Shown one piece after another: positions 1 to 64,000 of a stretch of 64,000 nucleotides of DNA; positions within the stretch are counted from its first letter, which is position 1, and the number at the start of each line of letters is the position of its first letter. The stretch is taken from contig JAKAPM010000003.1 in the NCBI GenBank assembly GCA_021807085.1, forward strand, positions 2,014 to 66,013, written 5' to 3'. The position numbers were made by a program, and so were the translations under genes. Origin of the DNA: Nanobdellota archaeon. Its GTDB lineage: Archaea; Nanobdellota; Nanobdellia; Parvarchaeales; Parvarchaeaceae. The notes under the pieces are model-generated. The model saw only the letters and a list, made by a program, of their open reading frames with translations, ran no database searches and was not told where the DNA came from.

Positions 1-76
1 CGGGTATACTAAGTCATTCCGTGATGAGATACAAATAAATGTAGGCAAAACAGGGTCGATAAGGAAATTGTAGATG

Positions 77-994
77 TTAGAGAGTATACCTGCTCTTATC
101 TACAGTTCTTGCGGTTATAGAGAGCCTGTCGTTGAACTTGTTGGATCTTCCACTAATATCCACTTGGTAGAGCCCGAAAGTAAGATCGTTTAACTTGTCG
201 TCAATCGATTCCTTCGAGGATAGGTCAAGGAGCTTTCTTGCGGCTTTGTCAAAGAACGAAATCCGCACGCTTCCGCTGCCATCGTCCAGCACACCAGTTA
301 TTAGCAGCATTTTCGATAGGGTTTTGTCTCCGTGTATATCGCATCTTTCAGGGACGGTCTTTTTGCATATTTCACATCTTATCAAGTATATCTTATTTGT
401 GAACAATCTTGTTATAAATCCCCTTATCGAATACGTGCGGTCCTCTTTGTCAATCTCATATACCATGCTTCTACTCCCACCCGTTGCTTCTTCAGCAGGT
501 GCAGCCACAGATTTTTCCTGATTTTTCGTGAGAGCTATTGCGCTGCCACTTCCTAAGTGGAGCTCCAGTCCACCAATCCTCCTATTCATCTTTGAGTATG
601 CATTTGCCACAGACAGGGCATCACCCCGTTCCGCCGTCTCTAGGTTCCCTATATGTCTCTCATTCCATACAACAATACCAATTTCGCCACTGTCGTCTTC
701 TAATATTAAGTTCATGACCTTGCCGACTCTACCCTTTATGATTACTGTCCTTGCTTCTTGTTTCCTTTTTATCCAACCACTGACATTTATATGGTTGAGA
801 TTTTCAACTACATCATTTATCTTGTACTTTCTGCGTATCGGCACCATGCCGTTCTCGGTAGCGATCATTCTAAGAGCAGCATCCTCGTTAAGTTCTGGGA
901 ACTCCGCTAATTTCTTGTTAACTAAACTCTGTATTCTTTCACCGTCTAGACCGGTCTTTTCCTTTATCGCACCAACAAGCCATTCTTCCATCAA
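77..994 (-). CDS. rpa: Replication protein A (single-stranded DNA-binding protein, OB-fold plus zinc ribbon)
   Basis: 305 aa. N-terminal RPA-like region, OB-fold body and a C-terminal CxxC...CxxH zinc-ribbon (CEICKK...CDIHGD) typical of archaeal RPA. Overlaps the upstream mutase stop by 4 nt, so operonic. Confidence 0.7.
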   Translation of the reverse strand: MMEEWLVGAIKEKTGLDGERIQSLVNKKLAEFPELNEDAALRMIATENGMVPIRRKYKINDVVENLNHINVSGWIKRKQEARTVIIKGRVGKVMNLILEDDSGEIGIVVWNERHIGNLETAERGDALSVANAYSKMNRRIGGLELHLGSGSAIALTKNQEKSVAAPAEEATGGSRSMVYEIDKEDRTYSIRGFITRLFTNKIYLIRCEICKKTVPERCDIHGDKTLSKMLLITGVLDDGSGSVRISFFDKAARKLLDLSSKESIDDKLNDLTFGLYQVDISGRSNKFNDRLSITARTVDKSRYTL

Positions 995-2277
995 CCAACA
1001 ATCTTTTCGACTGCCCTCTCTATCCTTTTTAGTTCTTTTTTAGTCGTTCCCTCATAATATACCCTTATGAGCGGCTCGGTATTGGATTCCCTAAATAACA
1101 TGAAACCACCACCCATTAATACCTTTACACCATCGAGTCTGTTCACTCTCCCATATTTTGCAGCTTTCTCTCTTATCTCCAACAATTTCTTGTACCTCTC
1201 AGCTTCGGTGGAAAATCTAATTTTTCTGTTTTTGTAGTGGATTGGAGGAAACTCCGCAACTAGCCCGCTCAGACTTTTCCCGTTCTCAGCCATAATTGAT
1301 GTGAGAAGTAATCCGCCGAGCAGACCATCGGAGAACGGGTAATAACCACCGAAATAGAAATGAGAGGAAGTTTCTACACCGAATTTATAATCGCCCCCAA
1401 CTAGTTTTTTTTCTATAAACGGTCTACCTACTTTTACGTATTTAACATCTGCGTATGCCTCCAATCTACGCGAACACGAGACTGTGGCTATTATTCTCTT
1501 ATAACCGAGGTATTTTATCATAATCATCGCAATAGTCATGGGGTCCACAAAGCGCCCCTTCTCATCCACGAAGGCAACCCTATCCCCGTCTGCATCCAGT
1601 TCTATGCCCAAATCCAATCTGCGTCTCTTTACAAGCTTCGATAAATCAACTATATTCTTCTTGGTCGGCTCGGGGACCTTTCCATAAAATGTCCTTGATG
1701 GTTTATCGTATAACATTTCAACACTCGAACCTACCTTATTGAACAGTCTTTTGGCAAGGCTACCTGTGGTGCCGCCCATGCTGTCTACCCCTATCTTTAG
1801 CGGTATTTTTCCAATGTTTCTAGATATATACCTAAGGTAGTCCTCAGAACAATCGCGCTTTATCAATTTTCCTTTTCGTTTACTAGAAAGTATTCTCGGC
1901 TTCATGTCGTCTATAATGTCCGATGGCTTTACCGTCACTCCTTCGTTGTAGGTCAAGATACCAGTGTATTCCGCTGGATTGTGCGACGCAGTAACGCATA
2001 TGCCATAACTCCTTTGCTTATAGGATAAGAACAGAGGGAGCATTATTGGCCCCAACCCCGTTTCTATAACATCCACACCAACCATTCTAAGCCCTTTGAT
2101 GACGCCATCCTTTATTTTGATACTCCCTTCTCTGTTATCATACCCGAGAAAAAGCGCCCTTCTACCAATTTTCCTGCCAATCTTTATCGCTATGTAGTAG
2201 GCTATCTTTTCGTTCAGCTCGACGGGGTACACTCCTCTTACATCGTATTCTTTGAACAAACCCTTTGGAATATCCAT
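991..2277 (-). CDS. alpha-D-phosphohexomutase (phosphoglucosamine mutase/phosphomannomutase family)
   Basis: 428 aa. Active-site phosphoserine motif GICVTASHNPAEYTG (TASHNP) and a DGDGDR Mg-binding loop (LDADGDRVAF). Confidence 0.8.
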   Translation of the reverse strand: MDIPKGLFKEYDVRGVYPVELNEKIAYYIAIKIGRKIGRRALFLGYDNREGSIKIKDGVIKGLRMVGVDVIETGLGPIMLPLFLSYKQRSYGICVTASHNPAEYTGILTYNEGVTVKPSDIIDDMKPRILSSKRKGKLIKRDCSEDYLRYISRNIGKIPLKIGVDSMGGTTGSLAKRLFNKVGSSVEMLYDKPSRTFYGKVPEPTKKNIVDLSKLVKRRRLDLGIELDADGDRVAFVDEKGRFVDPMTIAMIMIKYLGYKRIIATVSCSRRLEAYADVKYVKVGRPFIEKKLVGGDYKFGVETSSHFYFGGYYPFSDGLLGGLLLTSIMAENGKSLSGLVAEFPPIHYKNRKIRFSTEAERYKKLLEIREKAAKYGRVNRLDGVKVLMGGGFMLFRESNTEPLIRVYYEGTTKKELKRIERAVEKIVG

Positions 2278-2278
2278 G

Positions 2279-3319
2279 TCAAGAAATAACCTCTTCTAAT
2301 ACGTTTTTCAAGCCAGCAAACGCTTCACTTCTAGCCATATCAGTTATAGTTTGCCGTGTTTCGGTCTCTAGCGGTAACTTCGCAAGTATCGGCACACCTT
2401 CTATGCCCTCTTTTCCCACGAACGGCACCTCTATCTTGTGTCCACAATTTTTGCATCTTATATAACTCATATTTTCTATTATTCCACTAACAGGAATATT
2501 CAAAGCATTTGCCATAACAATCGTTTTCTTTCCTATCGTCTTAGATAAGGATTGGGGCGTCGTAACCACTATAACCCTGTCTACAGGTATTGATTGAAAG
2601 ACAGTTAGCGGCGCATCACTCGTACCTGGCGGTAAATCTAAAAGTAGTAAGTCTGTTTTTCCCCAGTCTGCATTGTTGTACATCTGTTTTATAGCGCTGG
2701 ATATAAGGGGCCCCCTCCATATTATTGCCTCTGCATCCGTAAGCATGTCTATGGAAACGACCTTTATATCCTCCATCTCGAACGGTTTTATCTTGCCGTC
2801 CTTATCTACTTCAGCTCTGTGAGTTTCTCCGAAAATAGAGAGCACAGACGGTCCGGATATGTCGCAGTCGAGTATCGCCACTTTGTGACCCAAGTTTTTT
2901 GCTATGATAGCCATTAGCGTAACTACTGTACTTTTCCCCACCCCCCCCTTCGCAGAATAAACCGCCACAATATTTCTTATACTTTTTTTATCATATCTTT
3001 CTATACTGTAAGGTATTTGTTTTTGCTCTGTTTGTATTTCTTCCTTTACCTTCTCCAACTCTTTTTTGGTCATGAAGGAAAAAGAGACTTCCGCCTCGTC
3101 GTATCCAGCTGCAGCTAGTGTCTCTTTTATATCCTTCTCTATAGTCGCAGACAACGGGCAGCCAGGGACAGTGAGTTTTATACCGATTTGTAGCCTGCCG
3201 TCTTCCCTGTCCACGGATTCTATCATCCGCAGTTTTTCTATGCTGATACCTATCTCCGGATCCTTTATCGACGCTAGTAACGAGTGTATCCTCTCTATTT
3301 CTGCTCTGTCTATACTCAT
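2279..3319 (-). CDS. Mrp/NBP35-family Fe-S cluster carrier ATPase with N-terminal DUF59/MIP18-like domain
   Basis: 346 aa. Deviant Walker A AVYSAKGGVGKST; conserved CxxC near the C-terminus (CKNC); N-terminal ~90 aa matches the DUF59 fold seen in ApbC/Mrp proteins. Confidence 0.8.
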   Translation of the reverse strand: MSIDRAEIERIHSLLASIKDPEIGISIEKLRMIESVDREDGRLQIGIKLTVPGCPLSATIEKDIKETLAAAGYDEAEVSFSFMTKKELEKVKEEIQTEQKQIPYSIERYDKKSIRNIVAVYSAKGGVGKSTVVTLMAIIAKNLGHKVAILDCDISGPSVLSIFGETHRAEVDKDGKIKPFEMEDIKVVSIDMLTDAEAIIWRGPLISSAIKQMYNNADWGKTDLLLLDLPPGTSDAPLTVFQSIPVDRVIVVTTPQSLSKTIGKKTIVMANALNIPVSGIIENMSYIRCKNCGHKIEVPFVGKEGIEGVPILAKLPLETETRQTITDMARSEAFAGLKNVLEEVIS

Positions 3320-4383
3320 TTTTTCTTCTCTTCTTCCACATCGGCTATTCCTTCCGCCGTTATCTGGAAATTCGCTTCGCCTTCCGGCAGACTCGGAGAA
3401 TCTACGAGTTTAGCCACTCTCGTGCCTTTCTTGCCTTTTCTAAGGTAAATTCTATAAGTGGCTACGTGACCTATTATGTGCCCCCCCACCGCAACTGTAG
3501 GGTCGCCGAACATGACGTCAGGCCTCGCCATCACCTGGTTTGTTATGTAGACAGCTATGTTGAATCTGTCTGCAAGCCTTTGTAGGTTGTGGAGTACCAC
3601 ATTCACTTTCTGTTGCCTGTCTGCAAGCGTTCCTCTCCCCACATATTCTGCCCTGAACAAGGCCATCATACTATCTACCACCACCAGTTTGATTTCTGGG
3701 TCCTTATTTATCAGTTCTGGGATTTTGTCTACCAATAGTATCTGGTGATCGGACGAGTACGCCCTGCCTATTTTTATGTTCTGTAGCGCCTGTTTTGGAT
3801 CCAGACCTTTTGATATCGCAAGCTGTTCTATCCTAGAGGGTCTGAACGTGCCTTCTGTGTCTATCCATATCGCGTGACCGGCAAGGCCTCCATTCTCTTT
3901 TGGTAACTGTACATTCACTGCTAGTTGGAACGCTATCTGGCTCTTTCCAGAGCCGTATTCTCCGTAGCATTCCGTTATTGACTGGGTTTCAACCCCGCCC
4001 CCAAGGAGAATGTCTAGCGCGTTGCTTCCAGTTGATACTCTCTGGACCATTTTCCTTTTATCTTCAAATTCCAAGCCCGAAAGAAAGTTCATTTTCAGCG
4101 CTTCCCTAGCTTCCGCGACTATCTTTCTGGCCGTAGGTTCCCCGACGCCACACGATTCCACTATATCGTTTGGATTGGCCACAGCCAGAGCCATTATATC
4201 TTGGTATCCTGCATTCTTTATTTTCGATGCTATCGCACCCCCGACTCCAGGTAGGTCTTTTATATCTTTGTAATCAAATTCGTCTGGTTCTACTTTTTCG
4301 TCCTCTTTTTCAATTTCCTCTTCTTGCTCATCCCCTTTCTGTTCTTCGTCGACTACGTCGTCTTTGTATCTTTTTTCTGCCAT
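3316..4383 (-). CDS. radA: DNA repair and recombination protein RadA
   Basis: 355 aa. N-terminal HhH domain (DLPGVGGAIASKI), Walker A GEYGSGKSQ, RecA/Rad51 core with a Walker B stretch (KLVVVDS). Confidence 0.9.
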   Translation of the reverse strand: MAEKRYKDDVVDEEQKGDEQEEEIEKEDEKVEPDEFDYKDIKDLPGVGGAIASKIKNAGYQDIMALAVANPNDIVESCGVGEPTARKIVAEAREALKMNFLSGLEFEDKRKMVQRVSTGSNALDILLGGGVETQSITECYGEYGSGKSQIAFQLAVNVQLPKENGGLAGHAIWIDTEGTFRPSRIEQLAISKGLDPKQALQNIKIGRAYSSDHQILLVDKIPELINKDPEIKLVVVDSMMALFRAEYVGRGTLADRQQKVNVVLHNLQRLADRFNIAVYITNQVMARPDVMFGDPTVAVGGHIIGHVATYRIYLRKGKKGTRVAKLVDSPSLPEGEANFQITAEGIADVEEEKKK

Positions 4384-4393
4384 ATCTTACCCC

Positions 4394-4633
4394 CTACTTT
4401 ACTTTGTTCAGTACTATTGTGGTATCTGTCTTGCCCACACCCTTTTCTCTCCTGAGCTCGGATACTACAAAGTTCGACAGCTCGTCCATGTTTTCGTACC
4501 CGAATCTTATCATGAGGTCCCATTGTCCGCTTATGAGAATTACTTCCTCGACACCCTTTATCTCTGCGACTCTTTTGGCTATCTCTATGACCGACTTTCC
4601 TTCTTCTATCTCTGCGAAAATTAGGGCTTCCAT
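4394..4633 (-). CDS. Stand-alone Lrp/AsnC-type RAM (ligand-binding) domain protein
   Basis: 79 aa with a beta-alpha-beta-beta-alpha-beta pattern matching the C-terminal regulatory domain of Lrp/AsnC regulators, with no HTH. Lies immediately upstream of radA on the same strand. Confidence 0.5.
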   Translation of the reverse strand: MEALIFAEIEEGKSVIEIAKRVAEIKGVEEVILISGQWDLMIRFGYENMDELSNFVVSELRREKGVGKTDTTIVLNKVK

Positions 4634-4726
4634 ACTAGATTATACTTTATGATAGTAGTCTGGATATTTAATGTTTTACGCGGTAAATGCTCTTTGTCGT
4701 TTATCCACCACACCACTGCAAAACCA

Positions 4727-5425
4727 CTATTCCTCTTTTGCTATTGCCTGCATGCATTCACTGTAGTATGGGCAGTATTTACATTGCCAGACGGTCTTAT
4801 CGTCGAAATAGTATTCAGCTGGCGGTAATTTCTTGTTTCTTAAGTGGTAATCTAAGTCTTTGAACCTGTTAACTATCTTCTGGTAAACCCCACTGTCGTA
4901 ATCCACTCTGAACTGCCTTATATCAAGATTCTTCTTATCTGCATAGACTAAGATACCATAATCTGCCTTTTGGGCCGCAAGGTAGAGTGTTATCTGCATT
5001 ATGTGCTTAGGATCAGGTTCATTTACTTTGTGGACATCCCCACTAGATTTGGCTTCTATTATTATGGTCTTCCCCCCCTTCGTTACAACAAAATCGTCTA
5101 TCCTTCCATAGACGGCAAATGATGTGTCCTTGTCCGAATATTCTATCCTTATCGGTTTCTCTTCCTCCACAGTTTCTAGTCTCTCAGAGGCTTTCAGTGC
5201 CTTCGTTATAAACTCGTGGACATTGTTGCCCATTGCAAATATCCTCAGTGCTGATGCCTCTGTCGGCTTTGGTATATTATAAGAATAGTAGCTCCTTCTT
5301 ATGCACATCCCTATTTCACTTGGAAAGTATGCTCCCAACTTCTTAGGTCTCATCTCATCTGTAAGGTATTCATCAATTATGTCACCGACATTCAGATCGC
5401 TTTTTTCGTCGTGGTTTTGGATCAT
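4727..5425 (-). CDS. Cas4-like/RecB-family PD-(D/E)xK nuclease with 4-Cys Fe-S cluster motif (not CRISPR-associated here)
   Basis: 232 aa. One N-terminal Cys (GMCIRR) plus a C-terminal CKYCPYYSEC triad, the Cas4/AddB-type 4Fe-4S arrangement. PD-(D/E)xK core GRIDDFVV...IIIEAKSS. No cas genes or repeats nearby. Confidence 0.6.
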   Translation of the reverse strand: MIQNHDEKSDLNVGDIIDEYLTDEMRPKKLGAYFPSEIGMCIRRSYYSYNIPKPTEASALRIFAMGNNVHEFITKALKASERLETVEEEKPIRIEYSDKDTSFAVYGRIDDFVVTKGGKTIIIEAKSSGDVHKVNEPDPKHIMQITLYLAAQKADYGILVYADKKNLDIRQFRVDYDSGVYQKIVNRFKDLDYHLRNKKLPPAEYYFDDKTVWQCKYCPYYSECMQAIAKEE

Positions 5426-5477
5426 ATCTAATTTATAGCACGGAAAGTAATTTAAATGTGAATATTTTCATACTCTG

Positions 5478-6152
5478 ATGAGAGCTCTAGTCCTGTCGCT
5501 AGGGATAGCGTTCGTAGTGATATTCGTGCTACTGTTCCTGCTAGTGAATTATAATACCATCTACAAATGGGATGAATCCGCGTTCCTACTGATTAATTCC
5601 ACGTTCAATGTTTCGTATCTTAACGGCTTTTTTGCTGCCCTGTCTATTTACGGAAGGGAGTACTTTTGGGTGCCCGTAGTGATACTGTTGTGGCTGTTGG
5701 GCAAGGAGAACGGCAAGAAAACTGCACTTATGATGGTGATTGTATTCGTGCTTGTCATAATAATAGGGTTCGCCCTGAAAGATGTCTATTACAGGCCTAG
5801 ACCGTTCCTTTCTATTGTCAACGCGATAGTGCTGGTTCCAAAAGATTTTGATTCGTCCTTTCCTTCCGGCCACGCTCTTGTGGTGGCCGCGGGTGCCACC
5901 GTAGCGTTCCTTATGCTCAAGAAACGCTATTCTATACCTCTGCTGATCGAGGCTGCGCTGGTGATATACTCAAGAGTGTATGTTGGAGTGCACTACCCAA
6001 CAGACGTCGTTGCCGGGCTGTTTCTCGGAGCCGCCATTGCTCTAATAACTTACGCCCTTTTAGTCGATTCAAGGGTATTCAGGACGATTTCAGAGGCTTT
6101 GATTTCTATCTATAGTAAGGTTATCTCCACCGTTAGATTGAAACGTATCTGA
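5478..6152 (+). CDS. PAP2-family membrane phosphatase (phosphatidic acid phosphatase type 2 superfamily)
   Basis: 224 aa polytopic protein with PAP2 motifs KxxxxxxRP (YYRPRPF), PSGH (SFPSGHA) and SRxxxxxHxxxD (SRVYVGVHYPTDV). Confidence 0.75.
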   Translation: MRALVLSLGIAFVVIFVLLFLLVNYNTIYKWDESAFLLINSTFNVSYLNGFFAALSIYGREYFWVPVVILLWLLGKENGKKTALMMVIVFVLVIIIGFALKDVYYRPRPFLSIVNAIVLVPKDFDSSFPSGHALVVAAGATVAFLMLKKRYSIPLLIEAALVIYSRVYVGVHYPTDVVAGLFLGAAIALITYALLVDSRVFRTISEALISIYSKVISTVRLKRI

Positions 6153-6220
6153 CTCTTTAGCGCGTACGTAGTGTTTGAATTCCCGCTTATCTCTCCTTTA
6201 CTGTCCTGTGTCCACTGCAT

Positions 6221-6721
6221 TCACTGTTGTTTGCCTTGGTCCGGTTCGCTCTTCTCCAGCTCGGGAGGCTGGCCGGCCTTCTGCTGGTGGATTATGTCGT
6301 ACTCTTCTGGGCTTTGAGCCACGAGATCTAGATATACTTTTTTTAGCATGAACGGGTCATATACTAGCTCTTTTCTATTATCCGTTGCTACGTTGAATTT
6401 GTGGGTGTGGTGCAGCACTTTTGGAGGGCATATCTCACTGCAAAGCCCGCAGAATATGCATTTGTTGAAATCTATAGCCGGCGCCTCGTCCCTGACGTTG
6501 TGCTTGAAATTCATATCTATCTTCTGCATCCTTATCGCGTCTGATGGACATATCCTGTAGCACAGTTCGCAACCTATACAGTTATCCATGTCGAGGCTTA
6601 GTATCCCCCTGCTCCTCTTCTGCACTGGCAGTGGTTTCTCCGGATATTGGTAGGTGGCCCTCTTTCCGGCGGCCGTTTTCAGACCGTACCCCACTGTTTT
6701 TATCGCGTCCTTTATGCTCAT
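6221..6721 (-). CDS. nuoI: NADH-quinone oxidoreductase subunit I (2x[4Fe-4S] ferredoxin subunit)
   Basis: 166 aa. Two CxxCxxCxxxCP motifs (CIGCELCYRICP, CIFCGLCSEICP). Last gene of the nuoA-I operon. Confidence 0.85.
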   Translation of the reverse strand: MSIKDAIKTVGYGLKTAAGKRATYQYPEKPLPVQKRSRGILSLDMDNCIGCELCYRICPSDAIRMQKIDMNFKHNVRDEAPAIDFNKCIFCGLCSEICPPKVLHHTHKFNVATDNRKELVYDPFMLKKVYLDLVAQSPEEYDIIHQQKAGQPPELEKSEPDQGKQQ

Positions 6722-7716
6722 ATCAGTAGTAAGCCCCCAACCATTACTAGGTTAACAATACTAAGAGGCAAAAGCCAGTTCCACCCGAATTTTATGAACT
6801 GATCTATTCTAGGTCTTGGGAGCGTCCATCTAGGCGCCATTATTATGAGAAGCACTGCCGCAGTTTTTATTATAAACCATACGAAGCCCGGCAGAACGGG
6901 ACCGAGCCACCCCCCCAAGAAAAGATACACCACAAGTATTGAAACAATCATGAGTCTGACATAATCGGCGATTAGAAAAAGTCCATAGCGTATCCCACTG
7001 TATTCTACCTTCCACCCAGCCTGCAATTCCTGGGACGCTTCTGGTATGTCGAATGGCGCCCTTTCTATTATAGCTAGACCAGTGAGAGCGAACACTATCA
7101 ATGTAACCGGTAGATAAGCTCCGTACCAGAGCCCACTCTGTCCGTTTACGATATCAACTATGTTGTAACTGCCGGCTAGGAACGCTACGCTTATCATCGT
7201 CACTATCAAAGCTAGTTCGTAGGTTGCTATTTGTCCGACTCCTCTGAACCCACCGAGCATTGCGTACTTGTTGTTTTCCCCCCAGCCTGCCATTAGTACT
7301 AATAGCGGAGAAACCGCCAGGAAAACGTACAGAAAAAGAAGGGAATAAGGGACACTGATAAATTCAAGGTTTGCGCCACCAAACGGGATTATAAGGACCA
7401 TAGCGAATGATAAAGTAGCCAACACTATCGGGACAAATTCGTACGGGAGTCTGTCTACATTCGTGGAGATTGCCCTCTTACCAATAAGTTTCATTATATC
7501 AGCGAAGTTCTGTAGCAGTCCGAACGGGCCTACATATACAGGACCATACCTGGATTGTATCCTCGCTGAATATTTCCTCTCTACCCAACCCAAGAATATC
7601 GGGACAAGCGCGGTTATGGCGAATACTAGTACGAATGTTATGAGCATAGTCACCACCCATGCAGGTCCAGCCGTTACAAATCTTGCGACTTCACCGTATA
7701 TAACGTTGAATATCAT
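6718..7716 (-). CDS. nuoH: NADH-quinone oxidoreductase subunit H (ND1)
   Basis: 332 aa polytopic membrane protein with ND1/NuoH-like conserved loops (e.g. GWGENNKYAMLGGFRG); position between nuoD and nuoI. Confidence 0.85.
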   Translation of the reverse strand: MIFNVIYGEVARFVTAGPAWVVTMLITFVLVFAITALVPIFLGWVERKYSARIQSRYGPVYVGPFGLLQNFADIMKLIGKRAISTNVDRLPYEFVPIVLATLSFAMVLIIPFGGANLEFISVPYSLLFLYVFLAVSPLLVLMAGWGENNKYAMLGGFRGVGQIATYELALIVTMISVAFLAGSYNIVDIVNGQSGLWYGAYLPVTLIVFALTGLAIIERAPFDIPEASQELQAGWKVEYSGIRYGLFLIADYVRLMIVSILVVYLFLGGWLGPVLPGFVWFIIKTAAVLLIIMAPRWTLPRPRIDQFIKFGWNWLLPLSIVNLVMVGGLLLI

Positions 7717-8813
7717 CTGTCGACCTCCCCCATCACAGGGTCCAGGCTAGCTATAGTCACAACTATGTCCGCAACTTTAACCCCAACGAGTATCTCCTCC
7801 AAAGCGCGCAGTGCGAAGAAAGTCGGACTTCGTATTTTTAGCCTGTACGGTTGGGTGCCGCCGTTTGTTATCATATACATTGCCATCTCGCCGCGTGGCG
7901 TTTCCTGTCTAACAAACGTACGTTTGTCCGGTATCTTCATTAGCCAAGGAGTCTTGGTCACGTACGGGCCTTCAGGGAGGTCCCTGAGGCATTGACGTAC
8001 TATCCTTATCGACTGCAGAATCTCTCCGACCCTTACCATAAATCTTGAATTTGCGTCCCCATCTTCTCCCGTGACAACGTCAAAATCAACTTTGTCGTAT
8101 GCTAGGTAAGGCTCGCTTTTTCTCAAATCTCTGTCTATACCGGCCGCCCTCATGTTCGGTCCTGTAATCCCATACTTTTTTACCATATATCTATCCAATA
8201 CTCCTACTCCTTTAGTTCTCATGAGGAATAACTGGTTTTTAGTAAACATAGAATTGTAGTCTTTGTTTATTTTCGTTTCCACTCTTACCAGTGCCTTCTC
8301 AGCCTTCTCATCGAAATGTTGCGGCAGGTCATAAAAGGATCCGCCAGTTGTCATGTACATCGGTGCCAGTCTCCCTCCACTAACCTCCTCGACAAGGTCC
8401 ATAAGTAGTTCCCTCTCTCTCAAGGCCCAGAACATGCCGGTTATATTCCCCAAATCCTCACCGATGCTTCCTATATACACTAAATGGCTCATTATTCTCT
8501 GTATTTCCGCCATTATCGTGCGTATGTACACTGCTCTGGGCGGTATTTCTATACCAGCAGCCTTCTCGACGAGGCTGGCATACAGCACTTCCATATTGAT
8601 AGCCGACACATAATCTAGCTTGTCGACTATAGGGTAATAGTTGGAAAAGTAGCGTACTTCTGCCATCTTTTCTTTCCCCCTGTGCAGGAAACCCATCTCG
8701 ACCTGTGCTTTGTTTACGGTGTCGCCTTCTATATCCACTACGACCTTTAGCACTCCGTGGGTCGCAGGGTGAACCGGCCCTACGTTCAGTCTTATGCCTT
8801 TCAGAGTTTCCAT
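7713..8813 (-). CDS. nuoD: NADH-quinone oxidoreductase subunit D (49 kDa subunit)
   Basis: 366 aa. NiFe-hydrogenase-large-subunit-like fold typical of NuoD (GPVHPATHGVL N-terminal motif, C-terminal PYRLKIRSP...DPVMGEVDR). Confidence 0.9.
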   Translation of the reverse strand: METLKGIRLNVGPVHPATHGVLKVVVDIEGDTVNKAQVEMGFLHRGKEKMAEVRYFSNYYPIVDKLDYVSAINMEVLYASLVEKAAGIEIPPRAVYIRTIMAEIQRIMSHLVYIGSIGEDLGNITGMFWALRERELLMDLVEEVSGGRLAPMYMTTGGSFYDLPQHFDEKAEKALVRVETKINKDYNSMFTKNQLFLMRTKGVGVLDRYMVKKYGITGPNMRAAGIDRDLRKSEPYLAYDKVDFDVVTGEDGDANSRFMVRVGEILQSIRIVRQCLRDLPEGPYVTKTPWLMKIPDKRTFVRQETPRGEMAMYMITNGGTQPYRLKIRSPTFFALRALEEILVGVKVADIVVTIASLDPVMGEVDR

Positions 8814-8814
8814 G

Positions 8815-9282
8815 TCAGAATTTAAGGTCTAATCCCGTCCAGTTCCTAACCTCGTCAGTTACCACGAAATCCTTTCTCAACGGGTGCCCTGGCCAATCTT
8901 CTGGCAGGAGTATCCTTCTCAGGTCAGGATGCTTGTTGAATTTTATGCCGAATAAGTCATACGCTTCCCTCTCTTCCCAGTTGGCGGAATCGAACACTTC
9001 AGTTAAGGTGTCTATGGAATAGTCCCTGTCTGTTATGTACGTCCTAATCACTATGGTGTCTGGTTTATCATATGACGAGAATACGTAGTTCAGTTCGAAT
9101 TTAGGTTTATAATCAGCAACCGCCAACATGAAAAGAACGTCAAAGTCCTGCCGGATTATCTCCGCCGCCGTTTTGAGTAGTTTTTTGTCCACCAACAGAA
9201 CGGAATATTCTGTGCCGTCAACCCCAAAGTCCTTTACTTTGTTTCCCAACACTCCCTTTAGTTTTTCAAAGTATTCTTTCAT
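8815..9282 (-). CDS. nuoC: NADH-quinone oxidoreductase subunit C (30 kDa subunit)
   Basis: 155 aa. NuoC signature region ([34 protein letters not shown]). Confidence 0.8.
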
Positions 9283-9805
9283 GATCCATCTGCGCCTTGC
9301 TCCTGTTCTCCTTTATTAGCTTCTGCAGCACCCTAACAGCGTCCATAAATTCCTCAGGCCTAGGCGGGCAGCCAGGGATAAAAACATCTACAGGCATTAT
9401 CTTGTCTATACCATGGATGGTGTTGTAACTATCGTGGTATAACCCACCACTTACATTGCACGCCCCAACGGCGATTACATACTTAGGGTCGGGCATCTGC
9501 TCGTATACATTGAGAAGTCTTCTAGCCATCTTTTTGGTTATGGTGCCACTTACTAGTATCATATCGGCCTGTCTAGGAGAATCCCCTATGAAAAGCACGC
9601 CCATCCTGTCTGAATCGACTTTGGTCGTTCCGAACGGCATCATCTCTATAGCACAGCAGGACGTGCCAAAGGTCAACGGCCACAAAGAGTTTCTCCTTCC
9701 CCAATTGAGTACATTTTCTATAAATTTTTCTGTTTTCATGAATATAATCTCCCCCATACCAGGATAGGAAAACTCATCTTTCTTCATTTCTTCGTCATTT
9801 TCCAT
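9266..9805 (-). CDS. nuoB: NADH-quinone oxidoreductase subunit B (20 kDa, N2 cluster subunit)
   Basis: 179 aa. Cys ligands of the NuoB/PSST family ([27 protein letters not shown]). Confidence 0.9.
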
Positions 9806-9813
9806 ATAGACGT

Positions 9814-10173
9814 TCAGTCCTTGCTGTAATCTCTTCTAGAGGCCGTCAGGTACCTGATAAGCAAAACAGCGAACACAAGACCTATCGAAACTCCGATAAA
9901 CGGCTGTAAGCCAAGAATTCTAGCGTTCTCGCCCCAAAGAAACAACAGGACAAAGAGCGCTTCTATAACGACAAAGATTATAGCGTATTGATAATACTGG
10001 AAACCAACGATTCTAGACGCAGTTAGTGACCTCTCAGCGCTCTCTATCGGTGCTCTGCCCATTCCTGCTGCCTTGGTTCTGGGGGATATGATGTGTTCGA
10101 TAGTTATCAGCAATATCCACGCGATAACGCTGCCTATTATCAGCAGCCCTGCGGCAACAAAATCACTCGCCAT
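9814..10173 (-). CDS. nuoA: NADH-quinone oxidoreductase subunit A
   Basis: 119 aa, three TM helices; first gene of the nuo operon, immediately upstream of nuoB. Confidence 0.7.
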   Translation of the reverse strand: MASDFVAAGLLIIGSVIAWILLITIEHIISPRTKAAGMGRAPIESAERSLTASRIVGFQYYQYAIIFVVIEALFVLLFLWGENARILGLQPFIGVSIGLVFAVLLIRYLTASRRDYSKD

Positions 10174-10294
10174 TTAATGATATCATAACCGTCAAATAAA
10201 TGTCTTTTTTCCAAGGTGCCGATAAAAGCGCCAATGCCGAGACGCTGGACGTTCTCCGCTCTTATTTAAATGTTGTAGCATCATAGTAATTATC

Positions 10295-11368
10295 ATGAAA
10301 AGTGCGCACTTGTTTTTGATCGCGCTGGCGGTCGCCGCACTGCTGGTTAGCGGTGTTAGCGAGGCTAACGCGTCTTCAGTATCCGCCTCTTTTTCTGTGC
10401 TGAATACTACAGTAGGGATAAACGGCAACGTTTTCTTCAATGTATCAGCAACTTTCCCAAACCAGACTAACTATTCTATTTATCTGAACAGCACCAAAAT
10501 CTACTCTAGTTCGTTTCAGGCTGGATATAACGGTTACAAAATTGTGGCGTACAACGTATCCAACAGATATTACGGTCTCTACCAACCTTCCGTAAGATTC
10601 AGCATCATGAACGCACCTTTGGATTCAAACACTTCACTTTATGTAAAGCCGACTTCTGGGTTCGGTTTTGTCGACTATACCAACATCACGGAAGAGGTAA
10701 ACAATACCGCGTCCATAATGATAAAAATACTGAATTCCGGCAATACACCGCTGAATTTCAGCTGGTTTCTACCTGTTATAAAAGGCATATCAATCAGCCT
10801 GAACTTTAACCAGAGCTTCAGACTGTTTCCAGGGGGAATATACTCCATCCCGATACATTTCGGCCTCTCGAACAGTTACCAGAGCAACATAAGTTTCCAG
10901 TTCAGCGCAAAGTTCATGGACGTGATGATGACGAAAAATTACACAACCTCCATAATCAAGCCGGTGGTGAATTTCACACTAGAGTCTCTCAAGACCGCTA
11001 AACTGAACAGCACGACACAGCTGTGGTACGCAAACATCTTAAATTTCAACAATGTGCCAATAAACGCGACACTAGAATTCTTGCTCAGTTACAACAACAG
11101 CAGGTTTTATTATAATAAGTCCTATCTTATAACCCCCTCTACCAAGAACATCTCAGTTTTGCTGCCGGAGAGCAAAATCTTGTCTGTAACCTTGTTTTAT
11201 CCTTCATCATCTCTCGCAACGGAGAGCCAGGAGCTATTTTCCGCACCTCAACCAACTGCGAGTATACTGAGTGGACTGTCCGGCGGCCTGGGCTACATAG
11301 TGCTTACAGTCTTGATAATAGTAGTATTTGTGGTCATACACTTAAGGGTGAACAGGAGGAAGAGATAG
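10295..11368 (+). CDS. Secreted/surface glycoprotein (signal peptide, numerous N-x-S/T sequons, C-terminal TM anchor)
   Basis: 357 aa. N-terminal hydrophobic signal (LFLIALAVAALLVSG), more than 25 NxS/T sequons, C-terminal TM (YIVLTVLIIVVFVVI) followed by a basic tail. No recognised catalytic motif. Confidence 0.5.
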   Translation: MKSAHLFLIALAVAALLVSGVSEANASSVSASFSVLNTTVGINGNVFFNVSATFPNQTNYSIYLNSTKIYSSSFQAGYNGYKIVAYNVSNRYYGLYQPSVRFSIMNAPLDSNTSLYVKPTSGFGFVDYTNITEEVNNTASIMIKILNSGNTPLNFSWFLPVIKGISISLNFNQSFRLFPGGIYSIPIHFGLSNSYQSNISFQFSAKFMDVMMTKNYTTSIIKPVVNFTLESLKTAKLNSTTQLWYANILNFNNVPINATLEFLLSYNNSRFYYNKSYLITPSTKNISVLLPESKILSVTLFYPSSSLATESQELFSAPQPTASILSGLSGGLGYIVLTVLIIVVFVVIHLRVNRRKR

Positions 11369-11369
11369 C

Positions 11370-12056
11370 ATGAAACTACCACTGCAGCAGTTGAAAAGCG
11401 GACGCTGGATATTCGAGATATACGTGGTCGCGGCGACAATTATGCTGTTTCTGTTCGCGTTTTTGTACTTAGGGCTGCCCGTAACGGTAGTAGATGTGCT
11501 CGCCTTCGCTGCGGTCGGATTTGCATTTATATTTTTCAAAAAACTAGTGGCACTTCTATTCAATGTGCATGTAAGCGGAAATATATGGATAGCCGGCATA
11601 ATCTTTTCCGTTGTGGCGACGCTGATAGCGTCTAGTTTCGGCATGCCGATAATAATACCTTTGTTCAACTTCAACAAGTACAGCAGAAGGAAAACACTCA
11701 CAGGGCTTAAAAGGGGGGAGATAAACGCACACGAAAAATGGAAGGTAGCTGTGTTCTCCACGCTGGCGCTTTCATTCATCGCCATGCTTACTCTACTTGC
11801 ATGGGGAAGGTACGGTGGAATCACCTTTTTCGCAGCCGGAATCGCCATTGCGATGTTCGTTTTGGTGGATTTTCTTCCCTTCGAAAAATTCGACGGTACT
11901 ACGCTGATTTACCACAACAATTTGGTTTATTATATTACATTTATGCTGTTAATCCTGTTCACAGCCACCGGTTTGATATCATACAGTTGGGTACTTCCGG
12001 TTTTCATAGCTCTCCTGGTTTTCAACATCGCTACGTATATAATGAACCTCTGGTAG
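11370..12056 (+). CDS. Polytopic integral membrane protein, function unknown
   Basis: 228 aa, about 6 predicted TM helices; start 2 nt after the glycoprotein stop, so probably co-transcribed. Confidence 0.4.
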   Translation: MKLPLQQLKSGRWIFEIYVVAATIMLFLFAFLYLGLPVTVVDVLAFAAVGFAFIFFKKLVALLFNVHVSGNIWIAGIIFSVVATLIASSFGMPIIIPLFNFNKYSRRKTLTGLKRGEINAHEKWKVAVFSTLALSFIAMLTLLAWGRYGGITFFAAGIAIAMFVLVDFLPFEKFDGTTLIYHNNLVYYITFMLLILFTATGLISYSWVLPVFIALLVFNIATYIMNLW

Positions 12057-12108
12057 CAGCAAAGCCCCAAAAAAAGCTTTTTATAGTGGACCATTTCATA
12101 GGAACCAT

Positions 12109-13467
12109 ATGAATGAGTCTGCGATATTTAGAGCCTACGACATAAGAGGGGTTTACGGCCAGGAACTGGATGAGGAGGCAGCACTTCTAGTTGGAAAGGC
12201 GGTTGGCACGTACGCAGGTGACGGTAAGTATGTCGCCGTCGGGAGGGATGTGCGCCTCAGCAGTGATTCCCTGCACGAAAAAGTGGTTGAAGGTATAATC
12301 TCTACTGGCTGCAATGTGGTAGATTTTGGCATAATACCCACCCCTCTTCTCTATTTCGGGGTGAACCATGAGAATCTATCTGGTGGTATAATGATAACTG
12401 CTTCGCACCTACCACCAGAATGGAACGGCTTTAAGATAGTCAAGGAAAAGGGCTTCATACTGTCCGATGGCACAGGATTGGAGAATATACACAACATATT
12501 CACAAAAAGGGCCTTCGCGACAGCCACCACCTCCGGCAAGGTCGCCGACATGTCAATATTGGACAAATACAAAAGATTTTGCGTGGAAAATATACCTCCC
12601 GGCAAGAGGCTGAGCGTTGTGCTCGACTATGCCAACAGCGTAACTTCCCTCGTGGCTGGGGACATAATAAGGAAACTCGGATTCGATGTTCACGAGATAA
12701 ACAAGGAACTGGATGGAACATTCCCCAACAGAGCATCCGAACCGAGCGAAGAGTCACTCCAGGGCCTAAAAAAAGAGGTTTTGGAGAGGAAGGCCGATAT
12801 AGGGATAGGCTATGATGGCGACGGTGATAGAGTGGCTTTCGTGGACGAAAGAGGGAGGATATTTGCTTCAGGCGATGTAACGATACCAATTCTTACCAAA
12901 CATTTGATGGGCAGAAAGGGGCCGGGAAAGGTCGTGCTTGATGTCACGTGCTCTCTGGCCATGGCTGACTACTTAAAAAATCTAGGGGCGGAACCGATAG
13001 TCGTCAGGACGGGGCACGGGTACTGCGTCCAGGCCGTGCTGGAGAACAATGCCCTGATAGGGGGGCAGTTCAGCGGGCATATAGCCCTGCCGGATGCCAA
13101 CTGCGCGGATGATGCCATATACGCCAGCCTCATCCTGCTGGATGCGCTAGTATCGAGTAGTGCGAAACTGTCCGAGCTAGTGGATTCTGTACCAAGCTAT
13201 AGCACTACTAAAATGGAACTGGTCGAGTGTCCAGATTCAGAGAAATTTGGAGTAATGGAGAAAGTGAGGGGTCTGGCCCGAAAATTGGATTATGATAAAC
13301 TAGAAATAGATGGAGTGAAGCTCATCGGCGATGATGGGGGGGTCCTGATAAGGGCTTCCAATACATCTCCTTTTATCCGCATAAGCGCAGAAGGCAAAAC
13401 AAAAGAAAAAGCAGAGGAATTTCACAGAACTGGGAAGACTCTGCTCGTAGAGGCGATGGGCGCATGA
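12109..13467 (+). CDS. Phosphomannomutase/phosphoglucomutase-family phosphohexomutase (candidate phospho-sugar or phospho-acetylglucosamine mutase)
   Basis: 452 aa. Active-site TASHLPPEWNG (phosphoserine loop) and GYDGDGDRVAF metal loop. Divergent in sequence from the second mutase at 991..2277. Confidence 0.8.
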   Translation: MNESAIFRAYDIRGVYGQELDEEAALLVGKAVGTYAGDGKYVAVGRDVRLSSDSLHEKVVEGIISTGCNVVDFGIIPTPLLYFGVNHENLSGGIMITASHLPPEWNGFKIVKEKGFILSDGTGLENIHNIFTKRAFATATTSGKVADMSILDKYKRFCVENIPPGKRLSVVLDYANSVTSLVAGDIIRKLGFDVHEINKELDGTFPNRASEPSEESLQGLKKEVLERKADIGIGYDGDGDRVAFVDERGRIFASGDVTIPILTKHLMGRKGPGKVVLDVTCSLAMADYLKNLGAEPIVVRTGHGYCVQAVLENNALIGGQFSGHIALPDANCADDAIYASLILLDALVSSSAKLSELVDSVPSYSTTKMELVECPDSEKFGVMEKVRGLARKLDYDKLEIDGVKLIGDDGGVLIRASNTSPFIRISAEGKTKEKAEEFHRTGKTLLVEAMGA

Positions 13468-14624
13468 TAAAACAGGCAGTTATACTGGCTGCGGGAAGGG
13501 GTAACAGGATGAAAAAAGGCTCTATCGACCCCACTATCCTCAACACCCCCAAGCCGCTGCTGAGGGTCAACGGAACGCCGATGATAGAAACCATAGCCGA
13601 CAAGCTGGTTTCGCACGGGATGGAAGTCATCGTGGTGGTCCACCCTGAGGATAAGAAGAAGTTCGAAGATGCCCTTTCCAAATATGTTGGGAATATAACC
13701 TATTGCCTCCAGGAAGACAGACTCGGCACCGCTTCGGCGCTGTACGCTGCGAAGGATGCAGTAAAGGACGATCTTTTCCTGGTTTTCATGGGCGACGACA
13801 TCACCAAATATGACATAGATAATATAAGAAAGACCACTCGTCCGTCTGTATTCGGCTATAGAGTCGATGACGTTAGCGGCTACGGGGCTCTCTTGTTAGA
13901 CGGAGACGAGGTTCTTGACATACTCGAGAAGAAACTCAACGGGCCAGGAGTAGCCAACACTGGCGTGTACGTCATGCCCCACGCTTTTTTTGACATCTAC
14001 AGCAGTATACCTAAAGATGAGAGGAGCGGGGAATATTTCCTGACGCATGCTGTAAGGCTGCTGAGAGACGCAAACACGAAATTTTATCTGAGAAACATAG
14101 ACTTCTGGTTTGGTGTAAACACACCAGAACAGCTGGCGGCTGCAAATGCAACATTCAACTTGGCTTCTAGGAATGGGCTGTCGGACAACGAGCAGCTGAG
14201 GCTTATAACAAGGGATGACCTAAAGGAGGTCCTTAATGTTTTGTACCAGCTCAGTCCGCCAGGTGGAAAAGACGACGCTATGTCACCAGAAATTCTGTCT
14301 TCCGTGCTTGGCGAGATAATCGCAGATAAAAACCACCATATGGCTGTTTATGAGGATAACAGTAGAGTAGTCGGCACTGCCACTCTTCTTGTGCAGAGAA
14401 ATCTATCGCATGGGGGAAAGCCTTACGGGCACATAGAGAATGTTGTGGTGGACAATAGTTACAGGGGTAAAGGAGTCGGTTTGAAGCTTCTCAAATACCT
14501 CATAAACATTGCAAGGGAAGAGGGCTGCTACAAGCTCGTGCTGAACTGCAACGACAGCAACATTCCTTTCTACGAGAAGATAGGTTTCAGGGTGCACGAA
14601 AGAGAGATGCGTCTCGATTTGTAA
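13464..14624 (+). CDS. Bifunctional fusion: N-terminal GlmU/RmlA-like sugar-1-phosphate nucleotidyltransferase plus C-terminal GNA1-type (glucosamine-6-phosphate N-acetyltransferase-like) GNAT domain
   Basis: 386 aa. N-terminus AVILAAGRGNRM matches the nucleotidyltransferase G-x-G-x-R loop of GlmU/RmlA. C-terminal ~160 aa aligns collinearly with eukaryotic GNA1 as I recall it: ...LITRDDLKEVLNVLYQLS...SPE...VVGTATLLVQ...HIENVVVDNSYRGKGVGLKLL...CYKLVLNC...FYEKIGFRV. Overlaps the upstream mutase by 4 nt. Confidence 0.75.
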   Translation: MIKQAVILAAGRGNRMKKGSIDPTILNTPKPLLRVNGTPMIETIADKLVSHGMEVIVVVHPEDKKKFEDALSKYVGNITYCLQEDRLGTASALYAAKDAVKDDLFLVFMGDDITKYDIDNIRKTTRPSVFGYRVDDVSGYGALLLDGDEVLDILEKKLNGPGVANTGVYVMPHAFFDIYSSIPKDERSGEYFLTHAVRLLRDANTKFYLRNIDFWFGVNTPEQLAAANATFNLASRNGLSDNEQLRLITRDDLKEVLNVLYQLSPPGGKDDAMSPEILSSVLGEIIADKNHHMAVYEDNSRVVGTATLLVQRNLSHGGKPYGHIENVVVDNSYRGKGVGLKLLKYLINIAREEGCYKLVLNCNDSNIPFYEKIGFRVHEREMRLDL

Positions 14625-14707
14625 GTTTCCGTAAATATTTTCGCTTACAGGCTTCCTGTGATAACAGTGTTATAATATATTTAAATGATCGCATATAACT
14701 AATATTC

Positions 14708-15064
14708 ATGTCTGAACTGTTTTGTGCGAAGGTTATAACCGAATTGATGCCATCGGTAAGATCGTTTGTTTCCAACAAGCTAATCCAAAGCGGTCTGAGC
14801 CAAGAAAAGACCTCTTCGCTACTAGGCGTGACTCAACCAGCCATCTCACAATACAAGAAAAAAGTGAGGGGTGCGCTATACAAACAGATGGAGGCTAACG
14901 ACAAATTCTCTAGCTACCTCTGCAAGATATCAGACGACATTCTTTCCCACAACACCGATATCAACGCAAAGACATGCGAGATATGCAGAAAGGCCAAAGC
15001 GTCCGGCCTGTTTGAAAACGGAAAATCATCGAACTATCTGTGTCTGTCGGAAATAGGTAGTTGA
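14708..15064 (+). CDS. Small HTH transcriptional regulator with C-terminal Cys cluster (candidate Fe-S/metal-sensing regulator of suf)
   Basis: 118 aa. HTH GLSQEKTSSLLGVTQPAISQY. C-terminal cysteines in YLCKIS, KTCEICRK and YLCLSE (4 Cys). Ends 12 nt before sufC on the same strand. Confidence 0.5.
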   Translation: MSELFCAKVITELMPSVRSFVSNKLIQSGLSQEKTSSLLGVTQPAISQYKKKVRGALYKQMEANDKFSSYLCKISDDILSHNTDINAKTCEICRKAKASGLFENGKSSNYLCLSEIGS

Positions 15065-15076
15065 AGTCCATTCGAT

Positions 15077-15814
15077 ATGGCAGAGTTAAAAATCTTGGAT
15101 TTAGACGTCAATATATCGGACACAAAGAAGATAATAAAGGGGTTGAACCTGTCCGTAAAAGGGGGAGAACTACACGTTCTGATGGGCCCAAATGGTAGTG
15201 GAAAGAGCACGCTGGCGAACGCAATATTCGGTAATCCAAAATACATCGTGAAAGCTGGCAAGATAGAGCTGGACGGTGAGAATCTTCTGTCATTGAAGGT
15301 GGATGAGAGGGCCAGAAAGGGGCTGTTTCTGGCGTTTCAGGAGCCCGTAGAGGTACCGGGCGTCAATGTAATGAACTTTTTGAGGATAGCTTTCGGGCAG
15401 CTCAAACCTGGCGACCCGCAGATAACTGACTTTAGGCAGACTGTCGTCGCCTACTTGAAAAGATTTGGTCTAGCAGAACATTTTCTAAAAAGAGCCCTCA
15501 ACGAAGGTTTTTCTGGCGGGGAAAAGAAGCGCTTTGAGCTTCTACAGGCTATCCTCTTCTCCCCCAAGATAGCAGTGCTTGATGAATTGGATTCTGGGCT
15601 GGACATGGACAGTGTAAAAACTATGGCGGAAGCTGTTAGAGAGCAACTCGCCAAAGGCACTGGAATACTCATGATAACTCACAGCGAGAAAATGTTCGAA
15701 TACCTGAAACCAGATTTCATACATATTATGGTTGACGGAAAGATAGTCAGAAGCGGCGGCTCAGAAATAGCCAGTGAGCTGCACAGCAAGGGGTACGCTG
15801 GCCTGGGTGGATGA
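15077..15814 (+). CDS. sufC: Fe-S cluster assembly ATPase SufC
   Basis: 245 aa ABC ATPase. Walker A GPNGSGKST, ABC signature FSGGEKKR, Walker B IAVLDELDSGLD, H-loop ITH. Confidence 0.9.
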   Translation: MAELKILDLDVNISDTKKIIKGLNLSVKGGELHVLMGPNGSGKSTLANAIFGNPKYIVKAGKIELDGENLLSLKVDERARKGLFLAFQEPVEVPGVNVMNFLRIAFGQLKPGDPQITDFRQTVVAYLKRFGLAEHFLKRALNEGFSGGEKKRFELLQAILFSPKIAVLDELDSGLDMDSVKTMAEAVREQLAKGTGILMITHSEKMFEYLKPDFIHIMVDGKIVRSGGSEIASELHSKGYAGLGG

Positions 15815-17208
15815 TTATGGAAAAGCTAGCTTTCGACTACAGTGGATATAATTTCCGCAACGGCACCGACTACGAGCTGAAATTTCCGAAAGGGCTGACT
15901 AAGGAAGTGGTGGAGAGGATTTCGAAGCTCAAGAACGAGCCGGATTGGATGCTAGAGTTCAGGCTGAACGCTTATAAATTCTTCCTCAACAGACCGATCC
16001 CTACATGGGGCGGAGACTTGAGTGAGATAGATTTTGATAGTATACATTATTTCATGAGGGCGACCAAGAGTATGGCTACAAAGTGGGATGAGCTTCCAGC
16101 CGACATAAGAGCCACTTACGACAAACTCGGCATACCGGAAGCGGAGAAAAAGGCGCTTTCAGGCGTTGAAGTAATGTATGAGAGTGAGAGCATATACAGC
16201 AGCATAAAAAAGGAGCTGGAGAACATCGGCGTCATATTTTGTGACACCGACACCGCCGTTAGGAAATATCCCGAACTCGTGAAGAAATACATAGGGCATG
16301 TAGTATCGTCGAACGATAACAAGTTCGCCGCGCTGAACTCCGCGGTGTGGAGTGGTGGCAGCTTCATATACGTGCCTAAGGGAGTAAGAGTGCCGATGCC
16401 ACTGCAGGCATACTTTAGGATAAACGCAGAGAGTATGGGCCAGTTCGAGAGAACTTTGATAATAGTGGATGAGGGTGCGGATGTGACGTACATAGAAGGG
16501 TGCAGTGCGCCGGTTTACTCGAATAATTCCCTCCACGCTGCCGTCGTTGAGATAATAGCCCATAGGAATTCTCATGTCAAATATATAACTATACAGAACT
16601 GGTCAGATAACATCTATAATCTTGTTACCAAAAGAGCATTCGCGCACGAGAATGCATTTGTAGAATGGGTGGACGCAAATATAGGTTCACGGCTGACTGA
16701 AAAATACCCGTCGGTCTACATGCTGGAGGAGGGCGCCAAAGCGAACATCATCTCGATAGCCTTCGCGAACAAGGGCCAGCATCAGGACGCCGGCGCGAAA
16801 GCTGTGCATCTGGCGTCCAATACCAGCTCCACCATACGTTCAAAGTCGATATGTGTCAATGGAGGCAGGACAAGCTATCGTGGACTGGTGAAAGTTATTA
16901 GGGGCGCGGAAGACGTAAAATCTAGCACAAGATGTGACGCCCTGATACTCGATGAAATTTCGAGAAGCGACACTTATCCATATATGGAGGTAGATGAACC
17001 TTCCGCCACCATAACGCATGAAGCGACAGTCGGCAAAATAGGGGACGAACAGCTCTTCTATATGCAGTCCAGGGGGCTCTCAGAACAGGATGCTGTAAAC
17101 ACAATAGTGCTAGGTTTCATGGCCGACTTCATAAACGAGTTGCCGTTGGAATTTGCCATAGAATTTAATCGTTTGATAAAAATAAGTATGGAAGGGGCGG
17201 TGGGATAG
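15811..17208 (+). CDS. sufB: Fe-S cluster assembly scaffold SufB
   Basis: 465 aa. SufB/SufD beta-helix core with a conserved Cys (EGCSAP) and a C-terminal motif; overlaps sufC by 4 nt. Confidence 0.9.
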   Translation: MIMEKLAFDYSGYNFRNGTDYELKFPKGLTKEVVERISKLKNEPDWMLEFRLNAYKFFLNRPIPTWGGDLSEIDFDSIHYFMRATKSMATKWDELPADIRATYDKLGIPEAEKKALSGVEVMYESESIYSSIKKELENIGVIFCDTDTAVRKYPELVKKYIGHVVSSNDNKFAALNSAVWSGGSFIYVPKGVRVPMPLQAYFRINAESMGQFERTLIIVDEGADVTYIEGCSAPVYSNNSLHAAVVEIIAHRNSHVKYITIQNWSDNIYNLVTKRAFAHENAFVEWVDANIGSRLTEKYPSVYMLEEGAKANIISIAFANKGQHQDAGAKAVHLASNTSSTIRSKSICVNGGRTSYRGLVKVIRGAEDVKSSTRCDALILDEISRSDTYPYMEVDEPSATITHEATVGKIGDEQLFYMQSRGLSEQDAVNTIVLGFMADFINELPLEFAIEFNRLIKISMEGAVG

Positions 17209-18399
17209 ATGTCCCGCGACGATTTTCTTGTAAAATTTTCAAAGGACAAAGGGGAGCCCGATTGGCTGCTTAATTACCGAAAGAAAGCGCTTTCTGAATC
17301 ATCTCGGCTAGCGTTCGAACCAGATTCTAAATTTTCAAAATACAACGACAGGGAGAGATACTTGACGTTATCTGAAAGTGAACTGGAGATAGCGTACACC
17401 AAGCCTGAAGAGAATAGAACATCGTCGATTCACAGCAACGCCTCTGGGATTCTTGTGGAAGAAATCAGTTCTGCGCTAAAGAATGACAAGCGGCTTCGCG
17501 ATGCCGTCGAACACGAAGTAAATTATGACTCTGTGGGGGCGGCTATAAACTCTTCGTTTAGCTCTGGACTCTTCATACGCGTGCCGGATTCGTATTCCGC
17601 TCAGGTTCCGCTGCAGATATCAACCTCTGTTTTCATGGGACTCAACATAAACAAGAGTGCAATTATAGTGGGTAAAAACAGTCACGTCAAAATCGTGTGC
17701 GAACTTGTATCTGCGGACGCGTCGCCTTCCAAGTTTATGCAGAACCTTTCCGTGCGCATCGGTCAAGACTCGTCGTTGCAGCTCTACTCTATACAAGCTA
17801 CAAACCCTTACACTATAGTTTCTGTCTGGCGTGATGTATATTCGGAGGGCAAGTTTGGCTTCGTATCGTTGGATTCGGGGGGGAATAGCATAAGGTCCAG
17901 GCTGAAATTAGACCTGGAGCACGGTGGGGCAGAAGGCGACGTTTACGAGGCGTTTGTAGGGAGGAGTGATATGTACTTTGACGTGTTCAACAAGATTGAC
18001 CACACAAAGGGAAACACAATCAGTAGAACAAATTCCAGGGCGATACTGGACGACAGTTCGAAAGCAGTTTTCAAAGGTTCCGTACACCAGGAGAAAGAAG
18101 CAATAGCATCTCATACAACCCTATCTGAACACTCCCTCCTTCTGAGCAGTGGCGCAAGGAGCGTATCCATACCGGGTCTGGAAATAGAGACGAATGAGGT
18201 CAGCGCATCGCATTCTGCGTCTTCCCATACCATAAGTAAAGAAGATAAGTTCTACTTGATGTCCAGGGGAATAGAGGAAAAGGGCGCAGCCAACATGATA
18301 GCAGTAGGTTTCCTGGATCCAGTTCTGTCGAAGTTTTACAGCGGCCTGTCTGACTATTACGGTAACATCGAAGAAAGATTGAAAAATATAGTAATTTAA
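17209..18399 (+). CDS. sufD: Fe-S cluster assembly protein SufD
   Basis: 396 aa SufB/D-family paralog directly after sufB (start 1 nt after the sufB stop). Confidence 0.8.
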   Translation: MSRDDFLVKFSKDKGEPDWLLNYRKKALSESSRLAFEPDSKFSKYNDRERYLTLSESELEIAYTKPEENRTSSIHSNASGILVEEISSALKNDKRLRDAVEHEVNYDSVGAAINSSFSSGLFIRVPDSYSAQVPLQISTSVFMGLNINKSAIIVGKNSHVKIVCELVSADASPSKFMQNLSVRIGQDSSLQLYSIQATNPYTIVSVWRDVYSEGKFGFVSLDSGGNSIRSRLKLDLEHGGAEGDVYEAFVGRSDMYFDVFNKIDHTKGNTISRTNSRAILDDSSKAVFKGSVHQEKEAIASHTTLSEHSLLLSSGARSVSIPGLEIETNEVSASHSASSHTISKEDKFYLMSRGIEEKGAANMIAVGFLDPVLSKFYSGLSDYYGNIEERLKNIVI

Positions 18400-18422
18400 G
18401 TCGGCAGCGCAGAGATTTAAGG

Positions 18423-19082
18423 ATGGGCATAATATTCGATTTAGATGGCACACTTATCAACAGTCTGGGAGTCCACCGAGACTCGGTCAAGAGAGGGTTT
18501 GATACTGTATTAGGGAAGAACAGGGTGACAGCCAGTTTTGTCGCAGAAAATATAAGATACCCCTTCTCGATGCTTATCAAGAACTTGAGGAGAAATGGTA
18601 TCGAAATAACCGATAAAGATGCAATGTTGGTATTGTCGACTGCGGACAGATACATGACGCTGAAGAAGATATCGGAAGGCGTGAAGTTTTTCCGCGGAGC
18701 TAAGGAAGTTATATCGTTGATACGGTCGACGGGAATAAACTACTGTATAGCGACCTCAATGGATGACGCCGAGGTCAAAAATACAATCCGCGCACTCAGC
18801 CTGTCTTCTCTTGGAACCATGATAATAAATTCCAAGAATAGGAGGAGAGAAAAACCAGACCCTTACCTTCTGAACATAGCCATAAGGGAGACGGGTATGA
18901 ATAGGGCGCACACATGTTACATTGGTGACAGCAAATTCGATTTTTTGGCTGCAAGAAGAGCCAAGATAGGTTTTCTTGGTGTATTCAATAGGAGAGAACT
19001 GTCTGGTAAGGGACAGTTCTTCGGCAATCTCACCACCCTCAGAAAATATATAGAAAAGAACGCCGGCCTATTTTTTGACTGA
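18423..19082 (+). CDS. HAD-superfamily hydrolase (phosphatase, subfamily IA)
   Basis: 219 aa. Motif I IIFDLDGTL, motif II S/T (IATS), motif IV GDSKFD. Confidence 0.75.
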   Translation: MGIIFDLDGTLINSLGVHRDSVKRGFDTVLGKNRVTASFVAENIRYPFSMLIKNLRRNGIEITDKDAMLVLSTADRYMTLKKISEGVKFFRGAKEVISLIRSTGINYCIATSMDDAEVKNTIRALSLSSLGTMIINSKNRRREKPDPYLLNIAIRETGMNRAHTCYIGDSKFDFLAARRAKIGFLGVFNRRELSGKGQFFGNLTTLRKYIEKNAGLFFD

Positions 19083-20351
19083 ACTTCTGTCTCTGCTCTT
19101 CTTGCCGCCAGCTAGCCGTATATAATAGGACAGGGGGTTCTTTATCAATTTACAAGTCTCATTCGGAAAGCAGACATTGAAATATTTGTAATATCCTTGG
19201 GAATCGCAATTGGGCGGAGGAAAGGACTTGTTTGAGAAAGCGTAATCGATTTGTGACTTAATCAATCCTTCCTTCAAAGGTGGTTTGTTGAGGCTGTTCC
19301 AGTCCAACAGTATCTTCTCCACTTCCTGCCTGTTCTTTCCTATATTCCTTAGAAAGTTCACCATTATGAAGGTGCTTCTCTTCCTACCGTCGCTGAGGCC
19401 GCCCATTATCGTTTTTATGCACGGCGGAAGATACTTGGTGTCCAAAGGAAGATTTACTTTTTCAAATTCCTTCACTTCCTTTCTTACTTCCTGCTCCGGT
19501 TCGAACGAATCATATGCTCTGACAAAGAGGCTCGTAGCCTCTTCCTCTTTTGCATGCACATCGAAGAAATCAAGTCTGGTGTCGACGTTATCCGGCATTG
19601 CAGTTTCTGGGTCAAAATCTCCTACTTTATCTTTTTCTACGGGTATTGACACCAACCACTTTTTTTCGTTCAGCGAATACTGCATCCTGAACATATGTCT
19701 CTCTGATATTAGTACGGTATCTATATCTATCACACTGTAGGGGTTGAAAACACCCTTTTTGTAGAGGTCGTGTTCCGGTACTCGGACCTGTGAAAGTACT
19801 TTTTCGATGCCGTAATCTCTCTTTATGAAGTTTCTTATATTCTCCTCCAGTTCTTTTTTTAAGAATATGGAAACTATCATCGGTGCGCTGGGGAAAAGTT
19901 TATTTGTGTCTATACCATTGATTTTCTTGGGGAATGTCTCGTACGGTACCAGCACATGGAAGCCAGATCCACCACTGAATTTTACGGAGACGGTTCTTAT
20001 GCCCTCGTCTCCAAGCTTTTTTACAATCATTTCGGTGAACCGTTTTGATATGTCCAGTACCTTGCAGTCTACATCTATAAGTAGGTCCCAACCCTTTCTC
20101 AAGTCGTCCAACTCCTCTTTTTTCATGTCTTTGTTTATCAGAAGGGGGTTGTGCCACCGCTCCTCACTGACATGGAAGCTGGTGGCGCCGTTCCTGACAA
20201 GCGACTCCACGTCGCTCTTGTACTGAAAATACATTGGCCTTTTGCCGAAGTTTTCTCCGTATCTGGCGGCGCATTCCCTGTCTTTGACATTGACGAGCTT
20301 GGTAATTACTTCATCTTTCAGGTAGTATCTTAGGATATCGGAAGGTTTCAT
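19068..20351 (-). CDS. priS: DNA primase catalytic subunit PriS fused to a PriL-C-terminal-like 4Fe-4S domain
   Basis: 427 aa. PriS motifs DLLIDVD (catalytic DxD), SGGSGFHVLV and RHMFRMQYSLNEK within the first ~270 aa. C-terminal ~150 aa contains LPPCIKTIMGGL plus three more Cys (NCDSQ, NVCF, ETC), resembling the PriL-CTD Fe-S domain. Confidence 0.7.
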   Translation of the reverse strand: MKPSDILRYYLKDEVITKLVNVKDRECAARYGENFGKRPMYFQYKSDVESLVRNGATSFHVSEERWHNPLLINKDMKKEELDDLRKGWDLLIDVDCKVLDISKRFTEMIVKKLGDEGIRTVSVKFSGGSGFHVLVPYETFPKKINGIDTNKLFPSAPMIVSIFLKKELEENIRNFIKRDYGIEKVLSQVRVPEHDLYKKGVFNPYSVIDIDTVLISERHMFRMQYSLNEKKWLVSIPVEKDKVGDFDPETAMPDNVDTRLDFFDVHAKEEEATSLFVRAYDSFEPEQEVRKEVKEFEKVNLPLDTKYLPPCIKTIMGGLSDGRKRSTFIMVNFLRNIGKNRQEVEKILLDWNSLNKPPLKEGLIKSQIDYAFSNKSFPPPNCDSQGYYKYFNVCFPNETCKLIKNPLSYYIRLAGGKKSRDRSSVKK

Positions 20352-20407
20352 TTAATTGATAGTTGCCGCCGAGATATTAACTTTTTCTGATAGCTCCTGT
20401 AAAAAGC

Positions 20408-20415
20408 TTTAAAAA
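20408..20415 (+). promoter_or_regulatory. Candidate TATA box (tttaaaaa) ~26-33 nt upstream of the L1 ATG, implying a leaderless or near-leaderless transcript
   Basis: AT-rich octamer at the spacing expected for an archaeal TATA box relative to the start codon at 20441; purine-rich BRE-like stretch just upstream. Confidence 0.3.
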
Positions 20416-20440
20416 CAGATATGTTCTTTATATTTCAATT

Positions 20441-21085
20441 ATGGAGCAGGCACAGATAGAGGCCGCTCTCTCCACAGTAAAGGGAGAGATAGCCGAGAAA
20501 GCGAGAAAATTCACACAGGCGATAGACTTGATAATAGTGACCAAACCGCCGAGAGCAAAAACAGACGTAAAGATAGATACAGTGACCAATCTGCCGAGGG
20601 CTACTAGCGTTATCAAAACGTGTGCCTTTATAGACAAAGATATGTCTACACAGGCAGGTGGCGTTTTTGATAAGACCATACTCAAAGACGAGTTCGGTAA
20701 GTACGACAAGAAGGCGATTAAAAAACTGATAAAAACATACAATTTCTTCTTTTCCGAAGCGTCTGTAATGGCTCCCGCCGCTGCAAAGTTCGGAAAACAG
20801 CTAACGGCCGCCAACAAGATGCCAAACCCGAAAACAAACACAATAATAAGCCCAGCTTCCGACCTAAAAGGAATTGTAGCGAAGGTCAGGTCGCTTGTAA
20901 AGCTCAGTACAAAAAAGAACAATGCGGTTTGCGTGAAGGTCGGGGACCAGAACTGGAACAATCAAGATATCTCTAAAAACATACTGTTCGTCTATTCAGC
21001 TGTTAAATCTGCGCTACCCAACGGAGATTCGTCCATAAAGCACGTATATATCAAACCTACGATGGGGAAGAAGGTCGCTTTATGA
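20441..21085 (+). CDS. rpl1: 50S ribosomal protein L1 (uL1)
   Basis: 214 aa. L1 family; first gene of the conserved L1-L10(P0)-L12(P1) cluster. Confidence 0.9.
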   Translation: MEQAQIEAALSTVKGEIAEKARKFTQAIDLIIVTKPPRAKTDVKIDTVTNLPRATSVIKTCAFIDKDMSTQAGGVFDKTILKDEFGKYDKKAIKKLIKTYNFFFSEASVMAPAAAKFGKQLTAANKMPNPKTNTIISPASDLKGIVAKVRSLVKLSTKKNNAVCVKVGDQNWNNQDISKNILFVYSAVKSALPNGDSSIKHVYIKPTMGKKVAL

Positions 21086-21927
21086 GCAAATCGAAAGGGT
21101 CTTCTGCAAAGGCAAAGTTAGCGGCGGAACTCAATGAGAAGATAAAAAAATACAAGAGCATTCTGCTTGTCGATATAAACGGGTTTCCCTCCCCGAATTT
21201 CGAAAAAATAAGGAGAATCCTCAGGGGTAGAGCTGATTTCGTGTATACTAATAAAGTGGTGATATACAACGCTCTCAAAGGAATAAACAACGACCTCGCC
21301 GAAAAGGCGGAAACACTACGCATGCCGGTTCTTTTGTTATCCAACGAAGACCCATTCGGGCTGGCGCACGTGGCTGTAGAGAATAAATCTTTCGCGAAGA
21401 TAAAGGAAGGAGAAGAATCCCCCGAAGATATAACATTACCAAGTGGGCCCACTCCTTTCCCACCAGGACCGATGCTCTCACAATTCTCTTCTATAGGCGT
21501 TAAGACGAAGAATGAAGCAGGCAAAATATCTATAGTCTCTGATACAACTATCCTGAAAAAAGGGGAGACTGCGAGTGCCAAGATAGCGAATATACTCTCC
21601 AGCATGGACATAAGACCCAAACCAGTGGTACTGTCCATCGCGTACGCTTTTAGCGAAGGGTTAGTTGTGGCCGGCGCGCTACTGTACAAGAGCGTAGCAG
21701 ACTACATAGATGAGGTAAAAACTGCATTCACAAGAACACTGTCGCTGTCTGTGGGCCGTGGCATTCTGAATAGATATTCGGTAAAGAGCATAATCAAAAA
21801 GGTTTATATAGGAGTAAGATTTTTATCTGTAAATAGAAATATAGTCACGGATGAGACTATAGGTGATATATTGGCAAAAGCCACAGCTCAAGCCAATGCA
21901 CTGAAAAACACAGGAGGAATGCACTAA
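21082..21927 (+). CDS. rpl10: 50S ribosomal protein L10/P0 (uL10) stalk protein
   Basis: 281 aa; sits between L1 and P1; overlaps rpl1 by 4 nt. Confidence 0.85.
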
Positions 21928-21929
21928 AT

Positions 21930-22232
21930 ATGGAGTACGTATACGCTGCGATGCTTTTACACGCTTTGGGCAAGGAGATAAATGAGACTAACATAAAGAA
22001 TATAATCGCCGCTGCCGGCGCACAGCCAGACGACGCCCAGATAAAATCTGTTGTTACGGCATTAAAGGATGTTGATATAGACAAAGTCATAAGCGAGGCA
22101 CAGGTGGCTCAGGCACCGGCAGCTATGGCTGCACAAGTGGCACCCGCTGCAGAGACCAAGAAAGAAGAACACAAGGACGAGGCGAAAAGCGCCGAGGAAG
22201 CCGCCGCTGGTCTCAGCAGTCTGTTCGGTTAG
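21930..22232 (+). CDS. rpl12: 50S ribosomal stalk protein L12/P1 (aP1)
   Basis: 100 aa. N-terminal [17 protein letters not shown] dimerisation helix, Ala/Glu/Lys-rich linker, conserved C-terminal [12 protein letters not shown]. Confidence 0.85.
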
Positions 22233-22298
22233 AAACGATTGTTCCGGCAGTACCGCTGAAATGCAGCCAACTTTAATATCCTAGCAGTGCGCTAATAC

Positions 22299-23081
22299 TT
22301 GTATATGGTCGTGCTGGTAACCAACGATGACGGGTACAAGGCCGCCGGGCTCAGGGAGTTGTATAGAGCCGCCAGGCTAGTTTTCGGAAAGAATGTAGTG
22401 GCAGTGGTACCGGACACTCCGCAGAGCTCCAGCGGAATGAGTTTCACGTTCCACAAACCTCTGCGTGTGGTTAAAACTTCTTACGAAGGAATGCAGTGTT
22501 TCACCGTGTCTGGTACGCCAGCCGACTGCGTATTCATAGCAAACTACCATATGTTTAAAGGAGGCGTAGACTTGGTTCTGTCGGGTATAAACGAGGGCAT
22601 GAACGCGGGTCTCGAGACTATGTATTCTTCGGGGACCATATCCGCCGCGATGTTCGCGGCTATCTCAGAGATACCAAGCGTGGCCTTATCCAAGAACATC
22701 CCAAAGAACGCAAAAGGGGAGTACATAAAAAAGAGCATGAAAGCCTCGTTCAATAGGCTCGTCTTCATACTCAACCGTATCAAAAAATTCGGGCTTCCCG
22801 AAGGCTCCGATATCCTCAACATCAACTTTCCAATCTACATGCGCAGGAATACTCCTATAAAAATTGTTAAGACAGACAGTATGGTGTTCGAAGACAAAGT
22901 TATAAAGAAAATGGACCCGCTTGGCCGACACTACTACTGGCTTTACGGGACACTCAAGAAAAATCTTGACAAGGAAGCCGATCTGTACTCTCTTTTCAGA
23001 GGGAACATAACGATAACGCCTATACGCTTGTCAGAATCCGAATACACGGCTCTGGAAAAGGCAAGGAAGGTCTTTTCTTAG
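22299..23081 (+). CDS. surE: 5'/3'-nucleotidase SurE
   Basis: 260 aa. N-terminal signature VLVTNDDGYKAAG (SurE DDG metal site) and GTPADC motif. Confidence 0.85.
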   Translation: MYMVVLVTNDDGYKAAGLRELYRAARLVFGKNVVAVVPDTPQSSSGMSFTFHKPLRVVKTSYEGMQCFTVSGTPADCVFIANYHMFKGGVDLVLSGINEGMNAGLETMYSSGTISAAMFAAISEIPSVALSKNIPKNAKGEYIKKSMKASFNRLVFILNRIKKFGLPEGSDILNINFPIYMRRNTPIKIVKTDSMVFEDKVIKKMDPLGRHYYWLYGTLKKNLDKEADLYSLFRGNITITPIRLSESEYTALEKARKVFS

Positions 23082-23082
23082 T

Positions 23083-24216
23083 ATGAAGTTCGTGCACAGG
23101 CTGGCTGTCTCCGTTGCGGTGATAGTGGTCGTAGCGGTTGCACTGGTAATGTATACTGGCGGGAAGGGTCACAGCAGTGGCTATGAGTACACTTCCATCC
23201 TTGTGCCGGGATGTTCGGCGTGTACAGACATATCCTCGTTCTATACTCTGCTTTCCACGTACAATTTCTCACTATCGAAAGCCTACAGCTTAGGTAGTAA
23301 GTACGGCAACTCGCTGATAGAGAACTATTCCGTCGCGAACCTTCCGTCCGTTGTGATGAGTGCGACTAACGCCTCTGCCAACATATTTTACGGACTAATA
23401 TACCTGAATGTTTTCAACTTGGTGGGAAACTCACTTATTCTGAACACACCTTTCACGGCAGGTCTTTACCGTAACGTTACCTTCTATGACATAATCCAGA
23501 ACAAGACCATCGAGAGCCTAGATATATACAACCAGTCTGATGTCTACAACATCTCATCTAAACCATCATACGAGACCTATATAAACCCTTCCCAGTTCCT
23601 GCTTTTATCGAACTCTTCTCCCATATCTTCAGGGAACAAGACCGTTATAGACTTCATTTACGGCGATTCTCCCTTTTCAGCACTACAGACGATTGTTCTA
23701 TTCACTGCTCTGTCTTCCTTCGGTAATTTCTCCGATTATTCCACTATGAGATCTACATCCGTCGCCTTCTCTCAAGGAGAGGTCATAGGCCCTGTATACT
23801 CCTACAACCTAACCGCTGCATACTACTCGAGCAATTACTTCTCCCTCCGCATATACAACGTAAGCTCGCCGGCAACAGTCGCAGACACATCAGTCCAACG
23901 CGAACTATTTGAATTCGACCAGAACGCGCTCTCCCCCGCCTTCGGGAATGTCGGTAACTTTCTGCCTTTTCTTAACATAGGAGGCAGATATATCTCCGTA
24001 TCATCGATGCTGAACCCATTCTATTTCTCCAACATGCAACTGTCGAAGTTTTACAGCGAAATGCGGACCAACTCCACTCTTGGTAGTATGTTCAATGATA
24101 GTGTTGCCTTTGCGCAGGCCGTGCTGTGTTCTGACATAGCTAACTCCGCTAGTATCTGTTCGACTCCACTGGTAGAATACGAGACCAATGCCATCTATAA
24201 GGACCTATTGACTTGA
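23083..24216 (+). CDS. Membrane-anchored extracellular glycoprotein with CxxC motif (function unknown)
   Basis: 377 aa. N-terminal signal-anchor (LAVSVAVIVVVAVALV), VPGCSAC motif shortly after the anchor, about 20 NxS/T sequons. Starts 2 nt after the surE stop. Confidence 0.4.
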   Translation: MKFVHRLAVSVAVIVVVAVALVMYTGGKGHSSGYEYTSILVPGCSACTDISSFYTLLSTYNFSLSKAYSLGSKYGNSLIENYSVANLPSVVMSATNASANIFYGLIYLNVFNLVGNSLILNTPFTAGLYRNVTFYDIIQNKTIESLDIYNQSDVYNISSKPSYETYINPSQFLLLSNSSPISSGNKTVIDFIYGDSPFSALQTIVLFTALSSFGNFSDYSTMRSTSVAFSQGEVIGPVYSYNLTAAYYSSNYFSLRIYNVSSPATVADTSVQRELFEFDQNALSPAFGNVGNFLPFLNIGGRYISVSSMLNPFYFSNMQLSKFYSEMRTNSTLGSMFNDSVAFAQAVLCSDIANSASICSTPLVEYETNAIYKDLLT

Positions 24217-24323
24217 CTTTAGCCAGTCCGCTGGCCCCTTAACGGTTCTTTGAAGGATTTTGTCACAGGTCTGACTGGCAGATACAACGGCAATGTGATT
24301 ATAACGAGCAACTACCAGGTATC

Positions 24324-25010
24324 TCAGAGGTTTAGCGCTTCTGCGAGTTCTGATATTACTTCTTTCGTGTCTTCTGCCTTCATCACGCCGGAGGCTACGA
24401 GTATGCCTTCACTGCCGAGTTCAACGCTTTTTTTCACATCCTCAGAGGTTTTTATGCCAGCGCCTATCAATGGTAAGGATTTTGAACCATTTTTTACAAT
24501 GTCGCAGAATTCCTTGACTATCTCTGGCTTTGCGCTGGACACGGAAATGTCTCCACCTATTAGCTCAGGCGGTTCATATGCTATAGCTGTAGGCTCGAAT
24601 TTCGCAATTTCCCTCGCCTCGTCTGTGCTCTGCACGCACACATAGGTTTTCAGACCATTCTGTTTGCACAGGTCTATCGCCTTCTTCAGTTCTGGGTATG
24701 CTATGGCCCCCCCCTTTGAATATGAATATCTTTCTTCTGAGTGGTTCAGCAGCGTTCCGACAGCGCCGCTACTCTTTACTTCATACCATGTTATGTGCGC
24801 AGTGAATGCACCAGGCTCAACTTCGTCTATGCCTTGAGCTATCGTTTTAGCTATCTTTGACGTCTCCCTAAGTTCTGTGAACGGCGGAGAAACTATTATG
24901 TCAACCCCTTTCTTCTTGGATATTTCTGCGGAGGCCCTGGCTATTTCTATTTCTTTTGTGAAAGCTTCCTCGTACGCCTTGTAATTAATTATAAACGTCT
25001 TCATACTCAT
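24324..25010 (-). CDS. tpiA: Triosephosphate isomerase (short archaeal type)
   Basis: 228 aa. Archaeal-type TIM (~225 aa) with conserved NYKAY N-terminus, LLNHSEERY active-site region, GAGIKT and VASGVMKA phosphate-binding segments. Confidence 0.85.
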   Translation of the reverse strand: MSMKTFIINYKAYEEAFTKEIEIARASAEISKKKGVDIIVSPPFTELRETSKIAKTIAQGIDEVEPGAFTAHITWYEVKSSGAVGTLLNHSEERYSYSKGGAIAYPELKKAIDLCKQNGLKTYVCVQSTDEAREIAKFEPTAIAYEPPELIGGDISVSSAKPEIVKEFCDIVKNGSKSLPLIGAGIKTSEDVKKSVELGSEGILVASGVMKAEDTKEVISELAEALNL

Positions 25011-25818
25011 CTAGGAAATAACATCCCTTTACTACATAGAATTTTCCCTTGTCTATGTTTATACGTATCTTCTTTCTTATTCCCTTCTTCAACATCTTTG
25101 TGGTCTCACTTTTCATGAATTTCCATGAATTGATGAAACTTCCGCCGATTATTATTACGTTCGGATCCAATATATACGACATTGAGAGTAGGTAATACCC
25201 GAACTTCCTACCTATTTCCTCAAATATTTTTATCGCTCTCCTGTCCCCCCTCTCTGCCAGCCTGTGCATGTCGTAGCCGCTGATGCCGTATATCCTCTCT
25301 ATGCTCCTACCACCTATCTCGCTCTCTACATCCCTACCAGTTTTGAAATCAGAGACATGGTGCCCTATCTCAGAGGCGAAACCTCCTCCCCTGTATATTT
25401 TATTCTTGTAGACTATTGCACCACCGAGTCCAGTTCCCCAAACAACTACAAGTCCATTCTGGTACCACTTGAATTCATCATTGTGTATCCGGCTTATCGT
25501 GAAGCAGTTTGCGTCGTTGTCTATAAGTACCCTATTGGAGAATTTTCTGAAAAAATCGCGAAGGTTTACACCCTTTATGGGAAGATTCGGAGCGAACACT
25601 ACTCTACCATTTCCGTCGATTCTCCCAGCTATGGATACATTGATTCTTTCCTCTTCATTCTCCAGGAATTTTGGTATTGTTTCCTTGAAAATCTTCAGAA
25701 ATTCACTTCTCGTCTGAGGCGTGTCTATCCTAGTACTCTTTAGTATGCTGTTCGGGTGGTTCAGTGTGGCGAATATAGTTTTAGTGCCGCCTATATCTAT
25801 GCAGAGCTTATTTGCCAT
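24985..25818 (-). CDS. ROK-family sugar kinase (glucokinase-like)
   Basis: 277 aa. N-terminal ATPase motif CIDIGGTKT; ROK-family Gly-rich loop VWGTGLGGAIV. Confidence 0.75.
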   Translation of the reverse strand: MANKLCIDIGGTKTIFATLNHPNSILKSTRIDTPQTRSEFLKIFKETIPKFLENEEERINVSIAGRIDGNGRVVFAPNLPIKGVNLRDFFRKFSNRVLIDNDANCFTISRIHNDEFKWYQNGLVVVWGTGLGGAIVYKNKIYRGGGFASEIGHHVSDFKTGRDVESEIGGRSIERIYGISGYDMHRLAERGDRRAIKIFEEIGRKFGYYLLSMSYILDPNVIIIGGSFINSWKFMKSETTKMLKKGIRKKIRINIDKGKFYVVKGCYFLDEYEDVYN

Positions 25819-26566
25819 TGATTATCTCCTTTAGAGATTTCAATCTTTTTACAGGATCGTCGCTCTGCCAGATATTTCTTCCGACAGCTACACCACTGAA
25901 GCCAGCTTCCACAGCTTTTTTTACGTGTCCTTCTATATTCTCATCGTCGAGTTTCTTCCCTCCTGCTAAGAAGACCTTCGTTTTGTCTGCCGCTTTAACT
26001 ATCCAGTTGAGTTTGGATTCATCGTTTGGGTACTTCAGCTTCACTATGTCAGCGCCGAGCTCGAAAGCCGCCCTGGCGGCATAAGCCACAATATCTGGAG
26101 CTTCATCGTCCTTTACTGCTTCCCCTCGTGGATACGACCACATTATAACTGGGAGTCCGACAGCATGCGCCTCCTCTTCTATCTTCCCAAATTCTCGTAT
26201 CATGAATTTTTCGTATCTGCTCCCGAAGTAAATGGTGTAACCGACGGCGGAAGCTCCATATTTAACAGCTTCGCTTACAGACGTATTCTGGGTGGAGAAA
26301 GGCTCCCCTTTATAGAGTTCAGTCTTGCCGTTCAGTTTTATTACAAGAGGTATCTTGGATTTTTTGTTGTAGTATCTGCGCGCGGCGCCTTTTAAAAGTA
26401 TCAAAGCGTCTACACCAGCCTTCTCCGCTACGTCAAATATGTATTCTGGTGATACATTCCTATCGTTGAAGTCCGTAGGACCGTGTTCCAGTCCGTGGTC
26501 ATATGCTAAGAAAATACCTTTCGTTCTGAAATTTACCATTTGCCCCACCTCTTCAATAAAAACCAT
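25808..26566 (-). CDS. Class I fructose-bisphosphate aldolase (archaeal DhnA/FbaB type)
   Basis: 252 aa TIM-barrel enzyme with a Schiff-base Lys region (VKLKYP) and DhnA-like N-terminal DHGLEHGP motif. Confidence 0.7.
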   Translation of the reverse strand: MVFIEEVGQMVNFRTKGIFLAYDHGLEHGPTDFNDRNVSPEYIFDVAEKAGVDALILLKGAARRYYNKKSKIPLVIKLNGKTELYKGEPFSTQNTSVSEAVKYGASAVGYTIYFGSRYEKFMIREFGKIEEEAHAVGLPVIMWSYPRGEAVKDDEAPDIVAYAARAAFELGADIVKLKYPNDESKLNWIVKAADKTKVFLAGGKKLDDENIEGHVKKAVEAGFSGVAVGRNIWQSDDPVKRLKSLKEIINGK

Positions 26567-26590
26567 TCGAAATTTATATAGGTGTTTGTT

Positions 26591-27556
26591 TCACCCGTTA
26601 CCTGGAACGGATGTTACTTTTATCGGCAGGGCATTCTTGGGATAGTGGTCCACTATCCCGTCTTTCGCTCCATACCTTTTTACGACACTGGCAGCGTTGT
26701 AGCTGCCAAGGTTGATCGCCTCCTCTACAGTTTTGTCGTCGATTATCGCGTTCGTGAATCCCGACAGGAAGGCGTCTCCTGCGCCTATGTAATTTATCTG
26801 TTTTGTCCTGAACGCTCCTGCCGAATATACTTTATCTTTTGTTGCTACCATAGAGCCGAGGCTTCCTTTTGTTATTATCGCTGCATCCTTAACTTCTTTG
26901 GCTAACTTGATTATGTTGTTGACGTCATTGCCATACCCTATGAATGTTCTTGCTTCTTCATCATTCATGCTCACAATATTGAGTCTGTTAAGAATAGGTT
27001 CCATCTTTTTTATCTTCAGCGACAGTTCCGTAGAGCCCGGGTTCATGACTGTCTTTATCCCCCTTTCCTCACAGTAATCCAGAATTTTCGGTAGCATCTT
27101 GTAGCCCTCACCCGGCATAGGTCCTATATATAACCACTTACTGGAGAAATCCAGCCTAAGTTCCTCCTCTTTCCACCCCCTCTCTATACCTCTGTAAACA
27201 AGTACCACCATTTCTCCGTTGCTGGCGACGAGGATGTTGCTGAAAGGAGTCTGTCCTGCGGTTCTGATAAGGTATTCTTGGTCTATTCTTCTAGACTTCA
27301 TGTCATTCGAGATGAACTCAGCGGCGCCGTCGTCCCCCACTAGCGCCATTACCGCCGTCTTTTTTTCAAAGCTAGCGAACGTGGCAGCCGCGTTAGTGGC
27401 GCTGCCACCAGTGAATTCTATTTTCTCCTTTATGTCTATTTTTTTATCTATTGGTATGTCCAGAAAATGTTTTTTTACCCCCGGTTTCAGATTAGATTTA
27501 TCTAGGAACAGAAATACGTCCTTTGTCGCGGACCCCAGCGTAATCACATCATACAT
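26591..27556 (-). CDS. PfkB/ribokinase-family carbohydrate kinase
   Basis: 321 aa. N-terminal GG dipeptide motif (TGGSATN) and C-terminal DTTGAGD-type motif (IGAGDAFLSGF). Confidence 0.75.
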   Translation of the reverse strand: MYDVITLGSATKDVFLFLDKSNLKPGVKKHFLDIPIDKKIDIKEKIEFTGGSATNAAATFASFEKKTAVMALVGDDGAAEFISNDMKSRRIDQEYLIRTAGQTPFSNILVASNGEMVVLVYRGIERGWKEEELRLDFSSKWLYIGPMPGEGYKMLPKILDYCEERGIKTVMNPGSTELSLKIKKMEPILNRLNIVSMNDEEARTFIGYGNDVNNIIKLAKEVKDAAIITKGSLGSMVATKDKVYSAGAFRTKQINYIGAGDAFLSGFTNAIIDDKTVEEAINLGSYNAASVVKRYGAKDGIVDHYPKNALPIKVTSVPGNG

Positions 27557-27579
27557 ATTGTTTTAACCAGTTGTGGGTA

Positions 27580-27882
27580 TTAATTTTTTTCCAACTGTTT
27601 CTGGAAGTCCTGTACTTGTTTTGTTAGGTCCTCGACCGATTTGTTTATAGATTTCATCCTGTACTCCAGTATCTCGCTCTTTTCCGAGAGCTCTTTTTTG
27701 AGCGTTTCTTTGTCCTTCTTTATCAGTATCTGTCCGGACAATTCGAACAGTTCATCTGAACCAGCTTTTTCTATTTCTTCGATAGTTCTCTTTATATCGT
27801 TGTATTGTAGTTGTGCGGCCTGTTTCTGGCTAGTTTCTATCTGCAGCCTCTGTCTTAGCTCATCATATTCGTTTTCATTCAT
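27580..27882 (-). CDS. pfdB: Prefoldin beta subunit
   Basis: 100 aa coiled-coil protein with a central beta-hairpin region (LSGQILIKKDKETL); conserved archaeal neighbourhood with pcc1, rpoP and rpl37ae. Confidence 0.75.
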   Translation of the reverse strand: MNENEYDELRQRLQIETSQKQAAQLQYNDIKRTIEEIEKAGSDELFELSGQILIKKDKETLKKELSEKSEILEYRMKSINKSVEDLTKQVQDFQKQLEKN

Positions 27883-28121
27883 AGTTTCCTTATGTCATCT
27901 AGCATTTTAATAGATTGCAAGATGGTGTTGGCAGTAGACACTAACATATTTGTGTCGGCAGCCTCTATAGTTACGATTGTGGCTTCCTTCTTCTCGTTTA
28001 CTGAAAGTCGGAATCTTGTATTCTCAGATTCGTGAATAGACAGCGCCCTATAGAATTTTCTATGTTCCTTGTCGGTCAGGCTGAGTACTAGTTTGAATTG
28101 GAACCTAGCGCGCCTTGACAT
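27879..28121 (-). CDS. pcc1: KEOPS complex subunit Pcc1
   Basis: 80 aa. Pcc1-like pattern (IEAADTNMLVSTANTILQSIKML); conserved position between rpoP and pfdB. Confidence 0.6.
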   Translation of the reverse strand: MSRRARFQFKLVLSLTDKEHRKFYRALSIHESENTRFRLSVNEKKEATIVTIEAADTNMLVSTANTILQSIKMLDDIRKL

Positions 28122-28245
28122 GGTGGCCGCCCTCCGGACGCTTCTTCACAAGGATCCTACCACCACAGTACGGGCATCTGACTATGTCCCCGACTTCACT
28201 CGAGTCGACAGTCGCACCACACGAAAAACATTTGTATTTTGCCAT
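28105..28245 (-). CDS. rpoP: DNA-directed RNA polymerase subunit P (RpoP/Rpb12), zinc ribbon
   Basis: 46 aa ORF, absent from the six-frame track because it is under 60 aa. Reverse-complement translation: MAKYKCFSCGATVDSSEVGDIVRCPYCGGRILVKKRPEGGHHVKAR. Contains CxxC...CxxC; overlaps the pcc1 start by 17 nt. Confidence 0.75.
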   Translation of the reverse strand: MAKYKCFSCGATVDSSEVGDIVRCPYCGGRILVKKRPEGGHHVKAR

Positions 28246-28250
28246 ACTAC

Positions 28251-28448
28251 TCAATTAATCGATTTCACTGTGAGGTTATAAGCGTTGTCGGCTATCTCAA
28301 GTTCACACCTTTTGCACTTCCATATGCCGCTTGCTACCCTCTTCATCGCGGTTTTTTTGCATCTAGGGCATTTGTACTTTCCCGCGCGCAGCTTTGTTAT
28401 GGCGTCGACACCTTTCCTTACGCTTACACCATACTTAGTTGTTCTCAT
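28251..28448 (-). CDS. rpl37ae: 50S ribosomal protein L37ae (eL43)
   Basis: 65 aa. C4 zinc ribbon CPRCKK...CKRC and an N-terminal basic region typical of L37ae. Confidence 0.9.
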   Translation of the reverse strand: MRTTKYGVSVRKGVDAITKLRAGKYKCPRCKKTAMKRVASGIWKCKRCELEIADNAYNLTVKSIN

Positions 28449-28623
28449 AGCAATAATAGATGTACTGTAGAGTATTTGAAAGTTTAGGTTTCTAGGCTAT
28501 TTATACCTTCCACCTTCTGTCATTCTGGGAAAAAAGTGGTGAATATGTGAAATAAGTGTTAGTTATTGCACAACGCTGCCTTCTGTCAAACTACAATACC
28601 GTGCGTCTTGCACTGGTGTTAAT

Positions 28624-28631
28624 TTTATAAG
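28624..28631 (+). promoter_or_regulatory. Candidate TATA box (ttttataa) 23-30 nt upstream of the ATG at 28654
   Basis: AT-rich octamer at canonical archaeal spacing for a leaderless mRNA, inside the 205-nt divergent intergenic region between rpl37ae and the wHTH membrane protein. Confidence 0.3.
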
Positions 28632-28653
28632 AGAGCGAAGCATTCGTAATGTT

Positions 28654-29640
28654 ATGCGTAAATCAGTTTTAGTAGCCGCACCCATTCTAGCTGCGGTTTT
28701 GCTGCTGTCGGCTGGTACTGTTAACGCTCTTGTATATTCAAACGTTCAGATATCGGCAAACGTGACGCAGGTTTACACCCAACTGTCTTTGTCATCGGTA
28801 AGGTACGTCACAACATTCTACAACCTTCCAGATTCTTCTTTCAATGTAAGTTTCCCCCGTGGCGTGCAAAATCTGAAATTGCTGAGCGGGGCCTCAAACA
28901 TGACTATCCTGCCGGTGGCTTACTGCCATTCCGACCCGCCGACCCAGCCATGTATGCTGGTTAGAGTCTATGGAATTAGTGATGGCGTGCCGATAGTTTT
29001 CACGTACGACTTTAACGAGACATACACAGGAGGATCTGACTTATTTAATACTAGCCTGAATTTCCTACCATCGACATTCACTCAGGTGCTCAACATAACC
29101 ATGCTTCTCCCGTCAACAGCATATCTGCCGTCAAATCCCTACTATTCCCTCAACCCATCATCCTTTACCTCCTCTAGCGGCAGGTTTTCCGTAACTTGGC
29201 TATTTGCAAACCAGACGGCGCCTTTTCTTCTCAATAATCAACTCACTTATATTGATCTCCCGTTTACTATAGAGTATGCCGGTTCCTTTCGTCCGCAGCC
29301 CGGCAGCGCCCCTCTTTCCTATACCGAAATAATCACTGCGGTTGCTGTAGTGACCGTATTGGTAGGTTTATGGCTGTGGCTGATGTTTAGGCGACGAATA
29401 GTTCCAAAGAAAGTCAGTAGACGCAAGAAGAACAACAGTCTTTTCTCTAGGCTGCTGACCGAGAATGAAAAAAAGGTGCTGAGCGCCATCAGCAGGAATG
29501 GCTTTACCCAACAGTCAGAGGTGATTAGCAGCACTGGTTTCTCCAAGGTAAAAGTAAGTAAGATAGTCTCAAAACTTTACAAATACCGACTTATCAAGAT
29601 AAAATCAAACGGCAGGCAGAACATGTTGAAACGTTCATAA
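28654..29640 (+). CDS. Single-pass membrane protein: extracellular N-glycosylated domain, TM helix, cytoplasmic winged-HTH (MarR/TrmB-like) domain
   Basis: 328 aa. Signal peptide VLVAAPILAAVLLLSAGTVNA; about 15 NxS/T sequons; TM IITAVAVVTVLVGLWLWLMF; basic stop-transfer RRRIVPKKVSRRKK; C-terminal LTENEKKVLSAISRNGFTQQSEVISSTGFSKVKVSKIVSKLYKYRLIKIKSNGRQNML, a wHTH-like pattern. Confidence 0.5.
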   Translation: MRKSVLVAAPILAAVLLLSAGTVNALVYSNVQISANVTQVYTQLSLSSVRYVTTFYNLPDSSFNVSFPRGVQNLKLLSGASNMTILPVAYCHSDPPTQPCMLVRVYGISDGVPIVFTYDFNETYTGGSDLFNTSLNFLPSTFTQVLNITMLLPSTAYLPSNPYYSLNPSSFTSSSGRFSVTWLFANQTAPFLLNNQLTYIDLPFTIEYAGSFRPQPGSAPLSYTEIITAVAVVTVLVGLWLWLMFRRRIVPKKVSRRKKNNSLFSRLLTENEKKVLSAISRNGFTQQSEVISSTGFSKVKVSKIVSKLYKYRLIKIKSNGRQNMLKRS

Positions 29641-29643
29641 CCC

Positions 29644-29979
29644 ATGTACAACAAAATGAAAGGTTACAGAGTAGAGAGAAAAGTAAAACTGATGTTCGTA
29701 GCGGATGGTTGGAAAGTCGTGCGCGCTGGAGGAAGCCTGGGAGAGTACGACTTGATAGCGTTCAAGAACGGGGAATGTGTATTTCTTCAGATAAAATCCA
29801 CTAAAAAGGATAAATTCTACTACTACGGCTACATGGAAGATAAGTACGAAGGCTTCCCTTTCAGGCTGGTCGTGGATTTTGGCAGGGGCAACGTTAGGAT
29901 AACCAAGCCGGGCAAGATGCTAACCGCTTCAGAAGGGGAGGGTTTGGAGGATTTTCTGCACGGAAACAGTTTCCATTAG
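29644..29979 (+). CDS. hjc: Holliday junction resolvase Hjc (catalytic motif variant E->Q)
   Basis: 111 aa. Collinear with my recollection of Pyrococcus Hjc: KGYRVERKVKLMFVADGWKVVRAGGSLGEYDLIAFKNGECVFLQIKSTKKD against ERELIKLL..VVRSAGSKKVDLVAG..IEVKVTKKD. The third catalytic position reads Q-I-K, not E-V-K. Starts 3 nt after the upstream gene. Confidence 0.75.
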   Translation: MYNKMKGYRVERKVKLMFVADGWKVVRAGGSLGEYDLIAFKNGECVFLQIKSTKKDKFYYYGYMEDKYEGFPFRLVVDFGRGNVRITKPGKMLTASEGEGLEDFLHGNSFH

Positions 29980-30027
29980 TTTCTAACAAATATTTTAATA
30001 TCATAAGTTTTTCCTATAATTATTAAA

Positions 30028-30075
30028 AATTAAAGGCGGTCCTCGCTTACTCGGACTCGGGTACCGCCTTTAATT
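30028..30075. terminator. Perfect 13-bp inverted repeat hairpin between convergent genes (candidate bidirectional terminator)
   Basis: AATTAAAGGCGGT (30028-30040), a 22-nt loop, then ACCGCCTTTAATT (30063-30075), flanked by A/T-rich sequence. Lies in the 129-nt gap between hjc (+) and sec61-beta (-). Confidence 0.35.
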
Positions 30076-30108
30076 ATTATTTCTATCAAATCCTAGAACA
30101 CAAAACGT

Positions 30109-30291
30109 TCAGCCAAAAACCGCTCTAAGACCGATTACTATTATTACCAGAACTACTCCAAGAATTATGACCGTCCTAGGTTTTATCGTTATTTTGCTCT
30201 TGTAATCCGCGTAGTACTGCACCAACCCGCCGAACGACGACGGCATTCTTGTCTGTCCCCTGTTGTTAAACATATCGTTATTTATCCTCAC
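30109..30291 (-). CDS. Preprotein translocase Sec61-beta (SecG-like) subunit
   Basis: 60 aa. Cytoplasmic N-terminus with GLVQYY motif and a single C-terminal TM (ILGVVLVIIVIGL), the typical archaeal Sec61-beta layout. Confidence 0.55.
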   Translation of the reverse strand: MRINNDMFNNRGQTRMPSSFGGLVQYYADYKSKITIKPRTVIILGVVLVIIVIGLRAVFG

Positions 30292-30827
30292 GCCTTGTTA
30301 TTAAAACTTTCTACGTGCGTTATATCCTTTAGGTTCGGAGTGGCGTCCTTAGGCTTTGACACCGAATCCACGCTTGGGTAACCCACAGGGATAACCCCTC
30401 TAACAATGTAATTCTGGGGTATGTCAAGAAGCTTTCGTATGCCATCCTGCTGGACAGTCGCTATCCATGCGCTTCCAATGCCCAGACTGGCAGCGTACAA
30501 CAGAATATTTTCTATGGCCAGTGCGGCGTTCTCTACGCAGAAGACGTCAGAATCTCCTTTGTCGAAGACTCTTGTCAGCTTGTCCTGATTGCACACAACT
30601 AATATTATGAAAGGGGCGGTCTCTATGTTAGGGGTGAGGCATATCCTTCCCAATTCTAGTTTCTTCGGCTTTTCCGTCACGACTATAAATTCGTACTCGT
30701 GGATGCCACCAGCTGCCGGCGCGGCTTTAGCGGCTTCCAATATATCTATGATTATCTCATCCTTAACCGGTTTGTCCAGGAACGAAAATACCGTCTTTCT
30801 GGTGTCTATGGCCTGTCGGACATCCAT
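30288..30827 (-). CDS. Nitroreductase-family flavoprotein
   Basis: 179 aa. N-terminal motif AIDTRKTVFSF and a Gly-rich FMN-binding region typical of the NfnB/NfsA nitroreductase fold. Confidence 0.7.
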   Translation of the reverse strand: MDVRQAIDTRKTVFSFLDKPVKDEIIIDILEAAKAAPAAGGIHEYEFIVVTEKPKKLELGRICLTPNIETAPFIILVVCNQDKLTRVFDKGDSDVFCVENAALAIENILLYAASLGIGSAWIATVQQDGIRKLLDIPQNYIVRGVIPVGYPSVDSVSKPKDATPNLKDITHVESFNNKA

Positions 30828-30851
30828 TACTATTTATGAAAGCAGCCCAAT

Positions 30852-31043
30852 TTAAGAATATCTCTCGACTATTTCAGCTTTTATGTCCGCATTTCCGCCT
30901 TTTGATTCTGCCAGCGTCTCCTCACACACCAGGCACTTGACCTCTGTCGCCGCATTCGCAAATATTACCTGTTCATTCTTGCATTTTTGACATCTTACCT
31001 TGACGAATTTGCTCTCCGCTGGCTTGAATACTATCTCGTCCAT
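30852..31043 (-). CDS. rps27e: 30S ribosomal protein S27e (eS27)
   Basis: 63 aa. C4 zinc finger VRCQKCKNEQVIF...VKCLVCEETL. Confidence 0.85.
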   Translation of the reverse strand: MDEIVFKPAESKFVKVRCQKCKNEQVIFANAATEVKCLVCEETLAESKGGNADIKAEIVERYS

Positions 31044-31044
31044 A

Positions 31045-31338
31045 TTATTTTATCTCCACCTTCCTTGCCTTATTCCCCCTTTTCTGGGTCGTCATTTTAC
31101 CGCACTTCGTGCATTTATATCTTATATCATATCTTTTTGACTGCTTGACACCTAGCCTTTTCGCGTGCTCAAACATTGGATAAGGAGTGGAACCGTATCC
31201 ATGCTCTATGTTGTAGAGCTTCCTCCGGCTGCCTGCTGTAAGCGTCCCTCTCTGGCCTCCTTTTACTTGAATGACCTTCTGCAAGGTATGCTCTTTGCAA
31301 AATTTACAATATCGTTTTACTTGTGACGGCAACTTCAT
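31045..31338 (-). CDS. rpl44e: 50S ribosomal protein L44e (eL42)
   Basis: 97 aa. CKFCKEH...CTKCGK zinc ribbon and a basic tail; conserved pairing with rps27e. Confidence 0.85.
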   Translation of the reverse strand: MKLPSQVKRYCKFCKEHTLQKVIQVKGGQRGTLTAGSRRKLYNIEHGYGSTPYPMFEHAKRLGVKQSKRYDIRYKCTKCGKMTTQKRGNKARKVEIK

Positions 31339-31457
31339 TTAGTTTGATAAAAATGTATACTATTTAACTCTTTCTGTAGCTTCCAGTGTTGTATCCCGCC
31401 TGTGTAGAAAATCTAACTATTTGGCACAGATTTAAATTCCAGAAGCATCTAAACAGT

Positions 31458-33875
31458 ATGAAATCGCCCATCATCATACTTGTAGTTCTGCTGCTAGTTA
31501 GTGTGGGTACCGTCCACGCGTCTATAACTCTCAACATGAATGAAATCCCGCTGCAGGGACAGGCGTGCACCTTCCTGTCGCCCCAGCAACTGCAGACAGC
31601 CTACGGTTTCGGCCAACTCTATAGTTCCGGCATAAACGGTAACGGCCAGAGTGTAGCTATAATAGTGGCGTATGGAGACTCCAACCTCCAGGCCGACGTA
31701 AATGCGTTCGACTCGCAATACAGTTTGCCGTCGCTGTCCGTTGGATCAAACCTTATGGTGGTAACTCCGTTCGGAAAACCGCAAAGCAGTTTCACGAACT
31801 GGACGGCTGAGACTGCCCTAGACGTTGAGACTGTGCATTCGCTTGCGCCCGGAGCCAGGATATATGTAGTGGAAGCCCCAAACGAAAACTCTCTTTTCTC
31901 CGCGATAAACTATACTGTTAATAACCTGCCCGTAACTGTAATCTCCGTGAGCTGGGGAAGTTCTGAATCCAGCTACACCAGCAGCGACATAAGTTATCTC
32001 AACAGCGTATTATACAACGCGGAGCAGAAAGGAGTGAATATCTTCGTTGCTTCCGGTGATACAGGCGCTTATAACTCCCAAAGCTTCCCAAACGTCAATT
32101 TTCCCGCTTCCAGTCCGTACGTAGTGTCTGTGGGCGGCAGCACCCTCTCGGTGAGTTCTTCAGGCTCCTATCAGGGCGAAACCGCTTGGAACGGCAGCGG
32201 GGGCGGTAACAGCGAGTACTTCTACAGACCCCCTTTTCAGCCCGATCTCAACAGCTATAGGATGGTGCCTGACGTGGCTTTTAACGCTGGTACGCCTGTT
32301 TGCATAGAGTCCAACCTATCCATCAGGGGATATTACGGCACTAGTCTATCCGCCCCATCCTGGGCGGCAATAGACTCGCTGATAAACCAGAAGGTAAAGG
32401 GGGACAAAGCATTCCTGCTGCAGGAGCTCTACAAGACGTATTCCGACTACGGTTCGCTGGCATTCAACAGCATAACCAGCGGATGCAACGGCCTGTACTG
32501 CGCATCAAACAGTTATAACGAGGTCACAGGACTCGGATCGCCGAAGGTATACCAGCTTGTTCAAATAATATCCAAGGCCCAGTACAAGATAACGTTCGAT
32601 CCGTCAACGACCGATTCGGTTTTCAGCGTGAACGGCATCAATTACTCCTCAACTGTATCGCTAAACTTTACGTATGGACAGAAGGTGAGCATAATAGCGT
32701 ATTCTGGAAAAGTACCGGATGTAGGGGTGGTAAATTTCAGCTCGTTCTCCGGTATTGTTAACGCCGCTGACTCCGCAGTTGTGTTTTTCGTAAACACCTC
32801 CGGCATACTCAGCATCCATTTCAACGAGTATTTCATAGTATCCCTCAATGGTGTTATGGGTAATTCTACTTCGGCTTCGTTAATGAAGAACGGCAGTTCT
32901 CTCGACCTTACCTCTCCTTTGTACGTCAACTACAGCGGCGTGCAGTACACTTTAGTAGGTTTCACTATGAACGGCGGACCTGTGGTGTATTCCGGCGCTT
33001 ACAGTATAGATGTGTACGCACCGATGAATGTCAGTTTCGTTTGGCATAAGATTGCGAAGACGCCAATAGCTACCGAACCGATACCATCGCTGTTGGTTAC
33101 AGTTTCGTTCTATTCTTTTGCGCCTCTTTCAAACAAAATTACACATGAGTTGGCCACTCTATCTGGATCTTCCGGTGTGTTTGCTGTGAATGGAACAGAG
33201 ATAAGTGTTTACAGCAAACCGCAAGTAGTCTCGGGTTACAGGTACGAATTGGCGAATTTCACCACAGCCTCCGGGCAGCAAATAATAGTAAACTTCACGA
33301 AAGAAAAGTCTATAAACGTCAGTTTCTACTCCGAACAGGATGTGAGCATAGTTCCCAGCTCCCTACAGGTAGGTTTTGACGGGGTGAACGAAACTTACAT
33401 AAACAGCACCACCATATGGGGTCCGCTGTCTGGCGGTGTAACTATCGAGAGCGTCCTGTACAAAGGAGTAGAGATGCTGGATCAGCCAGTCCGCCTGTAC
33501 TCCAATTCCAGCGGGGCTAACCTTACGCTTCCTATAAGTGATGTTACAGTCCGGCTAGTAACATATTTCGGCATACCTGTGGTAGGGGCAGGAATCTACC
33601 TATCATTCGATAACATATCAATATATAACTCCACAAGTATTTCCGGCAGCACCACATTCTACAACATCCCCCAAAAACCATATAGCCTCAGAATAAACGC
33701 ATACGGTACAAAATATACGTTTAGTAATCTAGACACAGCATCGCTGGACTTGACTGTGTCCCCTATACTGTACCAGCTGTACATAATACTGGGACTCGTT
33801 CTGGTTGTGCTGTTGTCGCTGTTCCTGTTCGAGAGGCTGAAGCACCGCTCCAACAAGAGTCACAGTATTAAATAG
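31458..33875 (+). CDS. Sedolisin-like (peptidase S53) secreted serine-carboxyl protease with large glycosylated C-terminal region and C-terminal TM anchor
   Basis: About 805 aa from the MKSPIIILVVLLLVSVGTVHA signal peptide. The ORF extends upstream to 31386, but the signal peptide fixes the start at 31458. S53-type motifs: TAETALDVE (catalytic Glu/Asp), ASGDTGAY (oxyanion Asp), GTSLSAPSWAA (catalytic Ser). More than 30 NxS/T sequons and a C-terminal TM ILGLVLVVLLSLFLF. Confidence 0.75.
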   Translation: MKSPIIILVVLLLVSVGTVHASITLNMNEIPLQGQACTFLSPQQLQTAYGFGQLYSSGINGNGQSVAIIVAYGDSNLQADVNAFDSQYSLPSLSVGSNLMVVTPFGKPQSSFTNWTAETALDVETVHSLAPGARIYVVEAPNENSLFSAINYTVNNLPVTVISVSWGSSESSYTSSDISYLNSVLYNAEQKGVNIFVASGDTGAYNSQSFPNVNFPASSPYVVSVGGSTLSVSSSGSYQGETAWNGSGGGNSEYFYRPPFQPDLNSYRMVPDVAFNAGTPVCIESNLSIRGYYGTSLSAPSWAAIDSLINQKVKGDKAFLLQELYKTYSDYGSLAFNSITSGCNGLYCASNSYNEVTGLGSPKVYQLVQIISKAQYKITFDPSTTDSVFSVNGINYSSTVSLNFTYGQKVSIIAYSGKVPDVGVVNFSSFSGIVNAADSAVVFFVNTSGILSIHFNEYFIVSLNGVMGNSTSASLMKNGSSLDLTSPLYVNYSGVQYTLVGFTMNGGPVVYSGAYSIDVYAPMNVSFVWHKIAKTPIATEPIPSLLVTVSFYSFAPLSNKITHELATLSGSSGVFAVNGTEISVYSKPQVVSGYRYELANFTTASGQQIIVNFTKEKSINVSFYSEQDVSIVPSSLQVGFDGVNETYINSTTIWGPLSGGVTIESVLYKGVEMLDQPVRLYSNSSGANLTLPISDVTVRLVTYFGIPVVGAGIYLSFDNISIYNSTSISGSTTFYNIPQKPYSLRINAYGTKYTFSNLDTASLDLTVSPILYQLYIILGLVLVVLLSLFLFERLKHRSNKSHSIK

Positions 33876-33903
33876 AAAACTGCTAGATAATAATTATTGA
33901 ACT

Positions 33904-36144
33904 ATGGAGAACAGGGCTAAAGACTATACCTTGTCTAGGGAAGAAGGGGAAATAGTCCTTACATACAAAGTGGATTTGAACATCCTCTACCCAAATCCCG
34001 AAGACAACGAGGCCATTTTCGAGAAGATAGTTGACGCGATACTCGAATCTGGAAACATAACATCCCTGATAATAGCAAGCGACAGGAACTATATCTACAC
34101 CAAAAACGAGGTGGAGCTCTTCAACAATCTCGCCGACGTATACAGGCAAATATTGGAATCCGACTTGGTTGTACAGTTCGGAGTGGATGCCCAGAGAGAA
34201 TTTCCAGGCGCCATATCCTCCTTCAACTACGTGGTGTTCAACAGGCTGAAGAGGGACCCGATAGGCGCGTATGTTTTCGCCGTCAGGGCCGAGAGGGAGA
34301 TAAGGGTGATGGCGGAGGGCAATAAATCAGAGGAACTCGGTTCTATAGTGCAGCGCTTTTCCAAGCTGCTCGAAGCGCTCTCGTCCGCAGAAATAATAAA
34401 GAGGAGCGCCAGTTACCTCCTCGGCTACAAGATAGGCGACAGAACGCCGTACAGGTCTTTGCTGAAGCCTTTGATACGCCCTAATTTCACGTACACTCGC
34501 ATAATGTCCGAGCCCCCTATGTCGGCAGTAGAGGTGGATACATACAAAATAGCCGACGCAGACCAGACAGAAGTCACAATATACAAGATTCCAGGAATAT
34601 CGCAATATCTGTACCACTTGTCACCACCAGAACTGCTTCTCAACGTGGACGAATACAACGTTCTGGACCAAGTTAGGACAAATTTGATAAACTACAGGCC
34701 CCAAGAGGAGGAATTTACCGATCCTGTCAGGATGAGGGACGTGTTTTTCAACCTCGCGAAGGACATGATAATAGACATAAGTGGCAAAAACAAGTACAAC
34801 ATAGGCTTCAAAGACGTGGAAAAACTTGCCAGGATACTGGTTAGGCTGACTGTAGGTTTTGGGATAACCGAAGTCATACTGTCGGATTCAAAAGTTGAAG
34901 ATGTTTATCTGAATTCCCCCATAAGCCACTCACCACTGTTCGTGAAGCACGGAACCTACGGCGAGTGCGCGTCCAACATAATTCCGAATGCCAAGGAAGT
35001 GGATGCATGGGCATCGCGCTTCAGATTGATGTCTGGCAGGGCGCTCGATGAGGGACACCCCGTCCTGGATACGGAGCTTATAACCGGGCTGTTGAGGGCC
35101 AGAGTGGCAATTTCTCAGAAGCCTCTTTCTCCGTTCGGCCTGAGTGTAGCGTTCAGGCGCCATAGGGATAATCCTTGGACTATTCCACTTTTCATAAACA
35201 ACGGTATGGTGTCCCCGTTCGCTGCCGGTTTGCTCTGGTTCTGCGTAGAAGGCGCCAGGACACTTCTGATAAGCGGCACCAGGGGCGCTGGAAAAACATC
35301 GTTCTTGACTGCCCTGATGCTTCTCCTCATGAAGAGATACAGGATAATAACAGTGGAGGACACGCTGGAGATACCTACCGACGCGTTCACCAATCTCGGC
35401 TACGATATCTTGTCGCTGAAAGTCCAGAGCGCTATAACCGGCGAAAAATCTGAAATGACGGCGGAAGAGGGCATACGAACTACCCTTAGGCTGGGAGATA
35501 GCTCTCTAGTCGTAGGGGAGGTCAGGAGTACTGAGGCTAAGGCGCTGTATGAGGCTATGCGCGTGGGGGCGCTTTCTAACGTCGTTCTCGGTACAATACA
35601 CGGCGAGAACGCGTACGGTGTGTTCGATAGAATAGTCAACGACCTAGGCGTGCCGAGGACAAGTTTCAAGGCAACTGATCTTATCATATCCATCAACAAG
35701 ATAAAGACAGAAGATAGACTAATCGAGAGGAGACGGGTGCTAAATATAACAGAAGTCAGGAAGGACTGGACAGACGATCCGCTATACGAGAATGGGTTCG
35801 TGGACCTTGTCAAATACGACATAAGGAAAGACATACTATTGCCGTCAGACGACCTCTTGGAAGGAAACAGCGCGGTAGTTAAACAGATTGCCTCAAACGT
35901 CAAGGACTGGGCCGGAAACTGGGACGCGGTTCTGGACAACATAAACGCCAGGGCAGACATATTTAAAATGATCGTGGAACATTCCAAGAGGAAGGGGGAC
36001 AACTCGTTCCTCGAGGCAGAATTTTCGGTCTCAGCGATAGACCAATATTATGATATAGTTAACAAGCTCAAGGAGGAGTACGGTTCGGCCGAAAGGTCCG
36101 GAATAATCAAGGCGTTTGACTTATGGCTAAGAGAACAAAAATAG
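33904..36144 (+). CDS. Type IV pilus/archaellum-type secretion ATPase (FlaI/TadA/GspE family) with long N-terminal extension
   Basis: 746 aa. Walker A GTRGAGKTS; Asp-box/Walker B region LVVGEVRSTEA; His-box GTIHGEN. About 420 aa precede the Walker A, longer than in typical FlaI. Confidence 0.8.
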   Translation: MENRAKDYTLSREEGEIVLTYKVDLNILYPNPEDNEAIFEKIVDAILESGNITSLIIASDRNYIYTKNEVELFNNLADVYRQILESDLVVQFGVDAQREFPGAISSFNYVVFNRLKRDPIGAYVFAVRAEREIRVMAEGNKSEELGSIVQRFSKLLEALSSAEIIKRSASYLLGYKIGDRTPYRSLLKPLIRPNFTYTRIMSEPPMSAVEVDTYKIADADQTEVTIYKIPGISQYLYHLSPPELLLNVDEYNVLDQVRTNLINYRPQEEEFTDPVRMRDVFFNLAKDMIIDISGKNKYNIGFKDVEKLARILVRLTVGFGITEVILSDSKVEDVYLNSPISHSPLFVKHGTYGECASNIIPNAKEVDAWASRFRLMSGRALDEGHPVLDTELITGLLRARVAISQKPLSPFGLSVAFRRHRDNPWTIPLFINNGMVSPFAAGLLWFCVEGARTLLISGTRGAGKTSFLTALMLLLMKRYRIITVEDTLEIPTDAFTNLGYDILSLKVQSAITGEKSEMTAEEGIRTTLRLGDSSLVVGEVRSTEAKALYEAMRVGALSNVVLGTIHGENAYGVFDRIVNDLGVPRTSFKATDLIISINKIKTEDRLIERRRVLNITEVRKDWTDDPLYENGFVDLVKYDIRKDILLPSDDLLEGNSAVVKQIASNVKDWAGNWDAVLDNINARADIFKMIVEHSKRKGDNSFLEAEFSVSAIDQYYDIVNKLKEEYGSAERSGIIKAFDLWLREQK

Positions 36145-38252
36145 AGAAAGTTCCGGAGCAGGACAACTCCCGGAAAGACAACATAGATTTCGCCTACAAC
36201 TACTATGAACCTGGGGATATAGTGTCACAGGATATGTACACGAAAGATCAGAAGGTAAGGGAAGACCTGAAATCTTTGGAGTACAAAATATTCAAGGAGA
36301 AGAACCAGACCTTTCTGTCCAAAATCGTAGTTTTCGGCGCTGGCACGATAGGTAAGGCGATAAAGTTTAACATAAACAAAGACGAGGAGCGCAAATTAAA
36401 CACAATACTCTACTTACTCGGGTATAATTTTGACGCCAAGCAGCTGTATGGCTTCTCCATCTTCACGTTAGTACTAGGTTTTCTCCTAGGCCTTCTACTG
36501 ATACTCATAAGACAGTTCATGTTCGGCATAATCGCCATATTCTTGGGGATAATCGCACTTTTCGGCGTGCAGTATTTTCCGAAGCAACAGATGGCAGTCA
36601 GGATGAGCAAGGCTTCTGGAGACCTGGTCACTACTATACTGTATATAGTGATATTCATGAGGCAGACGCCGAACCTTGAAGGAGCCGTGCAGTTCGCATC
36701 CGACAACCTGAACAGCTATATCGCCTTCGATTTGAAGAAACTCATATGGGACACTGCCGCCAGAAAATACGCCAACATAAAGGAAGCTCTCGACGACTAT
36801 TCAAAGAAGTGGATGAAGACTAGCCCGGCTTTCACCGACGCAATATTCCTTATAGAGAGCTCAGTCTCGCAGGAGGAAGAGTCGAGGAGGTTGGAACTTC
36901 TTGATGAGGCATCAGATAGGATACTGTCGGGCACATACAATTCTATGACGAAGTACGCCTCGTCTCTAAAAGAGCCGCTGAATACGATATACATGCTGGG
37001 TATGGTGCTGCCTGTTCTGGGCCTGGTGCTGGCGCCAATGCTGATGGCTTTCGTGGCCATACCAGATTTCGGCGTCCTACTCGCACTAATGTACGATATA
37101 GCGCTACCGCTGCTGGTTTATTTTCTGATTAGGACTAAACTTCTGACAAGACCGAGCGGTTTCGGCGCTCCGGACCTCAGCAATATACCTAACCTTCCAA
37201 AACTCGGGACGTTTAACATAAAGCTTGGCTCTAGGAAGGTACCTATAAACGCACTCATACCCGCTGCAGCGGTCTTCGCGCTATTTATGGTACCCGTCTA
37301 TTTCCTGTCCCCGTATCTCTCGGTGTTCGGGCCCAATCAGATATACATATCTATGTTTATAACCGCCGGGATAGGCTTTTCCCTTTTTGTCTACTTCAAA
37401 CTTTCTGTAGTGCAGCTGAGAGAGAGCGAGGAGGAACTTGTCAATATAGAATCCTCGTTCGGCGTAGCTCTCTCCCAGATGGGCTCTTTCTTGGCGCAGG
37501 GTTACCCTGCGGAGACCACTATAATAAAGGTTAGCGACAACATGAAGAATACGCCAGTGGCCTCCTTTTTCCAAATAACAGTCAACAATATGCGGAAGCT
37601 AGGCATGTCCCTGCGCGACGCGTTTTTCAACAAAATAAACGGCTCGGTTAGGTTCTTCCCTTCGCCGATGATAATCTCGGCGACTCGGATATTCATAGGC
37701 TCCGCTGAGAAGAGCGTCGGAAACGCCGCATCCGCCGCCATGTACGTGTCAAAGCATCTTTCCAATCTGAAGAAGATAGAGGAACAGGTGCGTTCCCTCT
37801 TGGAAGAGGTTACTTCTGGTATGAGGGTTGAGGTCGGTCTGCTGAGTCCTGCGATGGCCGGCATTGTGGTGGGACTTACCACCCTTATAGGAACCGTGCT
37901 TAGGTCACTCTCTGGCAGTATAAGCGCCATACAGACGGGTGTATCGAGTACATCGGCTCCTGGAGGTATCTCCTCTGTCGTGCCCTTTGCTTTCGGTCTT
38001 TTTAACCTTAGTGGCGGTGCCATCCCGCTATACACTTTCCAGATAATAATAGGGATTTACCTGGTCTCGCTGGCTTCAATAATAGGCTACGCGATATCTA
38101 CTATATCGCAGCCAGGCGATAGAATACTAATGAGGGAGACCATCGCCTCTATGCTGCTGATGTCAATGATATTGTACGTGCTGATAACCTTTATAGTCAC
38201 CCTAGTTTTCTCATCAGTCGGTGGACTAGTGATAAGCGCCACTCATATCTAG
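36123..38252 (+). CDS. Type IV pilus assembly polytopic membrane platform protein (FlaJ/TadC/T2SS-F-like)
   Basis: 709 aa. Two blocks of TM helices separated by cytoplasmic helical regions, as in the duplicated T2SS-F architecture. Overlaps the ATPase gene by 22 nt; the call rests mainly on topology and context. Confidence 0.5.
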   Translation: MAKRTKIEKVPEQDNSRKDNIDFAYNYYEPGDIVSQDMYTKDQKVREDLKSLEYKIFKEKNQTFLSKIVVFGAGTIGKAIKFNINKDEERKLNTILYLLGYNFDAKQLYGFSIFTLVLGFLLGLLLILIRQFMFGIIAIFLGIIALFGVQYFPKQQMAVRMSKASGDLVTTILYIVIFMRQTPNLEGAVQFASDNLNSYIAFDLKKLIWDTAARKYANIKEALDDYSKKWMKTSPAFTDAIFLIESSVSQEEESRRLELLDEASDRILSGTYNSMTKYASSLKEPLNTIYMLGMVLPVLGLVLAPMLMAFVAIPDFGVLLALMYDIALPLLVYFLIRTKLLTRPSGFGAPDLSNIPNLPKLGTFNIKLGSRKVPINALIPAAAVFALFMVPVYFLSPYLSVFGPNQIYISMFITAGIGFSLFVYFKLSVVQLRESEEELVNIESSFGVALSQMGSFLAQGYPAETTIIKVSDNMKNTPVASFFQITVNNMRKLGMSLRDAFFNKINGSVRFFPSPMIISATRIFIGSAEKSVGNAASAAMYVSKHLSNLKKIEEQVRSLLEEVTSGMRVEVGLLSPAMAGIVVGLTTLIGTVLRSLSGSISAIQTGVSSTSAPGGISSVVPFAFGLFNLSGGAIPLYTFQIIIGIYLVSLASIIGYAISTISQPGDRILMRETIASMLLMSMILYVLITFIVTLVFSSVGGLVISATHI

Positions 38253-38737
38253 GGATTTGGATTATATTTTATCTTCCCGGTTACGGGGTTTGTGAGTATG
38301 CTTCCGATTGATACGTCCCTCTCATTGAACGCTCCGTTGTAGTATGTGTACACTATACTAACTGAATTGCTGTTTCCATTGAATGAGCCCGGTACGCTGC
38401 ATGGCGTCTGCTGGCCTGTATACAGTGTGTAATTGAGGCACGAGAAACTAGTCAGGTTTGCTCCATTAGATGCGACGTATATGGAAATTATATTTATTTT
38501 CTCCGCTAGAGAGTCGGACACTGTGAACTCCAGAGTCGTCGAGTTGGCCACCGCTTCCTTGACAATAGCACCACTGAACCCATTTATTACCGTGTTGGGC
38601 AGGGAGCTTCTAGAATTGAATATACCGTAAGCTAGTACTATAGCCACACCGACCACTATTACAGCTATAGCCCACGCGTACGTGGTTAGAAATTCCAAGG
38701 CAGCCTGGGATCTCTGCATATGAGAATAAAGATGCAC
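38249..38737 (-). CDS. Type IV pilin-like protein with class III (prepilin) signal peptide
   Basis: 162 aa. Probable start at Met7 (38719): MQRSQAALEFLTTYAWAIAVIVVGVAIVLA, a short polar leader followed by a Q/A-x-A-L-E-hydrophobic helix with Glu at +5. NxS/T sequons in the globular part. Confidence 0.6.
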   Translation of the reverse strand: MHLYSHMQRSQAALEFLTTYAWAIAVIVVGVAIVLAYGIFNSRSSLPNTVINGFSGAIVKEAVANSTTLEFTVSDSLAEKINIISIYVASNGANLTSFSCLNYTLYTGQQTPCSVPGSFNGNSNSVSIVYTYYNGAFNERDVSIGSILTNPVTGKIKYNPNP

Positions 38738-38749
38738 TAACTTAAAAAC

Positions 38750-39874
38750 TTAAGGCGCCACCCAACTCACGTTCGTAGCGACTCCGTTGTTGCCGTTTCC
38801 GCTGTAGTCGTTGGCGTTGCCGTCCAGCGGCCACCACCCAACCAAATTAGAATTAGAAACCGGACCGCCACCAAGTCCCTCGTTGTAAAGTGCAGTTATT
38901 TGCGACCCCGACAAAACACTATTGTAAACTTGAAAATCGCTCAATTTTCCAGTAAAGTACGAAGAAATGCTACTCCACGTCCAGCCGCCCAACTCGACCC
39001 AGCCAGTAGCAGGGCTCTGTGGTGTATAATCCCCATATCCTAGATCATAATTGGAATTAATGTAATAATTTACTCCACTTGTTGAATTTATTATCATAGC
39101 TACAAAGTACCAGCCTGTTGACCCAAATTGAGCGGTTCCTAACCAGTGTACGCATTCATATAAACCAATAAGATTATTTCCATCGTGACCGCTACTGAAC
39201 TGATTATTCACACCAACACCAAGAGCGTAACCTCCGTTTGAACCACAGATGCCATTTGTAACCCCGATTGTTATGAAAGCGCCGGCTTCTGATGTTGAGG
39301 GGAGGTATACCCAGCCAGTAATTGTAACGGAAGAGATTGCGGTGGTAGGTACTGTACTTGTATTGATTATGCTATTTACACCGTTAAAATTGCCAACAAC
39401 ATTAGGTTTTGTACTAATCGCAATGCCTGTAGCCTTACCCTCAGAGAAGTAAGGTCCTGGGAATACCTGTCCCGGCTCAGTATAAGTTATGGTTACTTGG
39501 TTTGAGTAAGAAACACCAGTGGTTGTTGTGCAAGCATCTGGTACGAATGCCAGTTGTGTTTGTCCGGTAGTAATAATCAACGCCGTCGGTATAGAGACGG
39601 CTTGCCCATCTGAACCAGTACTATTAATTCGCGTTATATTTATTGTATAGCCTTGGCCATTTAATATTTGCAATACCAACGCACCCCCTTGGATACAAGC
39701 AACTTGTATACTGAATCCTCCAAAGCCAGTTACTGTGTTAGAAGTAGAACTGGACGGCGAAAAAACACCGAATGAATAGAGAACCGCGGCAACTATCACT
39801 ATTATGAGGATGGCCCATCCATAGGTCATCATGTATTCCAGTGCGGATTGCCCTTCACTCATATTTCTTTTCAT
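38750..39874 (-). CDS. Large type IV pilin-like protein with class III signal peptide and C-terminal LamG/concanavalin-A-like lectin domain (candidate adhesin pilin)
   Basis: 374 aa. MKRNMSEGQSALEYMMTYGWAILIIVIVAAVLY prepilin-like N-terminus. C-terminal ~180 aa shows a LamG-like jelly-roll pattern (GWVYLPS...AFITIG...LSDFQVYNSVLSGSQITALYNEG...LVGWWPLDGNANDYSGNGNNG). Confidence 0.6.
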   Translation of the reverse strand: MKRNMSEGQSALEYMMTYGWAILIIVIVAAVLYSFGVFSPSSSTSNTVTGFGGFSIQVACIQGGALVLQILNGQGYTINITRINSTGSDGQAVSIPTALIITTGQTQLAFVPDACTTTTGVSYSNQVTITYTEPGQVFPGPYFSEGKATGIAISTKPNVVGNFNGVNSIINTSTVPTTAISSVTITGWVYLPSTSEAGAFITIGVTNGICGSNGGYALGVGVNNQFSSGHDGNNLIGLYECVHWLGTAQFGSTGWYFVAMIINSTSGVNYYINSNYDLGYGDYTPQSPATGWVELGGWTWSSISSYFTGKLSDFQVYNSVLSGSQITALYNEGLGGGPVSNSNLVGWWPLDGNANDYSGNGNNGVATNVSWVAP

Positions 39875-40709
39875 TCAGTGATATCACATCAGTTATTATC
39901 TTAGCCGCCAGTACTTCCGTCGCCTTATTGTCAGGTTCCGGTTTTACTTCCGTGACATCCATACCTACTATCTCTGAGTTCTTTATTATAATGAACATGT
40001 ATTCTATCATGTCGGTGTACAGTAAACCATTCGGCTGCGGAGTACCAACTCCCGGTGCTATCGACGGGTCAAACACATCCATATCTACGCTTATGTAGAC
40101 TTTTCTGCCGGAGATTTTTCTTGCAAGGCTATCTTTACTCTCCTGTTTTCTAATCTGGTCCATATACAGTATAGCGAGCCCCCTCGACTCGATCTCTTTT
40201 TTCTCCTCTAGGCTCAGGCTCCTTACGCCGACCAAGACCACACCGTTTCTGCCGTTTACCAGCCTGGAATCGCTAGCGTGATTCAACGGTACGCCGTAGA
40301 CTGCGTCTTTGAAATCTGCGTGTGCGTCGAATATGACGAACAAAACGTCCTGATCGAACGCCCCAGACGCCCCGTAAGTAAGGAGGTGTTCCCCACCTAT
40401 CAGGATTGGAAATTTTCCGCTTGCCAGCACGTCGGACACGGTGGTTTTTATAGTTTCTAAGGCTTTTTCTGTGTCTGGAGGAATCTCTATCTCGTTTGTT
40501 GTGAATACTTTGCCTCTTATCTCGTAATCTAATTCCTGGTTGTAATTCTCCAGCGACCTCGATGCATCTATTATTGATTTTGGCGCGAATCTCGTGCCCT
40601 TCAGATATGACGTGGTAATCTCCATAGGTATCGGCAGTACCACATATTTGGCGCTGTCAAAGTCCACCACTTCCTCCAAAAATGAATTGCTGCCTTCGTG
40701 AAACAACAT
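39855..40709 (-). CDS. Agmatinase/arginase-family ureohydrolase
   Basis: About 284 aa from the MLFHEG start; the longer ORF to 40898 would overlap the ligase gene. Mn-binding motifs FDAHADF, DMDVFDP and SGGEH-like GGEHLL. Confidence 0.8.
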   Translation of the reverse strand: MLFHEGSNSFLEEVVDFDSAKYVVLPIPMEITTSYLKGTRFAPKSIIDASRSLENYNQELDYEIRGKVFTTNEIEIPPDTEKALETIKTTVSDVLASGKFPILIGGEHLLTYGASGAFDQDVLFVIFDAHADFKDAVYGVPLNHASDSRLVNGRNGVVLVGVRSLSLEEKKEIESRGLAILYMDQIRKQESKDSLARKISGRKVYISVDMDVFDPSIAPGVGTPQPNGLLYTDMIEYMFIIIKNSEIVGMDVTEVKPEPDNKATEVLAAKIITDVISLNEKKYE

Positions 40710-40747
40710 ACTAATCCTACACTCTTTCGACTTAAATCCGTTCCCCG

Positions 40748-42478
40748 TCAGGCCTTTAGTTTTACGTTTTTCTGTCCTTTGAACATCTCGATTATTTCGT
40801 GAGTGGTATTGACATCCCCCGCGTCCTTGTCGCTTCTTAAAAATGATACTGCCCTCGGGAACCTGAGTGCGTAACCCACTCCGTTCTCCTGTCCGCATGT
40901 GTGTATCGGACTCCTAGTTATCTCGTCAGCTTTTACAGTTATGACATACCTCGGCATAACCCAAACGTCCGGTTCCATTATCGAATTGACGCGAGCCGGT
41001 TTTTTCTCGGTGCTGATTTCATCCAGCATTTTTCTCAACTCCCTGAACTGTTCTTCTGAGAAGCCCGAACCTACCTTTGTAAGAGTCTCAAATTCGTCCC
41101 TGTTTTTGTTGTATACCCCCCCGAGCACAGCACCTATCCCGAAATTTGCTCTCATTCCACGGCCCTTAAAGTAGCCGAGTATTACTATATCTACAGTGTC
41201 GGATAGCTGTGACTTATACGATCTCTTCATCTTTATCCAGTCGAAATTCCTTGCCCCTGCGGAGTAGGGAGAATCGAGCTTCTTGGCCACAACCCCTTCT
41301 AATCCTGCGCCGACAGTCTCTTCGAAGAATTTTGTGAACTCCTTGACGCTGTCGGTAACTATCTCCTTGTTCTTGCATATCGTGGAATCTTCCGCAAATG
41401 TCTCGTCCACCATCTCCCTCCTTTTTACGTACGGTTCGTTCATAAGGTCGAGGTCATCCAGTAGCATCATGTCAAAAACGAACAGTCTCAGCGGAAAGTT
41501 TTCTGAAACTTCTTCTATATTGTGCTTGCGCTTCCTCTGTATGGTTATCTGGAACGGATAGAGGGTGTTTGTATCTTCATCGTATGTTAGGGCCTCTCCG
41601 TCGAATATCATCCTCCTGTGTTTGAGTTTCTTTACGGCGGCTACAATCTCTGGCATGAAGTGCGTTATATCCTCAAGGTTCCTTGAAAAGATCTTCACTT
41701 TCTCACCGTCCTTGTGTACCTGCGCCCTGAAACCGTCCAGTTTTTGGTCCACCGCGCACCTACCTAGCTTTTTGATTATATCTTCCGCGCTTGGCAAGCG
41801 CTCCGCCAGTGCCGGCCTTATCGGCCTCATTACTCTTACTTCGAATTTTCTTATCCCTTCTTCCCCTTTGTCGTAGAACACTTCCGCTACATAACCTAGG
41901 TCAGAACAGAGGTTGTATGCTCTTTCTAGCGAGGCCTTAAACTCTCTTTTGCCGGTCTTTGCTTTCGACAGCGCTTCCATTATCGTTGCCTCGCCGACGC
42001 CCAATCTGAGTTTTCCCATCACGAACCTTATTATATACCTAGAGCTCAGAGGCGACACTTCCTTCAGAAGTTTTGCCAGCGAAGTGATCTTGCCCTCTAC
42101 GCTGCCACTTCCCGATATCTTCGATAGCTCGAATATCCTATCGTACACTTCCGACACCGACAGTTCCGATTTTTCCTTTCTATGGTCATATTTCTCCGCG
42201 GCCTCTCCCAGGTCGCCAACCTTTTTGCTGTAGGCTTTTACAGTCTCCAGATCCACATTGTGGGCGTCGGATATAGCTTTCTCCACCATTCTATCCGCCA
42301 TACCAAGCTGTATATCGAAGAAGGGCGGCAGTAGTTCCTCCTGCATGAGGTAAACAGTCTTTGCTATGTCCCTTCTGTCCGCTCTTGAGAATACCTCAGA
42401 CAGTATGTCAAACATCTCGAGGCGTTTCGTGGTAGCTTCGAGTTTCTGGAAATACTCGCTGAGTTCCTCGAACTTCAT
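40748..42478 (-). CDS. lig: ATP-dependent DNA ligase
   Basis: 576 aa. Adenylation motif I DQKLDGFRAQ (KxDG), DNA-binding N-terminal domain, OB-fold C-terminal domain with conserved motifs (EGVVAK, DTVDIVILG). Confidence 0.9.
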   Translation of the reverse strand: MKFEELSEYFQKLEATTKRLEMFDILSEVFSRADRRDIAKTVYLMQEELLPPFFDIQLGMADRMVEKAISDAHNVDLETVKAYSKKVGDLGEAAEKYDHRKEKSELSVSEVYDRIFELSKISGSGSVEGKITSLAKLLKEVSPLSSRYIIRFVMGKLRLGVGEATIMEALSKAKTGKREFKASLERAYNLCSDLGYVAEVFYDKGEEGIRKFEVRVMRPIRPALAERLPSAEDIIKKLGRCAVDQKLDGFRAQVHKDGEKVKIFSRNLEDITHFMPEIVAAVKKLKHRRMIFDGEALTYDEDTNTLYPFQITIQRKRKHNIEEVSENFPLRLFVFDMMLLDDLDLMNEPYVKRREMVDETFAEDSTICKNKEIVTDSVKEFTKFFEETVGAGLEGVVAKKLDSPYSAGARNFDWIKMKRSYKSQLSDTVDIVILGYFKGRGMRANFGIGAVLGGVYNKNRDEFETLTKVGSGFSEEQFRELRKMLDEISTEKKPARVNSIMEPDVWVMPRYVITVKADEITRSPIHTCGQENGVGYALRFPRAVSFLRSDKDAGDVNTTHEIIEMFKGQKNVKLKA

Positions 42479-42655
42479 ACTAGTTTAAGCATGCCGGTAT
42501 TAATATGCTAGAAGTCATGTCAGGGCGTTTTTCCAATGCTATTTTTCTTCTCGAGTCTTGAGTTTATTTGTGTATCACATAAGCATGCGTTTTGTCGCCA
42601 TGGTCTCCCTAATTTAGATTTATGTCTTGTTACCCAGCTATCATTAACTCCTGCG

Positions 42656-42820
42656 TCAGAGTGTCGAGAGAGTTAACAGCGCAAATCCTATGATACCTAC
42701 CGCCTCAGTGACTTGTAGAGGCGGCCTCACCATCTTGTATGTCAAGGCGGTTAATGATAGGAGCATTATACTGACGAAAAAAAGAGGGTATCTGTATCTC
42801 GATGGAATTATTTTTTTCAT
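42656..42820 (-). CDS. Small two-TM membrane protein (candidate second SDH membrane anchor, SdhD-like)
   Basis: 54 aa from MKKIIPSRYRYPLFFVSIML...; the ORF track extends it to 42958, overlapping sdhC. 4-nt overlap with the sdhC-like stop and same strand. Assignment is by context only. Confidence 0.3.
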   Translation of the reverse strand: MKKIIPSRYRYPLFFVSIMLLSLTALTYKMVRPPLQVTEAVGIIGFALLTLSTL

Positions 42821-43530
42821 ACTATCCTCAGTATTGTCGCGTCTATGGGCATACCCGCCGCCAGCCCTCTTAGATATAGGTCTACGGCTACTATCAATAT
42901 CAGCCCAGCCCACGCAAGCAGCTCGTGATGTCTGTTTAGGTAGGACTGTCCCCTCCATACCGCGTTTTTCTTGTTACCCGCGAATTCGCAGCCGTAGCAG
43001 TCCGTTCTGCCACCAACCAGGTGCCTTATAGAGTGGCAGGACGCCAGCCAGAGGGTAAGCGCCACCACTTCTGCCGCCATCAACACACTTCCAAGTCTCA
43101 GAGTTAAACCACCTGCGTATGTTATGGAACCTACCATATCGTAGTAGAAGAAAGGAAGTATCGCTATGCCCGCGTACACAAAATACCTGTGTGCGTTCTC
43201 CAATCTGAAGAATTTCGTTTCGCCAGAGTAACTTCTGGTCTCAGAATCCCCCCTTGCAGAGGTGGTACAGTCCAAAGGGTGTTTGAAAAGATGCCTGTGG
43301 TAGTTCTTCCTGAATGCGTAACAGGTAAGCCTCAGCAAGCCCGCGACAGGCACTAACAGCACAGTTGGCGAATAGAAAGGATCTACATAACCGTCGAAAC
43401 TCTTGACTGGGAGCACTATAAGTGCGGACATGCTGGCTACTATAAGGATGACGAACGACCACAGCCTCCAGTTCGGCTCCAGTAGCTCCGAAGGTATAAT
43501 AGACCGTAGCAGGCTTTTATTCTCTTCCAT
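42817..43530 (-). CDS. Succinate dehydrogenase membrane anchor subunit (SdhC-like, His/Cys-rich)
   Basis: 237 aa, about 5 TM helices, several His and a DCYGCEF motif. Immediately downstream of sdhB with a 14-nt overlap. Confidence 0.45.
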   Translation of the reverse strand: MEENKSLLRSIIPSELLEPNWRLWSFVILIVASMSALIVLPVKSFDGYVDPFYSPTVLLVPVAGLLRLTCYAFRKNYHRHLFKHPLDCTTSARGDSETRSYSGETKFFRLENAHRYFVYAGIAILPFFYYDMVGSITYAGGLTLRLGSVLMAAEVVALTLWLASCHSIRHLVGGRTDCYGCEFAGNKKNAVWRGQSYLNRHHELLAWAGLILIVAVDLYLRGLAAGMPIDATILRIV

Positions 43531-44278
43531 CCCTTCCCATAATCTTCTTTATCTTCTTAACTGCCAGGAACAATGGGTCGTATCTACCGTCCACAACCCT
43601 CTCCTTCTCGGGTATTATCGCATTGTCGGTTATCCTTATACCTTCAGGGCATGTCTCCTGGCAGCACTTGGTTATGTTGCAATAGCCGAGTCCCATGTTC
43701 TTGTTGAGGGCGTACGACCTGTCTAATGCGTCGAGAGGGTGCATGTCTAGCGACGCCGCTTTTACTATAAACCATGGACCTACATAATCGGTGTCGTGCT
43801 CTCTTATCACATGGCATACATCCAGGCACAGGAAACATTCTATGCAGTTCCTGAACTCTCTTGAGCGAAGCACATCCATCTCTTCTATCCTCCAGGGTTC
43901 CTTGACGTTCTCTCTCGGTGTGAATGGCGGTATCTTTCTCGCGGTCACCCAGTTCGCGGATACGTCAGTCACCAGGTCTTTGACCAGTGGAAAGGCCCGC
44001 ATGGGAGCGACGTGTATCTTGTTGTCTTTTAGTGAATCCACCCGCGTCTTGCACATCAAGGACGGTTTACCATCTATTTCCGCGGCGCACGAGCCACATC
44101 TCGCAGCCTTGCAGTTCCATCTGACCGCCAGTGTCGGATCAAGGTTGTTCTCTATATAATGTACAGCGTCAAGGACTACCATCCCTTCCTTCACAGGTAC
44201 CTCGAAATCCTGGAATTTTCCCTCTTTATCTTTTGAAGGATCCTGCCTGTATACGCTTAGAATGACACTGTCAGTCAT
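43517..44278 (-). CDS. sdhB: Succinate dehydrogenase/fumarate reductase iron-sulfur subunit
   Basis: 253 aa. 2Fe-2S motif CKAARCGSCA; 4Fe-4S/3Fe-4S motifs CIECFLCLDVC and CCQETCP. Confidence 0.85.
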   Translation of the reverse strand: MTDSVILSVYRQDPSKDKEGKFQDFEVPVKEGMVVLDAVHYIENNLDPTLAVRWNCKAARCGSCAAEIDGKPSLMCKTRVDSLKDNKIHVAPMRAFPLVKDLVTDVSANWVTARKIPPFTPRENVKEPWRIEEMDVLRSREFRNCIECFLCLDVCHVIREHDTDYVGPWFIVKAASLDMHPLDALDRSYALNKNMGLGYCNITKCCQETCPEGIRITDNAIIPEKERVVDGRYDPLFLAVKKIKKIMGRDGRE

Positions 44279-45989
44279 ATCTTTCCTCCGGTAATGTCTC
44301 TAGTAAATACGATGGGATTTCCGGCGGTTGTGAAGTATACGATTCCAGTTTTTCACCGCTTTTCCTGAAAACAATGTTCTTCTTCCATTCCCTGCTCTTC
44401 TTTGGATAATCCAGTCTGAAATGAGCACCCCTACTCTCCTTTCTGAGCAAGGCACCCTTGACAATCAATTCTGCTATCGTCAGCATATTGTGCAATTCAA
44501 AGCACTGGAGGAGTCCTGGGTTGAAGTTCAATCCTCCTCCAACACCTACGTTTTTGTATTCCTTCTTTATCTCTTCTATCGTCGATAGGGCCTTCATCAA
44601 GCCTTTCTCTTCTCTTTCTATCCCAACATTCTCAGACATTGTTTTCCTGAGCTTTTCTGTTAAAGTATATGGGTTAGTTCCGTCTTTCTTGAGAAATGAT
44701 TTTATTCTGTCCGCTTCCCTTTCCACAGTTTCTTTCTGTATCTCCTGCAACTCGCTCTTTTTTGCGTATTCAGACACCCCTATACCTGCGTATTTGCCGA
44801 AAACTAAAAGATCGGCGAGAGAGTTGCCGCCTAGCCTGTTTGCTCCATGCACACCGGATGCGGCTTCTCCGACAGCGAACAGGCCGCCGACGCTAGATGA
44901 CGTAGTATCAGGATCTACCTTTATCCCTCCCATGAAATAGTGGGTTGTAGGAGCCACTTCCATTTTCTCCTTTGATATATCTATGCCGGCAAACTCTTTG
45001 AACTGCATGTACATACCAGGTAGTTTTTTCATTATGAAATCTTTTCCTTTGTATGAAATGTCGAGGTATACACCGCCGTGCCCGGTGCCTCTCCCTTCCT
45101 TTATTTCGTTGAATATCGCCCTTGCAACCACGTCCCTTGCGTCTAGTTCCTTTTTCTGCGGTGAATACCTCAGCATGAATCTCTCTCCCTTTGAATTGTA
45201 GAGGAAGCCTCCGTCCCCCCTAATGCTCTCAGTAACCAGCAGCCCCCTCACCCCAGGAGGCCATACCATACCAGTTGGATGGAACTGCATCATTTCCATA
45301 TCCATCATGTCAGCGCCCCCTTCGAATGCCAATGCCAATCCATCGCCGGTGCTCTCCCACGAATTTGAAGTAACTTCAAATATCCTTCCGCACCCTCCAG
45401 ATGCAATTAGCACGGCTTTGGATTCAAAAATCATTAGCTTACCAGTTCTCATGCTGAGCCCTATCGCACCAGTCACTTTCCCCCTGTTTTTCACCAGCTT
45501 AGTTATAAACACCTCGTCGTATACGTGCACGTTTTCGTTGTGCAGTATCTGGTCTTCAAGTGTTCTGAGTAATTCTAGTCCCGTTTTATCCCCCACATGG
45601 CACAGCCGTCTGTAAGTGTGCGCTCCGAAGGCGCGCTGCATTATTTTTTTCTCCGGAGTCCTGTCAAACAGTGCACCCATCCTCTCCAGTTCATACACTC
45701 TATCCGGTGCCTCCTTTGCTAATTTCTCCGCGAATCTCCAGTCTGATATGTACACCCCCTCAACCATCGTGTCTTTAAAGTGTATTTTCCAGTTGTCTTC
45801 TGGATCTACATCACCGAGTGCGGCTGCTATACCCCCTTCAGCCATCACGGTATGGGCTTTTCCGAGAAGCGACTTTGAGACTATAGTTACGCTGGCGTCG
45901 TGCCTTATAGCTTCGAGCGCGGCCCTCATACCAGAACCCCCCGCTCCCACTATCAATATATCAGTTTTTACAGTTTCCGTAGTGGTCAT
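44271..45989 (-). CDS. sdhA: Succinate dehydrogenase flavoprotein subunit
   Basis: 572 aa. FAD-binding DILIVGAGGSGMRAALEA, RSHTVMAEGG (FAD-His linkage), and the catalytic HPTG and RGDGG-like regions. Confidence 0.9.
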   Translation of the reverse strand: MTTTETVKTDILIVGAGGSGMRAALEAIRHDASVTIVSKSLLGKAHTVMAEGGIAAALGDVDPEDNWKIHFKDTMVEGVYISDWRFAEKLAKEAPDRVYELERMGALFDRTPEKKIMQRAFGAHTYRRLCHVGDKTGLELLRTLEDQILHNENVHVYDEVFITKLVKNRGKVTGAIGLSMRTGKLMIFESKAVLIASGGCGRIFEVTSNSWESTGDGLALAFEGGADMMDMEMMQFHPTGMVWPPGVRGLLVTESIRGDGGFLYNSKGERFMLRYSPQKKELDARDVVARAIFNEIKEGRGTGHGGVYLDISYKGKDFIMKKLPGMYMQFKEFAGIDISKEKMEVAPTTHYFMGGIKVDPDTTSSSVGGLFAVGEAASGVHGANRLGGNSLADLLVFGKYAGIGVSEYAKKSELQEIQKETVEREADRIKSFLKKDGTNPYTLTEKLRKTMSENVGIEREEKGLMKALSTIEEIKKEYKNVGVGGGLNFNPGLLQCFELHNMLTIAELIVKGALLRKESRGAHFRLDYPKKSREWKKNIVFRKSGEKLESYTSQPPEIPSYLLETLPEERYD

Positions 45990-45990
45990 G

Positions 45991-47139
45991 TCAGCGCCTC
46001 TGCTCGATTGGGATATACTCCAGGTCAGTCTTGCCTGTGTACTCTTCCAAGGGTCTGAACAGTTTATTATCCTTCCAGTATTCTATGACATGTGCGCACC
46101 ACCCAACGGTTCTGCTCGAGCTGAAAACTGTGTCGAACATCTCCGGCTTTATCCCCATGTGCATATACAGAGGGCCAGCAAAAAAATCGACGTTCGGCCA
46201 TATGCCGTGGCTTTTTCCCAACCGCTCTATCATTATCTTCTCCGCCGTCAGTGCTATCCTGACAAGCTTGTTTATGTCTTCTTCATCGTTACCGTCTATC
46301 TCGTCTAGGTATCTCTTGAGTATCTTCGCCCGTGGATCGTAAGCTTTGTATACCCTGTGTCCGAATCCCATTATCTTCTTTTTGCCTGCGAGTGCCTCGT
46401 CTATGTATTTCTCCGTGTTTGCAGGGTCGCCTATGCTCTCCATCATTCTGACAGCAGCTTCGTCTGCTCCTCCATGCAGTGGCCCCTTGAGAGTGGCTTC
46501 TCCAGCTACGACAGCGGAATATATATCTGCTAGCGTCGAACACGCCACTAGTGCGCCGAAAGTCGACGCGTTAGAGCTGTGTTCTGCGTGGAGTATAAAC
46601 ATAACATCAATCAGCTTTGTCTTTTCTCTATCCGGCTTGTTCCCAGTCAGCATATACAGGAAGTTTTCGGAATGGTCCAACGAGTTGTCTGGCTGTATAA
46701 TCTCTTTTCCTTTCTTTGTTCTGCCTATTGCGGCCGAAATCGTTGCGGTCTTTGCTATTATCCTTATTGCCTTCTCTATGTTGACACTTTCGTCTGCGCT
46801 GTATGGCTCCGGATCGTCGGCGGATATCGCCGACATGGCAGTTCTAAGAGTGTCCAGGACGTGGGCTTTAGCCGCCATATTTTTTATTATCTCCAGCACT
46901 TCTTTAGAGAGAGTACGCTCTCTTTTCAGTTTTTCCGAAAATTCTTCCAGCTCTTTTTTTTTCGGTAACTTGTTGTACAGTATCAAGTAACAAACTTCTT
47001 CGTACGTGGACTTTTCGGCCAGATCCTCTATGCAGTATCCCCTGTAGTAGAGCTTACCTTTCTCTCCATCAACCTTGCATATAGAGGATTTCTCTATGTA
47101 CACCCCTTCTAATCCAGAGTGTATCATGTTCCCACTCAT
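45991..47139 (-). CDS. gltA: Citrate synthase
   Basis: 382 aa. Signature GFGHRVYK and catalytic His/Asp regions (LHGGADE). Confidence 0.9.
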   Translation of the reverse strand: MSGNMIHSGLEGVYIEKSSICKVDGEKGKLYYRGYCIEDLAEKSTYEEVCYLILYNKLPKKKELEEFSEKLKRERTLSKEVLEIIKNMAAKAHVLDTLRTAMSAISADDPEPYSADESVNIEKAIRIIAKTATISAAIGRTKKGKEIIQPDNSLDHSENFLYMLTGNKPDREKTKLIDVMFILHAEHSSNASTFGALVACSTLADIYSAVVAGEATLKGPLHGGADEAAVRMMESIGDPANTEKYIDEALAGKKKIMGFGHRVYKAYDPRAKILKRYLDEIDGNDEEDINKLVRIALTAEKIMIERLGKSHGIWPNVDFFAGPLYMHMGIKPEMFDTVFSSSRTVGWCAHVIEYWKDNKLFRPLEEYTGKTDLEYIPIEQRR

Positions 47140-47143
47140 TTAC

Positions 47144-49198
47144 TTACACCTCTAACGATTTCAACAAAAGTTCTATGTCTGTAGTGGACTTACCTTCTTT
47201 GTCAGAAATGTTGAGAGTGAGGGGTGGTTTTATGCCTCTGGCGGAGAGCCGGCTCTCGAAAACATCAGGATCTTCGCATTGGTAGAAGATCCCTGTATGC
47301 ATATTATCCGGATTCTCGCTGAGCAACATCTTAAGCGCTCCTAGCTTCTTATCGTCTACCTCATTCTTATCCGATGGGTTCTTAACCATACCATCATATT
47401 CCTGCGGCAGCGGTTTGAGGTGCTGGTTGAACCACGCGGCGGACGTGAATTCCGGGTTATAAGTAGGACATCCCTGCATTATGTCGACCAGAGCAAGGCC
47501 TTTGTGCTTTATCGCCGCTATCATAACATCTGACATCTCTTTCACCTTGAAGCTCTGCGTCCTCGCAACGAAAGTGTAACCCGCCATTATCGCTAGCGAC
47601 AGGGGATTAAGTGCACCATTTATGTTCGGAGCGGGGAGGGATTTGGTTTTTCTCCCTTCTGGTAGCGTTGGACTTGCCTGGCCTTTCGTGAGCGAGTAAA
47701 CGCCGTTATCGTGCACGAACAATTTTATGTCAACGTTCCTTCTGCCAGCGCTTATGAAATGCCCGACACCTATACCATACGTGTCACCGTCACCACTGTC
47801 TATGAGCACATTTAGATCTGGATTTGCGAGTTTTATCCCCTCTGCAAACGGTATAGCTCTTCCGTGGAGAGTGTGCACGCCGTTGACATTAACAAGATGA
47901 GGCAGCTTGGAGGAACATCCTATCCCGGAAACTATTACTGTCTTGTTGGGATCCAGTCCGGCTTCCACTATCGCGGTCTTAACACCGAGGACTATCCCCG
48001 AGTCACCGCAGTTATGCAGCGTCGCTGAATTGCTTACATAAGAATTTACATCCTCAACTTCGAAGTTGTAAACCGGACCGTTGTAATAGAAACTGTCCAA
48101 GCTTCTTATCCTGAGGTACAAATAACTATCATCTCGGAATGACATAAAGTGCGCTGCATCGGAAATTTTTGCTTCTTCCGATTTTATCCCAAATAATTTT
48201 ATAAGTCCATTGTAGTGGCTGTTTTTTACTTCGATAGAATAAGACTCTTTGTGGATCCCATAAGATTTATTTTTGTATACATACGGAACTATGGACTGCC
48301 TTAGTAAGAGCATCTTTATCTGCTCTTTTAGAACAGGTGAAATTGTCTTGTATCCCGTCCTCAATTTTTGAGTATTGATGAATCCATCACCTCTCCACAA
48401 TCCTACTAGTAGGTGTATCTGCTTTTTCGGGGGCAGCAGCACAAGATTGTGCGGAATTCTTTTCTCCGCAGCGCAGTCACCGAACCATTCCAAAAATATC
48501 TCTGATAGATATGATGAACTTACATGCACTTCTATAGAGCCTTTTTTTGCCGATCTGTCCTTTATAGTAGCAGCCAATCCGAATACTTTGGAGAAAAGTT
48601 TCTTCGCATCTTCAGCGAGTTCTTGTTCAGTTTTTCCAAACGTTAGTACTATCTCTCTTTCATGTACATTTCCTTCTGCTATGTAATAGCCTGCCAGTTT
48701 AAGAAAATCGCTGTCAACCTTTATTTCTGCGGGCAGCGATTTGCTTCGTGTATCCTTCTTTTTCTTTTTGTATGCTATCGAAAGTGTATCGATGTCTATT
48801 TCGGCCTTCATCACAGGGTAAGCGACATAGTCCCCAACGTTTAACTTCTCGGCTTCGACCCATTCTGTTTTGATAGAGCCTCTAGCAACGTTCTCTTTTC
48901 TTACAATCAGCGCTGGGTGTTCATTCGTTAGAGTAGTCTCACCGAAGTAGGCAGTATTAAGTCGGTATATCCTTCCTTTGTGTATATGAGTCATGACTTC
49001 GTCTATTCTGTGAAAGTACCCATCGCTTCCAAGAACTTTATCTCCTACTTTAAACGCCTGTATCGCTTTTGCCGAAGGATTTCCTATTATTATATTGTCG
49101 GGGAGCAGGCAGCCAGGACACCAGTCGTTGAATTCGTTCGATGTGAGACTGGACACTGTCGTCTGTTTTTTCAACCGGTCATCGCTTTCAGTAGGCAT
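47144..49198 (-). CDS. korB: 2-oxoacid:ferredoxin oxidoreductase beta subunit (KorB/OorB, TPP-binding) interrupted by an in-frame intein
   Basis: 684 aa precursor. Exteins (29 + 288 aa) rejoin to WCPG/CGDSGIVLG..., the canonical KorB N-terminal CPGCG motif. Also GDGDTYGIG (TPP-binding GDG) and GCPTYNPE. The intein occupies residues 30-396. Confidence 0.85.
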   Translation of the reverse strand: MPTESDDRLKKQTTVSSLTSNEFNDWCPGCLLPDNIIIGNPSAKAIQAFKVGDKVLGSDGYFHRIDEVMTHIHKGRIYRLNTAYFGETTLTNEHPALIVRKENVARGSIKTEWVEAEKLNVGDYVAYPVMKAEIDIDTLSIAYKKKKKDTRSKSLPAEIKVDSDFLKLAGYYIAEGNVHEREIVLTFGKTEQELAEDAKKLFSKVFGLAATIKDRSAKKGSIEVHVSSSYLSEIFLEWFGDCAAEKRIPHNLVLLPPKKQIHLLVGLWRGDGFINTQKLRTGYKTISPVLKEQIKMLLLRQSIVPYVYKNKSYGIHKESYSIEVKNSHYNGLIKLFGIKSEEAKISDAAHFMSFRDDSYLYLRIRSLDSFYYNGPVYNFEVEDVNSYVSNSATLHNCGDSGIVLGVKTAIVEAGLDPNKTVIVSGIGCSSKLPHLVNVNGVHTLHGRAIPFAEGIKLANPDLNVLIDSGDGDTYGIGVGHFISAGRRNVDIKLFVHDNGVYSLTKGQASPTLPEGRKTKSLPAPNINGALNPLSLAIMAGYTFVARTQSFKVKEMSDVMIAAIKHKGLALVDIMQGCPTYNPEFTSAAWFNQHLKPLPQEYDGMVKNPSDKNEVDDKKLGALKMLLSENPDNMHTGIFYQCEDPDVFESRLSARGIKPPLTLNISDKEGKSTTDIELLLKSLEV
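48011..49111 (-). mobile_element. Full-length intein with LAGLIDADG homing-endonuclease domain inside korB
   Basis: 367 aa. Block A CLLPDNIIIG (Cys1); block B LTNEHPAL (TxxH); LAGLIDADG motifs LKLAGYYIAEGNV and LLVGLWRGDGFI; block F/G VYNFEVEDVNSYVSNSATLHN, then the +1 Cys of the extein CGDSG. Codon boundaries were checked by reverse complement: residues 396/397 = N/C at 48013-48008. Confidence 0.85.
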
Positions 49199-51041
49199 TT
49201 AGTATCACCTTATGTTCTCCCTTCTTTATCTTGTCTATAGCGTCGGATACCTCGTCGTATCTTATCAATCTTCCGTTGTACTTTAGTATCTCGTTGGGTA
49301 TCACGAATCCGCTCTCTGATGCGATGTGTTGTTTTAGCTGTGCAGATATGTTCTCTTCTAGGATGACCGTGTTTTTTGCTTTTCTCAAGATATCCGGAAC
49401 TTCTTTCGGCAGCGGATGTATCAGTTTTATCTGGAGTATCGCAACGTTATCTTTGCCATTAATGGCGTCTATAGCCGCGGCGGAAGGGCTACCCCACGTG
49501 ACAAGTAGCAAATCAGCTCCGTCCGTATCGCCGATGATTCTGAATTTTTCTTCTGGTTTTAGTTCGCTGAGTATCTTGTCGTATTTCCCGTTTCTTTTCT
49601 GCATCATCTTTATTCTGTTGTTGGGCTCTTCAGATACATGTCCCCACTCGTCGTGTTCGTCTCCGGTCATCCAGAAAATTGCGTCTGGGTTGCCTGGAAT
49701 TATCCTTGGGGATATATTATCATCTGTAAATTCGAACCTCTTGTAAGAACCGTCCGTTTTGTATATGAGTTTTCCCCTATCGACTCTGTATCTATCCTTT
49801 ATGTCGAGTATTGTCTTCTTGTCCATATTCATGGAGCCTTGCGATATCGCTTTCTCGCCAAGCACAATTACTGGCAACTGATACTTCTCCGCGTAGTTGA
49901 ACGCATTTGCAGTCATCTCTATCGATTCTTCGACGTCTCCAGGCGCTATTATCATCCTACCGAAGTCGCCGTGTCCTTGGTGTACAGCAAACATCAGATC
50001 GCTCTGTTCCGTTCTGGTCGGCTGCCCTGTAGCCGGTGCACCTCTCTGGTGGTCGACAAGCACCACGGGCACCTCGTTCATTCCCGCCCACGTGACTGTT
50101 TCTGCCATCAACGACATGCCTGGTCCCGACGTTGAGCTGGACGCCCTGACTCCAGCTATGCTTGCACCAACCGTCATTGCGAAGACCGCTAGTTCACTCT
50201 CCGGCTGTATCACCCTTATCCCTAGCTCCGGATGCGATTCTATGAATACACTCTCGTCACTGGCCGGTGTTATCGGATAGTATATTTGCATTTTGCACCC
50301 AGCTATGGCCTTCCCTATGGCTGTAGACGTGAAACCCTCCATGTATATCTGTGATTCTTTGCCGGACTTCTCAAGATTCAGGGCCGGCTGCAGACCCCTC
50401 GACTTTATGTGGTTTATCGTCTCGTTCACAACAGCTTCGTTCCTGCCCTTTAAGTAGTCGATGGTGCCCTCTGAAACCGATATGTCCAAATCTATTACGC
50501 TCTTCGGTTTTTTCGCGAACTCGCTTATTATTGCGTCGGCTATCGTGCTTTCATCAAATCCCAAAAGATACGCAGAGGCGGATACGCAGACTATATTCTT
50601 GGCTATCATCACCTCGCTTGTAGGTTTGTCGAATTTCTTCGCGACTTTGCTTATTATAGAATCGAAATCTATGTCCAGGATGGTTATGTCCTTTCTGTCT
50701 ATCCTGCTCTTGTCTACCTTGCTGTCGATTATCAATACGCCCCCCTCCTTTACGTCCCTGACATGGCCTTCATGGACTGTATCGCCTCTTTCGTTCTTCT
50801 CCCCCAGCACCGATTCGCTGTCGGAAAATATTGCCATGTCCACTCTGCTTGGTATGGAAGCTATCTTATTTTCTGAGACTCTGACGGTAAAGAAACTGTG
50901 CATACCCTTTATGTTGGAGAAATATTCCCTGTAGCCGTATATGTTGTAGCCGAACTTCATCATCACTCTTGAGAAAAGGCCGAGAGCTGCGTCGATGCCG
51001 CTACCTTGTTTTCCCCCCGTCATCCAAGTGAGCTCTACCAT
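49188..51041 (-). CDS. korA: 2-oxoacid:ferredoxin oxidoreductase alpha subunit (fused gamma-alpha type)
   Basis: 617 aa, the size and domain order of the Sulfolobus/Thermoplasma-type two-subunit 2-oxoacid:ferredoxin oxidoreductase alpha. Overlaps korB by 11 nt. Confidence 0.8.
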   Translation of the reverse strand: MVELTWMTGGKQGSGIDAALGLFSRVMMKFGYNIYGYREYFSNIKGMHSFFTVRVSENKIASIPSRVDMAIFSDSESVLGEKNERGDTVHEGHVRDVKEGGVLIIDSKVDKSRIDRKDITILDIDFDSIISKVAKKFDKPTSEVMIAKNIVCVSASAYLLGFDESTIADAIISEFAKKPKSVIDLDISVSEGTIDYLKGRNEAVVNETINHIKSRGLQPALNLEKSGKESQIYMEGFTSTAIGKAIAGCKMQIYYPITPASDESVFIESHPELGIRVIQPESELAVFAMTVGASIAGVRASSSTSGPGMSLMAETVTWAGMNEVPVVLVDHQRGAPATGQPTRTEQSDLMFAVHQGHGDFGRMIIAPGDVEESIEMTANAFNYAEKYQLPVIVLGEKAISQGSMNMDKKTILDIKDRYRVDRGKLIYKTDGSYKRFEFTDDNISPRIIPGNPDAIFWMTGDEHDEWGHVSEEPNNRIKMMQKRNGKYDKILSELKPEEKFRIIGDTDGADLLLVTWGSPSAAAIDAINGKDNVAILQIKLIHPLPKEVPDILRKAKNTVILEENISAQLKQHIASESGFVIPNEILKYNGRLIRYDEVSDAIDKIKKGEHKVILNAY

Positions 51042-51060
51042 TATCGTTACGTGACACCGA

Positions 51061-51420
51061 TTATAGATTGTCGTTTATCCATTTCTGCAGCGGCTCTTTC
51101 TGCATAGCGCCGACAATGCTGGATTTTACCTTGCCGCTCTTCATGAGAAGGGTGGTAGGTATCGCTTCCACACCATATTTAGCGGCTATCTCCTGATTTT
51201 CATCTACGTTTATCTTTACTAGCTTTATCTTGTCTTTCATCCCTTCCGACACTTCCTCTATTATCGGCGAGTACCATCGGCAAGGCATGCACCAGGGCGC
51301 CCACAGGTCCACCAGGACGGGAACTTTTGATTCCAGAACTTCGCTCTTGAATTTGTCTTCACCACTGACGTCTACGCTCATATTATTTTTACCCCCGATG
51401 AAAATATGTGAGATCATCAC
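51061..51420 (-). CDS. trx: Thioredoxin
   Basis: 119 aa. Active site WAPWCMPCR (CxxC) and a cis-Pro region (AIPT). An alternative start at Met14 would give ~106 aa. Confidence 0.8.
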   Translation of the reverse strand: MMISHIFIGGKNNMSVDVSGEDKFKSEVLESKVPVLVDLWAPWCMPCRWYSPIIEEVSEGMKDKIKLVKINVDENQEIAAKYGVEAIPTTLLMKSGKVKSSIVGAMQKEPLQKWINDNL

Positions 51421-51585
51421 AATATTCTATGTTTTATATGAACTGATATCTTTTCAGCTATTTAAAATTTCCAGATTTGCTTCGTTTTTAAATCCAGCGT
51501 CCGCTGCGCAAAATTTGCTAGCGAAAAATCGTCTACATAACATAGTTATAAAAGATTTAAATATAACGATCTCATAATCTATACG

Positions 51586-52152
51586 ATGGCGTTCGTAGAT
51601 TCGCTAACAGTGATGCTTCTTCTTACAGGATTCAGTGCCCTCACGCTAGCCTTGTACGTGTTTCTTGCGGCAAGGGGCAAAAAGGATTTCAACGTCCTCA
51701 TCGCACCGGCGTTTATATTCGGTATCTTCGACGCGGTCAGCGGATTCGTAATGTCGTTTACCTGGCCTCTGCCGGGAGCTTACAACATGCTTTTCGGAGA
51801 CCCGTTGCTGGCTCTGGGATTGCTGATGATAGCAGGTGCTTATATGCTCTACAAGAGGATGGACGTCAGGATTCTCTCTATATTCGCCGTTTTCTTGGGC
51901 GTATACATAGCAATAGGGGCGGCTTCAATGTCGACTTTCAACCTGGAGAGCGGATCACATTTCTTGTCCTCGTTCGGATTTTACGTCGTATCGGCTTCGG
52001 CTGCACTGTTTTCGCCTCTCGTATACGCTAATGTTAAGAGGAAGGGAAAATACGCGTACTATTTCCTGTTTGCGCTTCTGATACTGTCGGCTTTCGCAGC
52101 TTTCTTCATAGGGTACACTGGTCTGTACTCGCACCTGCAATCGCCCCCCTAG
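51586..52152 (+). CDS. Polytopic membrane protein, function unknown
   Basis: 188 aa, about 6 TM helices, no catalytic motif recognised. Confidence 0.4.
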   Translation: MAFVDSLTVMLLLTGFSALTLALYVFLAARGKKDFNVLIAPAFIFGIFDAVSGFVMSFTWPLPGAYNMLFGDPLLALGLLMIAGAYMLYKRMDVRILSIFAVFLGVYIAIGAASMSTFNLESGSHFLSSFGFYVVSASAALFSPLVYANVKRKGKYAYYFLFALLILSAFAAFFIGYTGLYSHLQSPP

Positions 52153-52170
52153 AGATTCAATGAATCGTCT

Positions 52171-52878
52171 TCAGCGTCGGTTTGTCCCTTTCTTCTGTGT
52201 AAGTTTGTAAGTGTAGTACATCCATCCGTGCGATTTCACTCTAATCATCTCCCTATGTATAATCTTGGACTCAAACCCGTTTCGGCCTATAAGCAACTCC
52301 AGGTACTTTATATCCCCCTCGCTGCCGTAAAACAGCATGACTCTACCGTTCTTTTCTAGGTGCTTGCCGACGTTCCTGAAGAAAGCGCTTAACGTCCTGA
52401 ACCCTTCATCTGTAACGCTTCTTTCCCGTATATCCCTGGGCTTGTACCAAGCGAATGGGGGGTTGAATATCACGAGGTCGAACTTACCACCCACGTCGCG
52501 GAACAGGTTGCTCTTCACAACTTTAACCCGGTCCGACACGCCGTTTCGCGCGGCATTCTCCCTCGCACACTTTACGGCGAATGGGTTTATGTCCACTGCG
52601 AGTACGCGCCTGGATTTCAAAGCGGCCACAATCGCGTTTATGCCGCTTCCAGTCCCCATGTCGAGTACTTTGTCGTCCGTCTCGGTCTCCTTCAGGATTG
52701 ATTTGCTGAAGCGTTCTGTTATTGCATCTGGAACGAAGACTTCTTTTGGTACTATGAGTTTCCTACCGAGAAAAGTTAGAGATGCTTCCTTTCTGTTCGA
52801 TACTGGAACGTACCATTCGTTCCACAGTGCAAGTCTTCTGCTAGCTTCATCCCTTGACATCATAGGCTTGTAGGTCAT
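52171..52878 (-). CDS. HemK/PrmC-family SAM-dependent methyltransferase (Mtq2-like N5-glutamine methyltransferase candidate)
   Basis: 235 aa. HemK-like substrate-clamp LIVPKEVFVPDAITE, SAM motif I VLDMGTGSGINAI, motif IV VIFNPPF (an NPPY variant). Confidence 0.6.
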   Translation of the reverse strand: MTYKPMMSRDEASRRLALWNEWYVPVSNRKEASLTFLGRKLIVPKEVFVPDAITERFSKSILKETETDDKVLDMGTGSGINAIVAALKSRRVLAVDINPFAVKCARENAARNGVSDRVKVVKSNLFRDVGGKFDLVIFNPPFAWYKPRDIRERSVTDEGFRTLSAFFRNVGKHLEKNGRVMLFYGSEGDIKYLELLIGRNGFESKIIHREMIRVKSHGWMYYTYKLTQKKGTNRR

Positions 52879-52893
52879 GTAATCACATGTAGG

Positions 52894-53829
52894 TTAGGTG
52901 TTAAAATCTGTCTGTGCAACCCGAGGCAGTTTATCTTTCAATGCTTTTGGTATTTCTTCTATACTTTCAGCTACGCAGACTCCCGCCCTCTCGAACGAAC
53001 GTATCTTGCTCTCTGCGGTACCTTCGTTGCCGGTTATTATCGCTCCCGCGTGCCCCATCCTTTTCCCCGGCGGCGCATGCACGCCGGCTATGAAAGCAAC
53101 AGCCGGTTTTGAAAATTCTTTTTCTATCAGTTCAGCCGCTTCCTCCTCCGCAGTACCGCCTATCTCCCCGACCAGCACAACCGCATCAGTGTACTCGTCC
53201 TTTTCGAAAAGTCTAAGAACATCGCTGAATGTCATGCCTGGTATCTTATCTCCTCCCATCCCGACGACAGTACTCTCTCCGAGTCCAGACTTGCTTATCG
53301 CATCGACTACTTCGTAAGTTAGGGTTCCGCTCCTGGATATGACACCTATCCTGCCTTTCTTTAGCACTGTGTTCGGGATAATTCCTATCTTACCCACTCC
53401 CGGGCTGGCTATCCCGGGACAGTTCGGTCCCACAAGTGTTGCACCATTCATCCTCGCGTAGAAGAGCACGTCTAACATGTCATGTGACGGTATATGTTCG
53501 GTTATTATCACTATAAGCCGTATGCCCCCGTCTATTGCCTCTATCACCGCGTCCTTTGCGAACTGTGCAGGAACAAAAACCACAGAGGCATCCGCCCCCG
53601 TTTCATTTACTGCGTTTCTGACGCTGTCATATACCTTAATGCCGTCTATTTCCTCTCCGCCCTTGCCTGGTGTGACCCCCGCGACTATCTTAGTACCCGC
53701 CTCCAGCATCGCTTTCGTGTGGAACAGGCCTTGGTGACCTGTTATGCCCTGTACCAGAACCTTTGTGTCTTTGTCCATTAGTATCCCCATATCACCGCTT
53801 CGACGCTTGGACGGCAGTCCTGATTGCAT
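52894..53829 (-). CDS. sucD: Succinyl-CoA synthetase alpha subunit
   Basis: 311 aa. CoA-binding Rossmann region (VQGITGHQG), phosphohistidine loop SRSGTLTYE, and the GHAGAI catalytic His region. Confidence 0.9.
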
Positions 53830-54892
53830 CGCTCATGTTGTCAAATGCTTCTATTCCGCGCGTAGCCAGGATTTTTTTACCTTTATCCGTGTTGAATCCG
53901 CTCAGCCTGACTATTATTTCGAATTTGGGTTTTATCCTGTCCACGGCGTCCACTATGCCCTGCGAAACCGTATCTGCCTTTGTGACGCCAGCGAAAATGT
54001 TTATCAAAAGCACCTTTGGCTTCGAGTCTGAAACCAGCTCCATCGCCTTTGCCACCTTAGAAGGCTCGTCGGTTCCTCCGAGATCCAGGAAATCCCCCGC
54101 TTTTCCCCCCAGTTTTGCTATCATGTCTATCGTTGCCATCGTAAGGCCCGCTCCGTTGGCTACAAGTCCTATATCGCCAGACAGCCTGACGAAAGATATC
54201 CCTTCTCCCGCAGCTTTCTGCTCCAGACGGTTGCTCTTTTTTGCAGGGCTTATGTCCGCGTGCCTGAACAAAGCATCATCGTCTATCGTCACCTTGGAAT
54301 CCAGCGCTATCAGTCCTTTCTTTGACACTCCCAAAGGATTTATCTCCACAAGTTCTGCGTCCTCTTTCGTGTAAAGGCGCCACAGGCTCTCGAGCAGCTC
54401 ATCCAACCGTCCGCGGTTTTTTCCTCCGATGCTTAGAACGGAGGCGATTTCCCGTTTCACGTATTCTGGCACGCCTACGAACGGGTTTAAGGTGTAGGTG
54501 TGGATGTATTCCCTTCCAACTTTTTCTATGCCAGTGCCGCCTTTCTCTGAGACTATTAGCACCGGGGCTCTAGTACTTCTGTCGGTTGACAGGCTCAAGT
54601 AAACTTGTTTATCAGTTTTCTCCGGTTTCTCCAGAATGAATTCAGATGGCTTGAAACCGTTGAAGCTTATCTTTTTCATCGATGTTATCCCTTCCGTCAG
54701 CTCCTTCTTGCTCTTCGCTATGATTACGCCCCCGAGTTCCTTCCTGTGACCCGCGGGCACTTGGGCTTTTAGGAATGCGGGGAAGAACAGGCCCCTCCCC
54801 TTTCCGTTCGCGTCCACGAGTACGCTCTCTGGTACCGGTATGCCGTATTTTCTGAACAGGTTTTTCCCGCAGTACTCTAGAAGATCAACCAT
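53792..54892 (-). CDS. sucC: Succinyl-CoA synthetase beta subunit
   Basis: 366 aa. ATP-grasp N-terminal domain and C-terminal CoA-ligase domain with the [10 protein letters not shown]-type motif ([12 protein letters not shown]). Confidence 0.9.
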
Positions 54893-54913
54893 GATATCTT
54901 TTGTATATATTTA

Positions 54914-55413
54914 CTAATAAACCCTTAGAGTGGACAGAAAAGCAGCCACGTGCAGCGAGCTGTCTATCTTTTTGTCGTCTATCAGCCGTAACACCTCCCG
55001 CACAGGAAAAACCTTCACTTTTATGTTCTCCATGGGTTCGAGCTCCTGTCTGCCCCTCTCAAGACCATTTGCAGCGAATACATAAGCGACTTCATCCGTG
55101 AATCCGGGCGAGGAGTAGAGTTTTGTAACCTTCTTCAGGCTGTGGGCTCTGTAACCAGCCTCTTCCTCGAGTTCTCTTCCGGCGCAGCCCACTGGGTTTT
55201 CCCCCCCTCTACCAAGCCGGCCGGAAACTCCAGCAACCATCTTCCCACCACTGGGCGATACTGTTTTAGCATTATGACCGTCTCTTTATCCAGAAAAGGC
55301 ACGGTTACGGCTACCGGGAGCGAATGCGCCATCTCGACGTTCGCAGTGTGCCCGTTTGGTAGCACCATCTTCCTTTTCTCCACCGCGAATCTTCTCCCTG
55401 AGAATATTTTCAT
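54914..55413 (-). pseudogene. NUDIX hydrolase (ADP-ribose pyrophosphatase-like) disrupted by a -1 frameshift in a G7 homopolymer; possible sequencing error
   Basis: Two overlapping ORFs (55135..55413 and 54914..55240). The Nudix box is split: WLLEFPAGLVEGG in frame A, ENPVGCAGRELEEEAGY in frame B. Adding one G to the run (C7 on the + strand at 55191-55197) restores ...GLVEGGENPVGCAGRELEEEAGY... Confidence 0.6.
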
Positions 55414-55414
55414 G

Positions 55415-56731
55415 TCAAGCTCTGCCGGATATCTTCACGTTTTCTATCAGCAACGACGGGCTCGTTATCCCGTACATGCTGCGCTTGTCGCTTCCTATGT
55501 CCGTCACATTCCTCATCATGTCCAGCACGTTCGCGCCTATCATGGTCTCCTTCACTGGGTATAGTATCTTTCCGTTCTCCACATAATACCCCACACTGAC
55601 CATCGCCGAAAGATCGCCAGTGGCTTCGTTGGGCTCGTCTCCAGTCTCTATCATATAGATTCCTCTTTTGATTTTTGCAAGCATGTCGCCGAACCTGTAT
55701 CTGCCGGGCCTGAGCGCAAGGTTCACGGTAGAGATGCCACCTCTCGTGAGCGAGAAATCGTTTCCGGTCGGACGGCTGCGCATTTTCTCCGCGCTGTACA
55801 TGCTGTGGAGGAATCCTTTTAGCACGCCGTATCTTACGATGTCTTTGGATGTGGTTGGCACAAACTCGTCGTCGAAGCTTCTGTTGTACAGACTGCCGGC
55901 AACCTCCGCCTTTTCGCTCAAGCATACACCTTTCGCTGCAACACCCTTGTTTTTCATGTTCCCTAGGAAGCTTTTCTTCTTGTATACATCCTCGCCGTCA
56001 AGAGCTGAGACGAACGAACCCAGGAACGATATGGCTGCACGCGAGTCTAGCAAAAGCTGCCCGTTGCATGTAGGAGCTGCTTTGGCTCCGAGCATAGATT
56101 TTGCTATCCCGAACGCGCTACTCAAGTTATCAGATACATCTATATCATCGAGATTACGCGACTCAGAATATTCCGAACCCGTACCTTGGTTCGAACCGTC
56201 TTTGGATATTACCTCGGTCGCTAGCATAGATATCTCCGCCTTCATATCCCCGCCGATGCCGAAACTGTTCGCTCCAGACATCACAACGCTTACCTTTGAA
56301 GCCACGCTATTCAGCGAATAGAGCGTCTTGCTGTTTTTTACTCTATTAACCCCCCCTATCAGTCTTTCAACGAAATCTGTGCTTTTTCCACCCCCGATTC
56401 TCGTTCTGGTAGCGGCTGCAGGTCTCCCCCCATAGAACCGGCGTTGAAAATCGTCCGACCCGGTGTTTTTGGCGAGCTTGTACGCGTAATTTATCAGGCC
56501 GTCTATATCGGATTCCCTGTCCACGTTCCCGCTGACTATGGAGCCCCTGCCCTTGTATATGCACCTTACTATTGCGCCTTCCGACTCATCCAGTTCCGAG
56601 CCCCTGAACCTCTTGTTCTCGATTTTGAAATTCTCCGTACTGTTCTTGAGCACGGCCACTTCTATCTGTGCATCCAGGTCGAGTCTCGCTATCCTCCCCC
56701 CTATCGAATCACTGTCCACCAACAACCACAC
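55415..56731 (-). CDS. pmbA: PmbA/TldE-family metalloprotease component
   Basis: 438 aa TldD/PmbA-fold paralog without the HExxxH motif, directly downstream of tldD with a 23-nt overlap. Confidence 0.8.
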   Translation of the reverse strand: MWLLVDSDSIGGRIARLDLDAQIEVAVLKNSTENFKIENKRFRGSELDESEGAIVRCIYKGRGSIVSGNVDRESDIDGLINYAYKLAKNTGSDDFQRRFYGGRPAAATRTRIGGGKSTDFVERLIGGVNRVKNSKTLYSLNSVASKVSVVMSGANSFGIGGDMKAEISMLATEVISKDGSNQGTGSEYSESRNLDDIDVSDNLSSAFGIAKSMLGAKAAPTCNGQLLLDSRAAISFLGSFVSALDGEDVYKKKSFLGNMKNKGVAAKGVCLSEKAEVAGSLYNRSFDDEFVPTTSKDIVRYGVLKGFLHSMYSAEKMRSRPTGNDFSLTRGGISTVNLALRPGRYRFGDMLAKIKRGIYMIETGDEPNEATGDLSAMVSVGYYVENGKILYPVKETMIGANVLDMMRNVTDIGSDKRSMYGITSPSLLIENVKISGRA

Positions 56732-58076
56732 CTCTAATTCTTATCTCCGGTCCGCCGCTGGTCACGGGAACCCACTGGCCTAGTTTCCCGCACATTCCGT
56801 CATCGAATTCCACCCTCCTACCTATCGCGTCTATTTTGTTGAGCACGTCAAGCGTGCTGCCAGCAAGTGCCGCGTCCCTTACGTACTCTCCGAGCTTCCC
56901 GTTTTTTATCATCCTGCCATACTGTGATTTGAACATGAATTTTCCGCTCCCGGGGTCAGTATATCCGTATTGGAAGCCGTAGAACGCCACTCCTTTTTTT
57001 ATGCCTTCAAATATATCGTCTGAAAATTCCCCGGCGGATATGAAAGTGTTCGACATCCTCGGTATCGGATTCGATGAATGGTTCATCGCTCTAGCAGCTC
57101 CGTTCGGCTTCGAGCCCATTACACCTGCGGTCTCGTTGGAGTGGAGGTAGCTCTTAAGGACGCCCCTATCTACCAGCACCCTCCTAGCAGCCTTCGTACC
57201 CTCTTGGTCGAAAAGGTATGAACCCCTCGCATTTTTTATGGTAGGGTCGTCCACTATCGACACTATCTCCGGCCCGACTCTTTTTTCAAGCCTATTCTCC
57301 AGTATCGACGACCTGTTCATGACGGCATCCGCTTCGGTAGCGTGACCGAACGCCTCATGTGTGTATACACCCGTCATGGAATGGTCGAGTACGGTATCGT
57401 ATCTGCCGCCAATCACCGGCTTCGCGCCACGCAATTTCAGGGCTGTACCCGCCGTTTCCCCCGCCATCTTAAGCAGCTCGTTGCGGTCCATAAGCTCGAA
57501 GCCGCCGTTTCCCCCTCTAGATTTGGTGACATTCTGCATCGAATTTCCGTCCTTTACGAAGACAGACACAATCAGGCGCGGATACGAATTGTAGAAAGAC
57601 AGTCTGCCGCCGTAACTGTTGCTTATTATCCATCGATCGGTCTGGTCCCCGTATGCGACGGAGACCAGCTCCACTCCTTTAAGCCTGGCCGCTTCCTCTG
57701 TGTCCTTTGCCAGTTCCATTTTCTCCGATGGTTCGATGTACCGCGCGTCTTTTTTCCATATAGGGCTGATTTCCGCGTCCTTTACGCGTTGGACGGGCTT
57801 AACGGCACCCTTCCCCTTGGTTTTTATGGAGCCGTACGCCCTCTCTACAGCCTTTTTGACAGCCTTCTTGGATAGTATTGTGTCTGAAGCGAGCGCCGAG
57901 AGACCGTTGTGGTATACCCTTATCCCGAACCCGTGGGAGTCGGTCTCGGTTATGTACCTATTCTTCCCTTTTTCCCTCAGAATCGAAGTAGATTCCCTTT
58001 CGAGCAGTTTTATCTCCCCGAAATCTCCCTTCTTTATCAGCTTGTTGAAATCTTCGATGATTGTTTCGTCGAGCAT
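56709..58076 (-). CDS. tldD: TldD-family zinc metalloprotease
   Basis: 455 aa. HEAFGHATEAD (HExxxH zinc site) and a GxC motif (DGMCGK) typical of TldD. Confidence 0.85.
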   Translation of the reverse strand: MLDETIIEDFNKLIKKGDFGEIKLLERESTSILREKGKNRYITETDSHGFGIRVYHNGLSALASDTILSKKAVKKAVERAYGSIKTKGKGAVKPVQRVKDAEISPIWKKDARYIEPSEKMELAKDTEEAARLKGVELVSVAYGDQTDRWIISNSYGGRLSFYNSYPRLIVSVFVKDGNSMQNVTKSRGGNGGFELMDRNELLKMAGETAGTALKLRGAKPVIGGRYDTVLDHSMTGVYTHEAFGHATEADAVMNRSSILENRLEKRVGPEIVSIVDDPTIKNARGSYLFDQEGTKAARRVLVDRGVLKSYLHSNETAGVMGSKPNGAARAMNHSSNPIPRMSNTFISAGEFSDDIFEGIKKGVAFYGFQYGYTDPGSGKFMFKSQYGRMIKNGKLGEYVRDAALAGSTLDVLNKIDAIGRRVEFDDGMCGKLGQWVPVTSGGPEIRIRGVVVGGQ

Positions 58077-58203
58077 TTTATTATAACTATCTTTAGATTT
58101 TTATAGTGTGCGCAGACTAGTTACCTTTCAAAGGTAAATAAACACTTCATCGCGTTCTAGCCGGCTTTCATAAATATTTAAAAAGGCATAGATTAACTCT
58201 ACT

Positions 58204-59424
58204 ATGTTCGATGCTACGACACTGGAATTGCTGATGATGGGCATAGCCGGTGTGCTGATAATAGGTTTTTTGGGCAGAGCTCTGGCCAGAAAGACATCCG
58301 TCTCGCATATAATATGGCTGATGGCGTTCGGCATTCTTATGGGTCCGATACTCGGGCTGGTCGACCGCTCTCTTTTGTCCAACTACCTGCAGCTCGTCAT
58401 TGAATTCGTCATACTAATCGTCCTTTTCAACGCTGGTTTGAACATAAGGCTGCGGAAGCTGGTCCGCAACGCATCGAGGGGGTTGTTGCTGTCGCTTGTT
58501 ACGTTCACGCTTACATTTCTCGCGGTATCCATGACAATGTACTTCCTGTTCTACCAGATAATCCCTTCAGTACTTATGGGTCTGATAGTCGGCGGCATAA
58601 GCCTGTCTTCGGTAAAGAAGAAGGGGCTCGTAATAGACAAAGTCAGCCCTATACTAGAGCAAGAGTCCACTATAGAAGAACCCATGACAATAATACTGGT
58701 GCTTATACTGATAAGCGCAGTATTGATAAGCGGTCCGTCGCTCACGCTGGAATACGTGTCCGGCCAGATAATCTCCGAATTTTCTATAGGTATAGTCCTG
58801 GGCGCCGCAGTCGGCATGGCTTGGGTTCCTATAATGAGCCACTTGCAGAGAAAGAAGTACGAATACTCTTACGTAGCGTCTCTCGCGATAGTCTTCCTGC
58901 TCTACATAATAGTCCAAGTGCTTAGTGGCAGCGGACCCGTATCTTCACTAGTCTTCGGTATAGTCATAGCGAACGGCGAGGCAATATTCCGCTCGCTCAA
59001 ATACAAGCACAGCACTTCCTTCACTTTCACCAAAGAGTCGAAGAACTTCAACGATCTTGTAACCTTCCTGACAACTTCGTTCTTTTTCGTATATTTCGGC
59101 GGCCTGGTAGACATAAAGAACTATACCGCTTTCGTGATAGGCATAGTCATAGCCCTGGTGATACTCCTCGCTAGGCAGGCTGGCGTAAGAGCCGCGCTCG
59201 TAAAATCCGACTACCAGCCGAAGGACAAGGCCGTTGTAGCCTCCATGATGTCCAGGGGCATAGGCGCGGCGGTCGTAGCCGCGCTGCCGATAAGCTACGC
59301 AATAAACGGTACCTCTTATTTCATAGACGTGGTGGTCTCCGTGATATTCTTTACGATAGCGTTCAACAGTGTGCTTCTCCACATCTCACTGCGTGACAAG
59401 GGGGAGACAAAAAATGGCAGTTGA
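58204..59424 (+). CDS. Na+/H+ (cation:proton) antiporter, CPA1/NhaP-type
   Basis: 406 aa, about 12 TM helices. Conserved LFNAGLNIRLRKL (the FxxGL...R segment of CPA1) and an N-terminal GPxxGL motif (ILMGPILGLV). Confidence 0.7.
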   Translation: MFDATTLELLMMGIAGVLIIGFLGRALARKTSVSHIIWLMAFGILMGPILGLVDRSLLSNYLQLVIEFVILIVLFNAGLNIRLRKLVRNASRGLLLSLVTFTLTFLAVSMTMYFLFYQIIPSVLMGLIVGGISLSSVKKKGLVIDKVSPILEQESTIEEPMTIILVLILISAVLISGPSLTLEYVSGQIISEFSIGIVLGAAVGMAWVPIMSHLQRKKYEYSYVASLAIVFLLYIIVQVLSGSGPVSSLVFGIVIANGEAIFRSLKYKHSTSFTFTKESKNFNDLVTFLTTSFFFVYFGGLVDIKNYTAFVIGIVIALVILLARQAGVRAALVKSDYQPKDKAVVASMMSRGIGAAVVAALPISYAINGTSYFIDVVVSVIFFTIAFNSVLLHISLRDKGETKNGS

Positions 59425-60703
59425 TCCCACTTCCTTTGTGCTTGTTATAGCGGCTCTGATAATACTCTTAGGGTTCATAGGGGAAGAGATATTCAAAAAG
59501 GCCCACGTCCCTTCCTTTCTTTTCCTTGTTCTGGCGGGGTTTCTTATGGGCCCGGTATTCGGGCTCATAAACGAGAGCCTGCTTATGCCCGTGCTGGGCA
59601 TATTCGCGGAACTTACTCTTATAATGGTCCTTTTCCACGGTGGGATAGACCTCAAATTGAACCTAGTTCTAAAGGAAGGGTGGAGAGTTTTCCTCCAGGT
59701 GTTTCTCTATATACTGATAAGCGTACTATTCATAGTCCTATTCTCGACCTTTGTCCTGCACATGCCGATAGTGCTGTCGCTTATACTCGGTTCTATAATC
59801 GGCGGTGAGACCACTGCAGTGGTCATCATACCGCTCTCGAGGGAGCTGAGATTGAAGGAGAGTAGTGTAACCTTCCTGACGCTGGAGTCTGCACTCAATT
59901 CAATAATCCTCGTTATACTATTCCTTTCGTTCGTGGGCCTGTACCAGGGGGGAGGTACAGTAATCTCTGCAGCCGGGCACGGTATACACATAACCGAGCT
60001 TTACTCTACTGCCACATCGTTGACGTCTTCCTTCTCCATAGGTGCGGTTGTAGGGCTCGTTTTATCCGTGCTCTGGCTGTACCTATTGGATTACCTCAAA
60101 AAACAGAGTTATACCTATGTCCTTACGCTGGGTCTGCTTTTCCTCACCTTTTCGCTGACTAATTACGCGGGCGGAAGCGGTTTCCTGGCTGTTATAATCT
60201 TCGGTATAATACTCGGTAATCACACATTTATAAGCAGTATCCTCAGGAGAAGAGTCAGGATAGCAAACTTGGAGAAGCAACTCTTCCATTTACAGGGAGA
60301 GATAACCTTCCTACTGAAAACCTTTTTCTTCGTCTTTTTGGGGCTTGTGCTCAGCCTGTCTCTCTCAACTCTGATATACGGCCTGGTTGTTGGCGGATCG
60401 TTCCTTCTGATACTTATGGTGTCAAGGTACCTCGCCTTATCTGTGTCGACGTTTAAATCAGAGATGAGGAAGGACATAGTTGCAATATTCATATCATTGG
60501 CGCAGGGAGTGACGCCCGCGACTCTTGCGATACTCGCCGTCAGCTACAACATAATGGACGCGAATACCTTCTTGACAATAACAGCTTATGTAATAATACT
60601 TACAAACATTGTTACGACAATAGGTACGTTTGCCATACTAAGAAAAAATAAGGGCGGGCCCAGCGTTCCATCGGCTGCCGGTAAAGCTGTAAAAAGCGCG
60701 TAA
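59414..60703 (+). CDS. Na+/H+ antiporter, CPA1/NhaP-type (tandem paralog)
   Basis: About 429 aa from MAVDPTSF. The ORF track start at 59369 is likely an in-frame extension. GGGGAG Shine-Dalgarno-like sequence 8 nt upstream of the ATG at 59414. Paralogous N-terminus FLMGPVFGLI and LFHGGIDLKL. Confidence 0.7.
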   Translation: MAVDPTSFVLVIAALIILLGFIGEEIFKKAHVPSFLFLVLAGFLMGPVFGLINESLLMPVLGIFAELTLIMVLFHGGIDLKLNLVLKEGWRVFLQVFLYILISVLFIVLFSTFVLHMPIVLSLILGSIIGGETTAVVIIPLSRELRLKESSVTFLTLESALNSIILVILFLSFVGLYQGGGTVISAAGHGIHITELYSTATSLTSSFSIGAVVGLVLSVLWLYLLDYLKKQSYTYVLTLGLLFLTFSLTNYAGGSGFLAVIIFGIILGNHTFISSILRRRVRIANLEKQLFHLQGEITFLLKTFFFVFLGLVLSLSLSTLIYGLVVGGSFLLILMVSRYLALSVSTFKSEMRKDIVAIFISLAQGVTPATLAILAVSYNIMDANTFLTITAYVIILTNIVTTIGTFAILRKNKGGPSVPSAAGKAVKSA

Positions 60704-60799
60704 GGCGCTTCCTCGAGACAAAATTTTACCGGCCTTGTTTTATGGCTCTTCGAGTCGTAGAGTAGAACACTTTAATAAAGCGGTTGTTTTCAGTAAACT

Positions 60800-62212
60800 A
60801 TGGAGTGCCGTACAGAGCACGATTACCTTGGCGCTGTTAAGGTCCCGAAAAATGCTTACTGGGGCGCGCAGACGCAGAGGGCGTACGATAATTTTCCGAT
60901 TTCCAGGATACGACCAATCCAGGAGTACACCAACGCGATAGTGCTGATAAAGAAGGCCGCAGCCGAAGCGAATTCCAAAATAGGGCTTTTGGACAAGAAA
61001 ATAGCGGGTGCAATCATAAAGGCTTCCGACGAAATCCTAGCGGGAAAGCTATCGAATCAGTTCATAGTCGACATATACCAGGCCGGCGAGGGTACTTCAA
61101 ACAACATGAACGTGAACGAAGTCATCGCAAACAGGGCGATAGAGCTGCTCGGCGGCAAGAAGGGAGATTACTCCATCGTGCACCCCAACGACCACGTTAA
61201 CATGGGGCAGTCGTCAAACGATGTTATTCCTAGCGCGATAAAGATAGCGGCTCTGATGATGGCTCCGAAGCTTCTAAAATCCCTGTCGTTACTGTCGAAG
61301 GAACTCTCCAGCAAGGCCAAGAAGTACGATTCTGTTATAAAGAGCGGACGCACTCACATGATGGACGCGGCTCCAATACGCCTTGGCCAGGAGTTTGGGG
61401 CGTGGGCCGATCTTGTTAGCGAGTCGATGGGCAGGATAAAATCCGCTGCTAACGGACTACTAGAACTGAATCTGGGCGCAACGGCCGTCGGCACCGGTGT
61501 AAATGCCGATCCGCGTTATGTTGTTGAGTCCGTGTCGGCACTCAGGAGCTACACAGGGCTCAGACTGAGAAGAGCGAAGGACCTACCAGAGGTGACAGAG
61601 TCCCCGTCCGACCTGATGGCGCTCTCCAGCGCACTCAGAATATTCGCCGCCGACATGACTAAAATATCGAACGACGTGCGTCTGATGAATTCCGGCCCCA
61701 TCACAGGGCTGGCGGAAATAATCCTGCCAGCCGTGCAGCCTGGGTCGTCTATAATGCCCGGCAAGGTCAACCCTAGCGTCGCGGAAATGATGAACATGGT
61801 CTGCTTCAGGGTGATAGGGGACGACGAGACAATAACTCTGGCAACGCAGGCGGGGCAGTTCGAGTTGAATGTCATGGAACCGCTTATAGCCTACTGTCTT
61901 CTGCACGACATCGAGATACTCACCAACGCCGTGGATGTTTTCACAAGAGCAGCGGTGAAAGGGATGAAAGTGAACAGTAGCAGGATAGAGGATTTGGCAA
62001 TGAAGAGCCCAGGTATGGCCCTGCTTCTGAATCCGTACATAGGTTATGAGAAAGCAGCGATGCTGGAGGAGAAGGCTGTGGCGGAGAAAAGGACCATCAA
62101 AGACGTGGCTGGAGAGAGCGGTCTCCTGGATAAAAAGACTCTATCGAAAATTTTCAATCCTTACAGCCTCACAACTCCAAAAAAGCTTGGAAAAAGAAAG
62201 AAAAGGGCGTAA
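60800..62212 (+). CDS. fumC: Class II fumarate hydratase/aspartase-family lyase (FumC-like)
   Basis: 470 aa. Fumarate-lyase signature GSSIMPGKVNPSVAEM and an N-terminal EGTSNNMNVNEVIANRA region. Fumarase versus aspartase cannot be settled by eye; the surrounding TCA genes favour fumarase. Confidence 0.75.
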   Translation: MECRTEHDYLGAVKVPKNAYWGAQTQRAYDNFPISRIRPIQEYTNAIVLIKKAAAEANSKIGLLDKKIAGAIIKASDEILAGKLSNQFIVDIYQAGEGTSNNMNVNEVIANRAIELLGGKKGDYSIVHPNDHVNMGQSSNDVIPSAIKIAALMMAPKLLKSLSLLSKELSSKAKKYDSVIKSGRTHMMDAAPIRLGQEFGAWADLVSESMGRIKSAANGLLELNLGATAVGTGVNADPRYVVESVSALRSYTGLRLRRAKDLPEVTESPSDLMALSSALRIFAADMTKISNDVRLMNSGPITGLAEIILPAVQPGSSIMPGKVNPSVAEMMNMVCFRVIGDDETITLATQAGQFELNVMEPLIAYCLLHDIEILTNAVDVFTRAAVKGMKVNSSRIEDLAMKSPGMALLLNPYIGYEKAAMLEEKAVAEKRTIKDVAGESGLLDKKTLSKIFNPYSLTTPKKLGKRKKRA

Positions 62213-62290
62213 ATCCGTTTTTCCGGATAAGGCGGCTGTACAGAATCCCCACGAAGTAAGGCTTAAATTTTATAACATAGTTATAGGCAC

Positions 62291-64000
62291 ATGGACGCCG
62301 AATTCTCCCCCGCAATAACCACATCCTTTGACTTGAACGGGAAAACGATAAAATATTTCTCCATTCCCGAACTCGGCAAGCGCCTTGGCAAGGACCTGTC
62401 AGTATTGCCTTTTTCTATAAGGGTCGTGCTCGAGTCGCTGCTCAGGAACCTGGACGGGAGGGAGATTACGGAGGAGGACGTCGCGTCACTTGCAGGTTGG
62501 AATGCCAGAAACCCGGTAGACAGAGACATTCCTTTCAAAGTCGCCAGGATACTAATGCAAGATTTTACCGGAGTGCCAGCGGTAGTAGACCTAGCCGCGA
62601 TGAGAGATATTATTGTGAAGGCGGGAAAATCACCCGAACTTATACAGCCGATAATACCAACCGACCTAATAATCGACCATTCGGTGCAGGTGGATTTCTT
62701 CGACGTTCCAGACGCACTGGCTAAAAACCAAGAGATAGAGATAAAAAGAAACAGCGAAAGATACAAGTTGCTAAAATGGGCAGCCGGCGCTTTCAACGGT
62801 TTCAGAGTTTTCCCCCCCTCCGCAGGCATATGTCACCAAGTCAACCTAGAGTATCTTGCGACCTGCGTTGCGTCCAAAAAGCAGGGCGACAGCATCGTGG
62901 CGTTCCCAGACACGCTGGTCGGTACGGATTCCCATACAACCATGGTGGATTCCCTCGGCGTAGTCGGGTTCGGCGTCGGGGGCATAGAGGCCGAAGCGGC
63001 TCTGCTCAACCAACCAGTCTCCTTCGCAACGCCAAAGGTGCTAGGCGTGCACCTAACCGGCAGGCTCAGGGAAGGGGCAACGGCAACTGATTTTGCGCTG
63101 ACTCTCACCAGACTGCTGAGGGAGAAAGGCGTGGTAGGGATGTTCGTCGAGTTTTACGGCGAAGGACTGGGGGGGCTCTCGCTACCGGACCGTGCTACGC
63201 TGTCCAACATGTGCCCAGAGTACGGCGCCACGATAGCTATATTTCCCCCCGATGAGGAAACCCTCCGTTACCTTAAGATGACGGGGAGAAGTCACGAGCA
63301 GATAGAACTGATAAGGAAATACTACAACGCACAGGAAATGTTCGGTATAGACCACGGCAAAGTCATATACAGCGACGTGCTCGATGTCGACTTATCATCG
63401 ATAGGCCCTAGTGTGTCCGGACCGAGCCAGCCCAAGCAGCAAGTACCTCTGGAGAAGATAAGCGATAATTTCAAAAGCGCTTTCCTTGTTGCAAAGATAA
63501 CGGATGGCGGCCACAAGATAAACTCCAAGGATTACACCAGGTGGGCTGGCGAGAGCATGACGCCCGAGAACGGCGGTATAAAGGAGGCGCCCACCCACAG
63601 TGGCGTGAAAACCGTGAAAATAACCTATCCAGACGGTTATGTGACAACCCTATCCGACGGAGACGTCGTCATATCATCTATAACAAGCTGCACCAATACC
63701 AGCAACCCTTCTGTGATGGTGGCTGCAGGGTTGCTTGCGAAGAAAGCTGTAGAGAAAGGCCTAAAAGTTGACACCAGAAGAGTCAAGACCAGTTTCGGGC
63801 CCGGTTCTAGGGTCGTGATGCGCTATCTGGAGAAAGGCGGACTGGTGGAGCCCCTCGCCAAACTCGGATATTCTCTGGTGGCGTTCGGATGCATAACGTG
63901 CATAGGCAACTCTGGCCCGTTAATAGAGCCGCAGAGCCGGACTATCAACGAAAACAACCTTGCGGTAGCGAGTGTACTCTCTGGAAACAGAAACTACGAA
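62291..64000 (+). CDS. acnA: Aconitate hydratase (aconitase A family), 5' part; continues beyond the window
   Basis: Open frame from the ATG at 62291 to the window end, about 570 aa so far. Aconitase family motifs (QDFTGVPAVVDLAAMRD, GTDSHTTM, SCTNTSNPS, GCITCIGNSGP). Absent from the ORF track because no stop lies within the window. Confidence 0.85.
   Translation, partial: MDAEFSPAITTSFDLNGKTIKYFSIPELGKRLGKDLSVLPFSIRVVLESLLRNLDGREITEEDVASLAGWNARNPVDRDIPFKVARILMQDFTGVPAVVDLAAMRDIIVKAGKSPELIQPIIPTDLIIDHSVQVDFFDVPDALAKNQEIEIKRNSERYKLLKWAAGAFNGFRVFPPSAGICHQVNLEYLATCVASKKQGDSIVAFPDTLVGTDSHTTMVDSLGVVGFGVGGIEAEAALLNQPVSFATPKVLGVHLTGRLREGATATDFALTLTRLLREKGVVGMFVEFYGEGLGGLSLPDRATLSNMCPEYGATIAIFPPDEETLRYLKMTGRSHEQIELIRKYYNAQEMFGIDHGKVIYSDVLDVDLSSIGPSVSGPSQPKQQVPLEKISDNFKSAFLVAKITDGGHKINSKDYTRWAGESMTPENGGIKEAPTHSGVKTVKITYPDGYVTTLSDGDVVISSITSCTNTSNPSVMVAAGLLAKKAVEKGLKVDTRRVKTSFGPGSRVVMRYLEKGGLVEPLAKLGYSLVAFGCITCIGNSGPLIEPQSRTINENNLAVASVLSGNRNYE

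Follow-up and report, generated by a model that had tools for sequence, protein, structure and literature searches.

NEQ395 (AAR39242.1), the primase of N. equitans, was purified as a brown monomer that contains Fe-S and is active; no other AEP was found in the genome (Schneider, Bergsch, Lipps 2023, PMC10250227). Its RNA primers are about 9 nt long and are made at triplets with a central T, such as ATA. Catalysis requires H58 (H58A and H58Y inactivate the enzyme), D87/D89, S119, H125, D194, H202, and R205, while R301, R303, and F306 are needed to initiate and not to extend. Single cysteine mutants lose the cluster and stay active, two of the Cys-to-Ala mutants even outperform the wild type, and in vitro catalysis proceeds without the cluster. 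Supplied in trans, the two domains fail to complement each other, and the length of the primer is set by the length of the linker (PMC10250227).

The recognition in N. equitans of a fusion between a PriS catalytic domain and a PriL Fe-S domain is credited to Iyer et al. 2005 (in PMC3914693). The fused primase is also carried by ARMAN-5/Parvarchaeota (Raymann et al. 2014, PMC3914693), and ARMAN-2 (Micrarchaeota) has the classic two-subunit primase (PMC3914693). The fused form is found throughout DPANN cluster 2, where the fusion is treated as a synapomorphy (Dombrowski 2020, PMC7414124). Genomes without separate canonical priS and priL are reported for N. equitans (PMC10250227) and for DPANN cluster 2 (PMC7414124). 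The family is already described, phylogenetically mapped (Parvarchaeota included), and biochemically characterized, and a further member is an ordinary finding.

The window (the whole 64-kb stretch of DNA analyzed) contains one gene of this type. We take it, with a probability of about 0.9, to encode the replicative DNA primase of the cell, in the compact monomeric version that is usual in DPANN cluster 2. What the analysis itself shows is how the domains fold, which residues are invariant, how the family is distributed, and that the gene lies in a chromosomal housekeeping context.

The gene and its product

19068-20351, minus strand: complete gene of a single-chain PriS-PriL(CTD) primase (list of open reading frames; full-length homologs, about 420-440 aa, with E down to 1e-236; seven contigs)

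The first-pass annotation had placed at 19068-20351 a primase in which PriS is fused to a PriL-CTD-like domain with four cysteines. In the list of open reading frames of the window, the interval corresponds exactly to an ATG-to-stop frame on the minus strand (427 aa and the stop). All the motifs quoted for it are present, DLLIDVD (89-95), SGGSGFH (126-132), RHMFRMQYSLNEK (218-230), and LPPCIKTIMGG (308-318), as are the C-terminal cysteines of NCDSQ (C382), NVCF (C394), and ETC (C400). Cysteine occurs just six times in the protein, four times within the C-terminal 120 aa and otherwise as C27 and C96. The gene of the window is found on the ENA contig ERZ27237364 k141_168432 (297,629 bp).

The fusion is supported by the invariant motifs and cysteines and by matches to both halves of the single polypeptide in Pfam, NCBIfam, and fold comparison. 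In the HMM scan suggested by the same annotation, PF04104 (PriL) matches residues 277-383 with 26.4 bits, above the cutoff of 22.4, and PF01896 (PriS) matches residues 97-238 with 22.5 bits (E=1.6e-4), just below the cutoff of 26.8. In the conservation alignment (26 homologs with 40-80% identity to the query), PF04104 is found in 25 members and PF01896 in 21. The alignment-based AlphaFold2 model (mean pLDDT 87.6) has two confident domains and a low-confidence stretch at residues 286-295.

The catalytic half

19596-20351, minus strand: AEP/PriS catalytic domain, residues 1-252 (PF01896, AlphaFold, Foldseek)
20172-20183, minus strand: TSFH motif with the invariant H60 (26-sequence alignment; motif and spacing)
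20067-20087, minus strand: AEP motif I, DLLIDVD (D89, D93, and D95, all three invariant in the 26 sequences)
19956-19976, minus strand: AEP motif II, SGGSGFH, with the sxH motif (S126, G127, and H132, all three invariant in the 26 sequences)
19662-19721, minus strand: AEP motif III region, DTVLISERHMFRMQYSLNEK (D211, R218, H219, R222, E229, and K230 invariant)

The catalytic domain is modeled mostly with pLDDT values above 90 (AlphaFold). In Foldseek comparisons with the PDB, the N-terminal domain matches AEP catalytic folds with probability 1.00 and E=7e-8 to 5e-6, namely M. smegmatis Prim-PolC, human Pri1, the PriS of P. furiosus and P. abyssi, and LigD polymerase domains. The eight residues of the hhhDhD, sxH, and hD motifs and of the nucleotide-binding His/Arg set are all invariant. 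D93 and D95 are the predicted metal-binding pair of hhhDhD, with D211 as the probable third acidic residue, and R218, H219, and R222 are predicted to bind the nucleotide. From the motif and its spacing, we infer that H60 is the positional counterpart of H58 in NEQ395, which binds the elongating nucleotide.

The PriS domain is very divergent, and the NCBIfam PriS equivalogs barely detect it, with 14.2 bits against a cutoff of 143.5 for TIGR00335 and 14.5 against 326 for NF001641. No candidate for the PriS zinc motif was found: C27 and C96 are the only cysteines of the N-terminal half, neither lies in a conserved column, and motifs I and II are connected in the model by a single helix without a conserved Cys/His cluster.

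The C-terminal half and the linker

19098-19445, minus strand: PriL C-terminal (putative 4Fe-4S) domain, residues 303-418
19419-19421, minus strand: C311 (in PPC), putative Fe-S ligand 1 (invariant; aligned with the PPC cysteine of P. abyssi PriL)
19206-19208, minus strand: C382 (in PPNCD), putative Fe-S ligand 2 (invariant; aligned with PPNCD of 9f26_B)
19170-19172, minus strand: C394 (in NVCF), putative Fe-S ligand 3 (kept in at least 90%; aligned with LCTPD of 9f26_B)
19152-19154, minus strand: C400 (in ETCK), putative Fe-S ligand 4 (invariant; aligned with HCK of 9f26_B)
19368-19385, minus strand: RKRSTF with R323, R325, and F328 (K324, R325, and F328 invariant; position 323 is R or K)
19446-19595, minus strand: inter-domain linker, residues 253-302 (alignment and model)

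NCBIfam PriL equivalogs are matched at E about 1e-9, yet with 23-38 bits against cutoffs of 339-479. In the four NF00258x/NF00259x PriL models, the alignment starts no earlier than model position 207-224; for NF003051, the best-matching part is positions 355-390 of 406. A full-length match to canonical PriL (NF002588, NF002589, and NF003051, models of 348-406 positions) was not obtained. The Pfam and NCBIfam matches show that the protein has a PriL-CTD, lacks the PriL N-terminal domain, and has in addition the divergent PriS domain.

The profile of relatives matches P. abyssi PriL (9f26_B) at E=2e-9, with the cysteines of PPC, PPNCD, xCxPD, and xCK all aligned, so that each of the four cysteines available here for a potential 4Fe-4S cluster has a counterpart in P. 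abyssi PriL. Further invariant residues of the C-terminal half in the 26-sequence alignment are P309-P310-C311, D321, and G322. Conservation of the cysteines down to 40% identity is far beyond chance. The pattern of conserved positions in the two halves agrees with a working enzyme that has a Cys4 metal cluster, and not with a decaying or chance fusion. After the first cysteine, the R-x-R...F arrangement of the initiation motif is present as R323-K324-R325-S-T-F328. On the basis of identical spacing to the PPC cysteine, R323, R325, and F328 are the likely counterparts of R301, R303, and F306 of NEQ395.

With the full-length model, Foldseek returned AEP catalytic chains only and no PriL match; the C-terminal 132 aa were therefore modeled separately. 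That model (pLDDT 85) gives weak Foldseek matches, with PriX and PriL-CTD ranked first.

The linker contains a conserved helix at residues 273-282 (EAxxLxxxAxD) followed by a flexible segment at 286-295, where pLDDT falls below 50. Its length varies in the alignment, and two members (P0039 and P0040) have an insertion of 45-65 aa there; scanned against Pfam, these two inserts matched no family.

Comparison with known primases

The protein shares with NEQ395 the order of elements in a single chain: an N-terminal AEP/PriS domain, a linker, and a four-Cys PriL-CTD. All the residues mutated in NEQ395 have counterparts: H58, D87/D89, S119, H125, D194, H202, and R205 would correspond here to H60, D93/D95, S126, H132, D211, H219, and R222, and C289, R301, R303, F306, C364, C376, and C384 to C311, R323, R325, F328, C382, C394, and C400. 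This mapping is made from motif and spacing, the spacing within motifs being identical except for the last two cysteines; these form C-x5-C here, as in P. abyssi PriL, and C-x7-C in NEQ395 (by numbering). The chain is longer (427 aa vs. 393 aa), and in the model its linker is a short helix (273-282) with a disordered segment, whereas NEQ395 has one long helix of 30 residues. The sources differ as well, a Parvarchaeota-type archaeon of acid mine drainage habitats here and a marine hyperthermophilic symbiont in the case of N. equitans.

From the published fused primase of ARMAN-5/Parvarchaeota the protein differs in nothing of substance; architecture and lineage are the same, and it is another species-level member. 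The single-polypeptide primase of DPANN type recognized by the first-pass annotation agrees with what is published for N. equitans, ARMAN-5/Parvarchaeota, and DPANN cluster 2.

With the heterodimeric PriS+PriL primases (P. abyssi 9f26/9f28, P. furiosus 1g71, S. solfataricus 1zt2/5of3, human 4rr2), the protein has in common the AEP fold with motifs I-III, the PriL-CTD fold, and the pattern of four cysteine ligands. Unlike them, it is one polypeptide without the PriL N-terminal domain, without a candidate PriS zinc motif, and without PriX.

Priming or repair

In the whole-model Foldseek search, M. smegmatis Prim-PolC (E=7e-8) and LigD polymerase domains come out on top, and a weak match to PF21686, LigD_Prim-Pol (E=0.011, 15.8 bits against a cutoff of 27.4), occurs here and in 10 of the 26 family members. 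Such matches would suit a polymerase of the LigD/Prim-PolC type acting mainly in DNA repair (NHEJ or gap filling) and not as a primase. Archaeal replicative primases can also serve in double-strand-break repair, according to one report (PMC12019639). The presence of a PriL-CTD and of the conserved initiation residues argues, however, against a mainly repair-type polymerase, a reading that we consider quite improbable. LigD-type polymerases are not known to carry a PriL-CTD. For a replicative primase, a secondary role in repair is possible.

Distribution of the family

The protein database contains 1673 relatives at E=1e-3 or better. Among the 120 listed, most are full-length (about 420-480 aa), with E-values of 1e-100 to 1e-236 and 95-100% of the query covered. 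The homology extends over the full length of the fused primases of Nanoarchaeota, Woesearchaeota, and Parvarchaeota. The named relatives are MAG proteins of Candidatus Parvarchaeota and Acidifodinimicrobium, at 59-66% identity, and proteins of Woesearchaeota, Nanoarchaeota, and Nanoarchaeia, at about 40-45%. Identity reaches 79% for the best relative in the database and 66-67% for the best GTDB species representatives. In a collection with one genome per species, tblastn found at least 591 loci with a relative; the 80 loci kept carry mostly DPANN labels, and about a dozen are labeled "uncultured Methanosarcinales."

Genomic setting

20352-20440, no strand: AT-rich intergenic spacer of 89 bp between the divergent primase and L1 genes (sequence read)

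As the first-pass annotation had noted, the primase gene is divergent from L1-P0-P1, and the 89-bp spacer lies between them; on its other side it converges on a HAD hydrolase gene with an overlap of 15 nt. The spacer contains TATA-like A/T-rich stretches (TTTAAAAA, TTTATAT, and, on the minus strand, TTAATAT) about 10-35 nt from both ATGs, and it presumably holds both candidate promoters. No L11 gene is found in the precomputed annotations, which span window positions 9,068-52,478. The same annotation had seen no separate priL in the window, and a family HMM run at maximum sensitivity over the 64 kb indeed yields no second PriS- or PriL-like ORF, with nothing below E=0.7.

The adjacency to L1-P0-P1 is kept in five loci (L005-L008 and L012) with primases about 65% identical, and the HAD-Suf side is kept additionally in three others (L010, L011, and L014). 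Both adjacencies are missing from all of the roughly 70 loci among the 80 kept that are more distant. Both gene orders are lineage-specific and without functional signal. A conserved link between replication and translation through L1-P0-P1 was considered and rejected, that adjacency being restricted to the five loci.

The window also contains SufBCD, nuoA/B/C, citrate synthase, succinate dehydrogenase, a two-subunit 2-oxoacid:ferredoxin oxidoreductase, and an ATP-dependent DNA ligase. TCA and respiratory genes are a known trait of Parvarchaeum (PMC5864196; PMC10134863), and this metabolic context, which the first-pass annotation had pointed out, is for that reason expected in this DPANN lineage. 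The host is a Parvarchaeum-like archaeon of acid mine drainage type communities.

An AEP domain joined to a helical domain is also known from mobile elements. PolpTN2 of the Thermococcus nautilus plasmid pTN2 (PMC3973330) has a PriS-like domain and a PriL-like C-terminal domain in one chain, and in pRN1 ORF904, RSF1010 RepB', and phage NrS-1, as would be the case here, the catalytic AEP domain is linked to a helical one in which the initiating nucleotide is held. Under an alternative reading, the gene would belong to an integrated plasmid or virus and encode a primase-polymerase comparable to PolpTN2, pRN1 ORF904, or RepB' rather than the replicative primase of the chromosome. However, PolpTN2 is plasmid-encoded and an independent fusion that shows no resemblance in sequence to the DPANN primases (Raymann 2014, PMC3914693), and according to the published tree the DPANN fusion lies at the base of Undinarchaeota and DPANN cluster 2 and has been inherited vertically. 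The C-terminal domain here is a true PriL-CTD with four cysteines, no generic helix bundle. A tblastn search of 50,697 phage and 72,556 plasmid records gave no match. The flanking genes are housekeeping genes (Suf, HAD, L1-P0-P1, SurE) in an order shared with several related species, no integrase or mobile-element family appears in the precomputed Pfam calls, and the GC content of the gene is similar to that of its surroundings. An origin of the gene from a mobile element is highly improbable.

Although Ca. Nanosalina J07AB43 encodes the same short primase as two adjacent genes, the chance that adjacent priS and short priL genes were joined here by a sequencing or assembly error or by a read-through call is next to nil, because the identical 427-aa protein is encoded on seven contigs, the four places shown being from four samples (with the same neighbors wherever these extend far enough), nearly all matches are continuous across both domains (120 listed homologs, 80 loci kept), and the linker has a conserved helix and neither stop codon nor frameshift.

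Probable mechanism

For a replicative primase of this type, the following scheme is the most likely by analogy with NEQ395. The protein would act as a monomer and make RNA primers of about 9 nt. In the AEP domain, two metal ions would be bound by D93, D95, and D211 for the formation of phosphodiester bonds, with the incoming NTP held by H60, S126, H132, H219, and R222. A 4Fe-4S cluster, if loaded on C311, C382, C394, and C400, would hold the PriL-type helical domain together, and through R323, R325, and F328 (the R-K-R...F helix) this domain would supply the site for the initiating nucleotide and the 5′ end of the primer. The PriL-CTD may swing on the flexible linker, first for the formation of the dinucleotide and then to limit the length of the primer. 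In heterodimeric primases, the PriL N-terminal domain docks PriL onto PriS; here the covalent tether between the two domains would replace it, which would explain its absence.

The cluster might in addition throttle priming, as a switch responding to redox state or oxygen, in respiring, oxygen-exposed cells of the Parvarchaeum type. On this view, the primase-HAD-SufD-SufB arrangement, which is conserved within the order, would be a sign of a connection with Fe-S supply. But the primase gene runs toward the Suf genes and shares no operon with them, and only close relatives keep the synteny; we regard such a switch as a most doubtful proposition.

Annotation and placement

What the gene adds is mainly of value for annotation and taxonomic placement. 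The first-pass annotation had pointed to its use in placing the organism, and the fused primase is in fact a reliable single-gene marker by which this contig belongs to Undinarchaeota plus DPANN cluster 2; the TCA, OFOR, and complex I genes, taken together with it, indicate Ca. Parvarchaeum. As a minimal model for the role of the PriL-CTD and the Fe-S cluster in primer initiation, a Parvarchaeota-type member could complement the hyperthermophilic NEQ395. The named public records of the family are mostly labeled "hypothetical protein." With such labels and with PriS models that stay below their cutoffs, automatic annotation misses the only recognizable replicative primase of the window.

Sequence variation in the fused primase and its relatives

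Nucleotides 19161..19163 of the window encode residue 397 of the primase, which is Asn, at a position where Asp is almost invariant in the alignment of 26 primase homologues. The residue lies in the C-x-P-D-x-x-C motif between the putative Fe–S ligands 3 and 4 (C394 and C400); the primase reads FPNETC versus the consensus xPDxxC.

In two members of the same alignment, P0039 (53% identity) and P0040 (50% identity), the linker between the PriS and PriL parts carries an insertion of ~45–65 residues (alignment columns ~323–390). The inserted segment looks like a helix–hairpin–helix (e.g., LLNIKDDLIRLGIYSLEELAAFD); in a scan of the insert against Pfam, no family match was found. In NEQ395, the monomeric fused primase of Nanoarchaeum equitans, primer length is set by the length of the linker (PMC10250227), and these two linker variants might therefore make different primers.

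The title "uncultured Methanosarcinales archaeon" is given to several of the genome records with a fused primase of the DPANN type (loci L025, L029, L039, L041, L042, L044, L048, L062, and others, from binchicken and SRP co-assemblies). Most likely, the taxonomy of these records is mislabeled, rather than Methanosarcinales having a fused primase.

Gene neighborhood of the primase

The features at the two borders of the primase gene (-) are:

18423..19082 (+), HAD hydrolase gene
19068..19082 (both strands), convergent 3′-end overlap of 15 nt between the primase (-) and HAD hydrolase (+) genes
20441..22232, L1-P0-P1 cluster, with no L11 gene upstream and the primase there instead, divergently encoded

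The overlap fits with what is described for related thermophilic lineages, the genomes of which are highly compact with numerous overlapping genes (PMC10134863). No Ribosomal_L11 family occurs among the precomputed annotations covering window positions 9,068–52,478. In locus L012, which encodes a relative of the primase, the gap between L1 and the primase is about 1.7 kb.

Intein and energy metabolism genes

47144..49198 (-), 2-oxoacid:ferredoxin oxidoreductase (OFOR) beta subunit with intein
about 9266..10173 (-) and 43517..51041 (-), nuoA/B/C-like genes, citrate synthase, SdhA/SdhB, and OFOR alpha/beta, all present

The OFOR beta subunit is 684 amino acids long because of the intein. LAGLIDADG_3 matches with E = 8.6e-14 (best stretch, residues 167–239) and Intein_splicing with E = 3.6e-8 (residues 64–396, slightly below the Pfam cutoff). 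TPP_enzyme_C and PFO_beta_C cover residues 426–573 and 577–652, respectively. An intein within an enzyme of central metabolism seems unusual; replication proteins carry inteins more commonly.

Taken together, the nuoA/B/C-like, citrate synthase, SdhA/SdhB, and OFOR genes match the metabolic profile published for Parvarchaeum, which is reported to combine a TCA cycle with electron transport and to have a complex I without nuoEFG (PMC5864196).

Follow-up and report, generated by a model that had tools for sequence, protein, structure and literature searches.

A conserved gene pair of Parvarchaeota encodes a Gln-variant Hjc-family protein and a predicted membrane-anchored winged-helix protein

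Hjc is the textbook Holliday junction resolvase of archaea, a homodimer that cuts four-way junctions symmetrically with Mg2+, and, to our knowledge, its E-D-E-K centre has been treated as invariant. The Glu of motif III is one of the four residues that form this catalytic centre in canonical Hjc (PMC6555300; PMC8805305), and across PD-(D/E)xK families active-site residues vary and migrate (PMC3424549). Single-knockout strains of hjc and of hje have been obtained in S. acidocaldarius (PMC8775617), and in S. islandicus only the joint deletion of both genes is impossible (PMC6555300), so that an earlier note on the DNA analysed here, which called this nuclease essential, put the case too strongly. 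In Firmicutes, the gene of another resolvase, RecU (PrfA), lies in a conserved context with a penicillin-binding-protein gene (PMC3424549, Table 1).

Transmembrane transcription regulators, the second class of proteins relevant to this locus, occur in 367 of 404 archaeal species, with about 4 per genome and 56% of them single-pass (PMC10269533). A membrane-anchored regulator is therefore not in itself a rare architecture in archaea, contrary to the earlier description of it as rarely reported there. [quoted passage not shown]

Within the window, by which we mean the whole 64-kb stretch of DNA that was analysed, two ORFs lie on the + strand with a spacer of 3 nt between them, as the earlier note had placed them. 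Gene 1 (28654..29640) encodes a protein of 328 aa, for which we predict a single-pass, type-I membrane topology and a winged helix (DUF7343) at the C-terminus, and gene 2 (29644..29979) encodes a putative Hjc-family nuclease of 111 aa. In place of the canonical E...D...E-x-K tetrad, the latter reads E11-D36-Q49-K51, and we refer to proteins with this Gln as Q-type and to those with the canonical Glu as E-type. The reading that we consider probable, though well short of certain, is that the two genes form one transcription unit, conserved in Parvarchaeota (DPANN), which encodes an active Q-type Hjc and a transmembrane one-component wHTH regulator. Gene 2 would then be the lineage's own Hjc, a compact PD-(D/E)xK nuclease of ~110 aa with Q-x-K as its motif III.

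The homology of the 111-aa protein to Hjc, proposed earlier from the letters of the DNA, was borne out by both profile and fold comparisons. Pfam Hjc (PF01870) matched it at 31.5 bits against a cut-off of 21.1, the match covering positions 2-55 of the 93 in the model; scores with this model are 66-86 bits for canonical E-type Hjc proteins and 28-40 bits for Q-types. The protein falls below the cut-off of the NCBIfam Hjc equivalog NF040854 (17.8 vs 70 bits), which fits with the label "hypothetical protein" that NCBI records give to members of the Q-type family. Its AF2 model (pLDDT 87, pTM 0.80) retrieved only Hjc or Hje among the top 25 Foldseek matches in the PDB, with TMq values of 0.55-0.76 and TM-scores of 0.71-0.76 against 1GEF, while the RecU/PrfA structures 2FCO and 1RZN appeared among the distant fold matches. 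The collinear motifs that the earlier note had quoted (ERK for ERE, VVRAGGS for VVRSAGS, and TKKD) are visible in the phmmer alignment to solved structures.

The Q-type proteins thus have their fold in common with archaeal Hjc (PF01870; 1GEF, 1HH1, 2WCW) and Hje (1OB8), and they are collinear with them in the helix-1 Glu, the loop Ser, the strand-2 Asp and the x-K of strand 3. Both kinds are small, basic proteins of ~110-140 aa, the Q-types being ~10-30 residues shorter. They differ in motif III, where Gln replaces Glu, and in the region between strands 3 and 4: the model lacks a helix at this site, the location of the second core helix in canonical Hjc, and Q-type proteins carry an invariant FYYYGY segment there instead. 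Judged by its sequence and predicted model, the 111-aa protein is a member of a compact, divergent Hjc subfamily of ~109 aa and not a typical Hjc.

The Gln49 codon, CAG (29788..29790, + strand), occupies the column of the catalytic Glu in motif III (E-x-K). In the phmmer alignment, LQIK of the 111-aa protein is matched with IEVK in P. furiosus Hjc (1GEF) and with IEMK in its S. solfataricus counterpart, and Gln49 falls at the catalytic Glu column in the alignments to 1GEF, 4TKD and 1HH1, paired with Pfu E46 and Sso E55. A misalignment could be ruled out, since these three independent PDB alignments agree with an HMM alignment of 150 representatives; the earlier placement of a Gln at the position of the metal-binding Glu therefore holds.

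That note had also raised the question of whether the Gln is conserved among orthologues. Q49 proved invariant in 120 of 120 homologues, together with E11, R27, S31, D36 and K51, and R12 is present in 119 of them; the loop Ser (R-x-x-x-S) and the helix-1 Arg of canonical Hjc are accordingly found in the Q-type family. The combination E-D-Q-K is encoded in all 80 species-level genomes compared, from Parvarchaeota and Aenigmatarchaeota, with Gln49 written as CAG in 47 genomes and as CAA in 33. The use of both codons indicates that selection acts on the amino acid, and a one-off mutation or a sequencing error is ruled out by the 120 proteins, 80 genomes and two codons. Among the best 150 representatives of 50%-identity clusters, drawn from a search of 1.84 billion proteins, 126 carry E-D-Q-K and all carry E11 and D36, although the ranking profile contains the Gln itself and the Q:E ratio among top matches is inflated for this reason. 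As far as comparative sequence evidence goes, Gln49 is a family signature rather than a lesion. Its significance lies in the fixation of Gln in place of the motif III Glu, under strong purifying selection, in an entire widespread clade of Hjc, and most of the nearest metagenomic relatives have this tetrad too.

The evidence appears to favour a metal-dependent nuclease that is active with a variant site over a dead junction binder, because the Gln is invariant, both of its codons are in use and the other catalytic residues are invariant as well. The earlier note had left two options, a tolerated Gln or an impaired enzyme; conservation speaks for tolerance, that is, for a working variant site, while stopping short of proof. 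The retention of E11 and D36 in the DNA-binding cleft across wide divergence would make sense only if a metal were still bound. We infer that the Q-type protein is a Mg2+/Mn2+-dependent structure-specific endonuclease, in which E11 of helix 1 and D36 of strand 2 would supply the carboxylates, K51 and S31 would act in their usual roles, and the side-chain carbonyl oxygen of Gln49, or a bridging water, would join the metal site, in a manner resembling the restriction enzyme HinP1I. HinP1I (S-D...Q-x-K) and MspI (T-D...N-x-K) are active PD-(D/E)xK enzymes with Gln or Asn in place of this Glu. They are monomeric, sequence-specific restriction enzymes that are unrelated in sequence to Q-type Hjc, and the precedent therefore speaks for the feasibility of a Gln site and not for homology. 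The family-specific residues E34 and D78 are candidates for migrated carboxylates. We found no Q-type member with an assay or a solved structure.

Alternatively, the Q-type protein could be a dead or strongly attenuated Hjc paralogue that binds, shields or organises four-way junctions or forks, which another nuclease (a canonical Hjc encoded elsewhere, Hef/XPF or a FEN/GEN-type enzyme) would cut. Such a loss would be in keeping with the fact that the Glu of motif III is one of the four catalytic-centre residues in canonical Hjc (PMC6555300; PMC8805305), with the lack of any compensating acidic column in the N-terminal catalytic core when Q-types and E-types were compared, and with the NF040854 score, which marks a diverged lineage. 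Furthermore, a strain with the cleavage-dead Hjc variant S34E is viable, and even more damage-resistant, given Hje (PMC6555300), so that a non-cutting Hjc can be tolerated. A pure DNA binder, however, would not be expected to retain two carboxylates and a general-base lysine, whereas E11, D36, K51 and S31 do not vary in any of 120 proteins, 80 genomes or ~129 divergent cluster representatives. Nor does the Gln drift to Ala, Ser or Asn, as would be expected after a loss of function, but it is selected at the amino-acid level.

The number of gene copies bears on the same question. Q-type hjc is present in one copy per locus, and no second Hjc-like ORF was found in the window or within ~6 kb of any of the 80 loci. 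Since DPANN genomes are small, a redundant dead copy in every one of them would also be hard to account for, and we regard a non-cutting paralogue as unlikely.

The clade of this presumably active Q-type Hjc includes 108 species-level genomes of Parvarchaeota and Aenigmatarchaeota. E-type Hjc was seen in another DPANN order, Anstonellales, and the distributions of the two types look complementary. As the strict NCBI model misses the Q-types, annotation gives the impression that Parvarchaeota and Aenigmatarchaeota lack Hjc. If the Q-type clade is active, it would set a new catalytic minimum for PD-(D/E)xK nucleases of the Hjc branch and offer a natural ~109-aa scaffold for metal-site chemistry; if it is inactive, these reduced genomes would resolve junctions by another route. 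A literature search found no paper linking Holliday junctions with Parvarchaeales. A viral origin of the family was considered and rejected, as there were no matches in 50,697 phage genomes or IMG/VR; single distant Q-type members gave at most one weak phage match.

The protein encoded by gene 1 begins with a predicted signal peptide or signal anchor (aa 1-25, MRKSVLVAAPILAAVLLLSAGTVNA; 28654..28728, + strand), where the Kyte-Doolittle average over a 19-residue window reaches 2.41 at aa 5-23 and AF2 places a helix at aa 3-26. It is followed by a predicted ectodomain (aa 26-225; 28729..29328, + strand), which AF2 models, at low confidence, as all-β and which is poor in Lys and Arg (3%) and composed to 31% of Ser, Thr and Asn. 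A TM helix at aa 226-244 (29329..29385, + strand; Kyte-Doolittle 2.48, AF2 helix at aa 223-249) leads into a polybasic juxtamembrane linker at aa 245-267 (29386..29454, + strand), with 10 Lys or Arg in its first 22 residues. From the net charge, which is +10 over the 22 residues that follow the TM helix and 0 before it, the positive-inside rule predicts a cytoplasmic C-terminus, and the basic linker is kept in all orthologues (5-12 Lys or Arg per first 25 residues). Sequons and a Cys pair are confined to the N-terminal side of the helix. Hydropathy, charge and sequon placement thus agree in predicting the N-out/C-in layout with signal peptide, TM helix and basic stop-transfer that had been claimed for this protein.

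A direct sequence search with the 328-aa protein returned only itself and a profile search added 3 homologues; the family was recovered by synteny and not by sequence search. The syntenic orthologues show 27-50% identity and a common architecture, and the ectodomain is fast-evolving. The query ectodomain contains 7 N-x-S/T sequons, compared to 3.2 expected from shuffles (p=0.027), and summed over 24 orthologues there are 195 against 96.8 expected, while the cytoplasmic tails have 0-1 apiece. These counts uphold the proposal of a sequon-rich ectodomain of ~200 aa, which would face outward and is probably N-glycosylated. It contains the pair Cys91/Cys100, and two Cys are present in 20 of the 24 orthologues. 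No Pfam family matched the ectodomain in any of the 24 orthologues and no sequence match to it was found in the PDB; its AF2 model (pLDDT 56) is too weak for a fold assignment.

The C-terminal wHTH (aa 268-328; 29455..29637, + strand) is the best-conserved region of the protein (TGFSKxKVSKIxSKL...GRxNKxKR). Residues 269-326 match Pfam DUF7343 (37.8 bits vs a cut-off of 27.6, E 1.8e-9), a family that all 24 orthologues match as well, and AF2 models a winged helix of H-H-H-β-β order at aa 270-327 with pLDDT 87-91. The domain had been described as MarR/TrmB-like. This is correct in so far as Foldseek superposes it on wHTH domains of the MarR/ArsR type, but the Pfam thresholds of MarR_2 (16.2 vs 27) and TrmB (14.9 vs 25.6) are missed and DUF7343 is matched instead. 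We found no paper that names DUF7343. The fold also matches the non-regulatory DNA-binding proteins TubR, AspA and ScpB.

Based on these predictions, the gene-1 protein would combine a TM helix with a cytoplasmic DNA-binding domain, as transmembrane transcription regulators do, and have a non-cytoplasmic domain as its likely input. DNA binding at the membrane is the most likely role of its winged helix and would make the protein a transmembrane one-component regulator. Its order of signal peptide, ectodomain, TM helix and C-terminal DUF7343 wHTH is unlike that of ArnR. ToxR and CadC have an N-terminal cytoplasmic wHTH of the OmpR type and a C-terminal periplasmic sensor. Relative to these, the gene-1 protein is reversed in order and carries a DUF7343/MarR-like wHTH, so that the ToxR/CadC-like topology suggested before is an analogy and not a family assignment.

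We then compared the surroundings of Q-type hjc. In all 34 Parvarchaeota-type genomes, the wHTH membrane gene lies upstream of it on the same strand, with -4 to +6 nt between the two genes in 32 of these genomes. Among the 46 Aenigmatarchaeota-type loci with Q-type hjc, none has the wHTH partner upstream on the same strand; there, Q-type hjc lies beside CBS-domain genes. The gene pair is lineage-specific, and its description as unusual needs qualifying: it is not peculiar to one genome, even though it is absent from the Aenigmatarchaeota-type genomes.

The pairing could reflect a functional module, in which the membrane-anchored wHTH protein would tether DNA or the Hjc dimer to the envelope, the wHTH not being primarily a transcription factor, and would thereby link the resolution of junctions and the segregation of chromosomes to cell division or to the site of host contact. 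By analogy, the RecU context likewise sets a PD-(D/E)xK resolvase beside the gene for a membrane-anchored extracytoplasmic protein (PMC3424549), although RecU belongs to another resolvase family and its partner is a cell-wall synthase and not a DNA-binding protein, so that the likeness is one of arrangement only. In line with such a module, the tight spacing in 32 of 34 genomes persists despite the divergence of the ectodomain (26-50% identity), the hjc/wHTH pair is the most conserved adjacency of the neighbourhood (34/34, compared to 31/34 or fewer), and the fold matches of the wHTH include the DNA-segregation proteins TubR, AspA and ScpB. On the other hand, the Aenigmatarchaeota-type loci encode the same Q-type Hjc in the absence of the partner, and the Parvarchaeota neighbourhood is syntenic as a whole (nitroreductase at 31 of 34 loci, S27e and L44e at 24 of 34), which weakens adjacency as evidence. 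In compact DPANN genomes, unrelated genes are often found together on one transcript. Given this general synteny and the CBS pairing in Aenigmatarchaeota-type genomes, the adjacency may stem from genome compaction and not from shared function, and we consider an envelope-tethering module quite improbable. A more far-reaching version would make the Q-x-K protein the sole Hjc-family resolvase of two DPANN phyla, fully active one carboxylate short and, in Parvarchaeota, physically joined to the membrane wHTH protein, so that recombination or replication intermediates would be resolved (or host-acquired DNA processed) at the envelope, controlled by a glycosylated and fast-evolving domain outside the cell that serves in sensing or adhesion; this we put forward as a long shot.

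A one-component regulator and an active Q-type Hjc expressed from one unit, the reading that we prefer, would leave the functional link between the partners as a possibility; the coupled pairing with a membrane-anchored DNA-binding protein suggests a connection between junction processing and the envelope in these host-dependent, ultrasmall archaea. Upstream of gene 1, a TATA-like box, TTTTATAA (28624..28631, + strand), read from the sequence, ends 22 nt before the ATG. It may serve as the promoter of a bicistronic mRNA with a short leader or none. Most of the 24 orthologous loci have a TTTATA-like box ~22-32 nt 5' of the start codon, and such a box is the sole element shared by their upstream regions, from which no operator for the wHTH could be derived. 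With a gap of 3 nt and this box ahead of gene 1, co-transcription is likely, in agreement with the operon proposed earlier: one TATA promoter would drive both genes, and their translation would be coupled, the stop codon of gene 1 and the start codon of gene 2 overlapping or lying 1-6 nt apart. Finally, an inverted repeat (30024..30079) lies between the convergent hjc and sec61-β genes, with T/A runs on its flanks. An RNA gene was ruled out at this position, as there was no Rfam or tRNA match. The arms of 22 nt are 86% complementary and fold as RNA with -23.1 kcal/mol (z = -3.6), making the hairpin a candidate bidirectional terminator that would mark the end of the two-gene unit.

The upstream ORF (328 aa; 28654-29640, + strand) and the Hjc-like ORF (111 aa; 29644-29979, + strand) lie on the same strand and meet at a TAA-CCC-ATG junction, in a region whose G+C of ~45% is ordinary for the window. 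A TTTTATAA box ends 22 nt 5' of the upstream gene's ATG. At the other end, between the convergent hjc and sec61-beta genes, an inverted repeat (30024-30079) has 22-nt arms that are 86% complementary, with A/T runs on either side. The repeat folds at -23.1 kcal/mol (z = -3.6 vs shuffles), matched no Rfam family or tRNA, and is probably a bidirectional terminator. Because of the box upstream and the significantly folding repeat downstream, the unit has the look of two genes between a single promoter and a single terminator. The sequence supports the predicted co-transcription and translational coupling of the two genes well.

The Hjc-like protein passes the Pfam Hjc model (31.5 bits vs a cut-off of 21.1), with a match covering only the N-terminal half of the model, and falls below the NCBIfam Hjc equivalog cut-off (17.8 vs 70 bits). 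Aligned with solved Hjc structures, the protein is collinear, its LQIK facing IEVK of P. furiosus and IEMK of S. solfataricus. What the earlier note had observed, including both ORFs and their 3-nt spacing, is fully confirmed. The catalytic centre of Sulfolobus Hjc consists of E12, D42, E55 and K57 (PMC6555300), and Hjc-type enzymes carry the signature E-x-D-EVK (PMC8805305). The counterpart residues in the window protein are E11, D36, Q49 and K51, giving an E-D-Q-K tetrad (Q-type) in place of the canonical E-D-E-K (E-type). From a 64-sequence alignment, AF2 gave a confident model (pLDDT 87, pTM 0.80), and every one of its best 25 PDB matches is an Hjc or Hje. The model comprises helix 1, three strands, a short strand and a loop (aa 53-70, including the invariant FYYYGY), more strands and a short C-terminal helix. 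Whereas canonical Hjc has a second core helix between strands 3 and 4, none is predicted here, which accounts for the smaller size of the protein. In P. furiosus Hjc, two Phe on this helix presumably form the dimer interface; since the helix is missing from the Q-type model, we infer that the Q-type dimer contact must differ.

The window nuclease is thus a member of the Pfam Hjc family with an Hjc fold, and is best described as belonging to a distinct Q-type subfamily, because neither the E-D-E-K tetrad nor an equivalog-level NCBIfam score of canonical Hjc was found. A family-specific aromatic segment, D/K-K-F-Y-Y-Y-G-Y-M (29809-29853, aa 56-70), stands where canonical Hjc has its helix and is a candidate alternative dimer interface; Y59 is invariant in it, while Y60, Y61 and Y63 are nearly so. 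Family-specific acids of the Q-type are E34 (E/D in 110/120) and D78 (D in 109/120, otherwise H).

A homologue search of 5.8 billion proteins yielded 168 homologues, 120 of them listed, which range from 101 to 144 aa (most of them 104-117) and share 52-100% identity with the query. The named ones come from Parvarchaeota, Aenigmatarchaeota and Acidifodinimicrobium; the ARMAN-5 homologue EFD92835.1 (Parvarchaeota) bears the name 'Resolvase, Holliday junction-type'. The Gln position held up on orthologue alignment: Q49 is found in 120/120 listed homologues, as are G7, Y8, E11, W23, R27, G29, S31, G33, D36, K51, S52 and Y59. Scanning one genome per GTDB species, we found relatives in 108 genomes, with E-D-Q-K encoded at 80/80 retained loci (34 Parvarchaeota-type and 46 others). 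The Gln codon is CAG at 47 loci and CAA at 33, and since both codons are in use, selection acts on the residue itself.

When 1.84 billion cluster representatives were searched exhaustively with an HMMER profile, 904 matched at E ≤ 1e-3. Among the best 150 of these, E11 and D36 are kept in all aligned sequences, and 126 carry E-D-Q-K and 15 E-D-E-K, a ratio that is biased because the query profile itself carries Q. Despite this bias, the matches show a Q-type clade that is, as judged by its sequences, large and diverse. Canonical Hjc proteins from Methanocaldococcus and the DPANN order Anstonellales are among the E-type neighbours and score 66-86 bits against Pfam Hjc vs 28-40 bits for Q-types. 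Other than the Gln/Glu site, no acidic column separating the two types was found in the catalytic core; we found no solved structure of any Q-type protein, and the family had no matches in phage genomes and IMG/VR. The distant E-D-Q-K proteins P0184, P0187, P0193 and P0215 include fusions of 200-250 aa with extra N- or C-terminal regions. One such fusion, P0193 (locus L091, 6001-6756), comes from a virus-like contig that also encodes HNH endonucleases, a DNA ligase containing an intein and a protein weakly matching the histone fold, along with dozens of small ORFs running in one direction. A distinct subgroup, KAKGSRxERK…LVQVKSNR (alignment A6), looks high-GC.

Since the motif Glu belongs to the canonical Hjc catalytic centre and is replaced here, the Q-type protein could be a dead or attenuated junction binder, which we consider rather unlikely. 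The two carboxylates, the catalytic Lys and the loop Ser are invariant across otherwise <50% identical sequences, and a pure DNA binder would keep neither these residues nor Gln over any small polar residue; for these reasons we lean towards a catalytically active Q-type Hjc. The side-chain oxygen of Gln is able to ligate Mg2+ or hold a metal-bound water, and we take HinP1I (S-D...Q-x-K) and MspI (N-x-K) to be active precedents. PD-(D/E)xK active sites are generally variable (PMC3424549). As to a second, canonical hjc, no E-type gene was found in the regions covered, namely the 64-kb window and ~6 kb around each of the 80 loci.

By hydropathy analysis, the 328-aa protein has two hydrophobic stretches, a signal at aa 5-23 and a TM helix at aa 226-244. 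The 22 residues past the TM helix contain 10 K/R and there is no net charge ahead of it, an asymmetry that, by the positive-inside rule, would make the N-terminal 200 aa extracellular and put the C-terminal 84 aa in the cytoplasm. The N-terminal region is low in K/R (3%), rich in S/T/N (31%), and contains a Cys pair and seven sequons vs 3.2 expected (p=0.027), features to be expected of an extracellular domain. Across 24 orthologues, the ectodomains hold 195 sequons vs 96.8 expected and the cytoplasmic tails 0-1 each, with exactly two Cys in 20/24 ectodomains. None of the 24 ectodomains matched a Pfam family, and the domain appears to be without known relatives.

The cytoplasmic tail matches Pfam DUF7343 above threshold, as it does in 24/24 orthologues, and TFIIE-alpha, HTH_24, MarR_2 and TrmB below threshold. 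The AF2 model of the protein draws on no more than four sequences and is of poor quality as a whole (pLDDT 56), with a TM helix at aa 223-249 followed by a confident winged helix of three helices and two strands (aa 270-328, pLDDT 87-91). The latter superposes on the MarR/ArsR-type wHTH of PcaV (1.5 Å, 64 columns), AF1382 and Sso10a-2, and also on TubR, AspA and ScpB; for this reason the modelled winged-helix fold is established, whereas a regulatory role is only a candidate. Hydropathy, charge, sequons, DUF7343 and AF2 together bear out the order read in the earlier note, from signal peptide, ~200-aa sequon-rich ectodomain, TM helix and basic stretch to cytoplasmic wHTH. Its MarR/TrmB-like assignment stands for the MarR-type fold and not for the sub-threshold Pfam families. 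As a whole, the note's interpretation is upheld in part and considerably sharpened; topology and Hjc homology are supported, the ToxR/CadC type is not. The 328-aa protein falls within the operational definition of a transmembrane transcription regulator, but differs from both the ToxR/CadC and the ArnR types. Such regulators, whose topology the note called rarely described in archaea, are present in 367/404 archaeal species in a genomic census (PMC10269533).

A direct sequence search found no homologue of the 328-aa protein. Synteny instead reveals the partner, a gene of ~313-337 aa with the same architecture directly upstream of Q-type hjc in related contigs. Parvarchaeota-type genomes have it on the same strand in 34/34 cases, with a gap of -4 to +6 nt in 32/34; the exceptions are ARMAN-4, with an apparent frameshift, and a gapped scaffold with an inserted pilin-like gene. 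In ARMAN-4 (scaffold GG730042.1, L032, ~5880-5995) the wHTH gene stops early (…SKIYQS*) and the rest of the wHTH codons lie in another frame. The apparent 1-nt frameshift, which may be either an assembly error or real pseudogenisation, produces the 58-nt 'gap' before hjc. In the gapped MAG scaffold (L031, 2727-5914, with N gaps), and at no other locus, the two genes are separated by one for a repetitive secreted protein of 836 aa whose N-terminus resembles that of a type IV pilin (…FQSALEYVMTYGWAILIIV…).

The wHTH partner stands beside Q-type hjc in 0/46 of the other loci, 29 of which are titled Aenigmatarchaeota and the rest archaeal MAGs. These Aenigmatarchaeota-type loci (L040, L045-L090, L007, L010) have a divergent metallophosphatase gene upstream of hjc (34/46), one or two same-strand CBS-domain genes downstream (42/46) and a downstream gene of Toprim/DnaG-like type in 17 of 46. 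In L007 and L010 the Toprim/DnaG-like genes follow the CBS-domain genes, and L007 also has a family-B DNA polymerase nearby.

Parvarchaeota flanks are also largely kept (nitroreductase 31/34; S27e and L44e 24/34; prefoldin 21/34), so the wHTH-hjc adjacency is the tightest in the block yet embedded in general synteny. We hypothesize a functional partnership of the two proteins, for which the conserved context of RecU resolvase and a penicillin-binding protein in Firmicutes (PMC3424549) is an instructive analogy. The finding is a clade-wide Gln-for-Glu Hjc active site, joined in Parvarchaeota alone by a bicistronic link to a winged-helix protein anchored in the membrane, and not a new kind of system; it lends itself to direct testing and will come as a mild surprise to nuclease specialists.

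Across the whole window (1-64000), ARAGORN detected no tRNA gene and no Rfam family reached its gathering threshold, which may be chance or reflect tRNA genes that are split or contain introns, as is typical of DPANN archaea, and that the tools would miss. The prefoldin-beta and L37ae genes flank an 80-aa ORF (27879-28121, - strand) that is conserved at related loci, one relative having a weak match to Pfam Pcc1 (KEOPS subunit); gene calling picked up this ORF on the related contigs L002 and L003 but not on L001, the ENA contig matching the window. At 31386-33875 (+ strand), an 829-aa ORF, called as 805 aa, encodes a sequon-rich Peptidase_S8 protein with a signal peptide and a C-terminal TM helix. 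Next come genes for a T2SSE-type secretion ATPase (746 aa) and for a 709-aa protein without a family, and this block (L001 11815-18609) recurs beside the wHTH-hjc pair in related genomes.

Follow-up and report, generated by a model that had tools for sequence, protein, structure and literature searches.

Four adjacent open reading frames (ORFs), all confirmed at the coordinates given in Table 1, lie together within the 64-kb stretch of DNA analysed here, hereafter the window. Two of them encode a secretion ATPase and a polytopic platform protein, whose genes overlap by 22 nt, and the other two encode proteins with pilin-type N-termini. The taxonomy of the homologues places the source as a Parvarchaeales-like DPANN archaeon, in line with the DPANN-type host guessed in an earlier note on this DNA.

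Upstream of the ATPase gene, across a gap of 28 nt, lies a gene for a protein of 805 aa according to the gene callers. The earlier description of its product as a membrane-anchored S53 protease is borne out by its similarity to kumamolisin-As, the closest structure among the matches listed (3.1e-33, residues 66-395), sedolisin (8.6e-14) and TPP1 (5.8e-11), and by a signal-like N-terminal segment and a C-terminal TM read from the sequence. The protein also matches Pfam Peptidase_S8 (2.2e-9), and subtilisin is not among the PDB matches listed. Its position upstream of the ATPase is conserved in Parvarchaeales loci only (11 loci), making it a neighbour of the pilus operon with a putative functional link.

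Neither an A24 prepilin peptidase nor archaellin, FlaF/G, FlaH or FlaC/D/E was found among the window ORFs tested, so that both absences claimed previously hold for these ORFs. The description of the four genes as a complete minimal machine does not, because the signal peptidase is missing from the window.

Table 1. Coordinates of the features at the locus (positions within the window).
Feature	Position	Strand	Basis
Membrane-anchored S53 (sedolisin/kumamolisin-type) serine protease	31458..33875	+	Pfam, PDB matches
T2SSE (FlaI/TadA/GspE) superfamily secretion/assembly ATPase, 746 aa	33904..36144	+	Pfam T2SSE, PDB matches
Walker A motif GTRGAGKTS, ATPase residues 458-466	35275..35301	+	motif position and alignment
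His box GTIHGEN, ATPase residues 563-569	35590..35610	+	motif position and alignment
Polytopic platform, 709 aa, T2SSF (PilC/GspF/TadC/FlaJ) fold	36123..38252	+	structural comparison, gene coupling
Small stand-alone pilin, 156 aa, leader MQRS, predicted mature N-terminus QAALEFLTTYAWAIAVIVV...	38249..38719	-	homology to large pilin
Large modular pilin, 374 aa (ATG 39874) or 370 aa (ATG 39862, gene callers)	38750..39874	-	AF2 model, Pfam, Foldseek
Large pilin: leader (MKRNMSEG or MSEG), predicted cleavage before Gln, hydrophobic alpha-1 helix QSALEYMMTYGWAILIIVIVAAVLY	39764..39874	-	sequence
Large pilin: LamG/ConA-like jelly-roll module	38861..39397	-	Pfam, fold
Large pilin: highly conserved 36-aa C-terminal tail ...LVGWWPLDGNANDYSGNGNNGVATNVSWVAP	38753..38860	-	alignment, AF2 model

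The Secretion ATPase and Its Platform Partner

The assignment of the 746-aa protein as a secretion ATPase stands on the Pfam T2SSE profile (PF00437), which it matches over residues 357-591 with 73.8 bits against a gathering score of 24.9 (E=1.4e-20). The Walker A motif, Asp box and His box reported previously are all present and conserved in 27 homologues. G458, T459, R460, G463 and K464 of the Walker A motif and G563, T564, I565, H566 and G567 of the His box are invariant in this alignment, and the Walker B/Asp-box region comprises TVEDT at 483 and LVVGEVR at 535. Among structures, the protein matches afGspE (2oap, 1.6e-25), followed by CpaF (5e-17) and FlaI.

Assignment to a named family was less direct. 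The best NCBIfam match is FlaI (NF058587; 6e-37, 127.6 bits, cut-off 550), and the protein also aligns to TadA (TIGR03819; 8e-34, 117.4 bits, cut-off 373) and, over residues 212-694, to BasE (NF053672; E=1.9e-23, 83 bits, cut-off 1000). All three scores lie below their cut-offs, and membership of each of these families was rejected, for FlaI also on the lack of archaellum genes in the window. The FlaI match is what would favour an archaellum motor driving motility, a reading that we consider extremely remote, given the size of that shortfall, the absence of archaellum components described above and two pilins without an Arch_flagellin match.

The ATPase belongs to a family of 745-785 aa whose N-terminus is conserved across DPANN. 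The unusually long N-terminal region of about 420 aa that had been proposed for it is real in part. The N-terminal region is longer than those of afGspE, BasE and FlaI by about 190-210 aa, and this extra region of about 200 aa is conserved. A novelty of 420 aa is not upheld, since the ordinary N-terminal domain of these ATPases accounts for residues 212-457 in the alignment.

For the platform protein, sequence profiles were of limited use. Its own score against Pfam T2SSF (PF00482) is below threshold (14.9 vs 25.2 bits, E=0.027) and structural confirmation was therefore needed. A profile of 27 platform homologues retrieved nothing relevant among PDB sequences. By structural comparison the T2SSF fold is clear, in a polytopic membrane protein whose gene is coupled to that of the ATPase. 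As to a possible internal duplication into two T2SSF repeats, comparison of the N and C halves by hhalign gave a Prob of 0.12; the secondary structure nevertheless follows a cytoplasmic helical bundle and then TM helices, twice over. The platform identity suggested earlier is thus retained on the fold, and not on the Pfam profile.

Two Proteins with Class III Prepilin-Type N-Termini

Both proteins encoded on the opposite strand begin with a short leader followed by [G/S]↓Q-x-A-L-E-[Y/F], where the arrow marks the predicted cleavage site, and by a hydrophobic helix of 20-22 residues. Given predicted cleavage before Gln, both carry Glu at position +5, and the proposal of class III-type prepilin N-termini is well founded in these features. 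The pattern is specific within the window, as the only two ORFs in 64 kb that combine an N-terminal [GAS]Q...E[YF] with an uncharged stretch of 15 residues are those of the two pilins. Neither the N-terminal 64-65 residues (E<=10) nor the full proteins match any Pfam or NCBIfam pilin or class III signal HMM. Gln at +1 and Glu at +5 are the signature of the experimentally processed Epd pilins of M. maripaludis (PMC3875500).

The small pilin ORF extends over 38249-38737 (162 aa), and the gene callers place its start at 38719 (MQRSQAALEF). Its predicted leader and helix read MQRS↓QAALEFLTTYAWAIAVIVVGVAIVLAY, with an atypical Ser instead of Gly or Ala at -1; the consensus of the family around the predicted site is K-[SA]↓Q. 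Its similarity to the first 80 residues of the large pilin (E=1e-13) shows the two to be homologous, and a Cys-x12-14-Cys loop is conserved in the nine homologues read. This 156-aa protein is likely to be the major subunit.

The large pilin is modular. A class-III-type leader and helix come first, followed by a pilin beta-sandwich and a LamG jelly-roll, and a conserved tail forms the C-terminus. The N-terminus reads MKRNMSEG↓QSALEYMMTYGWAILIIVIVAAVLY, with Gly at -1, and conservation of Q5, E9 and Y10 (370-aa numbering) reaches 90% or more among 50 homologues. In the AF2 model (pLDDT 81.5), a helix (6-30) protrudes from a globular beta domain (43-147), in the lollipop architecture that homology would extend to the small pilin, and is followed by the LamG module (156-368). 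This module matches Laminin_G_3 over residues 168-326 (E=5.9e-13, 49.7 vs 27.6 bits threshold), and Foldseek retrieves pentraxins (prob 1.0, TMt 0.69-0.74), the PAPP-A LamG domain and laminin LG4-5. The C-terminal jelly-roll recognised in the earlier note is therefore of the ConA/LamG/pentraxin type.

Conservation along the large-pilin family is uneven, with mean pairwise identities of 76% in the helix, 45% in the pilin domain, 24% in the LamG module and 68% in the tail. The flanks are conserved and the LamG core between them is hypervariable, and no conserved binding site could be assigned in this core. Such a mosaic is as expected of a conserved assembly scaffold that carries a diversifying binding module. 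The lectin-like module probably acts as an adhesin. The tail is modelled as beta strands (340-344, 360-363 and 366-368; pLDDT about 83-95), and its motif recurs internally in one homologue (P0290), after the LamG domain. The GWWPLDGNANDYSGNNNNG tail may represent either a circularly permuted edge strand of the LamG fold or a docking element between subunits.

Genomic Linkage and the Extent of the Pilin Family

The long ATPase and platform pair is kept across DPANN lineages. The presence of pilin genes beside it is lineage-specific. Relatives whose ATPase is 73-75% identical have no pilin gene here, and the relative at 86% identity has only the small pilin, in a version 66% identical to that of the window. 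In addition, most homologues of the LamG pilin are scattered singletons among housekeeping genes. Both observations mean that the adjacency of pilins and operon could be incidental. It might accordingly be argued that the two proteins are ordinary type II signal-anchor surface proteins or S-layer-associated adhesins, independent of the ATPase and platform, and brought to their position by chance insertion in a compact genome. This would agree with their absence from the site in loci L005-L010 and partial presence in L085, with homologues located between ribosomal-protein or ATP-synthase genes, with the lack of a pilin HMM match, and with the orientation of both genes, which are co-directional with and tightly packed behind an agmatinase gene and not the ATPase operon. 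Nevertheless, a plain anchor needs no near-invariant Q-x3-E-Y before its helix, a motif which in Epd and Flp pilins is the signature of processing and assembly (PMC3875500), and the large pilin has the predicted lollipop architecture. Moreover, the linkage is seen independently in a Woesearchaeota-type locus (L052), where the gene directly upstream of the long ATPase encodes a Laminin_G_3 protein of 416 aa whose N-terminus is the same. We regard the explanation by ordinary surface proteins as decidedly unlikely.

The large-pilin family comprises 1904 matches, mostly from Parvarchaeota, ARMAN-4 included. The module of the small pilin recurs in 683 representative protein clusters of 85-1960 aa, always at the N-terminus, and the C-terminal modules behind it are diverse (LamG, DUF2341 and beta-propeller fusions). 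In five metagenome contigs, the N-terminal subtypes EY.MTYGWA and EFLTTYAWA lie within 2-3 kb of each other. The largest family members, of up to 1960 aa, are hard to fit in a filament except at the tip.

The same number, size range and diversity of proteins, together with the abundance and dispersal of LamG pilins, would also suit a bindosome-like or pseudopilus display, in which short membrane-proximal structures hold many class-III-signal proteins on the surface, as Sulfolobus BasEF does with sugar-binding proteins. The ATPase aligns to BasE over most of its length, and functionalised TFF machineries with SPIII binding proteins have been proposed (Sivabalasarma and Albers 2026 preprint). 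Such a display is nonetheless unlikely here, as the BasE score falls far short of its cut-off and FlaI and TadA score higher, and the locus has a conserved stand-alone small pilin whose size is typical of major pilins. Furthermore, imaging has shown pili-like connections on ARMAN cells (cited in PMC5498576 and PMC5864196).

A broader and only tentative possibility is that the module [KR][SAG]↓Q-x-A-L-E-[YF]...TYGWA defines a large pilin superfamily missed by current HMMs and centred on Parvarchaeales-like acidophilic DPANN. It might be the long-sought cognate substrate for the long ATPase and 700-aa platform shared across DPANN, and might serve as a universal plug that mounts interchangeable, fast-diversifying host-recognition modules (LamG, DUF2341 and beta-propellers, in proteins of up to 1960 aa) on pili. 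If so, modular pilins with this module would be host-range determinants in episymbiotic archaea.

A Model for a Probable Adhesion Pilus

Taken as a whole, the locus is best read as encoding the core components of an archaeal type IV pilus (type IV filament) in a Parvarchaeales-like DPANN archaeon, a reading to which we assign a probability of about 0.75. Each outcome that the earlier note named as refuting was looked for, and none was observed. The machine is a further member, as yet uncharacterised, of a known kind and not a new type. In the proposed mechanism, both prepilins would insert in the membrane, where their short leaders would be cut off before Gln+1 by a class III signal peptidase whose gene would lie in another part of the genome. 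The hexameric ATPase would dock onto the T2SSF-fold platform at its cytoplasmic helical bundles and, through ATP hydrolysis, lift pilins from the membrane into a helical filament. The core of this filament would be formed by the N-terminal helices, with Glu+5 neutralising the neighbouring N-terminus. The 156-aa protein would act as the major subunit and the 370-aa protein as a modular minor pilin. The pilin module of the latter would be embedded in the filament, with the tip as its most plausible place, and the variable LamG jelly-roll would be on display as an adhesin. The adhesin would probably bind glycans or glycoproteins, either on host cells or in the matrix of a biofilm.

Given the functional versatility of type IV filaments, a genuine filament at this locus might have a main role other than static adhesion, in the exchange of DNA or other macromolecules or in a twitching-like retraction that acts between symbiont and host. 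For an ARMAN-Cuniculiplasma pair, Golyshina et al. speculated about DNA exchange through type IV pili (PMC5498576). Such a role is very improbable for the present locus, as neither the locus nor the window contains a second (retraction) ATPase or a DNA-binding or DNA-translocation gene, and the lectin-type module points to adhesion. The system most likely forms an adhesion pilus whose lectin pilin is modular, in analogy to PilC of Streptococcus sanguinis, and may mediate cell-cell attachment.

For DPANN archaea, which live attached to other archaea, the means of recognising and holding the host are an open question. Genome analyses of Parvarchaeota have listed only "virB11 and TadC" and no pilins (PMC7779479), and in a 2016 survey the pilins of nanoarchaeal ATPases were not identifiable (PMC4858521). 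Candidate pilins have now been found directly beside the ATPase-platform pair, one of them with a hypervariable lectin-type module. The locus thereby provides concrete, testable candidates for host-attachment factors, and the pilin sequence motif can be used to find such candidates in other genomes.

Comparison with Known Systems

Among characterised archaeal systems, the locus resembles the Epd pili of Methanococcus maripaludis (archaeal TFF "system 1", with EppA-processed DUF361 pilins) in combining an archaeal ATPase with a TadC/FlaJ-type platform and in the short leader, +1 Gln and +5 Glu of its pilins (PMC3875500). System 1 has been reported in DPANN, and additional adhesin-like domains are present on some of its pilins (Sivabalasarma and Albers 2026 preprint). 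Unlike in Epd, the platform is encoded by one 709-aa gene and not by two, the ATPase has its additional N-terminal region, no dedicated peptidase or 11-gene cluster lies near the pilus locus, and the pilins have Tyr or Phe at +6, a globular beta-sandwich and no Pfam or NCBIfam pilin match.

Affinity to bacterial Tad/Flp pili is suggested by the TadA and CpaF matches of the ATPase and by the pilin motif, which reads G↓QSALEY in the large pilin (the GxxxxEY pattern) and S↓QAALEF in the small one, +6 Tyr being characteristic of Flp pilins (PMC3875500). Flp pilins, however, are of about 50-80 aa and have no globular domain, and the size of the two proteins and their beta domains rule out this identity. 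Circumstantial features recall subclade 4F of archaeal T4P (Makarova, Koonin and Albers 2016), whose ATPases often have an additional variable N-terminal domain. The loci of this subclade include a coiled-coil cytoplasmic protein, which is absent from the window, although wider DPANN loci of the long-ATPase family have a divergent coiled-coil gene upstream. Unlike that of subclade 4F, the N-terminal ATPase domain here is not Cys-rich.

The association of LamG expansion with pilus loci in DPANN has already been reported. In the sections drawn on here, Golyshina et al. (2017) describe in Mia14 an expanded set of LamG-like jelly-roll proteins, a group "generally abundant in DPANN", some of them linked to type IV pili loci and with a proposed role in host interaction (PMC5498576). 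Mia14 belongs to Micrarchaeota, unlike the Parvarchaeales source studied here, and in those sections its LamG proteins are not described as being themselves pilins that bear a class III signal together with a pilin module.

A close parallel to the design of the large pilin is PilC of S. sanguinis, with which it shares a class III signal, a pilin moiety and a C-terminal jelly-roll of the ConA/LamG superfamily. PilC, whose module combines an Ig-like and a ConA-like lectin part, binds glycans and has been modelled at the pilus tip with PilA/PilB (PMC9934059). PilC is bacterial, depends on other assembly machinery and has no detectable sequence similarity to the archaeal protein, which keeps Glu+5, has its conserved 36-aa C-terminal tail and would bind a putative ligand through its own jelly-roll.

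Organization of the putative pilus locus

The best-supported reading of the four genes at 33904-39874, to which a probability of about three in four is assigned, is that of a type IV pilus whose shaft would consist of the small pilin and in which the large pilin, bearing a LamG domain, would act as an adhesin. An earlier note on this DNA described four adjacent genes, with the platform gene overlapping that of the ATPase, and both points are borne out by the ORF listing; chance ORFs are excluded, since each of the four has many homologues. The two pilin genes are convergent with the ATPase-platform pair, and the 3′ ends of the platform and small-pilin genes share 4 nt. The shorter start of the small pilin was taken from independent gene calls on identical metagenome contigs. 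An A/T-rich element, TTTTTAA, lies 23-29 nt 5′ of the small-pilin ATG (38719), within the 30-nt gap after the large-pilin stop codon. Its spacing would fit an archaeal TATA box with a leaderless transcript, and transcription of the small-pilin gene may therefore start from a separate promoter.

The membrane-anchored S53 protease noted earlier upstream of the ATPase is kumamolisin-like, and its position immediately beside that gene is conserved in Parvarchaeales loci only, reflecting either functional coupling or mere local synteny. Two predicted secreted or anchored proteins and the polytopic product of the gene that follows the first of them may be other cell-surface components. The polytopic protein was also considered as a prepilin peptidase and discarded, as it has neither a Pfam match nor a GxGD-type motif.

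Features of the putative pilus locus and of neighbouring candidate surface-protein genes
Feature	Position	Strand	Length	Remarks	Source
ATPase gene	33904-36144	+	746 aa		ORF listing
Platform gene	36123-38252	+	709 aa	22-nt overlap with ATPase gene	ORF listing
Small pilin gene	38249-38737	-	162 aa	callers' start 156 aa, MQRSQAALEF	ORF listing
TTTTTAA element	38742-38748	-
Large pilin gene	38750-39874	-	374 aa	callers' start 370 aa, MSEGQSALEY	ORF listing
Conserved tail	38753-38860	-	36 aa	last 36 residues of large pilin, LVGWWPLDGNANDYSGNGNNGVATNVSWVAP
S53 protease, kumamolisin-like	31458-33875	+		~400-aa beta-rich, sequon-rich region; C-terminal TM anchor
Predicted secreted/anchored protein	10295-11368	+		N-glycosylation-sequon-rich; no Pfam match
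Polytopic membrane protein	11370-12056		228 aa	no Pfam match
Predicted secreted/anchored protein	23083-24216	+		N-glycosylation-sequon-rich; no Pfam match

The ATPase and the platform protein

The identification of the ATPase as a secretion ATPase is confirmed by an above-threshold T2SSE match in Pfam (E=1.4e-20), and its best solved relatives in the PDB are A. fulgidus GspE (2oap, 1.6e-25), CpaF (5e-17) and FlaI (1.3e-14). The Walker A motif GTRGAGKTS (458), TVEDT (483), LVVGEVR (535) and the His box GTIHGEN (563) are invariant among 27 homologues. The cut-offs of the specific families are not reached, with 127.6 of 550 bits for FlaI, 117 of 373 for TadA and 83 of 1000 for BasE. Because of the sub-threshold FlaI score and the absence of archaellum accessory genes among the window ORFs examined, already remarked upon for the locus in the earlier description, an archaellum has a negligible probability and this reading was dropped. 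A function of the machinery in DNA exchange is very improbable as well.

The N-terminal region, initially put at an unusual length of ~420 aa, is to be revised downwards: since alignments to the ATPase begin at its residue 212 for BasE and 297 for A. fulgidus GspE (the latter's own residue 108), the truly additional part comprises ~190-210 aa. This part is well conserved in a family of 745-785 aa, where P30, E33, G50, Y65, D118, P119 and R128 are among the invariant residues. Subsystem-specific extra domains are already known in ATPases of archaeal type IV filaments (TFF) (Sivabalasarma and Albers 2026 preprint; Makarova 2016). A scan of one genome per species retrieved at least 590 relatives, the titles among the best 80 including Parvarchaeota, Woesearchaeota, Pacearchaeota, Nanoarchaeota and Nanohaloarchaea SG9. 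In some homologues, for instance P0100 (1281 aa) and P0102 (1092 aa), the ATPase is interrupted by intein or LAGLIDADG domains (PF14890, PF14528).

The platform protein's own T2SSF match is sub-threshold in Pfam (E=0.027, residues 450-563), whereas PF00482 is matched by 16 of 27 homologues (best 8.8e-6), and the AlphaFold2 model (pLDDT 73.8) consists of two repeats, each with a helical bundle on the cytoplasmic side and then a set of TM helices. The protein has ~9 hydrophobic segments. A search of PDB sequences with a profile of the 27 homologues returned nothing relevant, and an hhalign comparison of the two halves of the protein detected no internal duplication. Given the homologue matches, the predicted layout and the adjacency to the ATPase gene, found in 70 of the 84 loci examined, the protein is taken to possess T2SS-F domains.

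The pilin module and its fusions

The predicted cleavage site follows the leader MKRNMSEG in the large pilin, before QSALEYMMTYGWAILIIVIVAAVLY, and the leader MQRS in the small pilin, before QAALEFLTTYAWAIAVIVVGVAIVLAY; these are the only two ORFs of the 64-kb window with the motif at their N-terminus. Among 50 homologues of the large pilin, conservation reaches at least 90% at each of Q+1, E+5 and Y+6. The -1 residue is Ser in the small pilin and Ala, Ser or Gly across the wider family. Neither pilin is detected by the curated pilin and class III signal HMMs of Pfam and NCBIfam, even at E<=10, and at this cut-off the N-termini gave only spurious membrane-protein matches in both collections. 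The two prepilin-like N-termini with Glu at +5 proposed earlier are upheld by the motif; the lack of a curated-model match and the Ser at -1 of the small pilin count against them.

The small pilin aligns (E=1e-13) with residues 1-80 of the large pilin, for which the AF2 model (pLDDT 81.5) predicts a helix (6-30), a beta-sandwich (43-147) and a jelly-roll (156-368). An exhaustive search with the small pilin recovered 683 representative clusters at E<=1e-3, in which the 150-aa module always occupies the extreme N-terminus of proteins of 85-1960 aa (proteins P0284-P0429, with P0285, P0290, P0293, P0320 and P0322 as examples). Some members stand alone (144-165 aa) and others bear Laminin_G_3, DUF2341 or beta-propeller (Lactonase/YNCE) modules; a Cys-x12-14-Cys loop is present in all nine sequences read. 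One might tentatively picture a DPANN-wide "plug-in" pilin superfamily determining host range, although we consider this somewhat doubtful. As a rival to the type IV pilus, the display of many proteins with class III signals on the cell surface, in the manner of a bindosome, appears unlikely.

That the large pilin ends in a LamG/ConA-like jelly-roll, as first proposed, is established by a Pfam Laminin_G_3 match (E=5.9e-13) and by Foldseek matches to pentraxins (TMt 0.69-0.74), PAPP-A LamG modules and laminin LG domains, all with probability 1.0. Pairwise identity within a set of 50 family members averages 76% in the leader and helix, 45% in the pilin beta domain, 24% in the LamG core and 68% in the final 36 residues (...GWWPLDGNANDYSGNGNNG...). 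This tail is modelled by AF2 as beta strands at high confidence, and its motif recurs internally, behind a LamG domain, in P0290, a relative of 1006 aa. The tail may serve in docking or represent an edge strand displaced by circular permutation. Its likeness to the strand that usually precedes Laminin_G_3 domains would suggest circular permutation; native and permuted constructs obtained equal Pfam scores (52.4 and 52.7 bits), and a phmmer check against the PDB gave no meaningful match.

Distribution and synteny

Named homologues belong to Candidatus Parvarchaeota, Parvarchaeum (including ARMAN-4) and Nanoarchaeota, and the window also encodes complex I, SDH, citrate synthase and similar genes, a set that matches published descriptions of Parvarchaeota (PMC5864196, PMC7779479). 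An ENA metagenome contig of 297 kb bears the exact locus. Among the nearest relatives at species level (L005-L010, ATPase 73-75% identical), the order S53 protease, ATPase, platform and agmatinase is kept, with no pilin gene between the last two. The 86% relative (L085, GCA_027338625.1) has the small pilin alone at this place (small pilin 66% identical, ATPase 86%, platform 83%). The gene for the LamG pilin's nearest homologue (46%) stands singly, flanked by the EF-2 gene on one side and the A/V-ATPase operon on the other. Hence, while the ATPase-platform pair is widely kept, the four-gene cassette is lineage-specific, and the contents of the gap between platform and agmatinase genes, namely no pilin, the small one only or both, look like the product of stepwise, lineage-specific insertion.

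When 80 DPANN ATPase loci were scanned strictly for the Q...E[YF] pilin motif, only L085 and the distant L052 had it beside the ATPase, so the idea that these pilins are generally syntenic with that gene was rejected. In L052, a 416-aa Laminin_G_3 protein (1.9e-21) with the N-terminus KKSQAAIEFLSTYGWA is encoded directly upstream of the long ATPase, and five metagenome contigs pair a LamG-type pilin (EY.MTYGWA) with a smaller one (EFLTTYAWA) at a distance of 2-3 kb. That the window proteins are plain signal-anchored adhesins without relation to the ATPase is quite unlikely.

In DPANN loci from outside Parvarchaeales (L012, L044, L061, L083 and ~40 others), the operon of long ATPase and platform is accompanied by conserved genes that the window lacks, encoding a divergent coiled-coil protein of ~140 aa, a ~224-aa protein and two to three tandem ~190-aa membrane proteins without Pfam match. 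Downstream genes there encode other pilin-like N-termini, one with a weak Arch_flagellin match. In addition, the DPANN-type pair occurs on several public MAG contigs whose titles name an "uncultured Methanosarcinales archaeon" or an "Armatimonadota bacterium" (L016, L024, L031, L049 and others), which suggests that the bins are mislabelled or contaminated.

Proposed mechanism and comparison with known systems

In the favoured type IV pilus, the prepilins would be processed by a peptidase encoded elsewhere in the genome, and a T2SSF-fold platform driven by a hexameric ATPase would polymerise the small pilin, the presumptive major subunit, into the shaft. The LamG pilin, a putative minor subunit, would join the filament as an adhesin for a presumed ligand, the tip being its most plausible place, and might serve in host attachment.

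TFF systems in which an ATPase, a platform and pilins go together with a separate peptidase are well known from archaea (PMC4858521; 2026 preprint), and "system 1" (Epd-like) and other subsystems have been reported in DPANN (Sivabalasarma and Albers 2026 preprint). An earlier survey could identify no pilins for nanoarchaea (PMC4858521), and an analysis of Parvarchaeota gave "virB11 and TadC" only (PMC7779479). Golyshina et al. 2017 already describe LamG jelly-roll proteins as expanded in DPANN, some tied to type IV pili loci, and propose host interaction for them (PMC5498576). Pili-like connections of ARMAN cells to wall-less Thermoplasmatales have been imaged in work cited by PMC5498576 and PMC5864196. 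The window adds three points: a specific pilin family is tied directly, in the genome, to the long ATPase/platform found throughout DPANN; the LamG proteins are recognised as pilin-module fusions themselves, with an Epd/Flp-like Q..EY signature that escapes Pfam and NCBIfam; and their conservation pattern is mosaic.

The experimentally studied pilins of M. maripaludis have EppA-processed leaders of 5-13 aa ending in Gly, with Gln at +1 and Glu at +5, and Tyr at +6 is a hallmark of Flp pilins (PMC3875500); the window pilins unite both signatures. The design of the LamG pilin is paralleled by PilC of S. sanguinis, which combines Ig and ConA-like lectin modules in one modular pilin, binds glycans and is modelled at the pilus tip (PMC9934059).
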